Notes under the pieces: generated by a model
The model's database searches: none
What the model saw: the letters and a program-made list of their open reading frames with translations, nothing else
Told to the model about the DNA's origin: nothing
Origin: Bacteroidetes bacterium GWF2_33_38
GTDB lineage: Bacteria; Bacteroidota; Bacteroidia; Bacteroidales; GWF2-33-38
Reading direction: 5' to 3'
NCBI GenBank assembly: GCA_001769505.1
Contig: MEOF01000019.1
Location: forward strand, 68,159 to 132,158
DNA: 64,000 bases
Shown here: one piece after another, positions 1 through 64,000 of the stretch
Position numbering within the stretch: position 1 is the stretch's first letter
Layout of the letters: each line of letters begins with the position of its first letter
Made by a program: the position numbers and the translations under genes

Positions 1-665
1 TCTCCTACTTCATCGTTACTTTTTTGATTAATTCGAATCGAGAAATCTTTTTTCAACGAAATAAGATTAACAACATTTGTAAGTTTTAGAATTGGTCTTG
101 AAATAACTTTTTGAAGATTTATTGCTATTAAAAATGTTAAAATCAAGGAAGAAAAAAGGATGATTGAGAGAATGAAGATATAATCGTTCAGCCGATTCTT
201 ATATTCAACCAAATCAGAATCAATATAAATTGAGCCAAGTTTTTCGCTGTTGAAAAAAATTGAACGAGACACAATTAGGGAGTTCTCTGAAAAGATGATG
301 GTGTCGTGTCCAAGCAATTTTGGATCAATCATCATGATTCTGTCAGCATCACGAATAAATTCAGCAAAAGCATTGTTTCTATCATCAAAAATTACGGCAA
401 GCTGAATGTGTTGATTTGCAGTTAAGGTTTGAAGCGATTTCTTCGACTCTTCTTTACCATTGAAAGGAAACGAAAGATTGGCGGTGTTATTATTTCCAAT
501 TACTTGAGCCAAAATAGACAAGCTATTAGAATAATTTTTATTGAATTGATTTTTGTCATATATAAAAAATACGGTTTCAGAAATTACCAATGTTAGCGAT
601 GTTATTGATAAAATCAATAATACAATTTTCGTTTTTATGGATAAATTTTTAAAACCTATTTTCAT
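1..665 (-). CDS. Sensor protein, N-terminal part (TM, CHASE8-like periplasmic domain, TM, start of HAMP). The output domain lies outside the window.
   Basis: This ORF is absent from the ORF track because it runs off the window. Reading the minus strand from the ATG at 665-663 gives MKIGFKNLSIKTKIVLLILSITSLTLVISETVFFIYDKNQF...YIFILSIILFSSLILTFLIAINLQKVISRPILKLTNVV. Two hydrophobic segments flank about 150 aa, as in YfiN-type CHASE8 sensors, followed by a HAMP-like segment. It overlaps the end of the DUF4154 gene by 17 nt. Confidence 0.6.
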   Translation of the reverse strand, partial: MKIGFKNLSIKTKIVLLILSITSLTLVISETVFFIYDKNQFNKNYSNSLSILAQVIGNNNTANLSFPFNGKEESKKSLQTLTANQHIQLAVIFDDRNNAFAEFIRDADRIMMIDPKLLGHDTIIFSENSLIVSRSIFFNSEKLGSIYIDSDLVEYKNRLNDYIFILSIILFSSLILTFLIAINLQKVISRPILKLTNVVNLISLKKDFSIRINQKSNDEVG

Positions 666-1224
666 CTTCAGATATAATCTTTGCTAAAAATAATAATTTT
701 GAACTGATTTTTAAATTTATGTTAACGGCATGATTGTTATTTATTTCAAATCGGTGTTTTGCGTTTTGCTCTGTAAAATTTATAATCCCGCCCAAATCAC
801 AAAAACGTTCAATATCATTGCCAACACTTAAAACCGGTTTTCCTTCAATTTTCTCAAAAATTAAATCTAATTCAGAGGGATTTACATCGGAAAGAAATAA
901 CAAATGACATTTAGTTATTTCTTCAGGGGTTTTAAAATGTACGATTTTCCAATTTCGATTTTGTAACTGTTTTCCTCTGAAAATTTCATTTAAAAGTCCT
1001 CGAAATGGATCGTAACCGTATATTCCGATTACAAATTCCGATTGTGAGTTTTCATAAGCTGAATTTGGCCACTGAGTAAAATTTATGAAGTTATAAATAT
1101 AAGCGGCTTTTACTTCATACTCGGTATATTGTTGTGCTACGATTTTATGCGTCGAAACGGAGAAAAGCATAATCAGTACGATTCCGATTTTAATAGAGTT
1201 ATATGATGATATTTTTTTATTCAT
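649..1224 (-). CDS. YfiR-like periplasmic protein (DUF4154 family)
   Basis: It has a signal peptide, and VKAAYIYNFINFTQWP matches the DUF4154/YfiR hallmark (VKAAFLYNFAKFVEWP-like). It overlaps both neighbouring genes, consistent with one operon. Confidence 0.7.
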   Translation of the reverse strand: MNKKISSYNSIKIGIVLIMLFSVSTHKIVAQQYTEYEVKAAYIYNFINFTQWPNSAYENSQSEFVIGIYGYDPFRGLLNEIFRGKQLQNRNWKIVHFKTPEEITKCHLLFLSDVNPSELDLIFEKIEGKPVLSVGNDIERFCDLGGIINFTEQNAKHRFEINNNHAVNINLKISSKLLFLAKIISEDENRF

Positions 1225-4063
1225 TTATATTTACTCTATTTCCATTTTCAAATTTAACCACAAAAGCATCTTCAAATCCCATCTGAATCATTTCCTCTTT
1301 ATAGCGAATAGCTTGGTCTAACGACGAGAATTGTCCAACTACATATTTAAACATTCCTTCGTGATTGTACCTAGTAACAGTCAAGCCTTTAAACGCTAAG
1401 TGATTAGTGTTAATTTGATTTTTTGTTGCTTTTAGCTGCACTTTATATACAAGCCCTTGAGTTGGTGCTTCAATATTTTCGGTTTTCACAATAGCCGTTT
1501 TTTCTTTCGAAACAATTGGTTCGATTTTGCTTATTTTTTCTTTCGATTTCTCTTTCGGTGCTTCTTTTTCTTTCGGCTTAGTTGTTAAAGCTTCGGGGCT
1601 GATAATGTTTTCTCGCTTGGTTTTAACCGAAGCTGCTTCTTTCGTAAGTATTTTTACATTTGCAGTTGTGTCAATAATCTCAAAAACTTTAACATCAATA
1701 TTATCACTCAAATTCATATCGACATTTTCTTTAATCACATAGTTTGCTGGTGTAATACCATTTTCAGCCAACATTTCTATAACCTGGCTTATTCGTTTTT
1801 TCGATAAGGAACAATCTTGCGAAATTTCATCTTCACTTTTACAAAAACTATTTATTTCAATAGCTAAGTTTTTATTGTTCAAAACCAATTGTGAAAGTTC
1901 TAATATGTCGATAAAGTATTTTTTATCTACTTCCGAATTGTTTTCGATAAATTTTACAGGATATGTAATAACAACTTTTTGTTTTGATACGTCAATTTTA
2001 TTAACGTCAAGAGTATCTGTTTTTGCATTAGTTGTATCGCTGGTTTGTAAAAAATATGATTGTGTAATTTCCTTCTCCGACTCTTTAACTGTTGTATTAA
2101 CTTGTGGACTTGTGTAAATTGTATCGGCTCCGACCACATAAGGCGTTAAATTAAAATTATCGCCCTCGGCGTAAAAATAATGCTGATTTGTTTTTTGCTC
2201 GTAAACGGTTTCTTGATTTATCTGACTTAATGTGGTTGTGTCGGTGCTTTCAATAGCTTGGTTGATGAGCCCTATTAACTTATCGAAATCTTTTTTAGGA
2301 GCAACTGTTTGTTTTGGTTCTTCGTATAAATTATCGGTAATATACTTAATATCAGCCGAATTCATTGAATCGGTTACATTAATTATATCCTCGATTATTT
2401 GCATTAATACATCGTAATCTTTTTTTATCAAACTATCTGGTTTTTCAGTATTTAGAAGTTTATTTACATCGTAAAAATTATTTTTTACCGTGCATTCTTC
2501 TCCAACTATTTTACCTAAAGTAATCACAGGTTTTAATTGAATTTCTTGAAATAATTCATAAAAATAGGTTTGATTTGGAACATATATATTGATTAGTTGA
2601 GGCAAATAATTATCGGCATGAACAATCATATCGTAATTTTTTCCTGGAGGAAAAATCATCAAGAATTTGCCGGTTAATGGGTTGGGATTGTACACATATT
2701 TAACTCTTGTATGAGTTTCTTTATCAATTACTTGGATTTTTGCTCCAATAGGAATTAATGGATTTCCTGCCAAAATAGTTCCTTTAACAAGTGTAAGCGG
2801 AACCGATTTATTAAATAAAACTTTATAAATATTCAAATTGTTCGAAAATGCACTTTCTTTTCTAGACAAGTAACCGACGCTACCATTTGCAATGATTGAG
2901 AATCCTAAATCGTCGTAAGTTGAATTTATCGGATAACCCATATTTATAGGCTTAATCCATTTGCCTGGAGCATATTGTGTTGTTTTAAAAATATCGAACC
3001 CTCCCATAGAATTGTGTCCTTGCGACGAAAAATACAAGGTTTTGTTGTCAGGATGAATAAAAGGCATGACTTCATCAAGATTTGTATTTATTCGATTACC
3101 CATATTTGTAGGTTTCGACCAACTGCCATCTTCTTGTTTTTGAATATAATAAATATCTTTTCCCCCAATTCCACCTGGAGCATTGCTTGAAAAATATATT
3201 GAATTTCCATCAGCACTTATGGCAATATTCTCTTCCCAATTATTCGTATTTACATGCAAAACGGGTTTTACGCTCGTGCATTTTCGGTGTTCGTTATCAA
3301 TCAAACAAGAATAAATATCGTTGCTGCTTGAAATAAATAGGGTTTGTCCGTCAGGCGAAATTCCAGCAAGTTTTAGATTGCTATCAATAATCGAATCAAT
3401 TAGTATTTCTTGTGGCAAATTCCATTTATCATTGTAAAGAGCCGAGTACATTATTTGTGAAGCGAAAAGATTTTCCTTAGGATTTGTCAAAATATCTTTT
3501 ATAAAAAACAAATCGCTTTCATCGGCAGAAACATATGGCGAATATTCATTTTCGTTAGTCGAGAATGAAACTTTTTCAATTTTTACATCTAAAGAGTCTT
3601 GAATAAATTTTTTAGCATTTTTTATCCACTCCATATATTTTTTTGCACTCGTTGGAGTAACATCAACCGCTTCGTACATCGAAACTGTTTGATATTTTTT
3701 CAAATATGTTCCAGCTTTTTTAAAATCGTGTTTATCTAAATAAATCAAACCTAAATCTTTAAATATTTCACCTGGAACGATTTGCTCATTTTTAGTAATC
3801 ACATATTCCAAATATGGAATTGCCTTTTCTTTATCCAAATTCAAATAACAGGCTCCTATATAATATTTAATTTCGATTTGATATTCATAATCGACAGAAT
3901 CAATTTTTTTAAGATATTCAAGGGCATCACTGTATTGTTCAAGATTGAAATATTCAACTCCTTTGTTAAAATTTTTTTTAATGAATTTTTTGCTTTGAGC
4001 TATGGTAAAATTTAGCGAAAAAAGAAAGATGAATATGAACAAGAATATTTTTTTTACTCGCAT
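1217..4063 (-). CDS. Large envelope protein: signal peptide, TPR, PD40/TolB-like beta-propeller repeats, degenerate OmpA-like segment, C-terminal SPOR domain
   Basis: The N-terminus has TPR-like helices. Repeated S(P/A)DG..L(Y/F)F(S/I)S motifs (GISPDGQTLFISS, ISADGNSIYFSS, HPDNKTLYFSS) indicate PD40 repeats. The segment INSFCKSEDEISQDCSLSKKRISQVIEMLAENGI looks OmpA_C-like. The C-terminal YKVQLKATKNQ...GMFKYVVGQFSSLDQAIRYKEEM looks like SPOR. Confidence 0.6.
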   Translation of the reverse strand: MRVKKIFLFIFIFLFSLNFTIAQSKKFIKKNFNKGVEYFNLEQYSDALEYLKKIDSVDYEYQIEIKYYIGACYLNLDKEKAIPYLEYVITKNEQIVPGEIFKDLGLIYLDKHDFKKAGTYLKKYQTVSMYEAVDVTPTSAKKYMEWIKNAKKFIQDSLDVKIEKVSFSTNENEYSPYVSADESDLFFIKDILTNPKENLFASQIMYSALYNDKWNLPQEILIDSIIDSNLKLAGISPDGQTLFISSSNDIYSCLIDNEHRKCTSVKPVLHVNTNNWEENIAISADGNSIYFSSNAPGGIGGKDIYYIQKQEDGSWSKPTNMGNRINTNLDEVMPFIHPDNKTLYFSSQGHNSMGGFDIFKTTQYAPGKWIKPINMGYPINSTYDDLGFSIIANGSVGYLSRKESAFSNNLNIYKVLFNKSVPLTLVKGTILAGNPLIPIGAKIQVIDKETHTRVKYVYNPNPLTGKFLMIFPPGKNYDMIVHADNYLPQLINIYVPNQTYFYELFQEIQLKPVITLGKIVGEECTVKNNFYDVNKLLNTEKPDSLIKKDYDVLMQIIEDIINVTDSMNSADIKYITDNLYEEPKQTVAPKKDFDKLIGLINQAIESTDTTTLSQINQETVYEQKTNQHYFYAEGDNFNLTPYVVGADTIYTSPQVNTTVKESEKEITQSYFLQTSDTTNAKTDTLDVNKIDVSKQKVVITYPVKFIENNSEVDKKYFIDILELSQLVLNNKNLAIEINSFCKSEDEISQDCSLSKKRISQVIEMLAENGITPANYVIKENVDMNLSDNIDVKVFEIIDTTANVKILTKEAASVKTKRENIISPEALTTKPKEKEAPKEKSKEKISKIEPIVSKEKTAIVKTENIEAPTQGLVYKVQLKATKNQINTNHLAFKGLTVTRYNHEGMFKYVVGQFSSLDQAIRYKEEMIQMGFEDAFVVKFENGNRVNINE

Positions 4064-4156
4064 ATTGCAGATAAATTTTCGTGAAATTAAAAAAAAATAC
4101 CCAAAAAATGTACATATCTTAAAATATTAATTAGATTTTTGCACAAAAAATGGATA

Positions 4157-4930
4157 ATGTTTCCCATTGTTGAGAAAAAAATATTAAAAAAAATGGATTT
4201 TCTTTCTGACCAGAAAGGGATTATTCGAAGATTTGAGCGAGAAGAAAAAAATTGGATTCCGCATTTAGAAAATACAAAAAACAAAATCACAAAATCGATA
4301 GGTGGTAAAAATAATAAATGCGTTATCGTACTTGGAAGTGGTTGGTGCTTAGATGTTCCACTTCATGATTTGTCGCAAAATTTTGAGACGGTTCATTTAG
4401 TCGATATTTTTCATCCAAGCCACATTCAAAAAGAAGTTCAAAAATTCAGCAATGTAAAACTAATCGAAGCTGACATTACAAATGGCTTGATTGAAAAAGC
4501 ATTTTATTTTGTTCAGAAAAACAAAAAGGCTACAACTTTTGATTTCAATGAGTTGCTGTCAATTCCTAAAATCGATATTTCAGATTACGATTTTATTGTT
4601 TCGGTAAATATTTTAAACCAATTGGATATTTTAATTGTTGATTATCTTCAAAAATATTTGAAAATTTCTAGTGAAAACATTGAGAATACTCGCCGATTTA
4701 TTCAAAATTATCACATTGAAATGATGCCAGCAAAAAAATCCTTATTGATTAGCGATTTTGAAGAAATATTGTTTGATAAAAAAGATATTGAACGTAGTCG
4801 GAAAAAATTAATTTATTCCAATTTATTCAATCCCGAAGTTGGCGAAAAATGGATTTGGAAATTCGATACTAAGAAGATGTACAATACAAATTACAAAACG
4901 TATTTCAATGTAATTGCTATTGATTTATAA
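4157..4930 (+). CDS. Hypothetical protein with class I SAM-methyltransferase-like Rossmann motifs
   Basis: VIVLGSGWCLDV resembles motif I, followed by VHLVDIF and IEADITNG. The track ORF begins at a TTG at 4139; the first ATG is at 4157. I did not recognise a specific family. Confidence 0.4.
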   Translation: MFPIVEKKILKKMDFLSDQKGIIRRFEREEKNWIPHLENTKNKITKSIGGKNNKCVIVLGSGWCLDVPLHDLSQNFETVHLVDIFHPSHIQKEVQKFSNVKLIEADITNGLIEKAFYFVQKNKKATTFDFNELLSIPKIDISDYDFIVSVNILNQLDILIVDYLQKYLKISSENIENTRRFIQNYHIEMMPAKKSLLISDFEEILFDKKDIERSRKKLIYSNLFNPEVGEKWIWKFDTKKMYNTNYKTYFNVIAIDL

Positions 4931-4949
4931 TAGATTGTAAAACTAAATA

Positions 4950-5864
4950 TTATTCTTTTTCTTCTATTAAATCCCTCAACGCATTTTCAAGATTAGGAAA
5001 CTGAAATCGAAAACCGGCATGTTGTATTTTTTCTGAAGAAACTCTGCTACCTTTCAAAATTATTTCAGCCATTTCGCCAAAAATAAATTTCATTAACAAT
5101 TCAGGAACTTTGGGAAACCAAAGAGGTTTTCCAAGAACTTGTGCTAATGTTTTTGTAAACTCGTAATTTGTGCTAAAATCGGGAGCGACGGCGTTGTATG
5201 CACCATTCATTTGAGAATCTTCAATGGCTTTGACATATATTTCGCACAAGTCGTCGACATGTATCCATGGCATATATTGATTTCCACTACCAATTGCTGA
5301 GCCAATTCCTAATTTAATCGGTGTAATCATTTTTTCCAAACCACCTCCATTTGCCGACAATACAACTCCTGTCCTGATTTTTACGGTTCTGATTCCTATT
5401 TCATCGAATTGAGTCGCCGATTGTTCCCATTTTTGACAAGTTGTGCCTAGAAAATCCTCGGATGGATGGTCGGTTTCAATATGTATTTTCTCCGAAGTAA
5501 TTGCACCGTAATAGCCTATGGCAGAAGCCGAAATATATGCGTTTATCTTTTTATCGTGGTCTTTTATTTTTTCAAAAATCAAATTTGTCGATTTTACACG
5601 GCTTGCTATAATTTCGTTTTTTCTATCAGTTGTCCATTTTTTTTCGCCAATATTTGTACCTGCAAGATTTACAATGAAATCTGCCGTTTCAATGGCTTCA
5701 TCTTGGATTTGATTTTTATCAATATTCCACATGTACGATTGAATATGCGAATTGTTACTGTTTGTTCGGCTCAACACAGCAACATCGTAACCTTTTTTGA
5801 TTAACTTTTTGCTAAGCGCTTGTCCGATTAATCCAGTTCCTCCTGCTAGTAAAACTGTTGGCAT
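4950..5864 (-). CDS. TIGR01777/YfcH-family NAD-dependent epimerase-like protein (with DUF1731 C-terminus)
   Basis: The N-terminal VLLAGGTGLIGQAL is a Rossmann motif. The C-terminal GSRVSSEKIQHAGFRFQFPNLENALRDL is typical of YfcH/DUF1731. Confidence 0.8.
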   Translation of the reverse strand: MPTVLLAGGTGLIGQALSKKLIKKGYDVAVLSRTNSNNSHIQSYMWNIDKNQIQDEAIETADFIVNLAGTNIGEKKWTTDRKNEIIASRVKSTNLIFEKIKDHDKKINAYISASAIGYYGAITSEKIHIETDHPSEDFLGTTCQKWEQSATQFDEIGIRTVKIRTGVVLSANGGGLEKMITPIKLGIGSAIGSGNQYMPWIHVDDLCEIYVKAIEDSQMNGAYNAVAPDFSTNYEFTKTLAQVLGKPLWFPKVPELLMKFIFGEMAEIILKGSRVSSEKIQHAGFRFQFPNLENALRDLIEEKE

Positions 5865-5904
5865 AATTTTTCGAATATTTCCAAATCAATGAATAATTAT
5901 TAGA

Positions 5905-5933
5905 AATAAAAAAAGCCTCATATGAGGCTTTTT
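5905..5933 (-). terminator. Rho-independent terminator after the C69 peptidase gene
   Basis: The palindrome GCCTCA-TA-TGAGGC (5915-5928) is flanked by A/T runs. On the minus strand the stem is followed by a T-run. Confidence 0.6.
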
Positions 5934-5936
5934 ATT

Positions 5937-7652
5937 CTAATGCGAACTTCCTTTCATTAAAAATTGTTCTCCTGTTTCGTTTACAATTCTTTTGTACCAA
6001 GCTTCGCCATATCCTGGTTGTTCTAATTTTGGAGTAACATATTTGTACCCTTCTTTAGGTTCTGATTTAACTTTTACGTTTCCGTCCATATATTTTGCAA
6101 ATAATTCGCCATAAAGTTTTAACCATTCTTTATGGGTATAATTTCCTTTGTTTACTGAAAATTCGGTAAGCAATTTAATTGCATTTTCCTTTTCTCCTTT
6201 TTGCAATAGGTCTCCTGCTTTTTTGTCAATAGTAGCAACATCGCTTATAAATTGTTGTTCCATTAAAAGTTGCTTTTTACGGATATCAGGCCAAATTAAA
6301 CTAAAATTTGTGTACGAATAATTTGAAACCATATTAAATACCCAAAAAGCAGATTCTAAGGTAAAGTCCATAATAGTTCCATTTCCAACTGCATAAGCCT
6401 CTGGAATTTTAATTGCAGAAGTGTACATTGGGAAATAAACAGTACTTGCTGCATCGTCGACACTAAACCAAAATATGCCACCCACTTCTTTTGGTAATAA
6501 AGCTCGTGATTGAGTAACAAAAGAAAATCCGGTTTGTTGAGTTGCAGTAGCACGTTCGTTGCAATACTCTTTTCCGTCAATTTTAAAAGTTAAAGGTCGC
6601 CATCTGTATGGATTTCCAAAAGGACCCGCTCCAATGTCTTTTCTCATATCTAACTCGGTTCCTTCTAAATGATCTCTCATAAAGTCCATAACTTGATGAA
6701 CATTTATTTTAGCATCTGGTTTTATCCACAATGGCATACGATTATTCGAAAAATTCGCAGGTGTAAAAGGTGTTCCTGCTTTATGTTCTTGAGAATGCAC
6801 AATGTTTCCTTTTGCATAATCCCAATATTTCGACATTTCTTTGTTTACAGAATTAAAAAAAGCCCAAACTCGAATTTCACAAAAACGAGCACCACCAAAA
6901 TCAACAGGAGCATATACATCTGAGAAACTGAATTCGGCATCAGAACCAAGGTATAATTTTTTAGTTTTCGCAAAAGAAACTACATCAGGGGCATGGAAAG
7001 TTGTTTGATTTACATCGAACCAATTATTTTTCTTTTGTAAAGGAAAAGTTGTAATTCGCGCTTGATTTGCATGAGCCGAAACATACCCGTCGGGAATCAT
7101 TCGAGCAACCCAAACAGCTCCTTTATTTCCAACCCCTTTTCCTATAATCTCAAAAATCCAAACCTCGTTTGGATCAGAAATTGACATAGATTCGCCAGAA
7201 CTGTAATATCCATACTTTTCAACGAGTTCTGCCATTGTTTTTATGGCTTCTCTTGCTGTCTTAGCTCGTTGCAAAGTCAAATATATAAGACTTCCATAAT
7301 CAATAATTCCTGTTGAGTCTTGTAAATCCGAATTTCCCCCATAAGTTGTTTCTCCAATTGCCAATTGGTGCTCGTTCATGTTGCCAATAACCGAATATGT
7401 ATGAAGCACTTGGTCGATTTCTCCCAAATATTTTCCCGAATCCCATTCGTACACTTTGAATTTTGTCCCTGCAGGATAATCCGCTGCTGGAGTAAAATAT
7501 AATTCCCCGTAAAGCATATGAGAATCTGCTGCATAGCTAATCATGGTCGAGCCATCAGTCGAAGCTCCTTTTGTTATCAGAAAATTTGTACATGCTACTA
7601 TGTAACCTGCAAAAAATAAGGTAATCAAAAAAGTTAATGCTGTTTTTTTCAT
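5937..7652 (-). CDS. C69-family dipeptidase
   Basis: A signal peptide is followed by the Cys nucleophile context VACTNFLITKGASTDGSTMISY. Length and overall pattern fit peptidase family C69. Confidence 0.8.
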   Translation of the reverse strand: MKKTALTFLITLFFAGYIVACTNFLITKGASTDGSTMISYAADSHMLYGELYFTPAADYPAGTKFKVYEWDSGKYLGEIDQVLHTYSVIGNMNEHQLAIGETTYGGNSDLQDSTGIIDYGSLIYLTLQRAKTAREAIKTMAELVEKYGYYSSGESMSISDPNEVWIFEIIGKGVGNKGAVWVARMIPDGYVSAHANQARITTFPLQKKNNWFDVNQTTFHAPDVVSFAKTKKLYLGSDAEFSFSDVYAPVDFGGARFCEIRVWAFFNSVNKEMSKYWDYAKGNIVHSQEHKAGTPFTPANFSNNRMPLWIKPDAKINVHQVMDFMRDHLEGTELDMRKDIGAGPFGNPYRWRPLTFKIDGKEYCNERATATQQTGFSFVTQSRALLPKEVGGIFWFSVDDAASTVYFPMYTSAIKIPEAYAVGNGTIMDFTLESAFWVFNMVSNYSYTNFSLIWPDIRKKQLLMEQQFISDVATIDKKAGDLLQKGEKENAIKLLTEFSVNKGNYTHKEWLKLYGELFAKYMDGNVKVKSEPKEGYKYVTPKLEQPGYGEAWYKRIVNETGEQFLMKGSSH

Positions 7653-7929
7653 CTGTTTATATTTTATTATTGGTTAATTATCAGATAGAATCTGCCATAA
7701 ATAATCATTTGTGTTTTGTATGCAAATTTTTGCCGATGGCTATTTCATCTCTTTTTTAGTTTGAACAAAAATAAAAAATATTAATGTATATCCATTTATT
7801 TGGCTTCGTATTTTTAATCTTTTTTACAGACATACCTAAAAACATTATTGCAAGTATGACAGAGCTACAAAAAATCATTTGTTTTCTTTTGAGTGTTTTC
7901 AGTATATTTACGCAAGAAATTTTTTGAAA

Positions 7930-8637
7930 ATGGCAGGAAAAATATATTTAATTCCGATGACACTAGGCGACATTCCTGTCGAAAATGTTATTCCGGATAT
8001 TGTAAAACGAATTATAAATTCAATTGATGTTTATATTGTTGAAAATGTACGAACTACTCGACGGTATTTAAGCAAATGCGGAATAGAAAAACCAATTAAT
8101 GAATTGGTGTTTTTCGAACTTAATAAGTTCACAAAACCGCATGAATTAGAAAAATATATTGAACCAATTTTTCAAAATCAAAATATTGGAATTGTATCAG
8201 AAGCTGGAATTGCAGGCGTTGCAGACCCAGGAGCTGAAATCGTAAAACTTGCCCATAAAAAGGGCATTCAAGTTGTTCCACTATCAGGACCATCGTCAAT
8301 AATATTGGCATTGTCGGCATCGGGAATGAACGGACAAAATTTTGCTTTTAACGGATATCTTCCAGTAAATTCTGACGAGCGAAAAAAACAAATATTGTTT
8401 CTCGAAAAACGATCTAAAACCGAAAATCAAGCACAAATTTTTATGGAAACACCTTATCGTAACAATCAAATGATTGACGATATTTTATCGATTTGCAATC
8501 TGGAAACGAATCTCTGTATTGCTACCGATATCACGCTAGATACTGAATTTATTCGCACGCAAAATATTCAATTGTGGAAAGTCAATAAGCCAAACTTAAA
8601 CAAACGACCTACAATATTTATCATCATGTCGAAATAA
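7930..8637 (+). CDS. Tetrapyrrole-methylase-fold SAM-dependent methyltransferase (RsmI-like)
   Basis: The start MAGKIYLIPMTLGD resembles the RsmI/TP_methylase start LYxVxTPIGN. Supporting motifs are SEAGIAGVADPGAEIV and PLSGPSSIILAL. The track ORF starts at an upstream TTG; the ATG is at 7930. Confidence 0.7.
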   Translation: MAGKIYLIPMTLGDIPVENVIPDIVKRIINSIDVYIVENVRTTRRYLSKCGIEKPINELVFFELNKFTKPHELEKYIEPIFQNQNIGIVSEAGIAGVADPGAEIVKLAHKKGIQVVPLSGPSSIILALSASGMNGQNFAFNGYLPVNSDERKKQILFLEKRSKTENQAQIFMETPYRNNQMIDDILSICNLETNLCIATDITLDTEFIRTQNIQLWKVNKPNLNKRPTIFIIMSK

Positions 8638-8742
8638 TATTATAGAAAAATTTACAGCATATAATTCAATTCGATAATATTTTGAGAAAAGTGTAACGAA
8701 AATTATAATAAGCATATTGATTTGATTTTTTAATTTTTTTCA

Positions 8743-8750
8743 TATATTTG
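8743..8750 (+). promoter_or_regulatory. Bacteroidota -7 promoter box TATATTTG
   Basis: It matches TAnnTTTG and lies 33 nt upstream of the ATG at 8783. Confidence 0.4.
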
Positions 8751-8782
8751 AGATACAATTAACAAACTAAACCTATTATAAA

Positions 8783-9178
8783 ATGAAAAACGATTACGTA
8801 TGTCCTAATTGCAGAGGATTTTTAAATGTAGAGCAAAATATTTGCTTCTCGGCAAAAACTAGAGATGGAAAAGTAGGATTAATATATCTAAATCCTGAAG
8901 TTGGTAATTATAATTTTATAAAACACAATTCATTTGACGTGAAAGACGGAGATCAACCCGAGTTCTATTGCCCAATATGTAATGCGAATCTTGCTGCACC
9001 TGAGTTAATTACAAAACTTTCGAAAGTAATTATGCTTGAAAATGGCAAAGATGAACACGAAATTATTTTCTCAAGAGTTCAAGGAGAAAGATGTACATAT
9101 AAAATCAAAGGTGAAAAAGTTGTGCCTTTTGGCGAGCATGCATCGAAATATTTAAGCTTATTGAAATATAGTAAATAA
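8783..9178 (+). CDS. Hypothetical zinc-ribbon protein
   Basis: Two CxxC pairs (CPNC...CPIC) are present. I did not recognise a family. Confidence 0.45.
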   Translation: MKNDYVCPNCRGFLNVEQNICFSAKTRDGKVGLIYLNPEVGNYNFIKHNSFDVKDGDQPEFYCPICNANLAAPELITKLSKVIMLENGKDEHEIIFSRVQGERCTYKIKGEKVVPFGEHASKYLSLLKYSK

Positions 9179-9196
9179 TGAATTTTATTGAAAAAC

Positions 9197-9229
9197 AAAA
9201 AGCTCGCTAAAACGAGCTTTTTGTTTTTT
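9197..9229 (+). terminator. Rho-independent terminator
   Basis: The stem AGCTCG (9201-9206) pairs with CGAGCT (9213-9218) and is followed by TTTTTGTTTTTT. Confidence 0.7.
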
Positions 9230-9243
9230 ATTACGAAGTAGGA

Positions 9244-11340
9244 ATGATTCGTTTGTCAATCATATTTGTTTTTATTTTATTTTCAGTTTCAAGCATAGCT
9301 GGAAATATCGATAGTTTGTTACAAATATTTAACAAAACTAAAACTGAAAAAGACAAAGTCGATTTACTATTTCAAATCGGAAAGGAATACCAAAAAGTCA
9401 ATATCGATTCCGGAATATATTATTTCACAAAAGCTGAAAAAATTGCCGATAAAAATAATATTCAAAATCGAAGGGCTGATATTATAAAAAACATAGGAAA
9501 TTGTTACCAAGCTATAGGGAACTTGGAAAAAGCGTTGGAGCATTACTTAAAGGCACTTGATATTAGTTTAAAAATAGATTCGCTTGATAAAAAAGATACG
9601 TTAAATAAAAAATTATCAGCAAATTTATATCACAATATTTCATTAATCAAAAATTTTCAAGGGGATAATAATCAAGCAATCAGATTATTATACGAAAGTC
9701 GGAAACTCAGACTCGAAATAAATGATTTTTACGGCTTAGCTGTATTTACGTATCCTAGTTTGGGTGCTATATATATGGAACGGGGAGAATATTCGAAAGC
9801 ATCAACATATTTTTACAATGCTCTTGATATTTGGGAAAAATCTGACAATAAAATAGGCATTGCTGATGCTTACGATTATTTAGGTGTAATCAGCGAAAAG
9901 CAAAATGATTATCAAAGGGCTCTGCAATATTATACAAAATCTTTACAGTTAAGAGAAAAAATAGGAGATGAATATTTTTTGTCATTTTCATACAATAACA
10001 TTGGTGTTGCATATTTTCATTTAAAAAATTATGAAAAAGCCTTGGAGTTCTGTGGTAAATCATTGGAAATAAAACTGAAAACTAACGATAAATTAAGTAC
10101 TCGGAACACGTACAGTAACATTGGACTGATATATCAACTTCAAGGGGATTACGAATTGAGTTTGTCTTACTTTTTAAAAACTGTGGAAATAAGTGAAGAG
10201 TTTGAAGACTTATATGAAACAACTAAGGCTTATATTAATGTTGGAACAACATTGGGATATTTAAAAAAGTTTGAATCAGCCGAAGAATATCTAATAAACG
10301 CTTTTGAGATAGCCAAAAAGAATAATTATCTCGATTTACTTAAGGATGTTACTGAAAATATTTCGGTAGTATATCAAAATACTAATCAATATGAAAAAGC
10401 TTTTAACATGCTACTTTTACATAAGCAGATTTCTGATAGTTTGTTTAATGCTGATATGATAAAAAAACTGACAAGTATTGAGTTAAATTACGAGTTTGAA
10501 AAAATACAAGCAACCGATTCAATTAGAATGGCGAGAGTTGCATTTGAAAAAGAATTTCTCCAGAACGAAAAATTGAATCGTCAAAAAATTATCACCTACA
10601 TTCTCATTTTCGGAATTATTATTATGTTGATTATGGCGTACCTTATTTTCCGCACATTTAAAATTAACCAAAAAGCCAAACAAAATGAATTAAAAAGCAG
10701 AGCAACTGAAATCGAAAAAAGTTTGTTGCGTACACAAATGAATCCTCACTTTATATTCAATTCAATGAATTCGATACAGCATTTTATTTCAAAAAACGAC
10801 AGTTACGAGGCAGAAAGGTATTTGTCAAAATTTGCTAAATTAATTCGTTTTATTCTTGAAAATTCCTCCCAGCCATATGTTTGCCTGCATGATGAAATAA
10901 GTTCTCTACAATTATATTTGGAATTAGAACAGTTGAGGTTTAATTATAAATTTGATTTCACGATAAATATTGATGACCGCATTGACGATGAGTTTATTAA
11001 AATTCCTCCAATGTTGATTCAGCCTTATGTCGAAAATGCAATTTTACATGGAATAATGCCCAAAGAAACAAACGGAAGAATATTATTGGAAGTTAAGATT
11101 GATGAAAAGAACAGTGTCCTTTATTGTAATATTGTTGATGACGGAATAGGTCGGGAAAAATCGAAAGAATTGAAATCTAAAAACTCCATCCGACACAAAT
11201 CGATTGGCATGCAAATTACAAACGAACGGCTCAACTTTTTAAATAAAGAAAGTCAATCAAACATTTGGGTAAGAATTATTGACCTAGAGAATGCATCAGG
11301 AACAAGGATAGAACTTACAATCCCATATAAAGATGAATAA
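9244..11340 (+). CDS. TPR-repeat sensor histidine kinase, LytS/YehU type
   Basis: It has a signal peptide and many TPR units (YxxALxYYxKSL). One TM segment (IITYILIFGIIIMLIMAYLIF) follows. NPHFIFNSMNSIQ is the His_kinase PF06580 motif, and a HATPase C-terminus is present. Confidence 0.85.
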   Translation: MIRLSIIFVFILFSVSSIAGNIDSLLQIFNKTKTEKDKVDLLFQIGKEYQKVNIDSGIYYFTKAEKIADKNNIQNRRADIIKNIGNCYQAIGNLEKALEHYLKALDISLKIDSLDKKDTLNKKLSANLYHNISLIKNFQGDNNQAIRLLYESRKLRLEINDFYGLAVFTYPSLGAIYMERGEYSKASTYFYNALDIWEKSDNKIGIADAYDYLGVISEKQNDYQRALQYYTKSLQLREKIGDEYFLSFSYNNIGVAYFHLKNYEKALEFCGKSLEIKLKTNDKLSTRNTYSNIGLIYQLQGDYELSLSYFLKTVEISEEFEDLYETTKAYINVGTTLGYLKKFESAEEYLINAFEIAKKNNYLDLLKDVTENISVVYQNTNQYEKAFNMLLLHKQISDSLFNADMIKKLTSIELNYEFEKIQATDSIRMARVAFEKEFLQNEKLNRQKIITYILIFGIIIMLIMAYLIFRTFKINQKAKQNELKSRATEIEKSLLRTQMNPHFIFNSMNSIQHFISKNDSYEAERYLSKFAKLIRFILENSSQPYVCLHDEISSLQLYLELEQLRFNYKFDFTINIDDRIDDEFIKIPPMLIQPYVENAILHGIMPKETNGRILLEVKIDEKNSVLYCNIVDDGIGREKSKELKSKNSIRHKSIGMQITNERLNFLNKESQSNIWVRIIDLENASGTRIELTIPYKDE

Positions 11341-11393
11341 TTTTTTGATTGCATAAATCCAAATTAATTTCTAAATTGCTACAAATTGTTAAT

Positions 11394-12128
11394 ATGATTC
11401 GAGCAATAATTATTGATGACGAAAAAGCCGGACGAGAAACACTTAAAAATTTTATATCGAAGTATTGCGATGGAATTAACGTTGTTGCCGAAGGAGAATC
11501 CGTAAAATCGGGAATAAAAGTAATTCTCGAGCATTCCCCCGATTTAGTTTTTCTCGATATTCAAATGCATGACGGAACAGGATTCGATTTGCTTGAAATG
11601 CTTCCTCAAATAAATTTTAAACTAATCTTTGTTACATCACATGACCAGTTTGCAATTCGTGCTTTCAAATATAGTGCTATCGATTATTTGTTAAAACCCG
11701 TTGACCCCGACCAACTATTAGCTGCGATTAAAAGAATCCTTGATAAAAATGTTATTTTCGAAATACAAAAAAAATTGGATGTGCTTTTATCGAATAAAAT
11801 TGAAATTAAAAAAATAGCATTGTCCACTTTTGATGGAATACGATTCATTAAAATTGAGGATATTATTCGTTGCGAATCAGATAATAATTATACAATGTTC
11901 TTTTTGAAAAACAAAGAGAAAATACTCGTTTCGAAAACATTGAAAGACTTTGAAACAATGCTATCTGAATTAAGTTTTTTTCGTGTACATAAATCGCATT
12001 TGATTAATATTCAATACATTTCAAGATTTGTTCCCGATGACGGAGGATATCTAATAATGGAAGATAATTCAAAAATCGAGGTTTCACGACGAAAAAAAGA
12101 TGGACTACTCTCAATTTTGATGAAATAA
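11394..12128 (+). CDS. LytTR-family response regulator
   Basis: The receiver domain shows MIRAIIIDDE...DLVFLDIQM. The LytTR DNA-binding domain shows FFRVHKSHLINIQYI. The ATG is at 11394; the track ORF starts at an upstream TTG. Confidence 0.85.
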   Translation: MIRAIIIDDEKAGRETLKNFISKYCDGINVVAEGESVKSGIKVILEHSPDLVFLDIQMHDGTGFDLLEMLPQINFKLIFVTSHDQFAIRAFKYSAIDYLLKPVDPDQLLAAIKRILDKNVIFEIQKKLDVLLSNKIEIKKIALSTFDGIRFIKIEDIIRCESDNNYTMFFLKNKEKILVSKTLKDFETMLSELSFFRVHKSHLINIQYISRFVPDDGGYLIMEDNSKIEVSRRKKDGLLSILMK

Positions 12129-12226
12129 AAACAATTCACTTTGTTTAGATATTTATTCCTTTTATCGTCTCATTTAAAACGCTTGTCAACGTAAAATTTT
12201 CATTTATCATTTACGAGGTTTTTCCC

Positions 12227-12258
12227 ATTAACTAAATGAATGCCACCGTTAACTAATT
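12227..12258 (+). promoter_or_regulatory. Candidate LytTR regulator binding site (direct repeat with 21-nt period)
   Basis: ATTAACTAAAT (12227-12237) and GTTAACTAATT (12248-12258) share the core TTAACTAA exactly 21 nt apart. The second repeat ends 29 nt upstream of the -7 box at 12287. Confidence 0.45.
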
Positions 12259-12286
12259 TGGTATTTTATAAAGAGTAATTCTCAGT

Positions 12287-12294
12287 TATGTTTG
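12287..12294 (+). promoter_or_regulatory. Bacteroidota -7 promoter box TATGTTTG
   Basis: It matches TAnnTTTG and lies 33 nt upstream of the ATG at 12327. Confidence 0.4.
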
Positions 12295-12326
12295 CTTTAA
12301 ATATTATTTATTTAAACAAAACATAT

Positions 12327-12815
12327 ATGAAAAAACTCTTGTCATTTGCAATGTGCTATTTTATCGGATTAGGTCTGATATTGGCTCAAAGCACAACTCC
12401 TGAAGTAGTTTCTTCAGGCGGAGAATTCTTCGAAGGTTCTAATGCTAGCCTAAGCTGGACGGTCGGAGAAACAATCACGGAAACTTCTGGAAACCTGAAT
12501 ATTTCATTAACACAAGGGTTTCAGCAAGGTTCTTACACCATTGTTAATATTTATGAAAAGCCCGAATCGAAAATTAGTATTTCTATTTTTCCGAATCCGA
12601 CTACCGATTTTATAAATATTAACATCAACAACTCTGACGAAACTTTTGAAGTTTGGCTTATTGACATTAATGGGAAAACAATTTTTAGCGATAATTCTAT
12701 TACAAAATCGAGTAAGATTGATTTGTCATCATATTTAGCTTCTAATTATATATTGAAAGTTAAAAGCAAAGATGGCAGTTTGTTAAAGTCATATAAAATC
12801 ATAAAAAACAGTTAA
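12327..12815 (+). CDS. Secreted protein with T9SS C-terminal sorting domain
   Basis: The signal peptide is MKKLLSFAMCYFIGLGLILAQS. The C-terminal ISIFPNPTTDFINININ...YILKVKSKDGSLLKSYKIIK is typical of a T9SS CTD (Por secretion tail). Confidence 0.75.
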   Translation: MKKLLSFAMCYFIGLGLILAQSTTPEVVSSGGEFFEGSNASLSWTVGETITETSGNLNISLTQGFQQGSYTIVNIYEKPESKISISIFPNPTTDFINININNSDETFEVWLIDINGKTIFSDNSITKSSKIDLSSYLASNYILKVKSKDGSLLKSYKIIKNS

Positions 12816-12839
12816 TAATAACCCTTAAATTAAATATGT

Positions 12840-15800
12840 ATGAAAAAGTTTTTACTTACAATTGCAGCAATTATAATGGTAGCCATTACTTTTGCTCAAA
12901 CACCAAATGCTTTTAAATATCAAGCTATTGCTAGAGATGTTGCTGGCAACATCATTCAAAACCAAAACGTAAGTTTTCGAATTAGCATAGTGGAAAATGG
13001 TGTTGATGTTTATACCGAAACATTCTTAACATTAACTAATAATTTTGGATTGGTAAATCTAGAAATTGGAAATGGAAACGTAGAATTTGGCGATTTCACA
13101 ACAATTGATTGGACCAATAATACATTTTCGCTTAAAATTGAATTTGATGTAGAAGGAGGCTCGGCATTTGAACTTATGGGAACTTCAAATTTATTAGCGG
13201 TTCCTTTTGCTCTTCATGCAAAAACAGCCGAAAATGGATTTAGTGGTAACTATAACGACCTCGCCAATGCTCCTGATTTGTCAAATTTTGATGCGAACTC
13301 TACAGACGATTTCTCGGGCGATTATGTCGATTTAACAAATAAACCAACACTTGCAGGAGACGTCGTAGGCGATTTATCGACTAATACAGTTGAAAAAATT
13401 CAAGGTATGACTGTTTCAACAAATATTCCGGCTAACGGACAAGTTTTAAAATGGAATGCTACTTCTCAAACTTGGGAACCAAACGACGACGCCTTGGGTG
13501 CTGCAGGAACAACCGATGGCGTTGTTACTTCGGTAAATGTTAGTGGAACAAGTTCAAAAACGATAACATTGATGCGTTCAAATAGCTTGGGCGATTTAAC
13601 GGCAATTTTTACCGACGAAGTAAATGATGCTGACGCTGACCCAACAAACGAATTACAAGATATTTCGTTAACTGGAACAAGTCTTTCTATTTCTAACGGA
13701 AGCACCATTGATTTATCAGCAATTGATACCGATACTCAATTAAGTGAGGCAGAAGTTGATTCTTATGTTAGCGATAATGGATATTTAACATCGTTTACCG
13801 AAGTTGACGCAAGCACAACCAACGAATTACAAGATATTTCGTTAACTGGAACAAGTCTTTCTATTTCAGATGGTAGTACCATTGATTTATCTACAATCGA
13901 TACCGATACTCAATTAAGCGAAGCAGAAGTTGATTCTTATGTAAGCAACAATGGATATCTTACTAGTTTTACCGAAGTTGACGCAAGCACAACCAACGAG
14001 ATTCAAACTCTTTCATTATCAGGATCTGATTTGAGCATTTCGGATGGAAATACAATCGACTTATCTTCTTTGGGAGGAAACGATACCGACGATCAAACGT
14101 TGAATTGGTATTCTGCAACTGGGTACTTAGAAATTACAGACGGAAATTATGTCCAACTAACTGGGCTTGATTATAGTACATCAAACGAAATTCAAGATAT
14201 TTATCTAAGTGGTAATACAGTAAGTTTAAGTGGAACATCGTCAACTATAAATCTTTCGTCATATCTTGATAATACCGATGCTCAAACCCTTTCATTATCA
14301 GGAGATATGTTAACTATATCAGGAGGTAATTCAATTAATTTAGCTTCAATTGGAGAAACCGATACTGATAACCAAACACTATCATTATCAGGAGTAACAT
14401 TAAGTATTGCTGATGGAAACTCCGTCGATTTATCAACTATTGACACAAAACTTTCAGAAGCAGAAGTTGATGCATATGTTGGTAATAATGGTTATTTAAC
14501 AACTTTTGCTGAAGTTGATGGAAGCACAACTAATGAAATTCAAACATTATCATTATCAGGAAATACTCTTTCAATAAATGGCGGAAATTCAATTACATTA
14601 CCATCAGAAGTAGATGCAAGCACCACAAACGAAATTCAAGATTTATCTTTATCAGGAAATACCTTGAGTTTATCGAGTGATGCATCAACGGTAAGTTTAG
14701 CAGGATATTTAGATAATACCGATTCACAAACATTATCAATTTCAGGAAGTACGCTTTCTTTAACAAATGGCGGTTCTGTAACTTTACCAGCTGCTGTTGA
14801 AGTTGATGGTAGCACTACAAACGAAATTCAAGATGCCTATTTATCAGCTTATTATTTAGGATTGACTGGTAGTTCAGAATTTGTTAATCTTGGAATTTTT
14901 ATGGATAATACTGATGCTCAAACTCTTTCATTATCAGGAAGTAACTTAAGTATTTCAGGAGGAAATACGCTTGATTTATCTTCTCTCAGTGGAGACTCTG
15001 ATACTGATGATCAAACCTTAAGCTTAAGCGGAACAACCTTAACAATTGCTGACGGAAACTCAGTTGATTTATCTTCAATTGATACCGATACGCAATTGTC
15101 AGAAGCCGAAGTTGATAGCTATGTTAGCGATAACGGATATTTAACAAGTTTTACAGAAGTTGATGGTAGTACAACCAACGAAATACAAGATTTATCATTG
15201 TCAGGCAACACATTAAGTTTATCTAGCGATGCTTCAAACGTAAGTTTAGCAGCATATTTAGATAATACAGACTCTCAATCCTTATCACTATCTGGTTCTG
15301 ACTTATCAATTTCTGGCGGAAATACAGTTAGTTTAAGTTCTCTTGTTGGGGCTGATGACCAAACTTTAAGTGAAGTTTTAACTTCTGGAACCGATGCTGG
15401 AAACAAAAATATCGTAAATGTTGCTCAAGCCGGAATTGGAACAGCAACGCCAAATGCGAGTGCAGCGTTAGAAATTTCAAGTACTACCAAAGGGTTTTTA
15501 CCTCCTCGTATGACTGAAACTCAAATGCTTGCATTAACCGCAGTAGAGGGTTTAACGGTTTATAACACAACCAATAGAGTTCTTGTTTTTTACAATGGAA
15601 GCGAGTGGAGAAATTATGACAATACTCCATATCTTTATGTTGGAAAATCATATCAAGGTGGAGTTATTGCCTACATATACACCAATGGAGATGCTGGCTA
15701 TGTTGCTGACGAAATTCATGGAATTATTGCAACTCCTTCTGATCAAAGTTCATCTGCAATTTGGGGTTGTAATACAATTTTTGTAGGGACAAATAGTGGA

Positions 15801-16103
15801 TTGGGACAAGGTCAAACAAGTACAGATAATATAATTGCAGCATGTGCAACAGTAGGTATAGCAGCTAGAATTTGTAATGATTTGGTTTTAGATACTTATG
15901 GAGATTGGTTTCTTCCTAGTAAAGATGAATTGTATAAACTTTATTCTAACAGAACAAGTATTGGAGGTTTTACGACAGGAAATTATTGGACATCAACACA
16001 GTATTCAACATCAAATGCCTATTACTATAATTTTTCAAATGGCGTTTCATATAATACAAATAAAGAAAATTTTAATATAGTTCGTGCTGTTCGATATTTT
16101 TAA
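12840..16103 (+). CDS. Large repeat-rich surface protein with C-terminal DUF1566 (Lcl-like) domain
   Basis: A signal peptide is followed by long arrays of TNE(I/L)QDxSLSGxxLSxS and DTDTQLSEAEVDSYVS(D/N)NGYLTSFTEVD units. The C-terminus with GDWFLPSKDELYKLY and YWTSTQYS is typical of DUF1566. Confidence 0.75.
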   Translation: MKKFLLTIAAIIMVAITFAQTPNAFKYQAIARDVAGNIIQNQNVSFRISIVENGVDVYTETFLTLTNNFGLVNLEIGNGNVEFGDFTTIDWTNNTFSLKIEFDVEGGSAFELMGTSNLLAVPFALHAKTAENGFSGNYNDLANAPDLSNFDANSTDDFSGDYVDLTNKPTLAGDVVGDLSTNTVEKIQGMTVSTNIPANGQVLKWNATSQTWEPNDDALGAAGTTDGVVTSVNVSGTSSKTITLMRSNSLGDLTAIFTDEVNDADADPTNELQDISLTGTSLSISNGSTIDLSAIDTDTQLSEAEVDSYVSDNGYLTSFTEVDASTTNELQDISLTGTSLSISDGSTIDLSTIDTDTQLSEAEVDSYVSNNGYLTSFTEVDASTTNEIQTLSLSGSDLSISDGNTIDLSSLGGNDTDDQTLNWYSATGYLEITDGNYVQLTGLDYSTSNEIQDIYLSGNTVSLSGTSSTINLSSYLDNTDAQTLSLSGDMLTISGGNSINLASIGETDTDNQTLSLSGVTLSIADGNSVDLSTIDTKLSEAEVDAYVGNNGYLTTFAEVDGSTTNEIQTLSLSGNTLSINGGNSITLPSEVDASTTNEIQDLSLSGNTLSLSSDASTVSLAGYLDNTDSQTLSISGSTLSLTNGGSVTLPAAVEVDGSTTNEIQDAYLSAYYLGLTGSSEFVNLGIFMDNTDAQTLSLSGSNLSISGGNTLDLSSLSGDSDTDDQTLSLSGTTLTIADGNSVDLSSIDTDTQLSEAEVDSYVSDNGYLTSFTEVDGSTTNEIQDLSLSGNTLSLSSDASNVSLAAYLDNTDSQSLSLSGSDLSISGGNTVSLSSLVGADDQTLSEVLTSGTDAGNKNIVNVAQAGIGTATPNASAALEISSTTKGFLPPRMTETQMLALTAVEGLTVYNTTNRVLVFYNGSEWRNYDNTPYLYVGKSYQGGVIAYIYTNGDAGYVADEIHGIIATPSDQSSSAIWGCNTIFVGTNSGLGQGQTSTDNIIAACATVGIAARICNDLVLDTYGDWFLPSKDELYKLYSNRTSIGGFTTGNYWTSTQYSTSNAYYYNFSNGVSYNTNKENFNIVRAVRYF
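13641..15360 (+). repeat. Intragenic tandem/interspersed coding repeats (unit of about 174 bp, 58 aa)
   Basis: Near-identical units start near 13641 and 13815 (TNELQDISLTGTSLSIS.GSTIDLS.IDTDTQLSEAEVDSYVS.NGYLTSFTEVDAST). A further copy lies near 15060-15190, with many shorter related units between. The boundaries are approximate. Confidence 0.8.
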
Positions 16104-16126
16104 AACTCAATTCATATAAATAATTT

Positions 16127-16161
16127 CGAGGCTATTCAAAAAGGATAGCCTCGTTTGTTTT
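16127..16161 (+). terminator. Rho-independent terminator after the adhesin gene
   Basis: The stem CGAGGCTAT (16127-16135) pairs with ATAGCCTCG (16145-16153) and is followed by TTTGTTTT. Confidence 0.7.
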
Positions 16162-16237
16162 ATAATTTTATTGACAACTTAAAATTATACCATTACTACA
16201 AAATCACGAGCCTAAATTTTAGCTACTTTTGCCTTCA

Positions 16238-18484
16238 ATGAAGACTATTTATTTTCATATTAAAGGCTTAGTGCAGGGAGTTGGTTTTAGACCATTTGTG
16301 TATAGAATTGCTTTGCGGTACAACATGAAAGGTTGGGTTGATAACCGAAACGACGGAGTTCATATCACAGTTACCGATGAATATGGTAAAATTCAATCAT
16401 TCATAAAGGATATTCGTTTGGAAGCTCCGATGGCTTCAAAAATTGTTTCCATTGATGAAAAAGTTTTAAATACTGAATTATTTAATGATTTTAAAATCGT
16501 TAAAAGCAAAGATATTTCGAATGAAATTACAGAGATTAGTCCTGATATTTGCGTTTGCGACGAATGTTTAGCCGATATGAAAATTCAACCCAATAGACTT
16601 TCGTATCCGTTTATAAATTGCACAAATTGTGGACCTCGTTTTACCATTATTCAAGATTTGCCTTACGATAGAGAAAAAACGACTATGAAATCTTTTGTAA
16701 TGTGCGAAAGTTGCAAATCGGAATACACAAGTATTTTAGACCGTCGATTTCATGCTCAACCTATTGCTTGCTCAGTTTGCGGTCCGGAATATACCTTGTA
16801 TTTTGAAGATAAAATAGAACAAAATTTTGAAAAAATCATTTCAATCACATCAAATTTAATCGACAATGGGAAAATAGTTGGAATTAAAGGAATTGGAGGC
16901 TTTTTTATTGCATGCGATGCCAAAAATAACAATGCTGTAAGCGAATTGCGGAATAGAAAACATCGTGAAGGAAAGCCTTTGGCTGTTATGTTCCGCGATA
17001 TTGAATCGGCTCAACAATTTGTTGAAATATCCGATATCGAAAAAACAAGTTTGCTATCGTGGCAACGACCAATTGTACTCCTAAAAATCAAGGATAATCT
17101 AGCTGAAAAAGTTGCCAATGGATTAAAAACAATTGGTAGTTTGCTGCCTTACATGCCTTTCCATTATCTGTTGTTTGATAAATTGAAAACTCCTGCCATA
17201 GTGCTTACTAGTGGAAATGTTTCTGATGACCCAATTATCACTGATAATCAAACGGCTCTTGAAAAGCTTTCCGGAATTTGTGATGCAATAGTTACTTACA
17301 ATCGCGAAATATATAATCGTACCGATGATTCTGTAATTACGTTCTTCAATAAGGAAGAAAAAATTTTGAGACGTTCGCGTGGTTATGTGCCTTCTCCCAT
17401 TAACTTAAATATGTCGGTAGATGGAATTATCGCTACCGGAGCCGAATTGGTCAATTGTTTTTGCGTTGGTAAAAACAATCAAGCTTTTATGAGCCAGCAT
17501 ATTGGAGATTTAAAAAATATCGAAACGCTTAATTTTTATGAAGAGTCACTTGAACGATTTAAAAAACTTTTTCGGATTTCTCCCAATTATATTGTTTCTG
17601 ATTTACACCCCGATTATTTATCGACAAAATATGCCATTAATACGGGGTTGAAACATATTCGGGTTCAACATCATCATGCACACATTGCTTCGTGCATGGC
17701 TGAACATAATCTCGATGAAAAAGTGATTGGAGTAAGTTTTGATGGAACAGGGCTTGGCGACGATGGAAACAGTTGGGGAAGCGAATTTTTTGTTTGCGAT
17801 TTACTCGACTACAAAAGATACACTCATTTCGAATATCTTCCATTGCCGGGTGGCGATAAGACAAGTAAAGAAAGTTATCGTATGGGAATTTCGTATTTGT
17901 ATAAAACTTTTGGGAAAGATTTCACGAAACTCGAAATACCATTCGTAAAAAATCTTGATAAAGAAAAAACTAAGTTGATATTATTGGCAATTGATAAAAA
18001 AATTAATGTGCCTCTTAGTTCAAGTTCGGGTAGATTGTTCGATGCCGTTGCTGCAATCATTAATCTTTGCACTTTATCAACTTTTCAAGCCGAAGCACCT
18101 ATGCGGTTAGAAGCCATTATTGAGCAAAACAGTAATGAGAAATACGAATATTCGTTTAACGATACAATTTCGTTTAACGAAACTATTAAAGGAATTGTTA
18201 CCGATTTAATAAATGGTGTTTCGACTTCGATTATTTCCGCCAAATTTCACAATACAATTATTGATGTGATTTTGGAAGTTGTAAGTAAAATCTCAATTGA
18301 ATATAAATTAAATAAAGTTGCATTATCGGGCGGAACTTTCCAAAATCGCTATTTGACCGAAAATCTCATGAATAAACTTTCGTCGAAAAAGTTTGACGTT
18401 TACACACAATCAAAAATTCCAATGAACGACGGAGGTATAGCTCTTGGACAATTAGTAATTGCAGCAAAAAAAATCAAGACCTGA
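16238..18484 (+). CDS. hypF: Carbamoyltransferase HypF
   Basis: The acylphosphatase N-terminus shows IKGLVQGVGFRPFVYRIA. Two zinc-finger pairs are present (CDECLADM...CTNCGPRF and CESC...CSVCGPEY). YrdC-like and Kae1-like domains follow. The length (about 748 aa) fits. Confidence 0.9.
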   Translation: MKTIYFHIKGLVQGVGFRPFVYRIALRYNMKGWVDNRNDGVHITVTDEYGKIQSFIKDIRLEAPMASKIVSIDEKVLNTELFNDFKIVKSKDISNEITEISPDICVCDECLADMKIQPNRLSYPFINCTNCGPRFTIIQDLPYDREKTTMKSFVMCESCKSEYTSILDRRFHAQPIACSVCGPEYTLYFEDKIEQNFEKIISITSNLIDNGKIVGIKGIGGFFIACDAKNNNAVSELRNRKHREGKPLAVMFRDIESAQQFVEISDIEKTSLLSWQRPIVLLKIKDNLAEKVANGLKTIGSLLPYMPFHYLLFDKLKTPAIVLTSGNVSDDPIITDNQTALEKLSGICDAIVTYNREIYNRTDDSVITFFNKEEKILRRSRGYVPSPINLNMSVDGIIATGAELVNCFCVGKNNQAFMSQHIGDLKNIETLNFYEESLERFKKLFRISPNYIVSDLHPDYLSTKYAINTGLKHIRVQHHHAHIASCMAEHNLDEKVIGVSFDGTGLGDDGNSWGSEFFVCDLLDYKRYTHFEYLPLPGGDKTSKESYRMGISYLYKTFGKDFTKLEIPFVKNLDKEKTKLILLAIDKKINVPLSSSSGRLFDAVAAIINLCTLSTFQAEAPMRLEAIIEQNSNEKYEYSFNDTISFNETIKGIVTDLINGVSTSIISAKFHNTIIDVILEVVSKISIEYKLNKVALSGGTFQNRYLTENLMNKLSSKKFDVYTQSKIPMNDGGIALGQLVIAAKKIKT

Positions 18485-18513
18485 AAATGTTGTTTGCAGG
18501 TCTTATTTTTTTA
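18477..18513 (+). terminator. Rho-independent terminator overlapping the hypF stop codon
   Basis: AGACCTG (18477-18483) pairs with CAGGTCT (18497-18503) and is followed by TATTTTTTT. Confidence 0.6.
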
Positions 18514-18556
18514 GATATTTTTTGTAATTTTAAACTTTAGGAAAATTTGATTTATC

Positions 18557-18880
18557 ATGAAAAACAATTTAATTAAATTAATTATTGCAGTCATATTAAC
18601 TTTATATCCTATGTATGAAATTATTGCATGGATACATATATTCTACAAATACAGTAACTTACAACAGCTTGATAAAGTTGCAAAATTTCATTCCGAATTT
18701 TATTTTATTTTTGAAAATACATATTTAAGTACATTTATGGGACTTGGATTTTCGGTCGCTGCTATCATTATCCTCTTTTTTATAGAAGCAAAAAAAGTCA
18801 ATTTTTTAAATGTCTTTAAATATTTTTTTATTGTGATTAATATTTTAGCAGGACTTTTAATTCTTTGGGGATTAATGTAG
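18557..18880 (+). CDS. Small integral membrane protein (3 predicted TM segments)
   Basis: The call rests on hydrophobic segments only. No family was recognised. Confidence 0.4.
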   Translation: MKNNLIKLIIAVILTLYPMYEIIAWIHIFYKYSNLQQLDKVAKFHSEFYFIFENTYLSTFMGLGFSVAAIIILFFIEAKKVNFLNVFKYFFIVINILAGLLILWGLM

Positions 18881-18920
18881 AAAATTATTAATTATATTTA
18901 ATCTCTTTTAAACTTTATGA

Positions 18921-18937
18921 ACTTTACAAACTTTTTA
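18921..18937 (+). repeat. Dispersed AT-rich repeat (ACTTTACAAACTTTTTA), copy 1
   Basis: A 17-nt exact match to 31770-31786. Confidence 0.8.
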
Positions 18938-18952
18938 CTTTACAACTAAAAT

Positions 18953-19711
18953 ATGAATTCAATATATACACAACTAGCTGAAATTGAAAAAAATCGAGAA
19001 AATATTGCATTGTGCACTATTCTCGAAACAAAAGGCTCGACTCCTCGAAAAGCCGGCTCAAAAATGATTGTTTGGGAAGATGGTCGAATTTTTGGAACCG
19101 TTGGAGGTGGAACTATTGAAAAATCAATTATTGAAGATGCAAAAACACAAATAAAATTATCACAAGCAATAAAAAAGTTCTATAACCTAGGTGACGATTT
19201 AGGAATGCATTGTGGTGGTAAAATGGAAGTATTTATCGAACCAATAATTTCGAAACTTAAACTTTACGTTTTCGGAGCAGGGCACATTGGCAAATCGCTC
19301 GCAAAATATTGCCCTGACTTTGGTTTTTCGGTTACTATGATTGACGATAGACCTGAAGTTTTTGAACATTTTAGTTTTGGAAATGCCGAGTGCATAATCA
19401 AAAACTTTTCACAAGCAATTGACGAATTAAAATTTGACAATAACACTTTTAGTGTTGTGGTAACATATAATCATGCAAACGACGAAGCAGTGGTTGAAAA
19501 AATTGCAAAAAAACCACATAAATACGTTGGAATGATTGGAAGTAAAACCAAAGTTGCCTTAGCAAAAAAACGATTTTTAGAAGAAAAAATATTTACTCAA
19601 GACGAACTTGATAAAATTCATATGCCAATAGGGATAAAATTCAATGCTCAAACTCCTGACGAAATTGCATTGAGCATTGTAGCACAATTAATTGATATAA
19701 AAAATTCATAA
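18953..19711 (+). CDS. xdhC: XdhC-family molybdenum-hydroxylase accessory protein
   Basis: An XdhC/CoxI N-terminal region (ALCTILETKGSTPRKAGSKM) is followed by a Rossmann-like C-domain (LYVFGAGHIGKSLA). It sits directly upstream of xdhA. Confidence 0.8.
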   Translation: MNSIYTQLAEIEKNRENIALCTILETKGSTPRKAGSKMIVWEDGRIFGTVGGGTIEKSIIEDAKTQIKLSQAIKKFYNLGDDLGMHCGGKMEVFIEPIISKLKLYVFGAGHIGKSLAKYCPDFGFSVTMIDDRPEVFEHFSFGNAECIIKNFSQAIDELKFDNNTFSVVVTYNHANDEAVVEKIAKKPHKYVGMIGSKTKVALAKKRFLEEKIFTQDELDKIHMPIGIKFNAQTPDEIALSIVAQLIDIKNS

Positions 19712-19714
19712 AAT

Positions 19715-21163
19715 ATGTCAAAAAATGAAAATATTGTAAAATTCATGCTTGACAACAAAGTTGTTGAAATTGATTTTGAAAAAGATAACATTAGTCCGAC
19801 AACGACTGTATTAAAGTACCTCCGAAAAACTCCCGAGCACAAAGGAGTTAAAGAGGGCTGTGGCGAAGGCGATTGCGGAGCTTGCACGGTTGTAATTGCC
19901 GATTACGATAGCCATAGCAAATTACATTATAAAGCTTACACATCATGTTTAATTTTTTTGCCCTCGATTCATGGCAAGCAAATTATTACTGTTGAAGGAG
20001 TGGGTAGTTCAGATAATATGCACCCTGTTCAATCAGCCTTGGTTGAAACTGATGGAAGTCAGTGTGGATATTGTACTCCTGGTTTCACAATGTCGATGTT
20101 TGCCTTGTACAAAGAGTACCAAAAACCTTCAAAAGATGTTATTTTAGATGCTTTAACAGGAAATTTATGTCGATGTACAGGTTATCGCCCCATAATTGAA
20201 GCCGCTGAAAAATCATGTGTTCGTAATGGAAAAGACCATTTTTCAGATAATGAAAATGCAACGGTTGAGACATTAAAAAAAATTCGAAAAGAAATTCCAT
20301 CGGTAAAAATTGAGACTAAAAAGCAAAAGTATTTCCTTCCTGCAACCGTGAAAGAAGCATTGGAGTTAAAAATGAAATATCCAAAAGCGATTATTATAAA
20401 TGGAGGAACCGATGTTGCTTTACGAGTAACAAAAAAGAAAGAATTATTATCTGAAATTATTGATTTGACAGGAATTCTAGAACTTAAATATGCAAAAGAC
20501 GAACAAAATCAAATGGTTTTTGGTTCAGGAATTTGCTTGGAAGACGTGAGAGTGATTGTAAAAAACGAATTTTCAGCATTATATGATATGCTTTCAATTT
20601 TTGGTTCAAAGCAAGTTCGAAATCGAGCTACCTTTGGAGGAAGTTTAGGTTCTGCATCGCCTATTGGAGATACAGCTCCGGTTTTAATGGCATATGATGC
20701 AATTTTGGTGTTGGAAAGTTTACAAGGAACAAGAGAAATTCAAAGCAGAGAGTTTGTTACCGGATATCGCCAAACTCAAATGAAAGAAAATGAGTTGATT
20801 GTTGCTGTGAAAATACCTAAGATTGATAAATCAGAAATTGTAAAATCGTACAAAATATCTAAACGAAAAGATTTAGATATTTCAACCGTTAGTAGCGGAT
20901 TTAGATTAAAGAAATCAGCAAAAAATATCGTTGAAGAAATTTGTTTAGTATATGGAGGAATGGCGGCAACAACTTCTCGCTCAAAACAAGCAGAAGCTTT
21001 CTTGCTTGGAAAAGAATGGACACGTGAAAATATTGAAAAAGCCATGAAATTAGTTGATGAAGATTTTACGCCAATTTCCGATGCTCGCTCTGGTGCTGAA
21101 GCAAGAAAAATTATGGCTAGGAATCTATTACTTAAATTTTATAATGACTCAATATGCAATTAG
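19715..21163 (+). CDS. xdhA: Xanthine dehydrogenase small subunit ([2Fe-2S] plus FAD-binding)
   Basis: GCGEGDCGACTV and CGYCTPGF...CRCTGYRPI are the two Fe-S motifs. FAD-binding and CO-dehydrogenase flavoprotein-type domains follow. The 482-aa length fits XdhA. Confidence 0.85.
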   Translation: MSKNENIVKFMLDNKVVEIDFEKDNISPTTTVLKYLRKTPEHKGVKEGCGEGDCGACTVVIADYDSHSKLHYKAYTSCLIFLPSIHGKQIITVEGVGSSDNMHPVQSALVETDGSQCGYCTPGFTMSMFALYKEYQKPSKDVILDALTGNLCRCTGYRPIIEAAEKSCVRNGKDHFSDNENATVETLKKIRKEIPSVKIETKKQKYFLPATVKEALELKMKYPKAIIINGGTDVALRVTKKKELLSEIIDLTGILELKYAKDEQNQMVFGSGICLEDVRVIVKNEFSALYDMLSIFGSKQVRNRATFGGSLGSASPIGDTAPVLMAYDAILVLESLQGTREIQSREFVTGYRQTQMKENELIVAVKIPKIDKSEIVKSYKISKRKDLDISTVSSGFRLKKSAKNIVEEICLVYGGMAATTSRSKQAEAFLLGKEWTRENIEKAMKLVDEDFTPISDARSGAEARKIMARNLLLKFYNDSICN

Positions 21164-21202
21164 TAATTATCAATATGCAAATAACAATTAGTAATATTCA
21201 AT
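21156..21202 (+). repeat. Left boundary repeats of the four-helix-bundle cassette
   Basis: GCAATTAGTAATTATCAAT (21156-21174, containing the xdhA stop) is repeated as ACAATTAGTAATATTCAAT (21184-21202). TCAATATGCAA also occurs twice, at 21149 and 21170. The second copy is the inverted partner of 21604-21622. Confidence 0.75.
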
Positions 21203-21221
21203 AGGAAAGAAAAAATATAGA

Positions 21222-21581
21222 ATGGCGGAAGGAAATAATATAGTTAAAGAAAAGGCTTTTGAATTTGCAGTTAAAATTATTGAATTGGGTAAATTTTTAA
21301 TGAATGAGAAAAAGGAATTTATTATCTCCAAACAAATAATTAGGAGTGGAACATCGGTTGGAGCAAATATTGAAGAATCTATTGGAGGTGTTTCAAAAGC
21401 TGATTTTAGTTATCGCCTTTCAATTAGCTATAAAGAAGCTCGTGAAACACATTATTGGTTAAGATTATTAGAAAGAACAAATTATATAGAAAAAGTAAAA
21501 TGCAATGAGTTGTTGAATGAATGCGATGAAATATGTAAACTACTTTATGTAATAATTCGCTCAACAAATAAGAATAAGTAA
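21222..21581 (+). CDS. Four-helix-bundle protein (23S rRNA intervening-sequence protein family)
   Basis: The pattern is typical of the family: AFEFAVKII...IIRSGTSVGANIEES...SISYKEARETHYWLRLL. The length is 119 aa. Confidence 0.85.
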   Translation: MAEGNNIVKEKAFEFAVKIIELGKFLMNEKKEFIISKQIIRSGTSVGANIEESIGGVSKADFSYRLSISYKEARETHYWLRLLERTNYIEKVKCNELLNECDEICKLLYVIIRSTNKNK

Positions 21582-21603
21582 TATTGTCAATTGTAGTTTA
21601 TTA

Positions 21604-21622
21604 ATTGAAGATTACTAATTGT
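21604..21622 (-). repeat. Right inverted repeat of the four-helix-bundle cassette
   Basis: The reverse complement ACAATTAGTAATCTTCAAT matches 21184-21202 at 18 of 19 positions. Confidence 0.75.
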
Positions 21623-21638
21623 AAATTGAAAATTGATT

Positions 21639-23942
21639 ATGAAAAAAATAGTACACGAGAGTGCAAAATACCACGTAACAGGAGAAGCTGTTTATATCGA
21701 CGATATGTTGGTTAACGAGCAGTGTTTACATGGAGTTTTATATACAAGTCCAATTGCTCACGGTAAGATAAAATCGTATGATTTGTCAGCAGCAAAAGCA
21801 TTAAGCGGAATACATGCAATATTGACTTATAAAGATATTCCCGGACACAATCAAATGGGACCCATTTTTCACGACGAAGTAGTTTTGGCTGAAGATAAAG
21901 TTGAGTTTATTGGTCAGGCAATATTCTTGATAGCTGCTGAAAATGAAGAAATTGCAGAAGAAGCAAAAAGATTAATCAAAATAGAATTTGAAGAATTAGA
22001 ACCGGTTTTAACTATTGAAAAATCGATGGAGTTAGGAAATTTAATTCAGCCTCCACGAAAGATTGAAACCGGAAATATTGAAGAAGCATTCAAATCGGCA
22101 AAAAATATTATTGAAGATATTCTTTACGTTGGTGGTCAAGAACATTGGTATCTTGAAACACAAACAGCATTATGCTTTCCCGGCGAAGGACAAGAAATTA
22201 AAGTTTACAGTTCGACTCAAAATCCTTCAGAAATTCAAGCAATTGTTTCAGAAGTTTTAGGCATAAGCAAAATGCAGGTTGAAGTAGATATGCGTCGAAT
22301 GGGTGGCGGTTTTGGAGGCAAAGAGAGCGAAGCAAATCATATTGCTGCATGGACTGCAATTTTAGCTGTCAACACCAAACGTCCTGTAAAAATGAGATTT
22401 TTTCGCGATGAAGACCAAAAAATTACTGGAAAGCGTCATCGTTTTTTATTGAAATACAAAGCGGCTTTTGATAATGATGGAATTATCTCAGCAATTGATG
22501 TTGAGCAAAGTACCGATGCTGGCTGGGCTACCGATTTAACCATGTCGATTTTGGAGCGAGCAATGATGCACGCCGAAAATTCATATTACATTCCTAATAT
22601 GCGAATTATAGGAAATGCTTGGCGAACAAATCTTCCTTCAAATACTGCTTACAGAGGTTTTGGCGGTCCACAAGGAATGGCTGGTATGGAAACCATTATT
22701 GACCGAATTGCACGAAAGTTAAAAATTGATGCTGCCGAAATTCGTTTTCGTAACTTTATGGGAATGGAAGAACGAAATACAACTCCTTATGGACAAAAAG
22801 TAGAAAACAACCGCTTGTTCATGCTTTGGGAACAAATAAGAAAAACATCTGATTATCAAAATAGAAGAAAAAAAGTTGATGAATTCAATGCCAAAAATGA
22901 ATTTGTAAAACGAGGTTTGGCATTAACTCCAATTAAATTTGGAATTTCATTTACCACTTCATTCTTAAATCAAGCAGGAGCATTGGTTCATGTTTATAAC
23001 GATGGAACCGTTTTAGTTAGTCATGGCGGAACTGAAATGGGACAAGGATTGAATACGAAAATTAAACAAGTTGCAGCTCTTGAATTTGGAATTGATTACG
23101 ATAAAGTTCGTGTAAACTCTACCAATACTGCGAGAGTTCCTAATACTTCTCCAACGGCAGCATCTTCGGGTACGGATATGAACGGAATGGCTGTAAAAAA
23201 TGCCGTAGATATTTTAAAATCAAGAATCTCGGAATTTATTGCCAAAAAATTTAATATCGAAAACGCCGATTCAAAATCGAAAATTGAAAATATTGTTTTT
23301 GAAAACGATACCGTTTTTGATATACAAAATACAAATCGCAGAATTAGTTTCAAAGACGCTGTTTCTGCCAGCTATTTAGGTAGAGTAAGTTTAAGTTCAA
23401 CAGGATTTTACAAAACTCCAGGCGTTCATTTCGATAGAGCTAAAGGGACAGGAAATCCATTTTTCTACTTTGCTTTTGGAATGTCGGTTTCTGAAATCGA
23501 ATTAGATGTTTTAACCGGAAGAACCAAGTTTTTACGTGCAGATATTTTACATGATGTTGGAGAATCGATAAATCCAGATATTGATAAAGGACAAGTTGAA
23601 GGAGCTTTTATTCAAGGAGTTGGCTGGGTTACAACCGAAGAAATGAAATACGATGGTAAAGGAAATTTATTGAATCATTCTCCCGACACATACAAAATAC
23701 CAAGCATTCAGGATATTCCAGAAATATTTAATGTTAATTTGTTGCAAAACGCTCCAAACCCAAACACAATTCGAAGAAGCAAAGCCGTGGGCGAGCCTCC
23801 ATTTATGTTGGCATTTTCCACTTGGTTAGCCATTAAAGATGCTATTTCGGCAGTAACAAACCATGAAATTGAACCCGAATTTAGAATTCCGGCAACCAAT
23901 GAAAATATTTTACTCGCAATTGAAAAAATAAAGAGATTTTAA
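21639..23942 (+). CDS. xdhB: Xanthine dehydrogenase molybdopterin-binding subunit
   Basis: It is an aldehyde oxidase/xanthine dehydrogenase a/b-hammerhead plus Moco-binding protein of about 767 aa. Supporting motifs are GGGFGGKE, YRGFGGPQG and KAVGEPP. The ATG is at 21639. Confidence 0.85.
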   Translation: MKKIVHESAKYHVTGEAVYIDDMLVNEQCLHGVLYTSPIAHGKIKSYDLSAAKALSGIHAILTYKDIPGHNQMGPIFHDEVVLAEDKVEFIGQAIFLIAAENEEIAEEAKRLIKIEFEELEPVLTIEKSMELGNLIQPPRKIETGNIEEAFKSAKNIIEDILYVGGQEHWYLETQTALCFPGEGQEIKVYSSTQNPSEIQAIVSEVLGISKMQVEVDMRRMGGGFGGKESEANHIAAWTAILAVNTKRPVKMRFFRDEDQKITGKRHRFLLKYKAAFDNDGIISAIDVEQSTDAGWATDLTMSILERAMMHAENSYYIPNMRIIGNAWRTNLPSNTAYRGFGGPQGMAGMETIIDRIARKLKIDAAEIRFRNFMGMEERNTTPYGQKVENNRLFMLWEQIRKTSDYQNRRKKVDEFNAKNEFVKRGLALTPIKFGISFTTSFLNQAGALVHVYNDGTVLVSHGGTEMGQGLNTKIKQVAALEFGIDYDKVRVNSTNTARVPNTSPTAASSGTDMNGMAVKNAVDILKSRISEFIAKKFNIENADSKSKIENIVFENDTVFDIQNTNRRISFKDAVSASYLGRVSLSSTGFYKTPGVHFDRAKGTGNPFFYFAFGMSVSEIELDVLTGRTKFLRADILHDVGESINPDIDKGQVEGAFIQGVGWVTTEEMKYDGKGNLLNHSPDTYKIPSIQDIPEIFNVNLLQNAPNPNTIRRSKAVGEPPFMLAFSTWLAIKDAISAVTNHEIEPEFRIPATNENILLAIEKIKRF

Positions 23943-24230
23943 ATGGCGAACTTGTTTTTAGTGGATGATTTTATGGAAGCTCAAGAACTTTTTAATAATG
24001 GGAAATATAAAAAGTCAAAAAAAAAATTTCAGTCAATTTATGATGAGCTTATTTCTTCTGATACTGATTGCATGGGAGATATGGGAATTTGTGGGGTTTC
24101 TGAAAACTATCTAGAAGAAATAAATAGAAAACTAAAAATGAATCAATTTAATAATTTCATTGCCTATTTCTTGATTTTTTTCTTTACCATCATTGGAAGT
24201 ATCATATTATATAAATTTACAATGGTTTAA
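23943..24230 (+). CDS. Small tail-anchored membrane protein, hypothetical
   Basis: Its ATG abuts the xdhB stop codon (TAAATG). A C-terminal TM segment FIAYFLIFFFTIIGSIILY is present. Confidence 0.35.
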   Translation: MANLFLVDDFMEAQELFNNGKYKKSKKKFQSIYDELISSDTDCMGDMGICGVSENYLEEINRKLKMNQFNNFIAYFLIFFFTIIGSIILYKFTMV

Positions 24231-24299
24231 CATGGAAATCCAATAATTTCATGTTTTTTAATGAAATAAATTATTGCATAAAAAATGGCATAATATATT

Positions 24300-25460
24300 A
24301 TGATTCAATTTAGTAATACGGAAATATCTTTCCAATACAAATCGGACAAAGAGCTGAAGAAATCTTTAATAATTTTTCGATATTTATTTTCTGGCTTTAT
24401 GCTTGAGTTTGGGAAATTTGCAGTAAATTTTGCTTTAAAACTTAATCTTCCTATACGATGGGCAGTAAAACCACTAATATTTCATCAATTTTGTGGCGGC
24501 GAAAATATTGCTGAATGCTCAAAAGTAATTTCAACATTGGCAAAATACAATGTGAAATCGATTCTTGATTATTCTGTTGAGGGAAAATCAGTAGAAAATG
24601 AGATAATGGAGGTATTTCACGAAACAATAGAAACTATTAATCAGGCATCGAAAAATAAAAATATTTCATTTGCGGTTTTTAAACCCAGTGCATTTGCCCC
24701 GAAAGACATACTCGAAAAAGCAAGTCAAAAAAAGCTAAGTGAAAAGGAAGAAATTGCATTTCAATTTTTTGTTGACAAAGTTGACAAATTATGTAGTCAT
24801 GCATCAAAACAAAAAGTGAAGCTATTGGTTGACGCTGAACATTTTTCGTTTCAACAAATTGTTGATGATGTTACTTTTTCGATGATGAAAAAGCACAATT
24901 CATCGGAAGTATATATTTTTAACACATTACAAATGTATCGGTCTGATAGATTGCTTTATTTACAGGAAGTAATTCAATGTTCGAAAAACGAAAAATTCAA
25001 GTTGGGAATTAAGTTGGTTAGAGGTGCGTATATGGAAAACGAGCGAAAATTAGCCCAAGAAAAGAAATATTTATCACCCATCTTCAAAACAAAAGAAGAA
25101 ACAAATATTACATTTAACAATGCGGTGAAACTTTGTGTTGAAAACATCGAGATTTTGAATTTGTTTTGTGGGACACATAACGAAGATAGTTGCCTATTGT
25201 TGACCGAATTAATGGCTATGCAAAATATTTCAAAAAATGATGATAGAATCTTTTTTGCCCAATTGTATGGCATGAGCGACAATATCAGTTTTAATTTATC
25301 AAAAGAGGGATATAATGTAGCAAAATATATTCCGTATGGTCCAGTAAAAGAAGTTATGCCTTATTTACTTCGTCGAGCTGACGAAAATTCCTCAGTCAAA
25401 GGCCAATCAAGTAGAGAATTAGAATTGATTATTCGAGAAGTGAAAAGAAGAAATTTATAG
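24300..25460 (+). CDS. Proline dehydrogenase
   Basis: The size is that of a monofunctional PRODH. The conserved C-terminal motif is PYLLRRADENSSVKGQ, and the preceding AQLYGM is typical. Confidence 0.75.
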   Translation: MIQFSNTEISFQYKSDKELKKSLIIFRYLFSGFMLEFGKFAVNFALKLNLPIRWAVKPLIFHQFCGGENIAECSKVISTLAKYNVKSILDYSVEGKSVENEIMEVFHETIETINQASKNKNISFAVFKPSAFAPKDILEKASQKKLSEKEEIAFQFFVDKVDKLCSHASKQKVKLLVDAEHFSFQQIVDDVTFSMMKKHNSSEVYIFNTLQMYRSDRLLYLQEVIQCSKNEKFKLGIKLVRGAYMENERKLAQEKKYLSPIFKTKEETNITFNNAVKLCVENIEILNLFCGTHNEDSCLLLTELMAMQNISKNDDRIFFAQLYGMSDNISFNLSKEGYNVAKYIPYGPVKEVMPYLLRRADENSSVKGQSSRELELIIREVKRRNL

Positions 25461-25468
25461 TTGATGTA

Positions 25469-26581
25469 CTAGATTTTACATTCACTTGTGCAATCTACAT
25501 TCACTTTATTTTTTTTGTTTTTTCGCATGAAATTTAAACCGCCTTTACTGCATGAATCAATACAGTCAGTACAGGCAATGCATTCACGGTTATCAAGTTC
25601 GCTGTGTTTATCTTTTCTGTAAATAGCATCTATTTTACATGCATTATTGCAAACTTTGCAACCGGCACATTTGCCGTTTATTCCAATTAAAGAAGCCCCC
25701 GGAATAGCACTAATCCATCCCAACGAAATCCCGATTGGGCATGCTGCCCGACAAAAAGGGCGAAATGTAAATAATGATGTAAGCAGAATTAAACCCAAGA
25801 GAATTCCCCCGAGTATTTCATTATCATAAGGAAGTTGAAGATTAAACGCTAGCATAAATGGGTCGATTTTACACCAAAAAACTTCTTGTTGTATAACGAG
25901 TTGGATAATTAATACTGCTATTAAAATGTATCGCAGTATTTTTAGAAATGTTTGAGATTTTGCACTCTTAAGAAAATTAAAACGAGCCGGAAGATATAAA
26001 AACTCTTGTAAAGCTCCTAAATGGCAAATCCAACCGCACCAAACTTTTCCGAAGATATATGTGACTGGAATTAAGGCTAAAAAATAAATCATGTTTTGCC
26101 AAGGAATATCCATGCCCGTGAAAAAAAGTATCGTGTTTTCGAAATGAAGTATTGGACAAGGGCATGCACCTTGATAAAAACCTAAAATAAGAAGCGACGA
26201 CAGCAAAAAAAGATTTCTGAAATTTCTGGCAAATGGTATTCTTGACAGAATCCCGGCTAAAATGGTAAATCCCAGAATCCAATATATCCAATATAGTCCG
26301 GTATTATCTTCGGCTTGTGCCGATGTACATGAAGAATTACAACCCGTTGTGCTTTTACATGTCGATGCACATGAACTCAGACTGTCGTTGGATGTTGTAT
26401 TTTCATTCCACTCACTAAATTCATCTTCAGAATCTTCGTTCCATTCTTTAAATTCATCTTCAACAACCGACGACGTATCTGCCTTATCATTTGCAACAGC
26501 AATGGTATTAATATTAAAGATGAGTACAAAAAATAAGAAAATAAGTTTCGAGAATAAACGAAGTTGTAAAGAAGAATTCAT
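25469..26581 (-). CDS. NapH/MauN-like membrane polyferredoxin (4Fe-4S binding) with an acidic repeat and Cys-rich N-terminal extension
   Basis: The motifs ACPCP, WCGWICHLGALQE, FRPFCRAACPIG, CAGCKVCNNAC and CIACTDCIDSC are present with 4-5 TM segments. The N-terminus has DEFKEWNEDSEDEFSEWNEN and CASTCKSTTGCNSSC. Confidence 0.7.
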   Translation of the reverse strand: MNSSLQLRLFSKLIFLFFVLIFNINTIAVANDKADTSSVVEDEFKEWNEDSEDEFSEWNENTTSNDSLSSCASTCKSTTGCNSSCTSAQAEDNTGLYWIYWILGFTILAGILSRIPFARNFRNLFLLSSLLILGFYQGACPCPILHFENTILFFTGMDIPWQNMIYFLALIPVTYIFGKVWCGWICHLGALQEFLYLPARFNFLKSAKSQTFLKILRYILIAVLIIQLVIQQEVFWCKIDPFMLAFNLQLPYDNEILGGILLGLILLTSLFTFRPFCRAACPIGISLGWISAIPGASLIGINGKCAGCKVCNNACKIDAIYRKDKHSELDNRECIACTDCIDSCSKGGLNFMRKNKKNKVNVDCTSECKI

Positions 26582-26583
26582 GC

Positions 26584-26964
26584 TTAGCTTTTTAACGGTT
26601 CGGATATAAATTTAATACTTCCTGAACCTCCGGTTCGGGGACAAGTTCTTACAGCATTAAAAATTAGATTTCCGTCTTTTGTCCCGACAACGGTTAATTT
26701 TACTTTTCGTTCCCATACGCCGGGCTGAATTTCTTTCCATTCGGTTGCACTTTTTATTTTTAGCCCCGTTGGATTAAACTTCGTATCGCTGATTACAACA
26801 TCACAATTACGATGAATAAAGATGGCTTTTACTTTTATAACAATTTCGTCTCCAATTTTATAAGTCGCTTTTTTTTCGCCGACTACTTCAATTTCAAATT
26901 CGCAAGCTTGAATTGCAATTATACTTGAAAGCATAAATCCTGCAATTAATAATAAACGTTTCAT
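26584..26964 (-). CDS. Small secreted or lipoprotein partner of the polyferredoxin, hypothetical
   Basis: The signal peptide ends in AIQAC, a possible lipobox. Three Cys are conserved-looking. Its stop lies 2 nt before the downstream start. Confidence 0.45.
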   Translation of the reverse strand: MKRLLLIAGFMLSSIIAIQACEFEIEVVGEKKATYKIGDEIVIKVKAIFIHRNCDVVISDTKFNPTGLKIKSATEWKEIQPGVWERKVKLTVVGTKDGNLIFNAVRTCPRTGGSGSIKFISEPLKS

Positions 26965-27084
26965 TTGAGGTATTTTTACAAATTTTACCGTAAATGTATC
27001 AAAAATTTAGCCAGTTTATCAAATCTTGGTATCTGTATATTTTGATATATTAATTAAGTTTCAGATTTACAGTAAAATAAATAT

Positions 27085-27885
27085 TTATGAAAAAAGGAGT
27101 TCAAAAAGTCCAAAAAGGTGCGATGTGTATAAAACAATAATTATAACCAACATCCATCGAATAATATTCGCTCCCCAAGTAACAGCAAATTGAGAAGCAA
27201 TGTATCCTCCAAAAACATTTCCAATTGCAGAAATAAGTCCCATTCCATATTCAACTTGGTTGTTGTACATAAAAATAGCTAATGCAAATGGGCTATAAAG
27301 CAGCACAATAAAAACTTTTAATGCATTTGCTTTTACCAAATCATATCCTGCATTTAAAACCAATGCGGCAAGTAAAAATATTCCAACACCAATATGAATA
27401 AAACCACCATAAACTCCAATTACAAAAAAAATCAATAACTGTATGTAGGTTGGTTTACGCTTAACTTTATCAAGTCTTCCTTTTATCCATTGGTCTGGAT
27501 TGTAAAAAATGAAAAAGAGCATCAGTATCATTACAAATCCGACGATTAGTTCAAATATGTTTTTATTCAGGCTTATAGCAATTTGAGCACCTACAATTGA
27601 GCCAATTACAGTTGGAATTCCTAAAATAATTCCCTTTTTTATGTCAAGTACATTTTGTTTTTTAAAATTCAGCGATGCTGCAAGAGTTTGCAGAATTACT
27701 CCTAACCGGGTAGTTCCGTTTGAGATACCCGGAGGCAATCCAAGCAAGATGAAAAAAGAATACGATATTATGGTTCCACTTCCTGCAATGGTATTAATAA
27801 TTCCAACTAAAAACCCTGAAAAGATTAATAGTGCAATAATTTGCCAGCTAAAAATGTCGTATGACGATAAAAACTCTACAATCAT
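27085..27885 (-). CDS. TauE/SafE-family anion exporter
   Basis: It is a polytopic membrane protein of about 266 aa with an internal duplication and glycine-rich TM segments (INTIAGSGTII, YGGFIHIGVGIF). Confidence 0.65.
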   Translation of the reverse strand: MIVEFLSSYDIFSWQIIALLIFSGFLVGIINTIAGSGTIISYSFFILLGLPPGISNGTTRLGVILQTLAASLNFKKQNVLDIKKGIILGIPTVIGSIVGAQIAISLNKNIFELIVGFVMILMLFFIFYNPDQWIKGRLDKVKRKPTYIQLLIFFVIGVYGGFIHIGVGIFLLAALVLNAGYDLVKANALKVFIVLLYSPFALAIFMYNNQVEYGMGLISAIGNVFGGYIASQFAVTWGANIIRWMLVIIIVLYTSHLFGLFELLFS

Positions 27886-28158
27886 GAGTTAAAATGAGTG
27901 GCAAAGTTCAGAAATAAATTCAATTTTTAACGATTTAGATTAAGAAAAAACAGTTGCAATCGATATTTTCCCTGCCACATTGAAATAAACAAAAAAAACT
28001 GTCTAGCTTTTATTCCTAAATAGGTCATGATTGCTATGTGTTTAAATTTTAGTTAATTCCATATATTGGGAATGCTTGTTGTAAAATTATCGAGGACTGT
28101 GCAGTACTAATTATTTTGTAAATTAGTTATTGAAATTTGCTAAAATAAATTTTATTAT

Positions 28159-28166
28159 ATAAGTTT
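28159..28166 (+). promoter_or_regulatory. Bacteroidota -7 promoter box TAAGTTTG
   Basis: It matches TAnnTTTG and lies 29 nt upstream of the ATG at 28195. It is a possible promoter for the whole protease-to-RT gene string. Confidence 0.4.
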
Positions 28167-28194
28167 GTTTATGGTTGAAAATAGTAAAATAAAT

Positions 28195-29406
28195 ATGAGA
28201 ACAGTTATAACATTACTCTTAATTCTTTCAACTTTAATTAGTTTTAGTCAAACAGCTAAAAATTTTGAAGAATGGAAAAAATATTTCAAAGACAATATCT
28301 CAAATATCGACAATATCGAAGGAATCTATAAAACAACTTGGTATACTATAACATACTATGATAATGAATTGCTTTCTAAAACTGCTGACAATACAATGGA
28401 GATTTTCGGACCTTATACCGTTGTTGTCAAAATTAGTGAAGGAGAATATATGACTTATATGGTAAGTATTGGTGGTAGTGCTGAACAGTATAAAATCTCG
28501 CAAACATATTTAAGTAATAAATTCATTAAGAAAAACGATAAGCCAACAGGAACCTATTGGGATAACCCACAAATTAACTATTCTGATGGTCAATTCAATT
28601 TCATACATAACATTAATTCTGAGGAGATATTAAATGATTATATCCGAATAAATAATGAAAGTCGGAACAGATCAGATATGTCAACATTGCAAATGATGAC
28701 TTCTCGTACAAAAAGAATAGTCGAAATAGAAATGTTAAAAATATACCCAACTAAAGAAATGATAATAAAATCATTAGAAGAAAATAAATCGGTTACCGGC
28801 ACAGGTTTTGCAATTTCTTCGAATGGAATAATTGTTACCAACTATCATGTTATTGAAAATGCAAAAGAAATAAAAATTAGAGGTGTAAATTCCGACTTTA
28901 ATAAAACATATATAGCAAAAGTTCTTAATTCAGATAAGAATAATGATATATCTTTACTTAAAATAGAAGATAATAATCTTGATTTAGGAATAATCCCTTT
29001 TGTTATTAAAACAGAACTTTCAGAAGTCGGAGAAAATGTTTATGTATTAGGTTATCCTTTACTTGCGTCAATGGGTGATGAAATTAAATTAACAAGTGGA
29101 ATAATAAGTTCTAGAACGGGTTTTCAAGGAGACATCACTTCTTATCAAATTTCAGCACCAGTACAACCTGGTAATAGTGGAGGTCCCGTATTTGATAGTA
29201 ACGCAAATATTATTGGAATTATAAATGCTAAACATACTGGTGCAGAAAACGCTTCATATTCAATCAAAGCAAATTACATTATGAACCTTATAGAATTGCT
29301 ACCTCAAAAGCCAACGTTGCAATCATCCAATTTATTAATCAACCTGCCTTTAACAAAGCAAGTTGAAAAATTAAAGAATTATGTGTTTATCATCGAAGTC
29401 AATTGA
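28195..29406 (+). CDS. Secreted trypsin-like serine protease (S1C/PF13365-type) with an unrecognised N-terminal domain of about 200 aa
   Basis: The signal peptide is MRTVITLLLILSTLISFSQT. The catalytic triad contexts are TNYHVIEN, NNDISLLKI and GNSGGPVFD. The track ORF starts at an upstream TTG. Confidence 0.75.
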   Translation: MRTVITLLLILSTLISFSQTAKNFEEWKKYFKDNISNIDNIEGIYKTTWYTITYYDNELLSKTADNTMEIFGPYTVVVKISEGEYMTYMVSIGGSAEQYKISQTYLSNKFIKKNDKPTGTYWDNPQINYSDGQFNFIHNINSEEILNDYIRINNESRNRSDMSTLQMMTSRTKRIVEIEMLKIYPTKEMIIKSLEENKSVTGTGFAISSNGIIVTNYHVIENAKEIKIRGVNSDFNKTYIAKVLNSDKNNDISLLKIEDNNLDLGIIPFVIKTELSEVGENVYVLGYPLLASMGDEIKLTSGIISSRTGFQGDITSYQISAPVQPGNSGGPVFDSNANIIGIINAKHTGAENASYSIKANYIMNLIELLPQKPTLQSSNLLINLPLTKQVEKLKNYVFIIEVN

Positions 29407-29421
29407 ATTTAATAAATAAGA

Positions 29422-29751
29422 GTGAAAAAATATTTTGAATACGTTAATTTTGAGCTGCTTAACAAGTTTTGTCAAGTTAAGCAACTTATAAAAAAGCACA
29501 ATCCAACAATTGAGACTTTGACAGAAGAAATTTTAAGGGCTTTTCTTAAAAATTATTTGCCCAGAAGAGTTAGTATTGAACAAGGCTTTATTCTTTCAAA
29601 GGATGGAGAAATGTCTCGACAATGTAACATTCTCATATATGACTCAAATTTATTTGCTCCGTTTTATAGAATAAATGATATTGTCATTGTTCCATCAGAA
29701 TCTGTCAAAAAATCGCCTGCAATCCCTTACTGGCCTTACCGACAACGTTAG
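29422..29751 (+). pseudogene. 3'-truncated DUF6602-like (PD-(D/E)xK-type) gene remnant
   Basis: LRAFLKNYLPRRVSIEQGFILSKDGEMSRQCNILIYDSNLFAPFYRINDIVIVPSESV matches my memory of the DUF6602 N-terminal half (..FL..yLP....v..G.v.d..G..S.Q.DivIyD...P......PvEsV). The reading frame then runs into a GC-rich element (KKSPAIPYWPYRQR*) instead of the expected xxIEVKS. The start is GTG. Family assignment is from memory. Confidence 0.55.
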
Positions 29752-29753
29752 GC
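29714..29753 (+). repeat. GC-rich element A upstream of the DUF3800 gene, ending in the attC-core-like GTTAGGC
   Basis: The sequence is GCCTGCAATCCCTTACTGGCCTTACCGACAACGTTAGGC. It contains the hairpin GCCTTAC/GTTAGGC (29733-29753) and a CCTTAC direct repeat. It aligns by hand to element B (31611-31646). Confidence 0.5.
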
Positions 29754-29770
29754 AAAGTTGAACAAAATTG

Positions 29771-30526
29771 ATGAAAACAAATTACTTTTACATTGATGAA
29801 ACTGGACATATTAACAATGATGAACCGATATTTGCTTATGGTTGTATTAAAACTGATACGCCTAAATTAATTGAAAAAGTATTAGAAGAATTAAAAGAGG
29901 AATTAGCAGAAGACTCTTTATTGGCAAAATTTGGAGAAAAAATATTAAAAAACAACTTTCACGCAACAGAAGACCATTTTGATGCAAGGACACAATTTTA
30001 CAGAATATTACCATTACTTAATTATAGAGCCTATTTTATAGTTTTATTTAAAAATGATGATTATTTCAAAAGGTTGAAAAAAGAAAATGCAGACCATGAA
30101 ATAATCAAATCAATGTTACTTAAAATAATTAAGCCCAGAATCACAAGAAATAGGGGTGATAAAAATGTTTTTTATATTGAGACACTAGAAGTTCAAAATA
30201 AATCATTAAAAGCAATTGTTGAAGAAATTTTCAATATCTTTAAAGATGATTATAATGTTGAGTACTCTATTGTAGACAAACATTGTCAAAATATGCCCAT
30301 AGTCGATTATTTATGTTTTATCTTAAATAAAATTTTTGTACAAAAGGAAAATGAAAATAAGACTATTGATGAATGGGTTACGAGAACATTTGAAACACTA
30401 CAGGATAAAATTGCATTGATTCATTTTCTAAATGAAGATAGTTTTTTCAGTAGACAAGCACCTAAAGACAAACAAATTGAACTAAACAATCTAAAATTAA
30501 AAAGGCAGTGTATTAAGGATAAATAA
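29771..30526 (+). CDS. DUF3800-domain protein (candidate retron effector)
   Basis: The N-terminal YFYIDETGHI resembles the DUF3800 hallmark (y.iDESG). The C-terminal MPIVDYLCFILNKIF resembles the family LQ.AD..a motif. It lies 23 nt upstream of the RT gene on the same strand. Confidence 0.65.
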   Translation: MKTNYFYIDETGHINNDEPIFAYGCIKTDTPKLIEKVLEELKEELAEDSLLAKFGEKILKNNFHATEDHFDARTQFYRILPLLNYRAYFIVLFKNDDYFKRLKKENADHEIIKSMLLKIIKPRITRNRGDKNVFYIETLEVQNKSLKAIVEEIFNIFKDDYNVEYSIVDKHCQNMPIVDYLCFILNKIFVQKENENKTIDEWVTRTFETLQDKIALIHFLNEDSFFSRQAPKDKQIELNNLKLKRQCIKDK

Positions 30527-30549
30527 TAGGATACGAGTCGTATTCGACA

Positions 30550-31584
30550 ATGAAACAAATCAATTCTTCTTACCTTAATCACTGCTATTTTATTATGTCA
30601 CACAAAAAAATAGATACTGTCAAAAAACTTTCAAATTTCCTTAATATTGAAAAAGAAATATTATCGGAATTATCCAAAAATGATTATATCATAATTGAAA
30701 GAAATAATAGTTCAACAGATATATTAAATAATGTTCTAACTGTAGAAAAAATAGAAATTCCTAAAAAAAGTGGCGGATTTAGGGTTGTATATTCTCCATC
30801 TTCAGATAATTTAACTAATTGCTTAAAAGTACTAAACTCAAAACTAAGAAAAATATATGTACCGTCTTCTTGCGTTCATGGCTACATTAAGGGTCGTGGT
30901 ATAAAAACTAATGCTTCTGAACACTTAGGGAAACAATATATTTTAAAAGTTGACATCGAAAATTACTTCGAAAAAATTACAAAAGAAAGGATTATTAAAT
31001 CACTAAATAATTTAGGCTTTCAGAATGAGATAAGCTCTTTAATTGCTAAAATAACAACTCATAATAATGTACTCGTACAGGGATTCCATACAAGTCCTAC
31101 TTTAGCAAATATCATCTTTCATGAATTAGATTTAATATTTTCAAAATTTACAAACGCTAGCTACACAAGGTATGCCGATGACCTATACTTTTCATCAAAA
31201 GAAGAAATTGACATTCTGTCAAAAGTAGAAGAACAACTGTTGAAATTTGGGTTCACAATTAATAAGTCAAAAATAAAATTGATGAAACGAGGTCAAAAAC
31301 AGTATGTTACTGGTTTAACTGTTTTCGATAATAAGAAACCGAGAATATCTAAGAATAAGAAAAAGGAAATTCGTCAACAAATGCACTACATTAATAGGTA
31401 TGGATATAAAGGACATATTATGCACGAATTTGGTATTTCCAATGAAGAGTATTTAAACAATGATGAAATTAAAGAAAACGTGGACTACAAAATTCATGAA
31501 TTAAAAACAAAGATTAAAGGTTGGCTATTATTTATAAACTCAATTGAACCTGAATTTAGTAAAAAATATATTACCCTAAAATAA
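30550..31584 (+). CDS. Retron-type reverse transcriptase
   Basis: RT motifs present: IPKKSGGFRVVYSP (1/2), KVDIENYF (A), VQGFHTSPTLANII (B), YTRYADDLYFS (C) and INKSKIKL (D). The retron-specific signatures are TNASEH (NAxxH) and QYVTGLTV (VTG). An alternative start lies at 30595 (MSHKK). Confidence 0.85.
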   Translation: MKQINSSYLNHCYFIMSHKKIDTVKKLSNFLNIEKEILSELSKNDYIIIERNNSSTDILNNVLTVEKIEIPKKSGGFRVVYSPSSDNLTNCLKVLNSKLRKIYVPSSCVHGYIKGRGIKTNASEHLGKQYILKVDIENYFEKITKERIIKSLNNLGFQNEISSLIAKITTHNNVLVQGFHTSPTLANIIFHELDLIFSKFTNASYTRYADDLYFSSKEEIDILSKVEEQLLKFGFTINKSKIKLMKRGQKQYVTGLTVFDNKKPRISKNKKKEIRQQMHYINRYGYKGHIMHEFGISNEEYLNNDEIKENVDYKIHELKTKIKGWLLFINSIEPEFSKKYITLK

Positions 31585-31588
31585 CTCT

Positions 31589-31646
31589 GCCTAATAAATA
31601 GGAATATGAGCGGTCTGCAAGACCCTGCGGATATTACGAGTTAAGC
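31589..31646 (+). repeat. GC-rich element B: a 58-nt imperfect palindrome just after the RT stop, attC-like (GCCTAAT...GTTAAGC)
   Basis: Pairings seen: 31589-95 with 31640-46, AATAT/ATATT (31603-07 with 31631-35), GC/GC (31610-11 with 31627-28) with a CT bulge, and GGTCT/AGACC (31612-16 with 31620-24) closing a triloop. GTTAAGC fits GTTRRRY. Confidence 0.5.
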
Positions 31647-31742
31647 TACATCGTTTCATTTACAACGCATCAGACATTAAACGAAATATGAATATTTCCA
31701 ATCTTCTACAAAAACCGACCGAACTATTGAAATTAAAAATTG

Positions 31743-31786
31743 TTAATTGAAGATTAAAATTGACATTCCACTTTACAAACTTTTTA
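31743..31786 (+). repeat. Dispersed AT-rich repeats at the right edge of the island
   Basis: TTAATTGAAGATTA (31743-31756) is identical to 21601-21614, the right flank of the four-helix-bundle cassette. ACTTTACAAACTTTTTA (31770-31786) is identical to 18921-18937. Confidence 0.8.
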
Positions 31787-31921
31787 AACTTTCAACTTTA
31801 ATCAGGCTCATCATAAATCGTTGTTCATTATTCGTGAAATGTATTTTTTATTATTAGCACAAAAGATAGCCGAACGAACGATTATCTTTAGACAGCTATT
31901 GTAAAAAAAATATTCTTTAAG

Positions 31922-31929
31922 TATATTTG
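31922..31929 (+). promoter_or_regulatory. Bacteroidota -7 promoter box TATATTTG
   Basis: It matches TAnnTTTG and lies 52 nt upstream of the pfp ATG. Confidence 0.4.
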
Positions 31930-31980
31930 AAAAAATAAAAATCATAAATAACTTAATCATAAAATTAAAAAAATACGAAC

Positions 31981-33240
31981 ATGAGTTTAGAACCAAAAAA
32001 ACTTGCAATTTTAGTCGCAGGCGGACCCGCACCAGGAATTAATAGTGTAATAAGTGCCGCAACCATTCGGTCTATTTTATCAGGGACTCCTGTTGTTGGA
32101 ATACTAGATGGCTTTAAATACATAATGAAAGGCGATATTACCCATATCATAAAAATGAATATTGAAGATGTTAGTCGAATTCATTTTAGAGGAGGTTCGT
32201 TTTTAGGAATTGCTAGAGACAATCCAACAAAAGATCCAAAACACCTAGAGAATACGATTACATCGTTGTTGCGACTAAACGTTACAAAACTGATTACAAT
32301 TGGCGGTGACGATACTGCATATTCGGCATATCGTCTTGAGCAAATGGCGGCTGGAAGAATCACTGTAGTTCATGTTCCAAAAACAATCGACAACGATTTG
32401 GACTTACCTCATGGTATTCCAACTTTTGGATTTCAAACAGCTAGACACGTTGGCGTTGAGATAGTTAAAAATATAATGACCGATGCACAGACTACGTCTC
32501 GTTGGTATTTTGTGATAAGCATGGGACGCAAAGCAGGACATTTAGCTCTTGCAATAGGAAAAGCAACTGGTGCTACTCTAACTCTTATTCCTGAAGAATT
32601 CCCAACTGAAAAAATATCGTTAAAACAAGTTGTTGATATATTAGTTGGTTCAATCATAAAACGATTGAGTTATGGAAAACAAGATGGAGTAGCCGTATTG
32701 GCCGAAGGACTTGTCGAACATATGGATCCTAAGGAGTTAAGTGAACTTGTTCATGTTGAAAAAGACGACCACGACAATATCAGATTAGCAGAAGTGAATT
32801 TTGGTGAAATACTTAAGATTCATGTTCAAAAAAGATTAGTTGAATACGGAATCAAGGTTACCGTTGTTGCTAAAAATATTGGCTATGAATTAAGATGTGC
32901 CGATCCAATTCCGTTTGATATGGAATATTGTCGAGATTTAGGCTATATGGCTTCTAAGTTTTTGCAAGAAGGCGGTAGTGGAGCTTTGGTTTCGATGCAA
33001 AATGGAGATTTTGTGCCGATGTATTTTAAAGATATTTTGGACAAAAATACTGGTCGCATGAAAATCAGAATGGTTAATAAAAAATCACCATCGTACGAGG
33101 TTGCACGACAGTACATGATTCGATTGGTTAAAGACGATTTTAACGATCCGAATGAATTAGCAAAATATGCGGCCACTGCAAATATGTCGTTAGATGATTT
33201 CAGAGAACGATACGAATATTTAGTAAATGAAAATTCGTGA
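31981..33240 (+). CDS. pfp: Pyrophosphate-dependent 6-phosphofructokinase
   Basis: This is a PFK-family protein (GGPAPGIN). The diagnostic residues for PPi rather than ATP dependence are GGDDT (Asp, not Gly) and PKTIDND (Lys, not Gly). Confidence 0.8.
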   Translation: MSLEPKKLAILVAGGPAPGINSVISAATIRSILSGTPVVGILDGFKYIMKGDITHIIKMNIEDVSRIHFRGGSFLGIARDNPTKDPKHLENTITSLLRLNVTKLITIGGDDTAYSAYRLEQMAAGRITVVHVPKTIDNDLDLPHGIPTFGFQTARHVGVEIVKNIMTDAQTTSRWYFVISMGRKAGHLALAIGKATGATLTLIPEEFPTEKISLKQVVDILVGSIIKRLSYGKQDGVAVLAEGLVEHMDPKELSELVHVEKDDHDNIRLAEVNFGEILKIHVQKRLVEYGIKVTVVAKNIGYELRCADPIPFDMEYCRDLGYMASKFLQEGGSGALVSMQNGDFVPMYFKDILDKNTGRMKIRMVNKKSPSYEVARQYMIRLVKDDFNDPNELAKYAATANMSLDDFRERYEYLVNENS

Positions 33241-33273
33241 AAATATCTTTAAAAAATATTATCAAAATAATAA

Positions 33274-33300
33274 AGTCTGCATTTTTGCAGGCTTAATTTC
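33274..33300 (+). terminator. Possible terminator after pfp
   Basis: AGTCTGCA pairs with TGCAGGCT (one G-U pair) around a TTTT loop. The following T-tract is weak. Confidence 0.4.
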
Positions 33301-33308
33301 TATTTATA

Positions 33309-34298
33309 ATGACGATAAGACAAACTTTTGATTCGTTTAATCAGTTTAAAATAGTTGTTATTGGCGATGTTATGATTGATTCATACATGTGGGGAAAAGT
33401 TGATAGAATTTCGCCCGAAGCTCCGATTCCAATTGTTACGATTCAAAATAAAGAAGACCGATTGGGAGGAGCAGCCAATGTTGGACTGAATATTAAATCA
33501 ATGGGAGCTGAACCTATTATTTTAAGTATAATTGGAAACGATAATTATGGCGATATTTTTTTGAAATTGCTTAAACATGAAAAACTATCAACCGAAGGGA
33601 TAATTGAAAGCAAGGAACGAATAACAACCGTAAAAACAAGAATTTTAGGGGGCAACCAGCATTTACTGAGAGTTGACGAAGAAATTACTTGCGATATTTC
33701 GAGTGAATTAGAATTGAAACTAATCAACAGTTTTAAAGAAATAATCGCAAACAATAAAGTCAATGCAATTATATTTGAAGACTACGATAAAGGTGTAATT
33801 ACACAAAAAATAATTTCGGAAATTATTCATTTGTCTAATGAAAGAGCCATCCCTATTTTAGTTGACCCTAAAAAAAATAATTTTTCCTATTACAAAAACA
33901 TTGCTCTTTTAAAACCTAATTTTAAAGAATTCGTGTTTGGCTTAAGTGCAAAAGTTGAGAAAAACGACTTTAATGAAATTAGCCGATTGGCAAATCAATA
34001 CAATAGGGAAAATAGCATCGAAAGCATGTTGATTACGCTCTCCGAAAAAGGAGTCCTTATTGCGAACAAAAATACATATTCTCATTTCGATGCACTCGAA
34101 ATTGATATTGCCGATGTTTCGGGTGCTGGAGATACTGTGATTAGCCTTGCTGCACTTTGTATGGCGGCAAAAATTAACATGGAAAAATTAGCATTTATCG
34201 CAAATGTTGCAGGAAGCCTAGTCTGTGAAAAAGCCGGTGTTGTACAAATTAACAAACAATACTTGTTAGAAACACTTGAAAAGCAAGCCAATGAATAG
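33309..34298 (+). CDS. PfkB-family sugar kinase, RfaE domain I-like (heptose-7-phosphate kinase type)
   Basis: The N-terminus shows VIGDVMIDSYMWGKVDRISPEAPIP, and the C-terminus shows DVSGAGDTVI. The size (about 329 aa) fits. Confidence 0.7.
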   Translation: MTIRQTFDSFNQFKIVVIGDVMIDSYMWGKVDRISPEAPIPIVTIQNKEDRLGGAANVGLNIKSMGAEPIILSIIGNDNYGDIFLKLLKHEKLSTEGIIESKERITTVKTRILGGNQHLLRVDEEITCDISSELELKLINSFKEIIANNKVNAIIFEDYDKGVITQKIISEIIHLSNERAIPILVDPKKNNFSYYKNIALLKPNFKEFVFGLSAKVEKNDFNEISRLANQYNRENSIESMLITLSEKGVLIANKNTYSHFDALEIDIADVSGAGDTVISLAALCMAAKINMEKLAFIANVAGSLVCEKAGVVQINKQYLLETLEKQANE

Positions 34299-34689
34299 TA
34301 ATAATAAATCGTTTAAAGAAAATTTGGATAAATTGATTGATTTATTCAAAAAACTTCGAGATAAAGCGAAAGGAGATGAGTATTCAGGAATAGATAATGG
34401 AATGATTAAGAATCTTGATGCTTTAGTCGAGAATTACGATATGATAAAAGATACTTTTCCTGAAGAAATGATAAATCAAGTTGGCTTACCTATTAAGGAA
34501 ATGATTGAACACGCTATTGAACAATTGAAAGAGGAGCTTGGAGAAATAGACGAATCCAATGAACAAGCTCAAATCGTTGTAAACGAAATATCAGAAATTG
34601 ACCAAATGCTGAAACAGCCTAACCTTTCTAGTTACGAAATCGACGAGTTGTTAGATAAGCGAGCAAAAATGAAAAATAATAATAGTTGA
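34291..34689 (+). CDS. Acidic helical hypothetical protein
   Basis: The ATG overlaps the upstream stop codon (ATGAATAG). No family was recognised. Confidence 0.4.
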   Translation: MNSNNKSFKENLDKLIDLFKKLRDKAKGDEYSGIDNGMIKNLDALVENYDMIKDTFPEEMINQVGLPIKEMIEHAIEQLKEELGEIDESNEQAQIVVNEISEIDQMLKQPNLSSYEIDELLDKRAKMKNNNS

Positions 34690-34701
34690 ATTGTAAATTC
34701 C

Positions 34702-34734
34702 AACTTTGCCAAATTTCCAAACTTTGGCAAAGTT
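34702..34734. repeat. Perfect 12-bp-stem palindrome
   Basis: AACTTTGCCAAA (34702-34713) pairs with TTTGGCAAAGTT (34723-34734) around a 9-nt loop. There is no T-tract on either side. It is preceded by AATTGTAAATT, which is related to the repeat family at 21615-21632. Confidence 0.7.
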
Positions 34735-34767
34735 CTTAAAGAATAAAACTACGAAGCAAAAAAAAAC

Positions 34768-34803
34768 AAAAACCTTCAAGGTTTTCAAAACCTTGGAGGT
34801 TTA
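34768..34803. repeat. Overlapping palindromes (alternative hairpins)
   Basis: In AAAACCTTCAAGGTTTTCAAAACCTTGGAGGTTT, the arms AAAACCTT / AAGGTTTT / AAAACCTT / GGAGGTTT can pair 1-2, 2-3 or 3-4. Confidence 0.6.
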
Positions 34804-34848
34804 AAGGGAATGAAATCGTGAATTGAAAGAAATACGTTAAAACAAAGC

Positions 34849-35529
34849 ATGAAAAAAACAATATTTTTAATAAGCTTTCTACTTCTTTCACTAGTTTATC
34901 AAGCTCAGGAATTGAACCGTCCCACAAAGAAAGTTTATCGTGATACAACTTCTATTGATATGCTCGACATAAGAATTGGCTATCACGGAGTCGTTACTTT
35001 TCATCCAGGGATAAAGGTTGGAGTTGAATATCCTTTACGAAGAAAAATTAAAGAAATCCCACGTTATCCAATCTTATCAAGAATGGATGTTATGAACGGA
35101 AAAGGGAGTAAAACAATCAGAAAAGAACTAATAGCATCGCTAAATTCAGGAATGTTTTATCACAGACAAAACCACAGTGGTTTTTTTATCAATTTTGAAG
35201 CTGAAAAACGTCGAACAGGAAGAAAAGGGAAATACAGAGGATTTTCATTTGGGCTAGGAATGCTTAGAACTTTTTTAGGTCCAACTTACGAACTCGATGA
35301 AAGCGACCAATTCAAAAAAGTTTTTTTACCCGGAAGGTTCTACTTTATGCCAAGTTTTTCTTATACGCACGGTTGGAATTTTATGTACAAGAAAACAATT
35401 CCAACGGCAATTTTTTATAAGCTCACATATTTTATGTACACGCCATATAATAATTCAGCAAACATGAATTTTGCTTTTGAACTTGGATTGCGTGTTAAAA
35501 TGCTAAAAAACCACTTAAAACATGAATAA
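34849..35529 (+). CDS. Hypothetical secreted protein (possibly outer-membrane beta-barrel)
   Basis: It has a signal peptide, alternating aromatic/hydrophobic strands and a basic composition. No family was recognised. Confidence 0.4.
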   Translation: MKKTIFLISFLLLSLVYQAQELNRPTKKVYRDTTSIDMLDIRIGYHGVVTFHPGIKVGVEYPLRRKIKEIPRYPILSRMDVMNGKGSKTIRKELIASLNSGMFYHRQNHSGFFINFEAEKRRTGRKGKYRGFSFGLGMLRTFLGPTYELDESDQFKKVFLPGRFYFMPSFSYTHGWNFMYKKTIPTAIFYKLTYFMYTPYNNSANMNFAFELGLRVKMLKNHLKHE

Positions 35530-36571
35530 GTTCGTAATTATTATAATGGTTATTTTAATGATTGCTGCCTGTAAAAAAAGCGACATGTCAGATGGAGATA
35601 ACTTTTTTTATCTAAAAACCGAAGGTGCTTATATGCCCGTCTTTGTTGAGGGAAACAAAACTTCAAATACATTTATTATTATTCTGCATGGAGGTCCTGG
35701 AGGCGATGATCAGGTTTACAAAGACGTATGTTTGCCTTTTTCCGAAACATTGGAAGAGAAATATGCTGTAGTTTATTACGACCAACGAGGATCGGGAATT
35801 TCGCAAGGAAAATACGATGATGAAATGGTTACAGTTGCTCAACACGTCAAAGATTTAGAAGTTCTTATCAAATTGCTTAAGTACAAATATGGTAATGACA
35901 ATAACTTTTTTTTACTTGGGCATAGCTGGGGAGGCACACTTGGCACCGCATTTTTGTTAAAAGAAAATAATCAAAATTTGATTTCTGGATGGATTGAAGT
36001 CGATGGTGCACATAATTTTTCCGATTTTAAAATAGTAAATCAAGCTTTGATTACAATTGCCGAAGACCAAATTGCAAATGAAAATTCACTTGATGGCTGG
36101 CAAGAGATTCTTGATTTTTGCTCAGAAGTTGATACAAATAATATTAGTGATGGAGATAAAAGTCAGTTGAATGCTTTTGGTTTTAAAGCAGAGGAATATT
36201 TGTCAACGGATGAGATTATAACGAGCGACTATGGAGTAACATTAGGAGAATTAATGAATCATAATTATTTCTCGTCTTTTAATCCATTGATGGCGAAGCT
36301 TAATTTATCAATGACAAACTCAACCATGTTCGATGAAGTTTCGAAAATTGATTATACTCCAGAACTTTATAAAATTCAAACACCAACCCTTATTTTATGG
36401 GGACGACACGATTATGTTCTTCCGCTAAAACTTGGTTTAGATGCCTACGAAAATATAGGCTCAGAAAATAAAAAAATGACCATTTTCGATAATTCGGGAC
36501 ACTCTGTTATGCTTAATGAAACCGATAAATTTCTCGAAGAAGTTATTTCTTTTGTCGATACTTATAAATAG
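35522..36571 (+). CDS. Alpha/beta-hydrolase lipoprotein (proline iminopeptidase-like)
   Basis: The lipobox is MIAACKKS, the nucleophile elbow is GHSWGG, and HGGPGG is the oxyanion motif. Confidence 0.7.
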   Translation: MNKFVIIIMVILMIAACKKSDMSDGDNFFYLKTEGAYMPVFVEGNKTSNTFIIILHGGPGGDDQVYKDVCLPFSETLEEKYAVVYYDQRGSGISQGKYDDEMVTVAQHVKDLEVLIKLLKYKYGNDNNFFLLGHSWGGTLGTAFLLKENNQNLISGWIEVDGAHNFSDFKIVNQALITIAEDQIANENSLDGWQEILDFCSEVDTNNISDGDKSQLNAFGFKAEEYLSTDEIITSDYGVTLGELMNHNYFSSFNPLMAKLNLSMTNSTMFDEVSKIDYTPELYKIQTPTLILWGRHDYVLPLKLGLDAYENIGSENKKMTIFDNSGHSVMLNETDKFLEEVISFVDTYK

Positions 36572-36605
36572 CTTGTTTAATTTTTCCCGAAAACAAATAA
36601 TTAAA

Positions 36606-37334
36606 ATGACAGTCGTTCAACAAAAACCAAAAATCGAAGTTTGTTTTTCACCATTGCAATTTCATCTTTTTGATTCAAAAGATAGTATTGTGGTTGTAGT
36701 TGATATTTTACGAGCTACAACAGTGATTACCACCATGTTTCATAATGGTGTGCATAAAGTAATTCCTGTGCAAACTATTGAAAATGCGTTGGAATATAAA
36801 AAAAAAGGATATTTAGTTGTTGCTGAACGAGATGGCGAAAAACTTGAGTTTGCAGACTTTGGAAATTCACCTTATTATTTCACATCGGACATTGTTAAAG
36901 GCAAGGAGCTGGTGTACAGCACAACTAACGGAACAAATGCCATAACAATGGGAAAAAACTCGAAACAAGTCATTATTGGTTCGTTCATGAACCTGACTCG
37001 AGTTTCGGAATATTTAAAAACAAAAACCGCGAATGTGCTTATTCTTTGTGCAGGCTGGAAAGATAGGTTTAATCTTGAAGATACATTGTTTGCAGGAGCT
37101 TTATCCGAAAAACTGATTAATAGTGGATTATTCATTACAAAGTGTGATTCGGCTAACGCATCAATGGATTTATGGAATATTGCCAAAAATGATTTGACAA
37201 ACTACAAGGAAAAAATTGCACATCGACATCGATTAAAAAAACTTGGTTTAGACGATGTTATAGATTACTGTTTTACTATAGATTCGACAGAGGTTTTGCC
37301 GTATTTCGATAAAGGCACACTAAAAATGTTGTAA
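36606..37334 (+). CDS. comB: 2-phosphosulfolactate phosphatase family protein
   Basis: VVVVDILRATT and the about 242-aa size are typical of ComB. The ATG is at 36606; the track ORF is extended upstream. Confidence 0.7.
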   Translation: MTVVQQKPKIEVCFSPLQFHLFDSKDSIVVVVDILRATTVITTMFHNGVHKVIPVQTIENALEYKKKGYLVVAERDGEKLEFADFGNSPYYFTSDIVKGKELVYSTTNGTNAITMGKNSKQVIIGSFMNLTRVSEYLKTKTANVLILCAGWKDRFNLEDTLFAGALSEKLINSGLFITKCDSANASMDLWNIAKNDLTNYKEKIAHRHRLKKLGLDDVIDYCFTIDSTEVLPYFDKGTLKML

Positions 37335-37420
37335 ATCATCTATGATTTGATTTTTTTGTTTTAATTTTAATGCTAATTAAAACGGTTTATTTTTAAAATA
37401 TATCAAAATAAATTTCACAT

Positions 37421-38494
37421 ATGAAAAAACATAATTTTTATGCAGGACCTTCGATTTTACCACAAGTAACAATCGAAGAAACAGCAAAAGCAGTAATTAA
37501 TTTTGCTGGGACAGGACTTTCTATCATGGAAATTTCGCACCGTAGCAAGGAAGTAATCGCAGTAATGGACGAAACTGTAGCTTTGTTCAAAGAATTATTG
37601 AATATTCCTGAAGGGTATAAAGTACTATTTTTAGGAGGAGGAGCAAGCACCCAATTTTTGATGGTTCCTTATAACTTATTAAATGGAAAAGCAGCTTACC
37701 TTGTAACAGGAGGATGGGCTTCAAAAGCAGCTAAAGAAGCTAAAAATTTCGGTGAAGTTATCGAAATTGCTTCTTCAAAAGATAAGAATTACAATTACAT
37801 TCCTAGAGGATGGAAAGTTCCATCGGATGTTGATTATCTTCATATTACAACTAATAATACATTGTATGGAACCGAAATTCGTGAAGATTTTGATGTGAAT
37901 GTTCCATTGGTAGCCGATATGTCTTCTGATATATTTAGCCGTCCGGTTGATATTTCAAAATATGCCTTGATTTACGGTGGTGCTCAAAAGAATTTAGCTC
38001 CAGCGGGTATTACTTTTGTTATTGTTCGGGAAGATATGTTGGGGAAACTCAATCGCCATATCCCAACGATGATGGATTATCGTACTCATATCGAAGCTGA
38101 TTCAATGTTTAACACTCCTCCTGTGTTGCCATTATTCGCTGCATTGCAAACATTAAAATGGTTAAAAGCAAATGGTGGACTAAAAGCAATGGAAAAAGTT
38201 AATCTCGAAAAAGCAAAATTATTGTACGACGAAATAGAAAGAAATAAGCTTTTCAAATGTACCATTCCAGACCCAAAAGATCGCTCAATCATGAATATAT
38301 GCTTCGTAATGAACGATAATTACAAAGACTTAGAGGATGCATTTATGGACTTTGCAAAATCAAAAGGAATGATCGGAATTAAAGGACATCGCTCGACAGG
38401 AGGTTTTAGAGCTTCAACATATAATGCACTACCAAAAGAAAGTGTTCAAGCATTGGTTGATTGCATGAAAGAATTCGAACAAATTAAATCATAA
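37421..38494 (+). CDS. serC: Phosphoserine aminotransferase
   Basis: [10 protein letters not shown] at the N-terminus, the about 357-aa length, and the class V aminotransferase pattern including GGAQKN support the call. Confidence 0.85.
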
Positions 38495-38522
38495 TAGCAG
38501 TATAAATAAAAAAGAAAAAACG

Positions 38523-39224
38523 ATGAAATCATTTAAGCTATTTCTTGCGTTTTTTCTTTTTTTTGTTTCTTCACTTAGCTACTCACAAGACCTAATTATT
38601 CTTAAAAACAATGTAGATACAATATACTGTACCATTGTCGAAGATCATAATACATCGCTCGATTTTTATCTGTACAATTCTGACGATACAACATTTTATA
38701 ATATTAAATCTGATGAGATTGACGGATTTGTACTCGAAAATTCGATAAACTCAAAATTAGAAACTCCATTAAATGCTGATGAGTCAGTTTCAATAATTAC
38801 AGAACGATTTAAGCCTGATACGATTAGCCTTAGAACCGACTGGGAATTTATTAGTTCATACTCAGTTTATAGTCCAGGAGTTGTTATCTTAATTAATCAT
38901 CGATTTTATTCAAATACAATGGATCCTAGAAATGTAGGATTTGCCGGCGGAAAACTTCGACCATATATTGAAAAATCAACCGAAGCTCTATTGTATCTTA
39001 ATAATTACAAAAAATATCGATATGCTGGATTTATAACCATGTGGGGAGGTCCAATACTAGCAAGTTCATTGCTTGCATCTTCTAATGTTGACGAAGTTAC
39101 AGGAGTAACGCTATTTTTTGTTACTCATATTGTAGGGAAAATTATTTATCATGCTATTGCTCCAGTAAGTTTGAAAAAATCGGTTCGCAGCTACAATAAA
39201 TATTTACAGAACGATTATCGATAG
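38523..39224 (+). CDS. Hypothetical secreted/membrane protein
   Basis: It has a signal peptide and C-terminal hydrophobic segments. No family was recognised. Confidence 0.35.
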   Translation: MKSFKLFLAFFLFFVSSLSYSQDLIILKNNVDTIYCTIVEDHNTSLDFYLYNSDDTTFYNIKSDEIDGFVLENSINSKLETPLNADESVSIITERFKPDTISLRTDWEFISSYSVYSPGVVILINHRFYSNTMDPRNVGFAGGKLRPYIEKSTEALLYLNNYKKYRYAGFITMWGGPILASSLLASSNVDEVTGVTLFFVTHIVGKIIYHAIAPVSLKKSVRSYNKYLQNDYR

Positions 39225-39289
39225 TTTTTTTTCCATACAATAACATATAAACTGTATTAGATTCCATAAAATTAGTAAATTATAAACAG

Positions 39290-39706
39290 ATGAAATCGTA
39301 TAGAAAGGAACTTTGGTTTGATATTAAATTACGACGTGAATTAGTAAATATAACTCCAATTATTAATCAGTGTTTACAAGAAAGTGGCATAAAAGAAGGG
39401 CTGTGCCTAGTAAACGCAATGCACATTACGTCAAGTGTGTTCATTAATGATGATGAATCTGGTTTGCATCATGATTTTGAAGTTTGGCTAGAAAAACTAG
39501 CTCCCGAAAAACCGTATTCGCAATATCGGCACAATGGTTTTGAAGATAATGCAGATGCTCATTTAAAGCGGACTATTATGGGACGAGAAGTGGTTGTTGC
39601 TGTAACAAATGGAAAGCTGGATTTTGGACCGTGGGAACAAATTTTTTACGGTGAATTTGATGGAAAACGTAGAAAAAGAGCTTTAGTAAAAATTATTGGA
39701 GAATAA
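39290..39706 (+). CDS. yjbQ: YjbQ/UPF0047-family protein (secondary thiamine-phosphate synthase)
   Basis: The 138-aa length and the motifs [19 protein letters not shown] and [13 protein letters not shown] are typical of YjbQ. Confidence 0.8.
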
Positions 39707-39707
39707 T

Positions 39708-41285
39708 TTAAAATTCCTCAAAGTCTGAATTTTGTTCAAAGAAGAAATCGTTAAGCATATACATATCGTTGATTGTAAGATTTGTATCAAAATCAAAGAA
39801 CATATCGATTGCTTTGGTTAATTCTTCAGATGAAATATAAGAGTCTTTATCTAAATCGAATATTTTAAATCGTTCGGGAATCTCAACATAAAAACTTTCA
39901 AATTTCTTGCTTGCTCCACTCATGCTTGAATAATATTTTTTGGCTTCTTCTGAGGTAACGGCAATAGAATCGTTTACAGCTGAATTTAATAAGTCATCTT
40001 CTGTTTTGCCAACTCCATTCGCATCAACATAGAAAATATCTTTTGGAGTACTTTCTTCTTTGTCTAAAATGTCAGGAATTCCATCTTCATCTTTATCGAG
40101 AGGACAGCCTTTTTCATCAACGGTAGCTCCCGCAGGTGAACCCGCACATTGGTCATCAAAATCTAAAACCCCATCTCCATCATCGTCGCTGTTTAGGTCT
40201 GCGAACAAAGCATCGTCGTACAATAAATCTTCAGGCGAGTTGTTGTGAATTGAAAATAAGTTAAATCGGAACGAAAAGTAGGTGTACATAAATTTATCAG
40301 TTCCGGCAGATCCTTGACGAACGCCTTCTCCTTTTGAATTAATATTATCAATTAAATCGTTAAACGTGAAGTGAATGGCAGTACCCAAACGCATGGTTAT
40401 CCAATTTGTTACTTTTAAATCGACTCCAAAATCAATTGGAATTCCAAAAGCAACTTGTTGATACGTTCCTAAATCATCAGCATTTAATTCACGTAAATCG
40501 GTTTCGTAGTTATAATCGCGTTGCAACATAATGCTTTGTCCAGCATTTGGGGAAGTTTCGGGAAGATTTCGAATGCTTCCGTCGTCCCAATAATAATAAT
40601 AGTTTCCATAAGCATCGTACAAATCGCCTTTAGAATTAAATTCGAAAGACTCTAAACCAAGTGAGAAAAACGGCATTATTGTTCGTGGCTTTTTGAGTAA
40701 ATGATAAAAATTATACGACGCACATACTCCTCCTGAAAGAATTTCGGTTTTAAAATTAAGGCTTCTGTCTTCGGTTCTTTCATTTCCAGTAAGTACACCC
40801 TGAACTACGTTAAAATTCAAGGTCAAAAAATCATTTATTTTTCTAGTAATTAGTAAATTATGACCGATACGTCCAACAACTGGATTTTTTCGATAACTGT
40901 CGTTTACATCTCCCATATAGGTTAATAAACCGCTTCCAAATCCGATTTCTGGTTTATATAATTCTTCGTTTGAGGTATCTTCTGGTGCTGCCGAGTCTTC
41001 GTAATATGTTTCTTCTGTCGAACTTGGTATATTTGCGTCTTCTCCGTTATTTAAAATCGAAACGGGAGAGTCTGTAGAAGGGCTATCCTCTACCTCTTGG
41101 TTATTTTGTGCATTTGTAGTATCTGAACTAGAATCGAATAAATTATCGTTTTCGGTTGAATCTTTAGCTAATTCTTCGAGTACATCAAACCATGAACCGC
41201 CTGTTGAGTCAGTTTTTTCAGTGTTTTGAGCGAACAATGAAACTGTTGAAATTGCAATTAAAAATAGTATTATTGATAATCTCAT
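39708..41285 (-). CDS. Outer-membrane-type protein with thrombospondin type-3 Ca-binding repeats and a C-terminal EF-hand
   Basis: DSDDDGDGVLDFDDQC...DKDEDGIPDILD indicates TSP3 repeats, and FDLDKDSYISSEELTKAID an EF-hand. The central region is beta-rich. The signal-peptide start MRLSIILFLIAIS at 41285 is preferred over the track start. Confidence 0.55.
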   Translation of the reverse strand: MRLSIILFLIAISTVSLFAQNTEKTDSTGGSWFDVLEELAKDSTENDNLFDSSSDTTNAQNNQEVEDSPSTDSPVSILNNGEDANIPSSTEETYYEDSAAPEDTSNEELYKPEIGFGSGLLTYMGDVNDSYRKNPVVGRIGHNLLITRKINDFLTLNFNVVQGVLTGNERTEDRSLNFKTEILSGGVCASYNFYHLLKKPRTIMPFFSLGLESFEFNSKGDLYDAYGNYYYYWDDGSIRNLPETSPNAGQSIMLQRDYNYETDLRELNADDLGTYQQVAFGIPIDFGVDLKVTNWITMRLGTAIHFTFNDLIDNINSKGEGVRQGSAGTDKFMYTYFSFRFNLFSIHNNSPEDLLYDDALFADLNSDDDGDGVLDFDDQCAGSPAGATVDEKGCPLDKDEDGIPDILDKEESTPKDIFYVDANGVGKTEDDLLNSAVNDSIAVTSEEAKKYYSSMSGASKKFESFYVEIPERFKIFDLDKDSYISSEELTKAIDMFFDFDTNLTINDMYMLNDFFFEQNSDFEEF

Positions 41286-41334
41286 TAGCAAAAATTTACC
41301 ACAATAATACGTAAAAATAATAAAATAGTTTGAA

Positions 41335-42636
41335 TTATTGCAACCAATTGTCATTTGTTATCATTAGAGCTTCTTGAACGGTAATTCTTTCACCGTCTTT
41401 ATAAGCTGTAACGAAAGCATCTCGAATAGGAGTATTGTTCCACACATTTACACGATGGTCGCGAGCATCTTTATATACTTCAAATTTACCTACTAAATAT
41501 TTATTTAATCCATTGTGGAGTATTTTTTTCACAGGCTCATTAACTTTTTGAGTTTTGAAATAAGCAACATCTAAATTTCTTTTATAAGCTCCTATTTGAA
41601 CCTTATAACTGACTCCTGTTTCAGGATCAATCACCGTAGTTTTATTTTCTCCACTTCCAGTCGATGATGTTCCTCCCGTTGTTGTAGTAGTGCCACCTGT
41701 AGTTGTTGTCCCACCCGTAGTAGTTCCTCCTGTAGAAACGCCGACAGCAAGTAATTTTGGGTCGCTTAAATCAACGTCTTTTTCTACAATTGGAACAGGA
41801 ACTGTAACGTCGTTTTTGTCAACGTACGAGAACTCTCCATTTATTGCACCTGAGCCTAAATTGTCAATGCCAAAACCTGCATCGGGTATAAGTTTGTATG
41901 AAACCACAAACTTATCGTTTGCAGGAAGTGTCATCCATAAAAATTTTGCAGTTTTATCTTTGAACGAGAATATTACATCTGGACTTTCGTAATTGTTCAC
42001 CGCTCTAAATCCTTCGGGAATAGTTTCTTGTATTTTACCGTAGCTATTAATATTATTTTTTTCAACCATAACATTTACAATTATTTCTCCAGCTTCGTTT
42101 GTAAATGGACGTTGGCGAGTACATGAAACATTGGCTGAAGGAACGGCTGAACTTTTATAATTTTCGAGATTATCGGCATAAGTTGTAATTGGTTCAATAT
42201 CTCCTTTTAGAATAGTTAGCATAATCGGAGTTTTTGGTCCCTTTCTTCCAGTGCTACCTTCGTCAACATATGAAAATTCTCCATCTAACACAACAGTACC
42301 AGCAATGGTTGGGTCAACTACAATCTGATATGAAATTTTAAATTCAGCATCGCTTGGCAGACCTCCTTTATACCATAAAATTTTTAATTTTTGGTCTTGA
42401 AAACGGAAGTCTCCACCCTTCGATTCAAGAGGGGAAGGAAAAAAACCTAAGGGCATTTCTTGTGTAAAACGAGAAAAATCGTTAATCGTTCCTTTGTTTA
42501 TAACAACCTCAACAATAAAGGTGTCGCCCGCTGTAACTGTGTCAGGAGCATTTATAGTAACCGACACATCGTTTTCAAAAAAATTGAAAAACAGAATAAC
42601 AACGAGATTTGCAATAATTAAAATATTTTTAAACAT
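41335..42636 (-). CDS. Secreted protein with duplicated Ig-like modules, a Thr/Gly linker and a C-terminal SPOR domain
   Basis: Two similar segments each end in GEFSYVD. The linker is TTGGTTTGGTTTTGG. The C-terminal YKVQIGAYKRN...LNKYLVGKF is SPOR-like. Confidence 0.5.
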   Translation of the reverse strand: MFKNILIIANLVVILFFNFFENDVSVTINAPDTVTAGDTFIVEVVINKGTINDFSRFTQEMPLGFFPSPLESKGGDFRFQDQKLKILWYKGGLPSDAEFKISYQIVVDPTIAGTVVLDGEFSYVDEGSTGRKGPKTPIMLTILKGDIEPITTYADNLENYKSSAVPSANVSCTRQRPFTNEAGEIIVNVMVEKNNINSYGKIQETIPEGFRAVNNYESPDVIFSFKDKTAKFLWMTLPANDKFVVSYKLIPDAGFGIDNLGSGAINGEFSYVDKNDVTVPVPIVEKDVDLSDPKLLAVGVSTGGTTTGGTTTTGGTTTTTGGTSSTGSGENKTTVIDPETGVSYKVQIGAYKRNLDVAYFKTQKVNEPVKKILHNGLNKYLVGKFEVYKDARDHRVNVWNNTPIRDAFVTAYKDGERITVQEALMITNDNWLQ

Positions 42637-42669
42637 CTGATTTTTAGTGTTTAACTTTTACAACCTTTA

Positions 42670-42677
42670 CAAATATA
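42670..42677 (-). promoter_or_regulatory. Bacteroidota -7 promoter box (TATATTTG on the minus strand)
   Basis: CAAATATA on the plus strand lies 33 nt upstream of the minus-strand ATG at 42636. Confidence 0.4.
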
Positions 42678-42796
42678 TATTCAAATATATTAAAAAAACA
42701 GATGAGAAGTATAATTTATTAACAATTTGTTGATAATAACTTCTTGCTTATTGATTTATGAGAATAAAAATGTAGGGTTTAGAGGTTATCAACAAT

Positions 42797-45667
42797 TTAA
42801 GCATTAAGTTCATTTCTTAAATAAGTTGCGGTATAACTATTTGAAATTTGAATTAAATCTTCGGGTTTTCCGCTAAAAAGGATTTCTCCTCCATTTTTTC
42901 CTCCATCTTTCCCTAAGTCAATAATATAATCGGCAACTTTAATAACATCCATGTTGTGTTCAATGACGATTATTGTATTGCCTTTATCTACTAAACGATT
43001 AAGAACATCTAAAAGCACTCTAATATCGTCGAAATGCAAGCCTGTTGTTGGTTCGTCAAGAATATATATTGTATTTCCAGTATCTTTTTTGGCAAGTTCT
43101 GTCGCGAGTTTTATTCGTTGAGCTTCGCCACCTGAAAGAGTTGTAGATGCCTGCCCCAAAGTAATATACCCTAAACCAACATCTTGAATTGTTTTTAGTT
43201 TTCGGGCAATGGAAGGAATGTTTTGAAATAATTCGTAGGATTGATTGATGGTACAATTTAAAACATCGTTTATTGATTTTCCTTTGTAACGAACTTCAAG
43301 AGTTTCTCGATTGTATCTTTTTCCATTACATTCTTCGCACTTGACGTGAACGTCGGGTAAAAAGTTCATCTCAATGGTTTTCAATCCAGCACCTTGACAA
43401 GTTTCGCATCGTCCGCCTTTTACATTGAATGAAAATCGACTTTGTTTGTATCCTCTTATTTTTGATTCAGGAAGCAGCTCGAAAATTTTACGGATATCGT
43501 TGAAAATTCCTGTATAAGTCGCAGGGTTTGAGCGGGGCGTTCGTCCAATTGGAGATTGGTCAACTTCAATAACTTTATCAAGGAATTGAATCCCGTCAAT
43601 GCTTTCATATTTAAGCGGTTCTTTTTTAGAATTGTAGAATTTTTGACTTAATATAGGGTATAATGTTGAGTTAATCAATGATGATTTTCCACTTCCAGAG
43701 ACTCCTGTAATACAGGTTAAAGTCCCAAGCGGAATTGTTATATTCACATTTTTTAAATTATTTCCGGTGGCTCCGATTAAGGAAATATTTTTACCACTTC
43801 CTTCTCTTCTTTTTTTTGGAATCGGAATTTTTTTTACTCCGTTTAGATATTGAGCTGTCAGCGTATTTGAGGCTAATATTTCTTGAGGAGTTCCAATGGC
43901 AGAAACCTTTCCGCCGAAGCGACCTGCAAATGGTCCAATATCAACTACATAATCGGCAGATAAAATTGTCTCTTTATCGTGTTCAACGACGATTACCGAA
44001 TTCCCTGCATCACGCAACTCTTTTAAAGAATCAATCAATTTAATATTATCTTTTTGATGCAAGCCAATGCTCGGTTCATCTAGAATATAAAGCACATTCA
44101 CAAGTTGAGAACCTATTTGAGTTGCTAGTCTAATTCGTTGACTTTCACCTCCAGATAAGGTTCTTGAACTTCTGTTAATCGTTAGGTATTCGAGTCCAAC
44201 GTTTAGCAAAAATTTTAATCGAACAAGAATTTCCTTAATGATTTCTTTGGAAATTTCTTGTTGTTTTTTGTCAAGTTTCTCAGGTAAAGTCTCAAACCAA
44301 TTGTATAAATCAGAAATATCTAAATTTGAAAGTTCCGAAATATTTTTGTCCAATAGTTTAAAATTCAATGCTTCTTTTTTTAATCTTTTCCCTTGGCATT
44401 CAGGGCACTTAATATCAACAACAAATTGATTTGCCCATGTTAATGCAGATTTAGATTGTGTTTCTTCGAGATTTTTATTAATATAACTAATAACCCCATT
44501 GTATGACAAAAAATAGTTTGAGGACTCTCCTAAAGGTGTGTTTTTTAATCGAAAGGATTCGCTAGAGCCGTGGAGTATTATGTTCAAGGCTTCTTCAGAA
44601 ATGTCTTTCACAGGAGTTTTAAGCGTAAAATCATATTTTTCGGCAATTGCTTCGAGTTGCCAAAAGATTACAGAATTTTTATGTTTCCCAATAGGAACAA
44701 TTGCTCCATCGAATATTGAAAGATTTCGATCGGGAATAATTTTGTCGAAATCAATATCTGCAACTTCTCCAAGTCCATTACAAACAGGGCAGGCACCTTT
44801 TGGTGAATTAAACGAAAAACTATGCGGAGCAGGGTCTTCATATGAAATTCCAGTAGTTGGGCACATTAAATGGCGACTGTAATATTTTGCTTCGTTGCTA
44901 TCGACATCTAAAACCATCATTAGTCCTTTCCCATGATTCATTGCTGTTTGCACAGAGGATTTTAATCGCTGGTGTAAATCATTTTTAAGTTCAAGTTTGT
45001 CAACCACAACTTCAATATCGTGAGCTTTATATCTGTCAACTTTTAGCCCGAAAGACAAATCAACGATTTCTCCATCAACCCGTGCATATAAATAACCTTT
45101 TGTTCTGATATTCTCAAACAAATCGCGGTAATGCCCTTTTCGTCCCTTTACTAAGGGGGCTAGCAAAATGATTTTTTTGTTTAAATATTTATCGTAGAGC
45201 AGTTCAATAATTTGTTCGCTTGTATATTTCACCATTTCTTCTCCCGTAGCATACGAATATGCTTTTGATACTTTGGCATAAAGCAAACGAATAAAATCGT
45301 AAATCTCAGTAGTTGTTCCAACGGTTGAACGTGGATTTTTATTGGTCGTTTTTTGTTCGATAGAAATTACTGGACTCAATCCGGATATTTTGTCCACATC
45401 TGGTCTTTCGATATTTCCAAGGAATTGACGAGCATATGCGGAGAAGGTTTCCATGTATCGTCGCTGTCCTTCTGCATATATTGTATCAAATGCAAGCGAG
45501 GATTTTCCGCTCCCGCTTAGTCCTGTAATAACTGTTAATTTATTTCTCGGAATAATAACATCAATATTTTTTAGGTTGTGTTCACGAGCACCAATAACCT
45601 GAATATTTTCATCTTCCGAAACAAAAGCAGTTTCTGTTGTAAAATTATGATTTATGAGATTGTTCAT
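42797..45667 (-). CDS. uvrA: Excinuclease ABC subunit A
   Basis: The motifs are [23 protein letters not shown], two ABC modules, zinc-finger Cys pairs and a second Walker A ([10 protein letters not shown]). The length is 956 aa. Confidence 0.95.
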
Positions 45668-46653
45668 TATTCGTTTTGGAGGGAATCAGAATTATCGTCA
45701 AGTGATTCAAAAACTTTTAATCTAAAGTCTTTTTTTGGTATTTTTATAATATAAATCTTGTTCTTAACTGGGAGGGAAATATCTCTTAACCAAGGGTTAA
45801 ATAATTTAAGCATTTTATAACTTGTTTCGTAAGATGCAGCAAAATCAGTAAAATTAGAAACCGTTGAATCGACGTGAACAGTATCATATTCGTATGGCAA
45901 ATATTTATCTTTTTGCAAAATGTGATAACCAAATTTTTCGGGAGATGAAAGAATTAATTTCAGTGCAATAACTCTAAATATATACCTTGCGGTTTCTTCA
46001 TTTAAAAGCAAATCATAATAATTACGAACGTTTTGTCTTTCGATTTGTTTATTGATTCCTCCTTTTCCCATGTTGTATGAGGCTGCAACAAGTGTCCAAT
46101 TTTTATATACCCGATATGATTCATTAAAAAAATCGCAAGCTGCTTGAGTCGATTTTTCGATGCAATATCTTTCATCAACTTCATCGGTAATTTCTAAGTT
46201 ATATTCTTTGGCTGTATTGTCTAAAAACTGCCAATAACCTCTTGCTCCTGATGGAGAAACAACATTTGCTAAACCGCTTTCGGCTACTGCTAAATACTTG
46301 AAGTCGTCGGGAATGTTATTTTTTTTTAAAATTGGTTCGATAATCGGGAAAAAACGATTTGCTTTTTTTATAAATAGAATTGTTTGAGATTGCCAATAAG
46401 CATTTACATGTATTTCGCGGTCTAAACTTTCTCTGATATCAAAGTTTTCTAAGGGAACATTTTCGCCTGCAAAATCAATTTGTTTTGGTAATTCAATTGA
46501 ATATACAGCATGTCTTTTCGCAAATTCATTTGAAAGTATATTCTCATCATGATTTATAGAAAAATTAAAAATTTGAAAAATGCCAAATGCTATAGCTACC
46601 AATGCTAATCCAATTCCGATTTTAGACAATATATTTTTGGAGAGCTTGTTCAT
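45667..46653 (-). CDS. Lytic transglycosylase (SLT domain) protein
   Basis: An N-terminal TM segment is followed by AVAESGLANVVSPSGARGYWQF, the SLT catalytic Glu motif. Confidence 0.75.
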   Translation of the reverse strand: MNKLSKNILSKIGIGLALVAIAFGIFQIFNFSINHDENILSNEFAKRHAVYSIELPKQIDFAGENVPLENFDIRESLDREIHVNAYWQSQTILFIKKANRFFPIIEPILKKNNIPDDFKYLAVAESGLANVVSPSGARGYWQFLDNTAKEYNLEITDEVDERYCIEKSTQAACDFFNESYRVYKNWTLVAASYNMGKGGINKQIERQNVRNYYDLLLNEETARYIFRVIALKLILSSPEKFGYHILQKDKYLPYEYDTVHVDSTVSNFTDFAASYETSYKMLKLFNPWLRDISLPVKNKIYIIKIPKKDFRLKVFESLDDNSDSLQNE

Positions 46654-47705
46654 TTTTTAGGCTTGTAAATTTTTGTGATTGAAAATAAAAAAGAAAAAAC
46701 AGAAATAACGAATAATCCTAAAAGAATTATTTGAAATATTTTCCAATCTTGGACATAATTGATGACATAAAAAGATAAGAGACCTGAAAATAATGAAAGT
46801 GAAAACAAGAATATTGCGATGCCTCGTTCACTCATTCCCATGTACGAAAGATGGTGAGTTGTGTGGTCGCGTCCTCCTTGAAAAGGAGACTTCCCTTTTA
46901 AAATTCGATTTAAAGTTACGGTTGTAGTATCGACTATTGGAACTAAAAAGGCTAACAAAACGGTAATGAATTTTCTAAAAACACCTGTTATTTCAGTATC
47001 GCCTGAATTCCAAAAAAAGAGTATTCCAAATAAAGCTAATAAAGCTCCAATAAATTGGCTTCCACTATCTCCCATGTACATTTTAGCTGGGTACCAATTA
47101 AAAATTAAGAAGCTAAGCAGTGATGCTAAAGTCGCTAATAAAACAAATAACAGAAAGACATCGAAATGCCCAATGAATACAATTAAAGAAAGTACGATAA
47201 TCAGTATAGAAATCGTAATTAATGATGAAATTGCATCCATGTTGTCAATCATATTAATTGAATTCATAATTCCAACAATCCAAAAAATAGTAATTGCATA
47301 ATTCAAATATGGATTTGAAAATAAATCGATAATAATTCCAAACTTTATTAATATGAATCCGCTTAAGATTTGCACAAAAAGTTTAAAATATGGAGATGAA
47401 TTAATAATATCATCGGCTAAGCCCATTAAAAAAGACAAGGTAATGATGATGAAAAATGGAATTATAAATTGATTATCGAGCCCCTCGTTTTTAAAAATAA
47501 AAAAGTAGGAGATAACAGATAGCAAAAACATTAGATAAAAAGTAATCCCGCCCGAAACAGGTTTAGATTGAGAACTCCATCTTTCAGCATTAGGATTTGC
47601 CTTTCTAAGTGAATATTTAAATGATTTTTTGTATAAAAAACGATGTAATAATCCGCTTATTACTAAAAATACGATAAAGAATAAAACTAATTCAAGTAGT
47701 GACAT
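46650..47705 (-). CDS. MraY/WecA-family polyprenyl-phosphate sugar-1-phosphate transferase
   Basis: It is polytopic. The motifs are GLADD, NSINMIDNMDA and MGDSGSQF. Confidence 0.8.
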   Translation of the reverse strand: MSLLELVLFFIVFLVISGLLHRFLYKKSFKYSLRKANPNAERWSSQSKPVSGGITFYLMFLLSVISYFFIFKNEGLDNQFIIPFFIIITLSFLMGLADDIINSSPYFKLFVQILSGFILIKFGIIIDLFSNPYLNYAITIFWIVGIMNSINMIDNMDAISSLITISILIIVLSLIVFIGHFDVFLLFVLLATLASLLSFLIFNWYPAKMYMGDSGSQFIGALLALFGILFFWNSGDTEITGVFRKFITVLLAFLVPIVDTTTVTLNRILKGKSPFQGGRDHTTHHLSYMGMSERGIAIFLFSLSLFSGLLSFYVINYVQDWKIFQIILLGLFVISVFSFLFSITKIYKPKK

Positions 47706-50146
47706 TATTTTTTATTTTTCCAAAACAATAATTTTTGTAAAAGAGTTTTTTTCTGAGGAGTATTTTCGTCATAATATCCTCCTCCATAGCCTTTGCCATA
47801 CCCATAGCCATAACCATAACCGTATCCATAGCGATATGAATAACCATATCGACGTGAGCTTACGTCAACATTGTTTAATACAACGCTCAGCTCTGTTATG
47901 CCTTTCTCAAACGCGAGGTGGTTAATATTGTGAATAAAACTTCTCTTAGAAAAGTTTGCTTTTGTAACATAAATAGGATAATCAGCTTGTTGGAAACTAT
48001 TCATCGCGTCGTTAACAATCCCAATAGGAGGCGTATCAATAATAACCACATCGTATCTGCTTTTAAGCTCTTGAAACACATGCTCAGTATATTTTTTCAT
48101 CGATATTTCAGATGGGTTTGGAGGAATGGGACCAGCTGTTATGAAATCTAAGTTTTCTAATTCTGATTTTTTTATACACTCGTCAATTGTATTTTTATTA
48201 ATCAAAATTGTACTCATCCCTTTACTATTATCGGTATTGAAACTTAAATGAATTCTTGGCTTACGTAAGTCCATATCAACGATGATAATTTTTTTTCCAG
48301 AAATAGCCATTATTCCTCCTAAGTTAACAGCAACAAAAGTTTTTCCTTCCCCAGAGACCGTAGATGAAATGGCGATAATTTTTGAGCCTTCGTCTTTTGA
48401 AATAAACTGTAGATTTGAGCGGATAGTTCTAAATGATTCTGAAAAAACTGAGTTCGGTTTATGATGAACAAGTAGTTGAGAAACAGGAATATTTATCTTA
48501 TACATAGGAATTGAACCTAGTACGGGACAATCTGTATAGCTTTTTAAATCATGTATCCCAGTTATTTCATTGTATGTTAAATATTTAATCGCAATAAGCA
48601 TGAATGATATCAACAGAAATGATACAATAGCTAGAATGAAAATAAATTTTTTGTTAGGGCTAATAGGAGATTGAGGAACGATTGCTTTTTCTAATATTAC
48701 ATTTTGAGACACATAGCCCGCCTTTGAGATTAAATACTGTGCTTTTTTCTCGATTAACTGATTGTAAAAACCTTCATTAATGGTATAGATTCGATTAAGT
48801 TTAGCTAGTTCCATTTCGTTATAACTAGCTTTGTTAAATGCTTGTCCTTCGAATTCGTTCAATTTTTTCTTATAATCATCTTTTTTATTAGATAAACGGC
48901 TAATTGCAGAGGTAATAAATTCGGTTAAAATCATTTTCTGGTTTTCGATTTGTTTATCTACGACTTTTATTTGATGATTATTGTTTGTTACATCATTAAG
49001 GAGAACTTCTTTTTGAGTAATTAACGATTGCAAGGTATTTAAAATTCCTTCTATAACATTTCCTGATTTTGTTCCTGATAATAAAGCAATTAATTCAAAT
49101 ATATTAAGATTTGCTTTAGAATTTATTTGTTCTTGAATCCTTTTTAATGTAATTAACTCAAAGTCGAGGTTTAAAATTTCTGTTTCGATTTCTTCAATTT
49201 TTGAAGCATATAAATTAAGTGATAGAGTATTAAGTTCTGATTCAGAAATGTTTATATTATTTTCTTTTTTGAAGTCGTGTAGTGCTTTTTCTGTTTCATC
49301 AATATTTTTTACAAAAGTTGATTCTTGCTCTTCTATAAAACTAAGTATCTGATTTGCACTTTCTTTTTTCTTTTCTACATCGTAAGTTAGAAATTCTTCA
49401 GCAATAACATTTGCAATTTCGGCTGTTTTGAGAGGATTATTGTCGCTAAACGCAATTTCGATGGTTTGTGCTAACTGGTTTTGAACTGCGACTTCAAGTC
49501 TGCTGAAGTGGTCTAAATAAACATTATTGGGATTTTTAATGATAAAATAAAACGAATTTTGTTTTAAATCGGATAGCTGAGCTTGAATTTGTGATGTGTC
49601 GTCAATTTTTAATTTAATCTCAGCTAGACCAATATTACTCCAAACATTCGAATAAATTGCAAATTCATGATTCTCTTCACCAATTTTATATAACGCTTTA
49701 GTCTCTTTTGAACTAATGAAATCGATGTAAATAGGAATTTCGTAAATTCTTGAATCTAAAATATTTGCTTCAACTGTAAAGGGAGACATGCGATATAATT
49801 CATTGGTAAGAAAAGTTCCCTCTGAATAATAGGCAATACTAAGTGGTAATTTTTCAAATGCTCTTTTTAAAAATTCTTTTGAACGAATAAGCTCAACCAC
49901 ATGAGCTAGATTTGTGTTTTCATAAACGCTTTCTAAATTAAGAAGTTTGTCTGCTTGATTTTGATCATTTATTTGTATTACTGATGATGCTCTGTATAAT
50001 GGGGGAGTGTACCGCAAATAAGCGTACATAACAGCAACGATTAAAAATAGAAAAATACCAATTAATAAAATACTTTTTCTAAATACAAATAGAAATAAGC
50101 CTAAATCAAATTTCTCATTAATCAGTGGTATTTTTTTTTCTTCCAT
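47705..50146 (-). CDS. Polysaccharide co-polymerase / BY-kinase (Wzc/GumC type)
   Basis: A Wzz-like N-terminus with 2 TM segments and a coiled coil is followed by the Walker A motif SSTVSGEGKT. The C-terminal Tyr cluster is RRYGYSYRYGYGYGYGYGYGKGYGGGYY. Confidence 0.85.
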   Translation of the reverse strand: MEEKKIPLINEKFDLGLFLFVFRKSILLIGIFLFLIVAVMYAYLRYTPPLYRASSVIQINDQNQADKLLNLESVYENTNLAHVVELIRSKEFLKRAFEKLPLSIAYYSEGTFLTNELYRMSPFTVEANILDSRIYEIPIYIDFISSKETKALYKIGEENHEFAIYSNVWSNIGLAEIKLKIDDTSQIQAQLSDLKQNSFYFIIKNPNNVYLDHFSRLEVAVQNQLAQTIEIAFSDNNPLKTAEIANVIAEEFLTYDVEKKKESANQILSFIEEQESTFVKNIDETEKALHDFKKENNINISESELNTLSLNLYASKIEEIETEILNLDFELITLKRIQEQINSKANLNIFELIALLSGTKSGNVIEGILNTLQSLITQKEVLLNDVTNNNHQIKVVDKQIENQKMILTEFITSAISRLSNKKDDYKKKLNEFEGQAFNKASYNEMELAKLNRIYTINEGFYNQLIEKKAQYLISKAGYVSQNVILEKAIVPQSPISPNKKFIFILAIVSFLLISFMLIAIKYLTYNEITGIHDLKSYTDCPVLGSIPMYKINIPVSQLLVHHKPNSVFSESFRTIRSNLQFISKDEGSKIIAISSTVSGEGKTFVAVNLGGIMAISGKKIIIVDMDLRKPRIHLSFNTDNSKGMSTILINKNTIDECIKKSELENLDFITAGPIPPNPSEISMKKYTEHVFQELKSRYDVVIIDTPPIGIVNDAMNSFQQADYPIYVTKANFSKRSFIHNINHLAFEKGITELSVVLNNVDVSSRRYGYSYRYGYGYGYGYGYGKGYGGGYYDENTPQKKTLLQKLLFWKNKK

Positions 50147-50881
50147 CTATTTTGCAAAAATTGAATAAACCAAAATTATTGTAGTAAGCAGGCTTATATA
50201 TGGATTAACATCAGCAAGGATTCTAGAAGCATATCGAGGTTTAGCGTCAATATAAATTATATCGTTTGCTTGCAGAAAAAAATTAGCCTCTTTCATGTCT
50301 CTAATCGAAGAAATATTAAAAACATAAATTTCGGGGTTATTTAAATCTCCTCTAATCAATTTTATTTTATAAGCCTTACTAGCATCTGATAGCCCTCCTG
50401 TTTTTGCAATAGCTTCAACAAGAGTGAAGTTCTCCTCTTCAATATTGAGGACGTTTGCACTTTCACTTCCAGATGAAAAAATAACTACTCTTCTATTTGT
50501 AACCTTAATCAGTACAAACGGGTTTTGATAAAAATCTTTATACTTACTTTCTAAAAAAGCCTCCGCTTCACGTATTGTGTATCCTGCAATATCAATTCGT
50601 CCAAGTGTTGGAACTTTTACTTTGCCGTCAAACTCTACAAGGTATTCCAACCCTCCTTGTTGAATATTTGCTCCCTGACCTTCTATGTTTATCAGTTTAA
50701 AACCATCATTTGTCGTAATTCGAACTTCAAGCTTGTCGAATGGACGAATTTTGTACTCTTTTTCAGATGGTTTGAATTCGCTGTATGAAAATTTCTTGTC
50801 TGTTTCAAACATTTTATTCGGATGAATTACTCTGCACGAATAAAGCGTTAACACCAAAAATATGAAAAATACATACCTCAT
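50147..50881 (-). CDS. Polysaccharide export protein (Wza-like)
   Basis: It has a lipoprotein-like signal (LYSC), a Poly_export motif (YKIRPFDKLEVRI) and a SLBB-like segment. Confidence 0.75.
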   Translation of the reverse strand: MRYVFFIFLVLTLYSCRVIHPNKMFETDKKFSYSEFKPSEKEYKIRPFDKLEVRITTNDGFKLINIEGQGANIQQGGLEYLVEFDGKVKVPTLGRIDIAGYTIREAEAFLESKYKDFYQNPFVLIKVTNRRVVIFSSGSESANVLNIEEENFTLVEAIAKTGGLSDASKAYKIKLIRGDLNNPEIYVFNISSIRDMKEANFFLQANDIIYIDAKPRYASRILADVNPYISLLTTIILVYSIFAK

Positions 50882-50934
50882 TTCAAAAAATATTAATCAC
50901 CAAAGGTATAAAAATTTCTTATTGTCAGAATAGT

Positions 50935-52113
50935 TTAGCGTGATAAAAGTCGATTGTATAAGTTTTTCATATCTTCAGCAAGCCTTGAGTAATGAAATTT
51001 ATCTTTTACGAAATCCCATCCTCGGTTAGACATTTCCAAACGAAATGCATCGTCATTGACTAATCTTAGTAACTTTTCTGAAAAATCTTGAACATCTCCA
51101 TTATCAGCCAACAGAGCTGTTTTTCCAGGTTGAACAATATTTTCGATTCCGCCGGTATTTGTTGTTACTATTGGTTTGTTTGACGCTTGTGCTTCTATTA
51201 AACTGACAGGAGTTCCTTCGTTTAGAGATGTTAAAGCAACTATATCAAGTCCAGCATAAACTTCGTCAACCTCTTTAATCCAAGAAGTAAAAGTTAAGGA
51301 TGCGATTTTACCATTTGTTGAAAAATCTAGCCCTAAATCAGACGCTTTTTGTTCAATAAATGCTCTAGATTCACCATCTCCAACAATGAATGCACGAATT
51401 TTTTTATCTGTTTTTTCTTTAACATTTTTGATTGCCTCTAAAAAAAGTTGATGATTTTTGATTGGAACTAGCCTTCCAATAATTCCAACAGCAATTTCAT
51501 TATCTTCGATTTTATATTTTTTTCTGAAGGCTACTCTTTTGATTTGAACATCAATTTGAAACCGGTCTAAATCAAATCCCAATGGGATTACTTCAATTTT
51601 TTCGGCAGGTGCAATATGATAAATTTCGGATAACTCATATTTCTGAATATCACTGATGGCAATAATTTTTGTACTCCGCCTAGCTAGACCTTGTTCTATA
51701 CTTTTAAATGCTTTTGATTTATAAGAAGCAAAATAAGAATGAAAAACATGTCCGTGAAATGTGTGCAAAATAACAGGAACTCCTGAATTATAAGCCGCCA
51801 ATCGACCAAGCGTGCCTGCCTTTGAAGCGTGAGTATGAACAATGTCTGGCTTGAACCGTTTAATAATGTGTTTTAATTTTTGATATGCAATGATGTCATT
51901 TCTAGGATTTATTTCCCTTCGCATTTCAGGAATAATGATTGGTCTGATACCCAAATTCTCAACAATAAACTCGGAGCTATCTTCGGTTTCGTCTTTCATT
52001 CCTCCAATTAACAAGGTTTTGTAATCGGGGGCAAGATACTTTGTAAGGTAAGCAGCGTTGTATGTAGGACCTCCTAAATTAAATCTGTTTATAATTCTGA
52101 GTACTCTTGGCAT
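50935..52113 (-). CDS. GT4-family glycosyltransferase
   Basis: NRFNLGGP occurs at the N-terminus. The C-terminal EGTPVSLIEAQASNKPIVTTNTGG is the E-x7-E motif. Confidence 0.8.
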   Translation of the reverse strand: MPRVLRIINRFNLGGPTYNAAYLTKYLAPDYKTLLIGGMKDETEDSSEFIVENLGIRPIIIPEMRREINPRNDIIAYQKLKHIIKRFKPDIVHTHASKAGTLGRLAAYNSGVPVILHTFHGHVFHSYFASYKSKAFKSIEQGLARRSTKIIAISDIQKYELSEIYHIAPAEKIEVIPLGFDLDRFQIDVQIKRVAFRKKYKIEDNEIAVGIIGRLVPIKNHQLFLEAIKNVKEKTDKKIRAFIVGDGESRAFIEQKASDLGLDFSTNGKIASLTFTSWIKEVDEVYAGLDIVALTSLNEGTPVSLIEAQASNKPIVTTNTGGIENIVQPGKTALLADNGDVQDFSEKLLRLVNDDAFRLEMSNRGWDFVKDKFHYSRLAEDMKNLYNRLLSR

Positions 52114-52191
52114 TTTGTTTTTTGTAACCTAAATTTTACCCTTGTACTGCTTTAAAAAGAAAATGTTTTTAAAACATTACCGAATCTATTT

Positions 52192-54081
52192 TTATGTTGA
52201 TAAATGTATGTTTTTTTTCCACCAATATTGAAAAACTATTAGAGCCCATATTTGTGCATGAACTTCGTGCGGATTGTTTGAATCCAATTGTTTTTTTATT
52301 TCAGTAATTTTTTTGTAATCAAAAATACCTTGATATTCAATAAATTCGGGATTTAAAAGTTGTGATATTGTCTCACGTAGTTCAGCTTTAAACCACTTTA
52401 ATAAAGGAACTTCAAAACCATGTTTCGGTCTGTTATAAAGCTCTTTTGGTAGAACTTCGCGATAAGAATCTTGCAAAATACGTTTTCTCATCCTTGCATT
52501 AATCTTAAAATTGTCGGGTAGATTAAAAACAAAGTCTACAACAGTGTAATCTAAAAATGGAACACGAACTTCTAGTCCATTTGCCATTGACATCATATCT
52601 ACCTTGAACAACATGTCGGAAGGAAGTACCAGTCCAAAATCAGAGAGCATTATTTCGGAAATGCTATTGCCTATTACATGTTGAGTGAAAATTTCTTTTC
52701 TTACTTTGTGTTCGTGGACACTTGGAATGTTTTTAAAATATTTTTCCGCGTTACTTTCATCAACCAATGAGCACCAACGCCAATAACGGTCTTTGTCGTT
52801 TAAATTTAAGCCAATTGAGAAACGATGTGCTTGTCTAATTTTATTCAGTATTTTATTATTTCGGGATTTTGGAAAAAAATTCGTTATTGTACTTGAATTT
52901 TTCAACAAGGAATTCAGCATGCTATTATTTAGTGCTTTCAAGTGAGCCGAGTGCTTGTTGTATCCCGAAAAAAGTTCGTCGGCACCATCGCCCGATAATG
53001 CGACGGTTACATGTTTTTTCGTTTCTTGGCTCAAAATATATACAGCCAGAGCAGATGAGTCGGCAAAAGGTTCGTCGATATAATCGATAAATTGTTGAAA
53101 ATGTTGAAATAAATCGTCGTTTGATAGTTTGAAAACAGTATGGTTTGTATTAAATTTTTTGGCAACCAAATTTGCATAGTTTGTTTCGTCAAAAAATGCT
53201 TCGTCTTTGTATCCAATCGAAAAGGTGTTTAATTTATCAATGTGTTTGCTAGCAATCGAAACTATAACAGACGAGTCGATTCCTCCACTTAGAAAAGCAC
53301 CGAGTGGAACGTCGGAAACCAATCGCCTTTTGACGGCATCTTCAACTAAAATTTTTAAATTTTCTTTCGCACTTTCATACGAAAATGAGGATTTTTTTAT
53401 GTTGTCGAAGGGAATTTGATAATATTGTTTTTTTTCAATCTTCTCTTTCGAAATTAGCATGTAACAAGCTTGCGTTAGTTTATTTACGTTTTCGAAAATT
53501 GAAAAGGTAGAAGGGATATAATTTAGTTGAATATATTGATAAAGCGAAGTGCTGTCGATTTTTTTAGGAATGTCAAAAGCCATGATAGCCTTCATTTCGG
53601 AAGCAAAAATAATTTTATCTTTATCGTTATAAATCAGCATTGGTTTAATCCCAAATCTGTCGCGTGCAAGAAATAATTTTTCGCTCTGATTATCGTAAAT
53701 CGCAATTGCAAAACAACCATTTACTTCTCGAATAAATTCAGGTCCGTACTGAATATACATATAGAGTAAAACTTCGGTATCGCTATTCGATTTAAACACA
53801 ATTCCTCTTTTTTCAAGGTTTTTGCGATGTTCCACGTAATTGTAAAACTCACCATTGAAAACAATGGTGTATCTTTTCGAAATATCTGTAAAGGGTTGAG
53901 ATGCTGCATCGCTCGTGTCGATTACCGATAAGCGAGTATGTCCCATCGAGCATGAGTCGAAATGAACAATTCCCGAAGCGTCGGGACCTCGTTGTTTTAA
54001 CGAATCAACCGAACTGCAGATTCCTGAATGAAACAGCTTTCCGTCTTCGTTAAAAGAAAATATTCCGGTTATTCCACACAT
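52192..54081 (-). CDS. asnB: Asparagine synthase (glutamine-hydrolysing) family amidotransferase
   Basis: MCGITGIF is the Ntn Cys2 start, and SGGIDSS is the PP-loop. The length is 629 aa. It sits in a polysaccharide locus, so it is likely a sugar-amidating paralog. Confidence 0.8.
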   Translation of the reverse strand: MCGITGIFSFNEDGKLFHSGICSSVDSLKQRGPDASGIVHFDSCSMGHTRLSVIDTSDAASQPFTDISKRYTIVFNGEFYNYVEHRKNLEKRGIVFKSNSDTEVLLYMYIQYGPEFIREVNGCFAIAIYDNQSEKLFLARDRFGIKPMLIYNDKDKIIFASEMKAIMAFDIPKKIDSTSLYQYIQLNYIPSTFSIFENVNKLTQACYMLISKEKIEKKQYYQIPFDNIKKSSFSYESAKENLKILVEDAVKRRLVSDVPLGAFLSGGIDSSVIVSIASKHIDKLNTFSIGYKDEAFFDETNYANLVAKKFNTNHTVFKLSNDDLFQHFQQFIDYIDEPFADSSALAVYILSQETKKHVTVALSGDGADELFSGYNKHSAHLKALNNSMLNSLLKNSSTITNFFPKSRNNKILNKIRQAHRFSIGLNLNDKDRYWRWCSLVDESNAEKYFKNIPSVHEHKVRKEIFTQHVIGNSISEIMLSDFGLVLPSDMLFKVDMMSMANGLEVRVPFLDYTVVDFVFNLPDNFKINARMRKRILQDSYREVLPKELYNRPKHGFEVPLLKWFKAELRETISQLLNPEFIEYQGIFDYKKITEIKKQLDSNNPHEVHAQIWALIVFQYWWKKNIHLST

Positions 54082-54082
54082 T

Positions 54083-55183
54083 TTAAAATCTCGACATAAA
54101 TTCTACAAATTCATTATGTGGAACCGAAACACAAATACGTGCGTATTTTTCAGCTGTTGCTTTATATTTTCGAGTAAAAAAACTTAGCGAAACACTTGCT
54201 ATTTTCTTTTCTAAGAGCTCTTGTTCCGATTTATTTACAATCACAAAAATGCCCTTTGGCTCGGTTTCGTGGTAAAATTCTGTTGCAAGCAATTTTTTTG
54301 ATTTTAGGTATTCGATATTTTTACGAATGCCATCGCAGGTTTCCGTTTTAAAATCGGTTACAGCTTTTTTTCCTGCAACTGAAGTTAATAGTTTCTGAAT
54401 CAAAATTTGTGAAAAAGCATTAATTCCATTTGTTGCATACATTAAGCGAATGCCTAATTCATGATTAAAATCTTGATTTACCGAATGAACAAATCCGATT
54501 CGTTGACCGCTTAAACCTACTGATTTGCTAAAACTATCGACAATTATTAATTCGGGAAATGTCAATAATTTTGCATAAAAATTGTCGGTTTCAAAAAATA
54601 TTCTGCGGTAGGGACTATCGTAAATAATTACTACACCATTGTCGTTAAGCAATTTTATTAACGATAATAACTTTTCATCAGAATATTTACCCCCAATGGG
54701 ATTATTTGGGTCGCAAATAACAACAGCCGAGTTTTTAAGATTCTCAATATTTGTTGTTAATTCAGAAAACGAATCGTAAAAATCCTCTTTTATGTTTCTG
54801 ATTTTCATTACATTCATGTATGAACCCCAAAAATATGAAGGCAAGTAAATTTTTTCGACATTTAAGGTTTGAAAAATCAAATCCAAACCCGACATTCCTC
54901 CGGCTGTAATATATATGTTTGAATCGTTGGCAATATTTTCGAAATATGTTGCGTTAATGGCTTCTCGCAATTCTTGTAAGCCTTGCGACGAAGGATAAAC
55001 TTGCATTTTAGTGGAATTAAAATCTATTTCTTTAACCACTTGCGATAAATCAATATTACAAACTGAATTTACTCCGCGATTCAATAATAAATATTTTTCG
55101 CCAGTTTCAGCACTAAGTTTTTTTATTCTTTCGCCTATTCCAACAATTGCCGAATATTTTGCTCCGCTTTGGTTTACTTGCAT
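54083..55183 (-). CDS. Class I/II PLP-dependent aminotransferase
   Basis: SFSKSVGLSGQRIG carries the PLP lysine. The length is 366 aa. Confidence 0.7.
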   Translation of the reverse strand: MQVNQSGAKYSAIVGIGERIKKLSAETGEKYLLLNRGVNSVCNIDLSQVVKEIDFNSTKMQVYPSSQGLQELREAINATYFENIANDSNIYITAGGMSGLDLIFQTLNVEKIYLPSYFWGSYMNVMKIRNIKEDFYDSFSELTTNIENLKNSAVVICDPNNPIGGKYSDEKLLSLIKLLNDNGVVIIYDSPYRRIFFETDNFYAKLLTFPELIIVDSFSKSVGLSGQRIGFVHSVNQDFNHELGIRLMYATNGINAFSQILIQKLLTSVAGKKAVTDFKTETCDGIRKNIEYLKSKKLLATEFYHETEPKGIFVIVNKSEQELLEKKIASVSLSFFTRKYKATAEKYARICVSVPHNEFVEFMSRF

Positions 55184-55308
55184 AAAAGGATATATTTTTT
55201 ACAAAGCTAACAAAATGTTAGAAATGTTAAACGATAGGGGATTAAAATTCAATTCGATAGCTTAGTTAATTAATTTGGGACGAGTTTCAACAAAGAAAAG
55301 AGAGAAAA

Positions 55309-55707
55309 TTATATTTGTGCTCGAAAAAACTCAGCAATCTTTTTGTCTTCATTCACAGTATGATTTTTAAACCAGTTTACTGCAAAATCCAAGAAGTGGG
55401 AAAGTGATATTTGATTTAATTCTAGATTGTTTTTCTCAATATTCAAAAGTTCAATTAGCTTGTAGTGCAATTGTTTATGTAATTGAAATTCAGGGTAGTT
55501 GATTTCCTCCATGAAATTTTCTTCGCTTAAGAAATGATACTGAGCATATTTTACTAATTCATTAATTGTCCGCATTACTTTTTTTACATCCGAATTTTCT
55601 TTTTCAACTTTTTGAATCGTAGTTATGATTTCAAGAAAATTTTTATGTTGATTATCGATTTTACCAATTCCAGTTTCATATGTTGATGACCATTCTAAAT
55701 TATTCAT
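55309..55707 (-). CDS. Hemerythrin-like metal-binding protein
   Basis: LEWSSTYETGIGKIDNQHKNFLEII and the later H..LH/H..ED motifs are present. The length is 132 aa. Confidence 0.8.
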   Translation of the reverse strand: MNNLEWSSTYETGIGKIDNQHKNFLEIITTIQKVEKENSDVKKVMRTINELVKYAQYHFLSEENFMEEINYPEFQLHKQLHYKLIELLNIEKNNLELNQISLSHFLDFAVNWFKNHTVNEDKKIAEFFRAQI

Positions 55708-55868
55708 ATCTTCAGATTTAGCATTTTATGAAGTTTGTAGTACGAATTTAGCAAAAATATTTGAATTCCACGTTTAATGTAGATTTGGAATTCGGGTTTG
55801 GTGCAATATGGAATTAAAAAATGCATAAAAAAAGTCCAATAACATAAACACAATTCATTGTACGTTGA

Positions 55869-55876
55869 TATATTTG
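55869..55876 (+). promoter_or_regulatory. Bacteroidota -7 promoter box TATATTTG
   Basis: It lies 43 nt upstream of the ATG at 55919. Confidence 0.4.
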
Positions 55877-55918
55877 CAATATCTTGTCGTTAAAAATTAT
55901 TTAAAAAGCAATTATAAA

Positions 55919-57424
55919 ATGAAAGAGTCAGAAATTTTATTGAGTCCGAATCCATTGGTTCGCCATTTGAATAAGCCAACATGGGAATTTACACGAACCG
56001 ACATCATAAAAATTGTTGAAGATTTTGATATCGAAATGCTAAATTTTAGATACGTAGCTGAAGACGGAAAACTGAAAAGTTTGAATTTTGTAATTACAAG
56101 CAAAAATCATCTTGAAACAATTTTTGCAACCGGAGAAAGAGTTGATGGTTCGAGTTTATTTTCGTACGTTGAAGCTAATACTAGCGATTTGTACGTAATT
56201 CCTCGATTCAAAACAGCATTTTTGAATCCATTTACCGAAGTTCCTACACTCGATATTCTTTGTTCGTTTTATAACAGCGACGGATTACCGCTCGAAAGTG
56301 CACCTGAATATATTTTAAGAAAAGCAAATCGTGAATTTCAAAAAGCTACAGGAATGAAATTCAAAGCTTTAGGTGAATTAGAATACTATATAATTGGCGA
56401 AAAAGATGATTTGTTTCCGGCAGTTGACCAAAAAGGTTATCACGCAAGTTTACCTTATGCAAAATTCGAAGATTTGCGAACCGAAGCAATGCGATTGATT
56501 GCTCAATGTGGTGGAATTATAAAATACGGTCATTCAGAGGTCGGGAATTTCTGTAAAGGAGAAGAATATTTTGAGCAAAACGAAATAGAATTTTTGCCGG
56601 TTGATGTGGAAGACACAGCCGACCAAATGGTAATTGCAAAATGGGTTCTCAGAATGTTGGGTTATAAATACGGAGTAAACATAAGTTTTGCTCCCAAAAT
56701 TACTGTGGGAAAAGCAGGAAGCGGACTTCACATACATATGCTAGCTGAAAAAGATGGAGTAAATCAAATGGCTGATGATAATGGATTAACCGATACGGCA
56801 AAAAAAATTATTGCTGGTTTGTTAGATTTAGCAGCACCGCTAACCGCTTTTGGAAATACAATTCCAACTTCATACTTGCGTTTGGTGCCTCATCAAGAAG
56901 CCCCAACTAATATTTGCTGGGGAGACAGAAATCGTTCGGTACTGGTTCGAGTTCCGCTTGGCTGGATTGCAAAAACGAGCATGATTAAAAATGCAAATCC
57001 TCAAGAAAAAGATCCTGTTCCATATATTCCTGGTAAACAAACTGTTGAGTTGAGATCTCCCGATGGTTCGGCAAATGTTTATAGCCTATTAGCAGGAATT
57101 GTTATTGCTGCCCAACATGGTTTGGAAATGCCAAATAGCCTTGAAATAGCAAAGAAACTTTATGTTGATGTGAATATTTTTAAAGACGAAAATAAAGGAC
57201 GAGTTGAAAAATTAGCTAAACTGCCTGCTTCGTGTTGGGAGTCAGCCGATTGCTTACAAGCAAATCGTGCATATTTTGAAAAGAAAGGAATTTTTCCTGC
57301 AGGAACCATTGATTTAATTATCAGTCAATTGAAAAATCACGATGATAAAAATTTGAGCGAAAAACTTTACGGAAAAGATGAACAAATTCGTGAATTGGTC
57401 GATAAATTTATGCATTGCATGTAA
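55919..57424 (+). CDS. glnA: Glutamine synthetase family protein
   Basis: The motifs are KAGSGLHIHM (GSGxHxH), NRSVLVRVP, a beta-grasp N-domain, and ELRSPD at the C-terminus. The ATG is at 55919. Confidence 0.75.
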   Translation: MKESEILLSPNPLVRHLNKPTWEFTRTDIIKIVEDFDIEMLNFRYVAEDGKLKSLNFVITSKNHLETIFATGERVDGSSLFSYVEANTSDLYVIPRFKTAFLNPFTEVPTLDILCSFYNSDGLPLESAPEYILRKANREFQKATGMKFKALGELEYYIIGEKDDLFPAVDQKGYHASLPYAKFEDLRTEAMRLIAQCGGIIKYGHSEVGNFCKGEEYFEQNEIEFLPVDVEDTADQMVIAKWVLRMLGYKYGVNISFAPKITVGKAGSGLHIHMLAEKDGVNQMADDNGLTDTAKKIIAGLLDLAAPLTAFGNTIPTSYLRLVPHQEAPTNICWGDRNRSVLVRVPLGWIAKTSMIKNANPQEKDPVPYIPGKQTVELRSPDGSANVYSLLAGIVIAAQHGLEMPNSLEIAKKLYVDVNIFKDENKGRVEKLAKLPASCWESADCLQANRAYFEKKGIFPAGTIDLIISQLKNHDDKNLSEKLYGKDEQIRELVDKFMHCM

Positions 57425-58153
57425 ATGAAAGTTATTGGAATAATTCCTGCTCGATACAATTCATCTCGTTTTTCCGGAAAACCATTGGTTATAATCCATG
57501 GCAAAACAATGATTCGGCGAGTTTATGAGCAAGCATGTAAAGCTCTCGATATTGTTTATGTTGCTACCGACGATGACCGAATAAAATGCGAAGTTGTAAA
57601 ATTTGGCGGAAAAGTGGTTATGACTTCGACTAATCATCAAAGTGGAACCGATAGATGTGCCGAAGCCGTTCAAATAATTCAGAAAATAGACAATGATAAT
57701 TTCGATATTGTAGTTAACATTCAGGGCGATGAACCGTTTATTAATCCCGAGCAAATTAAAATGATTGTATCGTGTTTTGAAAATCAAAATACGCAAATTG
57801 CTACCTTAATTAAAGAAATACAAGCGATTTCGGAAATTAGCAATCAGAATACACCAAAAGTTGTTGTAAACAAAAACCTTGAAGCTATATATTTTAGTCG
57901 TTCAGTTATTCCGTTTAATCGAAATAAGTTGAATGTTGCTTATTATAAGCACATTGGAATGTATGCATACAAAATTAACGTGCTATTTGAAATTACAAAA
58001 TTACAGCCATCAAGTCTTGAGCTAAGTGAATCGTTGGAACAGCTTCGCTGGCTCGAAAATGGATATAAAATACAAACGGCTATTACAAATCTCGATACTA
58101 TCTCGATTGATACAAAAGAAGATTTAGAAAAGGCTGTAAAATACCGCTTTTAA
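57425..58153 (+). CDS. kdsB: 3-deoxy-manno-octulosonate cytidylyltransferase
   Basis: The motifs are IIPARYNSSRFSGKPL and NIQGDEPFI. The length is 242 aa. Confidence 0.9.
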   Translation: MKVIGIIPARYNSSRFSGKPLVIIHGKTMIRRVYEQACKALDIVYVATDDDRIKCEVVKFGGKVVMTSTNHQSGTDRCAEAVQIIQKIDNDNFDIVVNIQGDEPFINPEQIKMIVSCFENQNTQIATLIKEIQAISEISNQNTPKVVVNKNLEAIYFSRSVIPFNRNKLNVAYYKHIGMYAYKINVLFEITKLQPSSLELSESLEQLRWLENGYKIQTAITNLDTISIDTKEDLEKAVKYRF

Positions 58154-58428
58154 AATTTGATATTCCGTTTTGGAGAAAAAGAGATTTTTCCGCCTTTGCT
58201 GGAATCCTTTCCAGTAAAGCAATGAAGAGGAAATAGATGTTGGAAGGGATTTCAACATCGGCACAAAAATTATATTTTTTTCAAGCAACGTTTCAATTCC
58301 TTTGAACTCTGCGTTCAATTATGCCGCGTCCCTTGAAGGAGACAAGCTGGAAAGTAAGGAGCAAAAATGGAATTGATTAACACAAAATCAAAGATATTAA
58401 CAATCGTAAGATATATTGTTTTTTTATT

Positions 58429-58436
58429 TATTTTTG
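58429..58436 (+). promoter_or_regulatory. Bacteroidota -7 promoter box TATTTTTG
   Basis: It lies 41 nt upstream of the ATG at 58477. Confidence 0.35.
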
Positions 58437-58476
58437 CTAGTAGATAAAAGTAAAAACAACAAAAAATATTGGATTA

Positions 58477-58845
58477 ATGGAAGGTTTTGAAAAAAAAGAA
58501 AGCGAGAACTCAAGGGAGGAAATTTTTTCTAAAGCTATTCGTGCTGGGAAAAGAACCTATTTTTTTGATGTCAAATCAACAAAAAGAAATGAGTACTATT
58601 TGACAATTACCGAAAGTAAAAAAAGATTTGACCGAGAAGGAAATTTTCATTTCGAGAAGCATAAAATTTTCCTTTACAAAGAAGACTTTGAGAAATTTTC
58701 GGAAGGATTAGCCGAAATAGTTAATTATATTAAAGAAAATGCACCTGAGGTTGAAGATTTACCAGATGAATACGGTGAAGAAAGAGACGAATCCTCATCA
58801 AGTTATTCTAATGTTGAGTTCGATGATTTAGAAAACAGAAAATAA
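58477..58845 (+). CDS. DUF3276 / PUR-alpha-like nucleic-acid-binding protein
   Basis: RAGKRTYFFDVKSTKRNEYYLTITESKKR is the family hallmark. The tail is acidic. Confidence 0.75.
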   Translation: MEGFEKKESENSREEIFSKAIRAGKRTYFFDVKSTKRNEYYLTITESKKRFDREGNFHFEKHKIFLYKEDFEKFSEGLAEIVNYIKENAPEVEDLPDEYGEERDESSSSYSNVEFDDLENRK

Positions 58846-58850
58846 GAAAT

Positions 58851-58878
58851 AAAAAAAGAGGCTTTTGCCTCTTTTTTT
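58851..58878. terminator. Bidirectional terminator between convergent genes
   Basis: In AAAAAAAGAGGC-TTTT-GCCTCTTTTTTT, a perfect palindrome is flanked by A and T runs. Confidence 0.7.
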
Positions 58879-60076
58879 ATTTAACCCTACCAGGGTATTC
58901 TTTTAATGCTACTTCGAGACATTCCATAGCATTTTTAATATCTTCCTTATTTAGTACGTAGGCAATTCGAACTTCATTTTTTCCCAATCCTTTTGTTGAA
59001 TAAAATCCAGTTGCTGGAGCAAACATAATTGTTTGTTTTTTGTATTCAAAATCATTTAAAAGCCATTGGCAGAATTTATCAGAGTCGTCGATTGGTAATC
59101 TTGCAATTGTATAAAATGCACCTTTTGGAGTTGGACAGAAAACGCCTGGTATTTTATTTAAAGCCTCGACTGTAAAATTTCGTCGTGAAATGTATTCGTT
59201 GTAAACTTCATCAAAATATTCTTTTGGAGTATCGAGAGCAGCTTCACCGGCAATTTGTCCAAACGATGGTGGGCTTAGTCTTGCCTGAGCAAATTTCATT
59301 GCGGTAGCAATTACTTCTTTATTTTTACTAATCATAACACCAATACGAACTCCGCATGCACTATATCTTTTTGATACAGAATCCATTAAAATTACATTGT
59401 TCTCAATTTCAGGTATTTGAAGAGCTGAAAAATGTGTTTGACCATCGTAGCAAAATTCTCGATAAACCTCATCGGAAAATAAAAACAAATCGTACTTTTT
59501 AACCAAAAGGCTCAATTTTTTTAATTCCTCTTCTGAATATAAATATCCGGTTGGATTATTCGGATTGCAAATTAAAATAGCTTTAGTTTTTGGAGTTATC
59601 AGTTTTTCAAATTCTTCGATTGGAGGCAAGGCAAAGCCATTTTCAATTACAGATGTGATGGGTTTAATAACAACGCTTGCTGCCGTTGTAAATCCATTGT
59701 AATTTGCGTAGAATGGTTCAGGAATAATAACTTCGTCGCCTGGATTCATACATGTCATAATTGCAAAAGAAATTGCTTCAGAACCACCTGTAGTAACGAT
59801 TAATTCGTGATGATTTACGTTAATTCCAATGTTTTGATAATATTTGGCAAGTTTAATTCTATATGACTCACTACCAGCTGAATGCGAGTATTCTACAACG
59901 TCCATTTTAATATTTTTAATGGCGTTAATTGCAACTTCGGGAGTTAAAATATCGGGTTGTCCAATATTAAGATGATATACTTTTACTCCTCTTTTTTTGG
60001 CTTGTTCGGCAAATGGAACTAATTTCCTGATAGGAGATTCAGGCATTGTAATACCACGTTCAGATATATTTGGCAT
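58877..60076 (-). CDS. Class I PLP-dependent aminotransferase (aspartate/aromatic type)
   Basis: SVSKRYSACGVRIG carries the PLP lysine. NPNNPTG is present. The length is 399 aa. Confidence 0.8.
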   Translation of the reverse strand: MPNISERGITMPESPIRKLVPFAEQAKKRGVKVYHLNIGQPDILTPEVAINAIKNIKMDVVEYSHSAGSESYRIKLAKYYQNIGINVNHHELIVTTGGSEAISFAIMTCMNPGDEVIIPEPFYANYNGFTTAASVVIKPITSVIENGFALPPIEEFEKLITPKTKAILICNPNNPTGYLYSEEELKKLSLLVKKYDLFLFSDEVYREFCYDGQTHFSALQIPEIENNVILMDSVSKRYSACGVRIGVMISKNKEVIATAMKFAQARLSPPSFGQIAGEAALDTPKEYFDEVYNEYISRRNFTVEALNKIPGVFCPTPKGAFYTIARLPIDDSDKFCQWLLNDFEYKKQTIMFAPATGFYSTKGLGKNEVRIAYVLNKEDIKNAMECLEVALKEYPGRVK

Positions 60077-60094
60077 TTTAAAAAGGATTATGGT

Positions 60095-60604
60095 TTAAAA
60101 TTTTGCTTGGCTAGCTGGTTTTTCTTCAATCTTTTTTTCTTCAATAGGTTGAGCTTTAATAACCTCTTTGTCTGGAGTTTGACTTGTGTTTTCTTGAGGT
60201 AAAACTTTACCTTTTATGGTTAAAACTTCACTAGGATTTTTTGCATTCGAAGTTACAGTAATAGTTTTGGTAAAGTTCCCAACTCTCTTCGTGTCATATT
60301 TTACTTTAATAACTCCTGTTTTTCCTTTAGCGATAGGTTCTTTGGGCCAAGAAGGGGTAGTACATCCGCACGAAGTTCTTACATTTGTAATAGTTAACGG
60401 TTCTTTCCCAGTGTTTTTAAATTCGAAATCATATGTTCCGTCTCCTGCATTTGGAATTTCGCCAAAATCATGTAAATTTTTAACAAAGGTAATTTCCGGA
60501 GCTTTCTTATTAACTGGCTGTGGTTCTTCCTTAACTTCTGTTTGTGAGTAACTAATTGTTAAAACAGCAAAAAAACAAATTGTGAGGAACATTAATTTTT
60601 TCAT
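60095..60604 (-). CDS. DUF1573-domain secreted protein
   Basis: HDFGEIPNAGDGTYDFEFKNTGKEPLTITNVRTSCGCTTP is the DUF1573 hallmark. Confidence 0.8.
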   Translation of the reverse strand: MKKLMFLTICFFAVLTISYSQTEVKEEPQPVNKKAPEITFVKNLHDFGEIPNAGDGTYDFEFKNTGKEPLTITNVRTSCGCTTPSWPKEPIAKGKTGVIKVKYDTKRVGNFTKTITVTSNAKNPSEVLTIKGKVLPQENTSQTPDKEVIKAQPIEEKKIEEKPASQAKF

Positions 60605-60749
60605 GATTTCAAATTTTATTACAAATATAGAGTTTATTGTTGTCTAGCGACATGTTAGAAAATAGTATTTTTACAAAAATAATTATTTCGAAACAATACT
60701 TAGCTTTATTTGGATTCTTTATTTTAAGTATTTTACTAAAAAATGTTAA

Positions 60750-60786
60750 AAAAATAAAAAAGCCTGTCATAAAATTTGACAGGCTT
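60750..60786 (-). terminator. Rho-independent terminator after the ornithine carbamoyltransferase gene
   Basis: AGCCTGTCA (60761-60769) pairs with TGACAGGCT (60777-60785). On the minus strand the stem is followed by a T-run. Confidence 0.7.
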
Positions 60787-60807
60787 ATATTGTAAATATT
60801 CGATTTA

Positions 60808-61809
60808 TTAGTTTCCTAAAGTTGCCACCATAACGGCTTTAATTGTATGCATACGATTTTCGGCTTCGTCAAAAACGATTGAAGCTGGAGATTCAAAAAC
60901 GTCTTCGGTAACTTCCATGCCATCAAGACCAAATTTTTGAAAAATTTCAGCACCTACTTTTGTTTCCTTATTATGGAATGCAGGTAAACAATGCATAAAT
61001 TTAGTTTTTGGATTGCCTGTTGCAGCCATTAACTCTTTATTTACTTGATATGGTTTAAGCATTGCAATTCGTTCATTCCAAACTGAATCGGGTTCTCCCA
61101 TTGATACCCAAACATCGGTATATATAAAGTCAACATCTTTTACGGCAGCTTTTGCATCTTCGGTAATCAATATTTTAGCTCCAGTTTCTTTTGCAATTTC
61201 GCGGCATTGTGCAACTAATTTTTCGTCAGGTTGAACGCTCTTAGGAGCAGCTGAACGGAAATCCATTCCCATTTTTGCAGCACCAACCAACAATGAATTT
61301 CCCATGTTGTTGCGAGCGTCCCCTAAGTATGCAAATTTGATTTGATGCAATGGTTTATCGCAATGCTCAATCATAGTCATGAAGTCGGCTAAAATTTGGG
61401 TTGGGTGAAACTCGTTTGTTAAGCCGTTCCAAACAGGTACACCTGCAAATGCGGCTAATTCTTCAACTATTTCTTGTCCGTAGCCTCTATATTCGATTCC
61501 ATCGTACATTCTTCCAAGAACACGAGCGGTATCTTTAACCGATTCTTTTTTCCCCATTTGTGAGCCAGTTGGTCCTAAATAAGTAACATGAGCTCCTTGA
61601 TCTAGAGCTGCAACTTCGAAAGCACAACGTGTACGAGTTGAGTCTTTTTCAAAAATTAAGGCAATATTTTTACCTTTTAATTTTTGTTGTTCAGTTCCTG
61701 AATATTTTGCTTTTTTTAACTCAAAAGATAAGTCAAGCATAAACTTAATTTCTTGTGGTGTAAAATCTAAAAGTTTCAAAAAACTTCGGTTTCTCAAATT
61801 AAAAGCCAT
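60808..61809 (-). CDS. arcB: Ornithine carbamoyltransferase (classical ArgI/ArcB type)
   Basis: The motifs are [17 protein letters not shown] and HCLPAFH. From memory the protein is alignable end to end with E. coli ArgI. It is adjacent to carbamate kinase, suggesting a catabolic role. Confidence 0.85.
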
Positions 61810-61829
61810 AATTTCCTCCTTAATTAATG

Positions 61830-62780
61830 TTATTTATTTAAAACGATTCTTGTTCCTGCATTTAGTTTTCCTAATTCGCTCGATGCTGTAATAATGGCAA
61901 CTTTACCTCCTGCTTTAATAAATTCTCTTGCTGCCTGAACTTTTGGAGCCATACTTCCTTCGCCAAATTGTTTATCTAAAATATATTGTTTTGCTTCAGC
62001 AACAGTAACTACATCAAGATTTTTTTGTTCAGGAGTTCCATAGTTTAAGCAAACTTTTGGAACATCGGTTAAGATATACAATTCGTCGGCTCCAATTTGT
62101 TGAGCTAATAATGAAGATGCTAAATCTTTGTCGATAACAGCATCGATTCCTTGCAATACGTTTGGTTCTTTGTAAAAAACAGGAATTCCACCTCCACCAA
62201 CTGCGATGATAATTTGACCATTTCGTGCCAACGTCTCAATTGATTTGCGGTTTGCAATTCGATTTGGTTTTGGTGATGCAACAACTTTACGCCAACCTCC
62301 ACGATTTTTATCTTCTTTATAAACCGTTTCGGGATTTATTTTTAAAAACTCGTCAACTTGTTCTTTTGAATAATATGGACCGATTGGTTTTGTTGGATTT
62401 TGGAAAGCGGGGTCGCTTTTGTTAACCAACACTTGTGTAACTAATGTTAAAATATCTCGATTGATATTTTGGCTTTCCAATAAATTTCTCAACTGTTGTT
62501 CAATCATATAACCAATAAAGCCTTGCGAATATGCACCACAAATATCTAGGGGCATCTCTGGCACGCCATATTTTTCAGCTCCTGCACTATTTTGTAGCAA
62601 AATATTTCCAACTTGCGGACCATTACCGTGAGTAATTACTAAGTTATATCCTTGTTTAATGAGCTCTAATAAGTTTCTACATGTATTTAATACATTTTCT
62701 TCTTGTTCGTCGATTGTTCCTTTTTGACCTGCACGCAGCAGAGCATTTCCGCCTAAGGCAACTACAGCTAATTTGTTCAT
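61830..62780 (-). CDS. arcC: Carbamate kinase
   Basis: The motifs are [18 protein letters not shown] and VGGGGIPV. The length is 316 aa. Confidence 0.9.
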
Positions 62781-62853
62781 GGTTTTCTATATTTGTTTAA
62801 GGGTACAAAACTAAAATATTTTTCAAAAAATATAAATGTTTATTCAGAATTTC

Positions 62854-64000
62854 TTATTTACGTCGAATAATTATTAATCCGATAAAAGTTATTAATCCGT
62901 TTAGAATCAATAATTCGAAGCCAAATTTATAACCATTAAATAATAACTCGGAATTTACACTTAATATGTAACTTATTATTGGAGAGATAATTGCAATTAT
63001 AGGAACCCATTTGTCTCTGACATTAAATTTTGTAAATAAACCAAAACTATACAATCCCAAAAGAGGTCCGTAAGTGTAACCTGCAACCGTAAATAGCTTG
63101 TCAATTACAGCTCTGTCGTTTATGGCTCTAAATAAGACAATTACGAGTAAAAGCAAGATAGCAAAACTTAGATGAACAATGTATCTCGTTTTTTTCGTTT
63201 GTTGTTCTGATAAATTTTTTCGTTTGATTCCTAATATATCAATGGTAAACGAAGTAGTCAGAGAGGTTAATGCACCGTCGGCACTTGGGTATGCTGCTGA
63301 AATTAATCCGATTAAAAATACAATTCCGGCTACCGGACTTAAATATTGAAGAGCAACAATAGGGAATAAATCGTCGGATGCATTTGGTACGTTGATGTTG
63401 ATTGAAGTTGCGTAAAACAATAAAACGGCACCTAAAACGAGAAATAAAAAGTTTACAAAAATCAATACAAAGCTAAAAGAGATCATGTTTTTTTGAGCGT
63501 CTTTAAGATTTTTGCAGCTTAAGTTTTTTTGCATCATTTCTTGGTCAAGTCCGGTCATCACAATGGTAATGAAAATTCCACTTAAAAATTGTTTTATAAA
63601 GAAGCGTTTGTCGTGCCAATCGGTTACTAAAATTTTCGAATAGTCGCTATCCATAACCTTTGAAAATAAACTAGATATGCTTAGATTAAGTTCTTGACTA
63701 ATAAAAACAATAGAAAGAACCACTGCTAACAACATAAAAGTAGTTTGCAGAGTGTCGGTCCAAATTATCGTTTTTATTCCTCCTTCAAATGTGTAAAGTA
63801 TAATAAGAGAGATAAATATTAAAACTGTAACCCAAAATGGCACGCTCCAAGCATCGAAAACAAAAATTTGTAAAACATTAACTACCAAAAACATGCGAAA
63901 CGAAGCCCCAATTACTCTCGAAAGAATAAAGAACGAAGAGCCGGTTTTGTAAGAATACTTCCCGAATCGCTGCTCGAGATACGAATAAATCGATGTTAGA
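62854..64000 (-). CDS. Sodium:solute symporter family transporter (5' end outside the window)
   Basis: It is polytopic. The reading frame stays open upstream of the track ATG (63894) to the window edge and there encodes ...YLEQRFGKYS..., an SSF N-terminal motif. Confidence 0.7.
   Translation of the reverse strand, partial: LTSIYSYLEQRFGKYSYKTGSSFFILSRVIGASFRMFLVVNVLQIFVFDAWSVPFWVTVLIFISLIILYTFEGGIKTIIWTDTLQTTFMLLAVVLSIVFISQELNLSISSLFSKVMDSDYSKILVTDWHDKRFFIKQFLSGIFITIVMTGLDQEMMQKNLSCKNLKDAQKNMISFSFVLIFVNFLFLVLGAVLLFYATSININVPNASDDLFPIVALQYLSPVAGIVFLIGLISAAYPSADGALTSLTTSFTIDILGIKRKNLSEQQTKKTRYIVHLSFAILLLLVIVLFRAINDRAVIDKLFTVAGYTYGPLLGLYSFGLFTKFNVRDKWVPIIAIISPIISYILSVNSELLFNGYKFGFELLILNGLITFIGLIIIRRK

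What the first reader, a model, noticed from the sequence alone, without database searches (positions are those of the whole stretch)
29707..31646. The DUF3800-RT module is bracketed by two related GC-rich elements with integron attC-like cores
GTTAGGC (29747-29753) lies 17 nt upstream of the DUF3800 ATG. A 58-nt imperfect palindrome, GCCTAAT...GTTAAGC (31589-31646), begins 4 nt after the RT stop. GTTAGGC and GTTAAGC both fit the attC core GTTRRRY. GCCTAAT is one base off the inverse core RYYYAAC, and 58 nt is in the size range of short attC sites. The palindrome has bulged bases (CT at 31625-26) and internal loops, like folded attC sites. The two elements are by eye the most GC-rich stretches of the island. 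They align by hand as direct repeats (shared CTGCAA..CCCT..C.GG..TTAC.GA..GTTA.GC; roughly two thirds of aligned positions match, with a few gaps). A module that starts TTAGGC, has a short leader and ORFs, and ends in an attC-like site has the layout of an integron gene cassette. No integrase is present in the window, so it would be a CALIN-like or orphan cassette. A perfect mini-palindrome GCTTAAC-12 nt-GTTAAGC also occurs at 29457-29482. Alternative readings are att sites of another site-specific recombination system, pieces of the retron ncRNA, or, for element B, simply a terminator-like hairpin.
Basis: partly seen in the sequence, partly recalled or inferred. Interest (0 to 1): 0.7.

Follow-up and report, generated by a model that had tools for sequence, protein, structure and literature searches.

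The report
Orphan integron-type cassette carrying a retron
The DUF3800 and reverse-transcriptase gene pair is a type VII-A2 retron whose two ends carry the matching end sequences of an integron-style mobile gene cassette, stranded here without a recombinase, and relatives sit in real cassette arrays in Bacteroidota, a phylum where integrons are thought to be almost absent.

Summary
The real signal is an inverted repeat, GTTAGGCAAAGTT (29747-29759) against AACTCTGCCTAAT (31583-31595), that brackets the DUF3800-RT operon exactly. PADLOC identifies the operon as a retron type VII-A2.

In 14 cassettes from independent loci, four or five of them not retrons, the cassette's first bases (G|TTRRRY plus about 7 nt) complement its own last bases (about 7 nt plus RYYYAAC). 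A permutation test gave 0 of 100,000. In arrays (L124, L005, L103, L112, L109, L098) these ends belong to inter-cassette palindromes with an R''-L''...L'-R' layout. This is the signature of a G|TT crossover in integron cassettes.

In the window the cassette is a relic. R'' reads AAT instead of AAC. B is at best a decayed 58-nt attC. Only the last bases of A can be assigned. There is no other site and no recombinase in 64 kb. No IntI was seen near any array. Instead, a module of an IS91 transposase plus a Xer-like recombinase abuts attC-like sites in three records.

Separately, a strongly covarying RNA structure lies between DUF3800 and RT (30504-30586). It is the likely retron ncRNA, which has not been described for this type.

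The parts
29747..29759 (+). 5' cassette boundary. R'-type core GTTAGGC (inferred crossover between G29747 and T29748) plus a 6-nt extension. Left arm of the inverted repeat.
   Evidence: The homologous arms in 13 other cassettes complement their own 3' arms. Homology with other retron loci begins here.
31583..31595 (+). 3' cassette boundary. Extension AACTCT plus R''-type inverse core GCCTAAT (AAC has become AAT). It overlaps the RT stop codon. Right arm of the inverted repeat.
31589..31646 (+). Element B, a 58-nt imperfect palindrome. Layout: R'' GCCTAAT, spacer, stem AATAT/ATATT, stem GC, stem GGTCT/AGACC with a CT bulge, then R' GTTAAGC. Probably a decayed short attC.
   Evidence: Fold. When joined to the cassette's 5' end as in an excised circle, it forms one continuous hairpin. 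Similarity to the L081 attC remnant is only z=1.5. It is missed by model R1.
29707..29746 (+). The rest of element A: 40 nt of unassigned DNA between the break in the DUF6602 gene and the cassette start. It may be the L'-side remnant of the preceding attC.
   Evidence: DUF6602 homology ends at 29706. CCGACAAC|GTT resembles CCGAGACC|GTT and CAACAAC|GTT of the L124 elements. There is no significant similarity.
29771..30526 (+). DUF3800 effector gene of the retron type VII-A2.
   Evidence: PADLOC DUF3800_VII, 2.1e-97. Pfam DUF3800.
30504..30586 (+). Candidate retron ncRNA. A long closing stem (GGCAGTG/CACTGCT and TTAAGGATAA/TTACCTTAA) spans the DUF3800 stop codon and encloses the conserved hairpin GGATACG-AGT-CGTATTC (30529-30545).
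   Evidence: Alignment of 24 loci. RNAalifold finds double compensatory changes at 15 of 21 pairs. No Rfam hit.
30595..31584 (+). Retron reverse transcriptase gene, 329 aa.
   Evidence: PADLOC RT_VII-A2, 6.2e-151. Identical to P0001.
29422..29751 (+). Truncated DUF6602 / NucC-like PD-(D/E)xK gene. Only the N-terminal 95 codons are homologous. It is a remnant of the neighbouring upstream unit.
   Evidence: Pfam DUF6602, profile positions 8-76 of 104. PADLOC NucC, positions 8-100 of 244.

Best explanation
The DUF3800-ncRNA-RT operon is a retron type VII-A2 carried on a gene cassette of the integron type. Shown: its first bases (G|TTAGGC plus extension) are the reverse complement of its last bases (extension plus GCCTAAT). 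The same holds for homologous retron cassettes and for unrelated neighbouring cassettes in arrays elsewhere. There, these ends are the R' and R'' boxes of imperfect palindromic inter-cassette elements. Inferred: such cassettes are excised as circles and reinserted by a tyrosine recombinase that cuts between G and TT of the folded site. This carries TTRRRY to the front of the cassette and explains why each cassette's two ends match each other and not its neighbour's. In this genome the cassette is a fossil. R'' has mutated to AAT. The downstream site (B) is short and off-consensus. The upstream site is truncated together with the DUF6602 gene. No second site or recombinase lies within 64 kb. 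The retron is therefore probably fixed in place between tauE and pfp and is probably transcribed by read-through from the co-oriented upstream genes.
For: Retron identity. Boundaries: the alignments show that similarity between window, L081, L085 and L087 starts at TTAGG and stops at CCTAA. Own-end complementarity: in 14 cassettes, 6.43 of the 7 variable positions match (about 3.9 for mismatched pairs in the first 14-cassette set), and a permutation test gave 0 of 100,000. Four clear non-retron cassettes are included (L124c1, L005c2, L103c1, L103c2; the last two match 10 of 10); a fifth, L098c2, shows a decayed 6-of-8 match and was not counted among the 14. A sixth non-retron case is the DUF3592 cassette in L134. 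Arrays: 12 tabulated elements have an invariant AAC|A...C|GTT and L''/L' stems about 3 and 6 nt from the cores. Their lengths are 66-139 nt, with one of 241 nt. The fixed-register pairing peaks at slide 0, 65.9% against 25-42%. All cassettes are co-oriented, and the cargo is typical of cassettes: MNT-HEPN, SIMPL, DUF1398, DUF1801, a protease. The flank downstream of the closest relative, L081 (85% RT identity), is homologous to the L124 attC (z=8.4). A simulated excised-circle junction of the window cassette folds into one hairpin with a 12-bp R stem. At arm position 11 there is an A.C mismatch on the top strand, equal to a G.T pair on the bottom strand, in 10 of 14 cassettes. This fits the bottom-strand folding known for attC (my own knowledge).
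Against: No integron integrase was found in the window or within the 3-10 kb held around any array. The recombinases that are adjacent (L124, L119, L134) are Xer-like, lack the IntI-specific insertion and score below the TIGR02249 cut-off. B's R'' is AAT, and its L stem has spacers of about 7 and 4 nt rather than about 3 and 6. B and A are not found by model R1, whose best window hits lie elsewhere at E>3.8, or by any Rfam family at E<=10. R1 is crude, though: it also misses its own 130-nt training elements. Several cores do not fit RYYYAAC/GTTRRRY strictly (AGCCAAC, GTTGCCC). To my knowledge the 13-14-nt arms and the 240-400-nt inter-cassette repeats (L103, L098) are outside the described attC range. 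Only about 12 of about 28 distinct VII-A2 loci show the arms.
Confidence: 0.68

Rival explanations
1. The ends are recombination sites of a cassette system that is not run by a classical integron integrase. A Xer-like tyrosine recombinase, as found paired with an IS91-family transposase beside the arrays, would recognise arms built from two GTTA motifs 10 nt apart. The window cassette would then be a relic of that system rather than of an IntI integron.
For: In L124, L119 and twice in the Tenacibaculum plasmid L134, a recombinase plus IS91 transposase module lies directly against an attC-like site. Its conserved end ...GGATTAGTTCAAC is followed at once by the attC interior. Its other end, AACTAAGC..., is preceded at once by a cassette R''. 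The joined ends would form the palindrome TTAGTT-CAAY-AACTAA, which resembles the cassette arms. No IntI was seen anywhere. IntegronFinder 2.0 reports almost no integrons in Bacteroidetes (PMC9024848).
Against: The module looks like an insertion into the R'' box of pre-existing sites. It has two defined ends and occurs as tandem copies each interrupting a site. Classical attC sites are also targeted by specialised insertion sequences and introns (my own knowledge). The L005 array starts next to a sulfatase gene with no such module. Only short flanks were available, so IntI could lie further away.
Confidence: 0.2
2. The inverted repeat is a retron feature: an a1/a2-like pairing between the 5' and 3' untranslated regions of the operon transcript. 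A and B would be pieces of the retron ncRNA.
For: The arms covary and bracket the operon exactly. Mestre et al. 2020 found no ncRNA for clade-4 RTs (PMC7736814), so an unusual arrangement was conceivable.
Against: The same arms flank non-retron cassettes. The conserved mismatch is A.C on the mRNA strand and G.T on the other strand. A separate, strongly covarying structure that fits an ncRNA lies between DUF3800 and RT. Many VII-A2 loci, including L083, L089, L090, L093, L125 and L126, lack the arms although the retron genes are intact.
Confidence: 0.04
3. Nothing functional is present. The cores are chance matches in AT-rich DNA, and B is only a hairpin at the end of the operon acting as a terminator or stabiliser.
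For: B's fold has z of about -1.2. The extended motifs are not enriched in the window. Relaxed core pairs occur as often as in Markov shuffles, 12 against 14.4.
Against: Positional conservation and own-end covariation across 14 cassettes. No T run follows B and there is no terminator call. Homology boundaries coincide with the cores.
Confidence: 0.05

Closest known systems
Integron gene cassettes and attC sites, including CALIN (clusters of attC sites lacking an integrase) and single stranded cassettes
   Same: One gene or operon per unit with a short leader, and all units co-oriented in arrays. Units are separated by imperfect palindromes that begin ...AAC and end GTT... and have inner L''/L' stems. 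The first 6 bases of each cassette complement its own inverse core, as a G|TT crossover predicts. Size is variable and sequence conservation is low. Cargo includes toxin-antitoxin and defence genes.
   Different: No IntI was found. The arms are 13-14 nt with conserved outer motifs (TAACT / AATTA) beyond the 7-nt cores. Cores are looser than RYYYAAC/GTTRRRY. Spacers are about 3 and 6 nt. Some inter-cassette elements are 240-400 nt long. The hosts are Bacteroidota. In the window only one decayed site and one half-site remain.
Anti-phage defence cassettes of sedentary and mobile integrons (bioRxiv 10.1101/2024.07.02.601686 and 10.1101/2024.07.02.601719)
   Same: A compact defence system carried as an integron-type cassette.
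   Different: Those studies concern Vibrio and other Pseudomonadota. Neither text reports a retron cassette, and one notes Bacteroidota as a clade previously without integrons.
Retron type VII-A2 (Mestre et al. 2020, PMC7736814)
   Same: An RT of clade 4 with a separate DUF3800 protein encoded immediately upstream. Both genes give top PADLOC hits.
   Different: No ncRNA had been defined for this clade. A conserved structure is found here between the two genes. The cassette context had not been noted.
attC-targeting mobile elements (IS1111-attC insertion sequences, group IIC-attC introns; from my own knowledge)
   Same: The element carrying an IS91 transposase and a Xer-like recombinase sits inside the R'' box of attC-like sites in L124, L119 and L134.
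   Different: The transposase family is different and a tyrosine recombinase is added. The element is not present in the window.
pdif (Xer) modules of Acinetobacter plasmids (from my own knowledge)
   Same: Gene modules bracketed by inverted recombination sites, with Xer-type recombinases implicated.
   Different: pdif modules share single 28-bp sites with an XerC arm, a spacer and an XerD arm. Here each junction is a 60-130-nt palindrome with two boxes, and no dif-like arm, 6-nt spacer and arm could be read in the arms.

Membership tests
Integron gene cassette / attC | Core site GTTRRRY at the cassette start and inverse core RYYYAAC at the start of its attC | tested here: inconclusive
   In the window GTTAGGC fits, while GCCTAAT is one base off because the invariant C is T. 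Relatives fit (GCCTAAC, CGCTAAC) or are looser (AGCCAAC, GTTGCCC). AAC and GTT are invariant in 12 of 12 tabulated elements.
Integron gene cassette / attC | The cassette's own 5' TTRRRY complements its own R'', the signature of a G|TT crossover | tested here: met
   In the window 6 of 7 variable positions match. Across 14 cassettes the mean is 6.43 of 7, and a permutation test gave 0 of 100,000. The upstream element's R'' does not match the R' it abuts (L109, L124, L112).
Integron gene cassette / attC | Imperfect palindrome with inner L''/L' boxes, an unpaired spacer and a variable central part | tested here: met
   This holds for the array elements. L112_dn has an extra G in the L'' strand. 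B has stems AATAT/ATATT, GC/GC and GGTCT/AGACC with a CT bulge, but atypical spacers.
Integron gene cassette / attC | Recognition by the IntegronFinder attC covariance model or HattCI | not testable with these tools
   Neither program is available. Substitutes were used. Rfam 15, which per PMC5737381 holds a motif that matches class 1 attC, gave no hit at E<=10 and no gathering-level hit in 18 loci. The homemade model R1 found the L109 elements and, independently, L096 2523-2596 (E 0.07), but not B or A.
Integron gene cassette / attC | Size within the described range of roughly 57-141 nt (my own knowledge) | tested here: inconclusive
   B is 58 nt. Array elements are 66-139 nt, but L103 has elements of about 241 nt and L098 repeats of about 330-400 nt.
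Complete integron | An IntI integrase with its specific extra domain next to attI and the array | tested here: not met
   There is none in the window. The recombinases next to the L124, L119 and L134 arrays score 148-177 bits against the TIGR02249 cut-off of 265 and lack about 48 residues in the region of the IntI insertion. The flanks held are short, so absence from the genomes is not shown.
CALIN (at least 2 attC sites, no integrase) | Two or more attC sites clustered without an integrase | tested here: not met
   The window has one decayed site (B) and at most a half-site at the end of A. The extended end motifs occur no more often than chance elsewhere in the 64 kb. L005 and L103 do meet the description.
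Retron type VII-A2 | A clade-4 retron RT with a separate DUF3800 protein encoded next to it | tested here: met
   RT_VII-A2 6.2e-151 and DUF3800_VII 2.1e-97. The same gene pair is present in all related loci.
Retron type VII-A2 | An associated structured ncRNA (msr-msd) and msDNA synthesis | tested here: inconclusive
   A conserved covarying structure lies at 30504-30586. Its role as template and primer, and msDNA production, cannot be tested here.

The most novel reading that the evidence does not exclude
Flavobacteriia and related Bacteroidota may carry a cassette-array system that works like an integron but is not run by a classical IntI. Its sites would have extended arms built from two GTTA motifs one helical turn apart. 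Its partner would be a Xer-like tyrosine recombinase travelling with an IS91-family transposase. Type VII-A2 retrons would be one of its mobile cargoes, and the window would hold a fossil of such a cassette.
Probability: 0.2. Interest if true: 0.8.

Novelty: new variant of a known kind. Interest (0 to 1): 0.58.

Why it matters
Three consequences follow if the reading holds.

1. It adds retrons to the defence systems that travel as integron-type cassettes, and it explains how type VII-A2 retrons reach unrelated genomic contexts.
2. It points to cassette arrays with attC-like sites in Bacteroidota, where genome surveys report almost no integrons. Either current attC and IntI detectors under-call this phylum, or a different recombinase does the job. 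Both can be tested directly on a cultured Tenacibaculum plasmid.
3. The analysis also yields a candidate ncRNA for a retron type that had none. That ncRNA is needed to study the type's mechanism or to use it as a DNA-writing tool.

Tried and rejected
- **A/B direct repeat.** Local alignments with two scoring schemes plus shuffles showed chance-level similarity.
- **Strict pattern scan.** RYYYAAC...GTTRRRY with enforced AAC/GTT pairing returned nothing useful, because many cores are looser than the pattern.
- **Rfam.** The whole window at gathering thresholds, the island at E<=10, and 18 loci gave only a tRNA in L093.
- **Homemade covariance model.** R1, built from 12 end-trimmed array elements, is too weak. 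It recovers only short elements and gives no credible window hit.
- **Empty-site comparison.** All 16 contigs with the identical pfp carry the same island. The 88% relative L133 has a different upstream neighbour, so only the start of native pfp-side DNA (31897) could be fixed.
- **Search for IntI.** A motif regex, phmmer with two integrases, and NCBIfam on four recombinases found only Xer-like or Bacteroidetes-type integrases.
- **Wider collection scans.** The genome-contig scan with an RT profile was swamped by generic YADD motifs and returned only 6 close loci. The viral-contig scan with DUF3800 found nothing.
- **Shared neighbour cassette.** The window protease and the L005 protease cassette are only 26% identical.
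- **Island-flanking repeat.** The repeat at 28215/31779 lies in the protease signal peptide and is probably chance.
- **Literature.** No paper in the held library describes a type VII ncRNA or a retron carried as an integron cassette.
Full report
**What is in the region.**
The window is identical to a contig of the MAG "Bacteroidetes bacterium GWF2_33_38". Between tauE (27085-27885, minus strand) and pfp (31981-33240) lie four co-oriented genes:
- a secreted trypsin-like protease (28195-29406);
- a truncated DUF6602/NucC-like nuclease gene (29422-29751), in which only codons 1-95 are homologous;
- DUF3800 (29771-30526);
- a reverse transcriptase (30595-31584).

PADLOC assigns the last two to retron type VII-A2 (DUF3800_VII 2.1e-97, RT_VII-A2 6.2e-151). 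Mestre et al. 2020 defined this type and reported that no consensus ncRNA could be found for its RT clade (PMC7736814).

**Checking the observation.**
- A and B are the two most G+C-rich 50-nt stretches of the island (0.46 and 0.48).
- B folds with the CT bulge at 31625-31626.
- The mini-palindrome at 29457-29482 exists.

The claim that A and B align as direct repeats does not hold. The best local alignment scores 7.0 against a shuffle mean of 6.8. With a more lenient scheme A matches nothing above chance. B's fold alone is unremarkable (z about -1.2).

**What the two cores are.**
Aligning the flanks of the closest retron loci (RT identity 67-85%: L081, L085, L087) gives a sharp picture. Similarity with the window begins at (G)TTAGG upstream of DUF3800 and ends at CCTAA(C/T) just after the RT stop.

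These two conserved stretches are reverse complements of each other. In the window they are GTTAGGCAAAGTT (29747-29759) and AACTCTGCCTAAT (31583-31595).

Across loci whose RTs are only 37-46% identical, the inner bases differ but change together. Examples are GGTATA/TATACC, GCGGTA/TACCGC, GGGAGA/TCTCCC and GGCAGC/GCTGCC. For 14 cassettes the own-end match is 6.43 of 7 variable positions; in the first 14-cassette comparison the own-end match was 6.36 against about 3.9 for mismatched pairs. No permutation out of 100,000 reached the observed value.

**Why this is a cassette feature and not a retron feature.**
Several relatives lie in arrays of co-oriented genes separated by imperfect palindromes.
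- In L124 the order is: element, 499-aa (called as 507-aa) ORF, element, retron, element, next ORF.
- L005 has at least five cassettes after the retron.
- L103 has four cassettes separated by repeats of about 241 nt.
- L112, L109 and L098 behave likewise.

Twelve such elements were tabulated.
- All begin ...AAC|A and end C|GTT....
- They have complementary inner stems about 3 nt after AAC and about 6 nt before GTT.
- They measure 66-139 nt, with one of 241 nt.
- Scored in a fixed register, pairing peaks at the proposed register (65.9% against 25-42% when slid).

The R'' at the start of an element does not match the R' at its end. Instead R' matches the R'' at the far end of the cassette that follows. 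This holds for non-retron cassettes as well:
- L124c1: GTTGGCT/AGCCAAC;
- L005c2: GTTAGCTGT/ACAGCTAAC;
- L103c1 and L103c2: 10 of 10 each;
- the DUF3592 cassette in a Tenacibaculum plasmid.

This is what a crossover between G and TT predicts for integron cassettes (established integron biology; my own knowledge). The cargo also fits: MNT-HEPN, SIMPL, DUF1398, DUF1801 and a trypsin-like protease.

**State of the cassette in the window.**
- *Right end.* R'' reads AAT rather than the invariant AAC. B (58 nt) has the box, spacer, stem, variable-tip layout and ends in GTTAAGC. Joined in silico to the cassette's 5' end, as in an excised circle, it forms one hairpin with a 12-bp R stem.
- *Weaknesses of B.* Its spacers (about 7 and 4 nt) differ from the array consensus. 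Its interior resembles the attC remnant of its closest relative L081 only weakly (z=1.5). That remnant itself is clearly homologous to the L124 element (z=8.4). A covariance model built from the array elements does not find B. The model is crude, however, because it also misses its own long training elements.
- *Left end.* A starts exactly where DUF6602 homology stops (29706/29707). A deletion has therefore probably fused the nuclease gene to the middle of the preceding site. Only ...CCGACAAC|GTTAGGC resembles the L' side of array elements.
- *Rest of the window.* No other copy of the end motifs exceeds chance in the 64 kb, and no tyrosine recombinase is detectable.
- *Population and outer limit.* All 16 contigs of this population carry the identical island. 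Native pfp-side DNA starts at 31897. The origin of 31647-31896 is unknown.

**Rejected alternatives.**
- *Retron ncRNA pieces.* A different element fits that role. A structure spanning the DUF3800 stop codon and the spacer before RT (30504-30586) is conserved in 24 loci, with compensatory double changes at 15 of 21 pairs. The arms, in contrast, also flank non-retron genes and are absent from many intact VII-A2 loci.
- *Terminator.* B has no T run and no terminator call.
- *Chance.* Positional conservation and covariation exclude it.

**What remains open: the recombinase.**
No IntI was seen, although only 3-10 kb around each array could be read.

In three independent records a tyrosine recombinase followed by an IS91-family transposase lies directly against an attC-like site. 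The records are L124, L119 (recombinases 44% identical) and two copies in Tenacibaculum finnmarkense plasmid CP116296.1.
- The recombinase scores 148-177 bits on the integron-integrase model, whose cut-off is 265.
- It lacks the stretch where IntI carries its specific insertion.
- The module has two defined ends placed inside the R'' box...GGATTAGTTCAAC | attC interior and cassette R'' | AACTAAGC....

This looks like a site-specific insertion into pre-existing sites. The alternative that this enzyme services the arrays cannot be excluded.

IntegronFinder 2.0 found almost no integrons in Bacteroidetes (PMC9024848). The two recent papers on defence cassettes in integrons do not report retron cassettes.

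**Differences from textbook attC.**
- The arms are 13-14 nt, not 7.
- They have conserved outer motifs (TAACT.. / ..AATTA) that make each arm look like two GTTA motifs 10 nt apart.
- Arm position 11 is A against C on the top strand, which is T against G on the bottom strand, in 10 of 14 cassettes. The bottom strand therefore folds better.
- Some inter-cassette elements are 240-400 nt. In L098 they contain a Bacteroidetes-type promoter motif (the promoter reading is my inference).

**Verdict.**
The finding is real in its core. The retron is bounded by the matched end boxes of an integron-type cassette and is an orphaned relic in this genome. The A/B repeat is not real, A is mostly unassignable, and B is at best a decayed site.

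I rate it a new variant of a known kind, with interest 0.58. The most novel reading not excluded is an IntI-independent cassette system in Bacteroidota, at probability 0.2.

Noticed in passing
window 30504-30586 (+): A conserved, strongly covarying RNA structure spans the DUF3800 stop codon and the spacer before RT. It consists of a closing stem, the near-invariant hairpin GRATAYGA-n-CGTATYC and a conserved single-stranded stretch. It is a likely ncRNA of type VII-A2 retrons, for which none had been reported. It has no Rfam match.
   Followed up: partly
L124 2-1947; L119 713-2778; L134 5711-7734 and 8974-10958: A Xer-like tyrosine recombinase plus an IS91-family transposase forms an element whose two ends sit inside the R'' box of attC-like sites. 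The joined ends would form the palindrome TTAGTT-CAAY-AACTAA. It is either an attC-targeting insertion sequence or the recombinase of the arrays.
   Followed up: partly
window 28195-29751 (+): A secreted trypsin-like protease is followed after 15 nt by the N-terminal 95 codons of a DUF6602/NucC-like nuclease. This is probably the remnant of another defence-type unit, cut off exactly where element A begins. GTTGAAAATAGTAA, 8 nt before the protease ATG at 28195, resembles a cassette 5' end.
   Followed up: partly
window 29457-29482: The perfect palindrome GCTTAAC-12 nt-GTTAAGC lies inside the conserved coding part of the DUF6602 fragment. Its core equals B's R' (GTTAAGC). It is the only perfect pair of this kind in the 64 kb. 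Whether it is chance or has a function is undecided.
   Followed up: partly
L098 2638-2913, 4952-5227, 6053-6328; L103 895-1136, 1869-2135: Inter-cassette repeats of about 240-400 nt, far longer than usual attC sites, still end in ...C|GTTAG. The L098 repeat contains a TTTG...TAnnTTTG promoter-like motif just before the next cassette.
   Followed up: no
window 31647-31896: This 250 nt between B and the start of pfp-side native DNA (31897, by comparison with L133) has no ORF, no assigned origin and no match to the cassette end motifs.
   Followed up: partly
L126 7831-11080 (Zhouia spongiae CP094326.1); L083 1-6000: The same retron type also occurs without cassette arms in two other contexts: next to a Bacteroidetes-type integrase with an Arm-DNA-binding domain, and inside a mobilisable element carrying a relaxase. 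The module therefore moves by more than one route.
   Followed up: no
L085 5292-5923; L081 2216-4015 and 6301-10990: Close relatives of the window retron sit in defence islands. Neighbours include an AAA_15 ATPase, type I restriction-modification genes, GmrSD, and split Cauli_VI/RNase H ORFs.
   Followed up: no

Follow-up and report, generated by a model that had tools for sequence, protein, structure and literature searches.

The DNA analyzed here, a stretch of 64,000 nt from Bacteroidetes bacterium GWF2_33_38 (hereafter the window), carries a gene for a DUF3800 protein followed by a gene for a reverse transcriptase (RT), and raises the question of which RNA, if any, completes this pair to a retron. 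Mestre 2020 lists the retron type with a DUF3800 partner as VII-A2 (PMC7736814), which, together with matching PADLOC profiles, bears out the statement in a preliminary description of the locus that such pairs form a "type VII". The same work detected no ncRNA for RT clades 4, 5 and 6 (PMC7736814), and a 2026 preprint counts VII-A1, VII-A2 and VIII among the retrons with msr-msd not identified (10.64898/2026.04.27.721009). Hardly any RT-DNA was obtained from clade-4 retrons in an experimental census, and their ncRNA was considered to be perhaps non-canonical; this census worked with its own predicted ncRNAs and without accessory proteins (PMC10849725). The type had also been described as lacking a characterized mechanism, and in the literature consulted, up to 2026, we found no experiment on it.

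The class of the RT was assigned from profile scores, motifs and PDB sequence matches. PADLOC RT_VII-A2 is matched with 500 bits (6.2e-151; profile positions 1–325 of 329), the second-best model with only 205 bits, and the best 25 PADLOC matches are all retron RT models, which speaks against the group II intron, DGR and Abi/UG classes of RT. Pfam RVT_1 is found at 3.6e-23. Among the NCBIfam models, those of retrons score 147–173 bits (retron St85: 173 bits) whereas the group II intron RT (maturase) model, with its cutoff of 300, is reached with 64 bits only; in Rfam, no intron or other RNA family is matched. Every significant PDB sequence match (E ≤ 1e-5) is deposited as a retron or retron-type RT, Ec86 being the best (8e-27). 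The motifs quoted in the preliminary description (GGFRVV, DIENYF, QGFHTSPTLAN, YADD, TNASEH as NAxxH, and QYVTGLTV as VTG) are all present in the translation, and NAxxH, YADD and VTG are invariant columns in an alignment of 25 sequences starting at M16. The attribution to retron-type RTs, with 500 versus 205 bits and 173 versus 64 bits, is thus upheld. Both open reading frames lie on the forward strand, as had been claimed, and the RT frame of 344 aa (30550–31584) exists; its start at 30550, however, is not conserved. Met16 of the long frame (30595) is the start in homologs, in the PADLOC profile and in the NCBI/JGI gene calls alike, which gives an RT of 329 aa and widens the gap between the two genes from the 23 nt reported before to 68 nt. 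For the DUF3800 frame (29768/29771–30526), the ATG at 29771 is the start common to homologs.

The upstream protein had been recognized as DUF3800, and profile searches agree: PF12686 is matched at 8.4e-07, exceeding the Pfam cutoff, and PADLOC DUF3800_VII over its full length (323 bits, 2.1e-97; profile positions 1–233 of 233). It displays the N-terminal DE motif, the QxxD motif without its Q (PIVD here) and the DEED carboxylates, which are features of cluster 2165 of the published type (PMC7736814). Residues D9, E10, E137 and D179 are intact, and invariant in VII-A2 proteins (alignment of 30 sequences); H64 is intact too. Among solved structures no relative was found at the sequence level. 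The AlphaFold2 model (pLDDT 94.8) has RNase HII (1EKE) as its best and only significant PDB fold match (E 2e-4, probability 1.0), so that the RNase H2-like fold reported for the type is reproduced in the prediction. The resemblance to RNase HII consists in the fold (TM 0.45–0.5) and four conserved carboxylates, whereas sequence identity is 13–15% and the carboxylates are DEED instead of DEDD (PMC7736814). Judged from this model, the protein is a putative nuclease of the RNase H-like kind.

Of 47 related genome loci, drawn from several phyla, 45 keep the order and strand of the pair, which confirms that the two genes are conserved as neighbors elsewhere. By tblastn, 37 loci have the DUF3800 gene directly upstream of the RT gene and on its strand, and 8 further loci have an upstream frame with the D-E-[ST]-G hallmark (3 of them confirmed by PADLOC). 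The gap is 68–151 nt in all pair loci; the loci compared include no VII-A1 (RT-DUF3800 fusion). With both proteins matching the profiles of the type end to end, sequence comparison makes it almost certain that the locus is a type VII-A2 retron. It is an ordinary member of a catalogued, uncharacterized and putatively anti-phage retron type, and the earlier appraisal as the strongest candidate for an unexplored system went too far, since both genes match existing PADLOC profiles over their full length. The proteins do not differ from the published type; the difference is that this type was published without an ncRNA, whereas the two genes enclose an RNA in this locus and across the type (Table 1).

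Table 1. Features of the module; positions are those of the window.
Feature	Position	Strand	Basis
Shared module	29760..31594	+	only stretch alignable to the closest relative (L001)
DUF3800 gene (251 aa)	29771..30526	+	open reading frame, PADLOC DUF3800_VII, Pfam PF12686
Structured ncRNA, 88 nt, candidate retron ncRNA of clade-4 retrons	30502..30589	+	covariance model R1, covariation
P1 5' arm, GCAGTG-t-ATTAAGG-a-TAA, ends in conserved [G/A]TAA	30505..30522	+	segmentation, duplex prediction, pair counts
P2 hairpin, GGATACGAGTCGTATTCG, 7 bp and 3-nt loop	30529..30546	+	RNAalifold unaided, pair counts
J2, 23-nt single strand	30547..30569	+	segmentation; no consensus helix
P1 3' arm, TTACCTTAATCACTGC, begins with conserved TTA[C/T]	30570..30585	+	duplex prediction, segmentation, pair counts
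RT gene (329 aa), retron RT with NAxxH, YADD and VTG	30595..31584	+	PADLOC RT_VII-A2, homolog alignment, PDB

The extent of the module follows from its closest relative, a locus in an Aureibaculum MAG (L001), which is 89% identical by blastn over exactly the shared stretch and has unrelated flanks; homology reaches no further than about 10 nt past the genes, and the genomic neighborhoods differ. A unit of 28.1–31.9 kb, as proposed before, is therefore too large: the protease (28165–29406) and the DUF6602 frame (29422–29751) are not conserved partners, each being found upstream of the pair in 0 of 79 related loci. The sole protease-like match is a weak one downstream of the RT in another locus (L021). 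The 396-nt spacer 3' of the RT gene (31585–31980), our first candidate for an ncRNA, was dropped, as the closest relative is no longer homologous beyond 31594. Homology that stops so abruptly in unrelated neighborhoods fits horizontal transfer of a 1.8-kb unit; one may hence ask whether the module is not immune at all, being instead a selfish or otherwise functioning retroelement that moves as a compact cassette. We regard this as very improbable: the comparison with L001 revealed no integrase, repeats or target duplications at the boundaries, L001 itself sits in a defense island, flanked by an OLD-like ATPase on one side and a type I restriction HsdR on the other, related systems possess a TIR effector, the type is included in the PADLOC defense models, and IMG/VR viral contigs contain no match to the RNA pattern described below. 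The defense island of the relative and the TIR partner of related systems are contextual hints of an anti-phage role.

The preliminary description had found no recognizable msr/msd; we find a conserved and covarying RNA of 88 nt between the genes, though a non-canonical one. At the 5' side it includes the final codons of DUF3800, while 5 nt separate its 3' end from the start codon of the RT. It is composed of a closing stem of 16 bp (P1), a hairpin of 7 bp (P2) and a single strand of about 23 nt (J2), and thus displays what is expected of a retron ncRNA: it is contiguous, on the strand of the RT, with terminal inverted repeats (P1) and a conserved stem-loop (P2). P2 is conserved in sequence with an invariant G at each end, 97–98% of its cells are paired, and three of its pairs show compensatory changes. 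J2 measures 21–31 nt across loci, is moderately conserved (A-AT, often TAAATTAC) and ends in a nearly invariant C (≥ 90%) just before the 3' arm of P1. No third helix within J2 is supported at the consensus level. By eye, a small hairpin may be present in J2 of the cyanobacterial subgroup only.

The RNA was found in all 48 sources with upstream sequence. Covariance model R1 matches the window once, with 71.6 bits (E 1.5e-10), and gives one match in each source, in every case right before the RT, including 10 loci outside the seed alignment. The RNAfold z-score of the window RNA is −5.3, and the RNA is 97.7% identical to that of L001, as compared with 78–83% at third codon positions. A long-range stem of differing sequence is present in every locus (duplex z-scores −1.8 to −7.8). 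With plain MAFFT, aligning the entire intergenic region brought out P2 only, and gapless anchoring failed because of bulges; segmentation by duplex prediction and conserved anchors yielded an alignment that worked. In an alignment without structural fitting, 82% of cells pair, versus 35–47% with the partners slid, and 16 of 24 pairs show compensatory change; the observed value was reached by 0 of 500 shuffles on three of five measures, and by 5 and 10 of 500 on the others. Aligned to the model, 44 distinct sequences display pairing in 90% of cells and compensatory change in 18 of 24 pairs. Metagenomes were scanned with the RNA pattern alone, which yielded 31 loci with an RT immediately downstream in 30 and DUF3800 upstream in 29; the lone exception scores just 20.5 bits. 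In this independent set, about 90% of the outer stem, which the search pattern does not cover, is paired, and its 12 variable pairs are all compensatory. Both helices, P1 and P2, are supported by covariation, and the gene order DUF3800, RNA, RT is conserved across phyla. Very probably, the RT has a functional partner in this RNA.

On the reverse strand, the conserved C would read as a G directly behind a stem, for which reason this strand was considered for the RNA; it is ruled out by G.U cells outnumbering A.C cells (113 versus 26), which puts the RNA on the forward strand, and by the position of the promoter. In cyanobacterial, Saccharibacteria, Binatia and Smithellaceae loci, −35 and −10 boxes lie 5–9 nt upstream of the 5' arm; outside Bacteroidota, the RNA has its own sigma-70-like promoter. 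In the window, a Bacteroidota-type promoter was found only before the protease gene and none directly upstream of the RNA, and a scan for sigma-70 promoters displayed no enrichment. Rfam scans of the region, of a 201-nt core and of four other loci gave matches at chance level only. Structured RNAs beside DUF3800 or RT genes have been described as the motifs DUF3800-I to -XI and RT-1 to RT-19 by Weinberg 2017, who noted a recurrent UAA (PMC5737381); a conserved UAA ends the 5' arm here. Unlike these relations of context, no family of Rfam 15 matches the RNA in the window or in the four other loci. As the comparison covered Rfam 15, the RNA may still be identical with one of the published motifs (PMC5737381).

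The layout resembles that of Eco1 (Ec86) in several respects: an RT with NAxxH, YADD and VTG, an RNA gene immediately upstream on the same strand with terminal inverted repeats (P1 being like a1/a2), an internal stem-loop conserved in sequence, a promoter directly before the RNA (in the relatives outside Bacteroidota), and a third gene for a putative effector. It differs in that the effector gene is upstream of the RNA, which its 3' end overlaps, and in that the RNA is only about 88 nt long with a single strand of 21–31 nt. A long msd stem-loop is absent, as only these 21–31 nt, with no consensus helix, separate P2 from the 3' arm. Neither is there a priming guanosine directly after the 5' arm of P1, where the conserved neighbor is an A; the nearest invariant G are those at either end of P2, and a priming G may lie elsewhere in the RNA. 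For functional retrons a TTA-G consensus has been reported (PMC10849725), of which the conserved TAA/TTA of inner P1 is the mirror image. Lack of both an msd hairpin and a priming G next to a1 would imply a very short cDNA (about 20–30 nt, from J2) or none.

These peculiarities may also be read in the sense that the RNA is no template, acting instead as a protein-binding scaffold, an RNA antitoxin or a cis-regulatory leader of RT translation, with the RT working otherwise, e.g. by protein-primed or untemplated synthesis like some DRT/Abi RTs. The near absence of clade-4 RT-DNA in the census (PMC10849725) would agree with this, as would the moderate conservation of J2, which does not drift freely, and the closeness of the 3' arm to the RT start codon (0–15 nt in every locus), by which formation of P1 could gate translation. 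However, the order of promoter, terminal inverted repeat, conserved stem-loop and RT gene is exactly that of a retron, the RT retains all catalytic motifs along with the retron-specific NAxxH and VTG, and the nearly invariant C is located where canonical retrons begin copying. We hold a non-template role to be decidedly unlikely, and the RNA to be a strong candidate for the missing, non-canonical ncRNA of type VII.

What the DUF3800 protein does is a separate matter. RNase HII being its best and sole significant fold match, it might be not the toxin but a dedicated RNase H for processing the RNA-DNA product of its own retron; defense would then be exerted by the cDNA, by the RT complex or by a host factor. 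Type VII-A1 fuses DUF3800 to the RT C-terminus in the manner of retroviral RT-RNase H (PMC7736814), the almost complete lack of clade-4 RT-DNA in a census without accessory proteins would fit a requirement for DUF3800 (PMC10849725), and repeated links of DUF3800 genes elsewhere are on record, both with structured RNAs (PMC5737381) and with Cas12a2/a3 loci (PMC10910872, PMC13594972). On the other hand, the accessory protein is the effector in every characterized retron type (10.64898/2026.04.27.721009), and the type VIII-like clade-4 retrons from Binatia (L042, L046) argue against such processing. They have the same RNA family upstream (R1 40–46 bits), a related RT and a partner of DUF3800 fold; their RT, however, scores best on RT_VIII (311–317 bits), and the partner is convergent, downstream and fused to TIR, with the DUF3800 active site lost. 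Loss of the catalytic residues in these relatives means that catalysis by the fold is not needed for RT and RNA to persist. Processing by DUF3800 appears unlikely for these reasons, if less so than an RNA without template function. Judged from sequence, the TIR fusion with a dead DUF3800 points to a docking role for the fold, next to a separate toxic domain.

The characterized retrons (Ec86/Eco1, Sen2, Ec78 and others) act as toxin-antitoxin-like abortive-infection systems. By analogy, we hypothesize that the RT would bind P2, the conserved hairpin, together with the inner end of P1, which is conserved as well, and would copy J2, the putative template, from the nearly invariant C beside the 3' arm into an unusually short cDNA of about 20–30 nt. 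The complex of RT and RNA, possibly with cDNA, would dock on DUF3800 and keep the nuclease silent; a phage that interferes with the complex would free the nuclease, whereupon nucleic acid would be degraded and infection aborted. The logic of toxin and antitoxin is drawn here purely by analogy. Reverse transcription of the RNA into a short cDNA is a tentative proposal with slightly less than even odds, and much the same holds for DUF3800 as a toxic output restrained by the complex. A complete three-part retron, comprising the gene for an RNase H-like DUF3800 nuclease, the 88-nt RNA and a clade-4 RT, together with this mechanism, is our preferred reading, with a probability of roughly 55%. Its extension to clade 4 as a whole (VII-A2 and VIII-like) falls just short of an even chance: the ncRNA of the clade would be this non-canonical RNA, the cDNA very short or missing, and the DUF3800 fold would read the RT-RNA complex, predicted to be catalytically active in VII-A2, and degenerate and fused to TIR in the relatives. 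If true, a non-canonical RNA would account for the near absence of clade-4 RT-DNA in the census.

While the two-gene module is routine, it is the RNA that matters. It is now defined as an 88-nt element whose boundaries are exact, for which there is a covariance model, and of which about 80 instances are available. By this, the open question of the type VII ncRNA turns into a direct experiment on whether the RT copies the RNA, at which nucleotide it starts, and how an RNase H-like protein reads the result. Should the product be very short, or should there be none, retrons would have to be defined more broadly, and a compact pair of RT and RNA would be added to the toolbox.

The locus is a further member of a known, catalogued and experimentally untouched retron type. 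The reverse transcriptase (RT) is a full-length match to the PADLOC-DB model RT_VII-A2 (6e-151, 500 bits), with RT_III-A as runner-up at 205 bits, and the best 25 PADLOC matches listed are all retron RT models. NCBIfam retron models score 147–173 bits on the RT, whereas a group II intron maturase model reaches 64 bits. The Pfam RVT_1 match stands at 3.6e-23, and the significant PDB sequence matches are retron RTs only, namely Ec86 (8e-27), followed by Kva2, Ec78, Ec83, Ec67 and Eco8. For the partner protein, DUF3800_VII is matched along its whole length (2e-97, 323 bits; PADLOC-DB), and its proposed DUF3800 identity holds in Pfam as well (PF12686, 8.4e-07, above the curated cutoff). These full-length matches to RT_VII-A2 and DUF3800_VII agree with the type VII classification given in the preliminary description. 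Type VII-A2 is defined by a clade-4 RT and a separate DUF3800 protein (Mestre 2020, PMC7736814), the latter with an N-terminal DE motif, without the Q of QxxD, and modelling on RNase H2 (PMC7736814); all three traits are reproduced here.

Both ORFs lie in the same direction on the + strand, as described from the sequence (ORF listing of the window), and the long RT ORF contains all of the motifs named at that stage (GGFRVV, DIENYF, QGFHTSPTLAN, YADD, TNASEH and QYVTGLTV). However, the RT begins at Met16 in the PADLOC profile, in 24 aligned homologs and in the gene calls of JGI/NCBI. Because the RT start is at 30595, the gap from the DUF3800 stop is 68 nt, and the 23 nt first given has to be corrected. 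The 15-codon extension (30550–30594) is common only to the window and its closest relative L001, an Aureibaculum MAG with an 85% identical RT. The upstream ATG falls within the J2 segment of the RNA treated below; ENA gene calls use this ATG, JGI/NCBI the later one. The exact RT and DUF3800 proteins are on record for "Bacteroidetes bacterium GWF2_33_38" and a Bacteroidales MAG, and these records together with a window GC content of ~0.25–0.38 confirm the AT-rich Bacteroidota setting.

An RT-alignment scan of one genome per species yielded 79 related loci. A DUF3800 homolog lies directly upstream on the same strand in 37 of the 79 (tblastn), and 8 more have an upstream ORF of 231–251 aa with the D-E-[ST]-G hallmark, of which all three checked match DUF3800_VII; the two genes are conserved neighbours. 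Their hosts are Bacteroidota, Deltaproteobacteria and Smithellaceae MAGs, Patescibacteria/Saccharibacteria, Cyanobacteria and one gammaproteobacterial MAG. The protease gene and the DUF6602 ORF do not occur upstream of the pair in any related locus searched, the sole protease-like match near related RTs being a weak one downstream of the RT in L021. The alignment with L001 is confined to window positions 29760–31594, and the L001 module has an OLD-like ATPase gene on one side and a type I restriction hsdR gene on the other. Because L001 aligns over this range only and the neighbours are not conserved, the functional unit is 1.8 kb (29760–31594), not the 28.1–31.9 kb segment once suggested for cloning.

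With these flanking genes, the ATPase being typed by its sequence motifs, the L001 neighbourhood is a defence-island context. In the window, the protease domain also matches the protease half of RT-Protease_XI models (~90 bits). The DUF6602 ORF covers Pfam profile positions 8–76 of 104 and positions 8–104 of ~244 in NucC models and resembles the remnant of a gene. Its end lies 9 nt short of the left edge of the retron module (29760), and the same arrangement recurs in 16 contigs of this population. The four co-directional genes from protease through RT may form one transcript here. The GC-richer stretch with a small hairpin past the RT stop is unconserved in L001 and matches no Rfam family.

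Features of the window and of related loci
Feature	Position	Strand	Remarks
Promoter-like site, Bacteroidota-type	28136–28167	+	TTTG-N20-TAAGTTTG; precedes protease gene
Trypsin-like serine protease	28165–29406	+	N-terminal signal-peptide-like segment MRTVITLLLILSTLISFSQT
DUF6602 ORF, 109 aa	29422–29751	+	N-terminal part of DUF6602 / PD-(D/E)xK NucC-like nucleases only
DUF3800 ORF	29768/29771–30526	+	begins MKTNYFYIDETGH
RNA element	30502–30589	+	
P1 (closing stem)	30505–30522 with 30570–30585	+	
P2 (hairpin)	30529–30546	+	
J2 (single-stranded)	30547–30569	+	
RT ORF, long form	30550–31584	+	start ATG 30550; 344 aa
RT, corrected start	30595–31584	+	Met16 of long ORF; 329 aa
Stretch just past RT stop	31585–31720		slightly GC-richer; carries small hairpin GGTCTGCAAGACC without T-run
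ATPase, OLD/AAA-type by sequence motifs	L001 3216–5060	+	614 aa
HsdR-like helicase, type I restriction	L001 7346–10159	+	937 aa
TIR-DUF3800 fusion gene	L046 7555–8811	-	Binatia MAG
TIR-DUF3800 fusion gene	L042 7063–8110	-	Binatia MAG; appears split into two ORFs

The pair had been described as lacking a recognisable msr/msd. This does not stand, as a compact, non-canonical structured RNA of 88 nt sits between DUF3800 and RT. The gap between the two genes measures 68–151 nt in 38 of 38 cases and follows a shared design: a 5' arm ending [G/A]TAA, 5–16 A/U-rich nt (J1), the hairpin P2 of conserved sequence GGATAYGAGTYCGTAYYCG, J2 of 21–31 nt with a nearly invariant C as last base, and a 3' arm that starts TTA[C/T] and pairs with the 5' arm to form P1. 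The outer P1 differs wholly in sequence between lineages, its pairing always kept. The 5' arm lies within the final codons of the DUF3800 gene, and the RNA ends 5 nt before the RT ATG. In many loci (e.g. L014 5917–6007, L024 5778–5869, L034 1561–1654) J2 often has [G/A]nnTAAATTAC, echoing the 5' arm end and J1 (GGGTAAAATTAC); this sequence could offer the 3' arm TTAC another pairing partner, or serve as a protein-binding repeat.

Folded alone, the RNA has a z-score of -5.3. In a MAFFT alignment, not fitted to the structure, 82% of pair cells hold standard pairs (35–47% with partners slid by 1–3 columns), 16 of 24 pairs change on both sides, and on three of five measures none of 500 shuffles attains the observed value, with 5 and 10 of 500 doing so on the remaining two. 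The covariance model R1 matches once in each of 48 sources, in every case directly before the RT and on its strand; these matches include 10 loci absent from the seed alignment and a single match in the 64-kb window. The exception is an extra chance-level match in L002 (E 0.98). No match was obtained in 30 loci of other retron types with RTs only 25–30% identical. After alignment to the model, 90% of cells are paired, compensatory changes are seen in 18 of 24 pairs, and 220 compensated cells face 66 expected; RNAalifold recovers P1 and P2 unaided. G.U cells (113) far exceed A.C cells (26), hence the structure is read as RNA on the + strand. Identity of the element between window and L001 is 97.7%, compared with 78–83% at third codon positions. 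Lineages using sigma-70-type promoters have -35/-10 boxes 5–9 nt upstream of the 5' arm (in L033, ATGACA-N17-TATAAT), which gives the order promoter, RNA, RT of classical retrons.

A test independent of the proteins searched a metagenome collection for a DNA pattern made up solely of GTAA, P2 and CTTAC. Among the 31 loci found, 30 have an RT immediately downstream and 29 a DUF3800 gene upstream, one further contig ending at that point. The single locus without either nearby (L094 5540–5629, - strand) scores 20.5 bits with R1, lacks P1, and is taken as a chance match. The outer P1, outside the search pattern, is ~90% paired in this set, with 12 of 12 variable pairs compensatory.

Rfam 15 families gave no match to the RNA in the window or in the other loci scanned. 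No consensus ncRNA was detectable for RT clades 4, 5 and 6 (Mestre 2020, PMC7736814), and a 2026 preprint lists VII-A1, VII-A2 and VIII among types lacking an identified msr-msd (10.64898/2026.04.27.721009). [quoted passage not shown] RNA motifs on record include eleven associated with DUF3800 and nineteen associated with RTs (Weinberg 2017, PMC5737381); the 88-nt RNA may overlap with one of them. It appears undescribed in the literature consulted, to 2026.

With canonical msr-msd the RNA shares position, strand, promoter, terminal inverted repeat and a conserved stem-loop, but it has no long msd hairpin, and the conserved neighbour of the 5' arm is A instead of G. Canonical retrons start copying immediately 5' of the 3' arm, the position occupied here by the nearly invariant C of J2. 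A canonically acting RT would make a cDNA as short as ~20–30 nt here, with the invariant G residues at both P2 ends as candidate priming nucleotides. Working retrons are reported to have a TTA-G context (PMC10849725), whereas the inner stem here is TAA/TTA.

From the observed components, their conservation and the RNA structure, we infer a toxin-antitoxin-like abortive-infection retron. The RT would recognise P2 and the inner end of P1 and make a short cDNA on J2; the DUF3800 nuclease would dock on the RT-RNA-cDNA complex, be held inactive there, and be released as a toxic enzyme by phage interference. D9, E10, E137 and D179 as well as H64, R86, K94 and K213 are invariant among 30 aligned DUF3800 homologs. 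The AlphaFold2 model (pLDDT 94.8) has one significant PDB fold match, M. jannaschii RNase HII (1EKE, E 2e-4, TM 0.45–0.5), with RNase HI entries next; a sequence search found no relative among solved structures. The likeness of the fold to RNase HII, together with the RT-DUF3800 fusions known from type VII-A1, makes it plausible that DUF3800 is instead a dedicated RNase H for cDNA maturation. However, the Binatia loci L042 and L046 have the same RNA (R1, 40–46 bits) and an RT scoring best on RT_VIII, and their partner is a convergent downstream TIR-DUF3800 fusion; profile alignment shows that the catalytic residues are gone from its DUF3800 half (D9>S, H64>N, E137 and D179 replaced). Because this loss points to a coupling role, we place the effector model ahead of that of a dedicated RNase H. 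These loci suggest that the DUF3800 fold is the part coupling to the RT-RNA complex, and that the toxic activity would reside in TIR for the fusion and in the intact nuclease site for VII-A2. DUF626_VIII, the PADLOC type VIII partner model, weakly matches several DUF3800 proteins over profile positions ~269–474 (18–30 bits), an indication that the type VIII 'serine esterase' partner, too, has a DUF3800-like domain at its end.

The compact, non-canonical RNA is common to clade-4 retrons in general. An ordinary locus here gives a concrete handle on an acknowledged gap, the missing clade-4 ncRNA.
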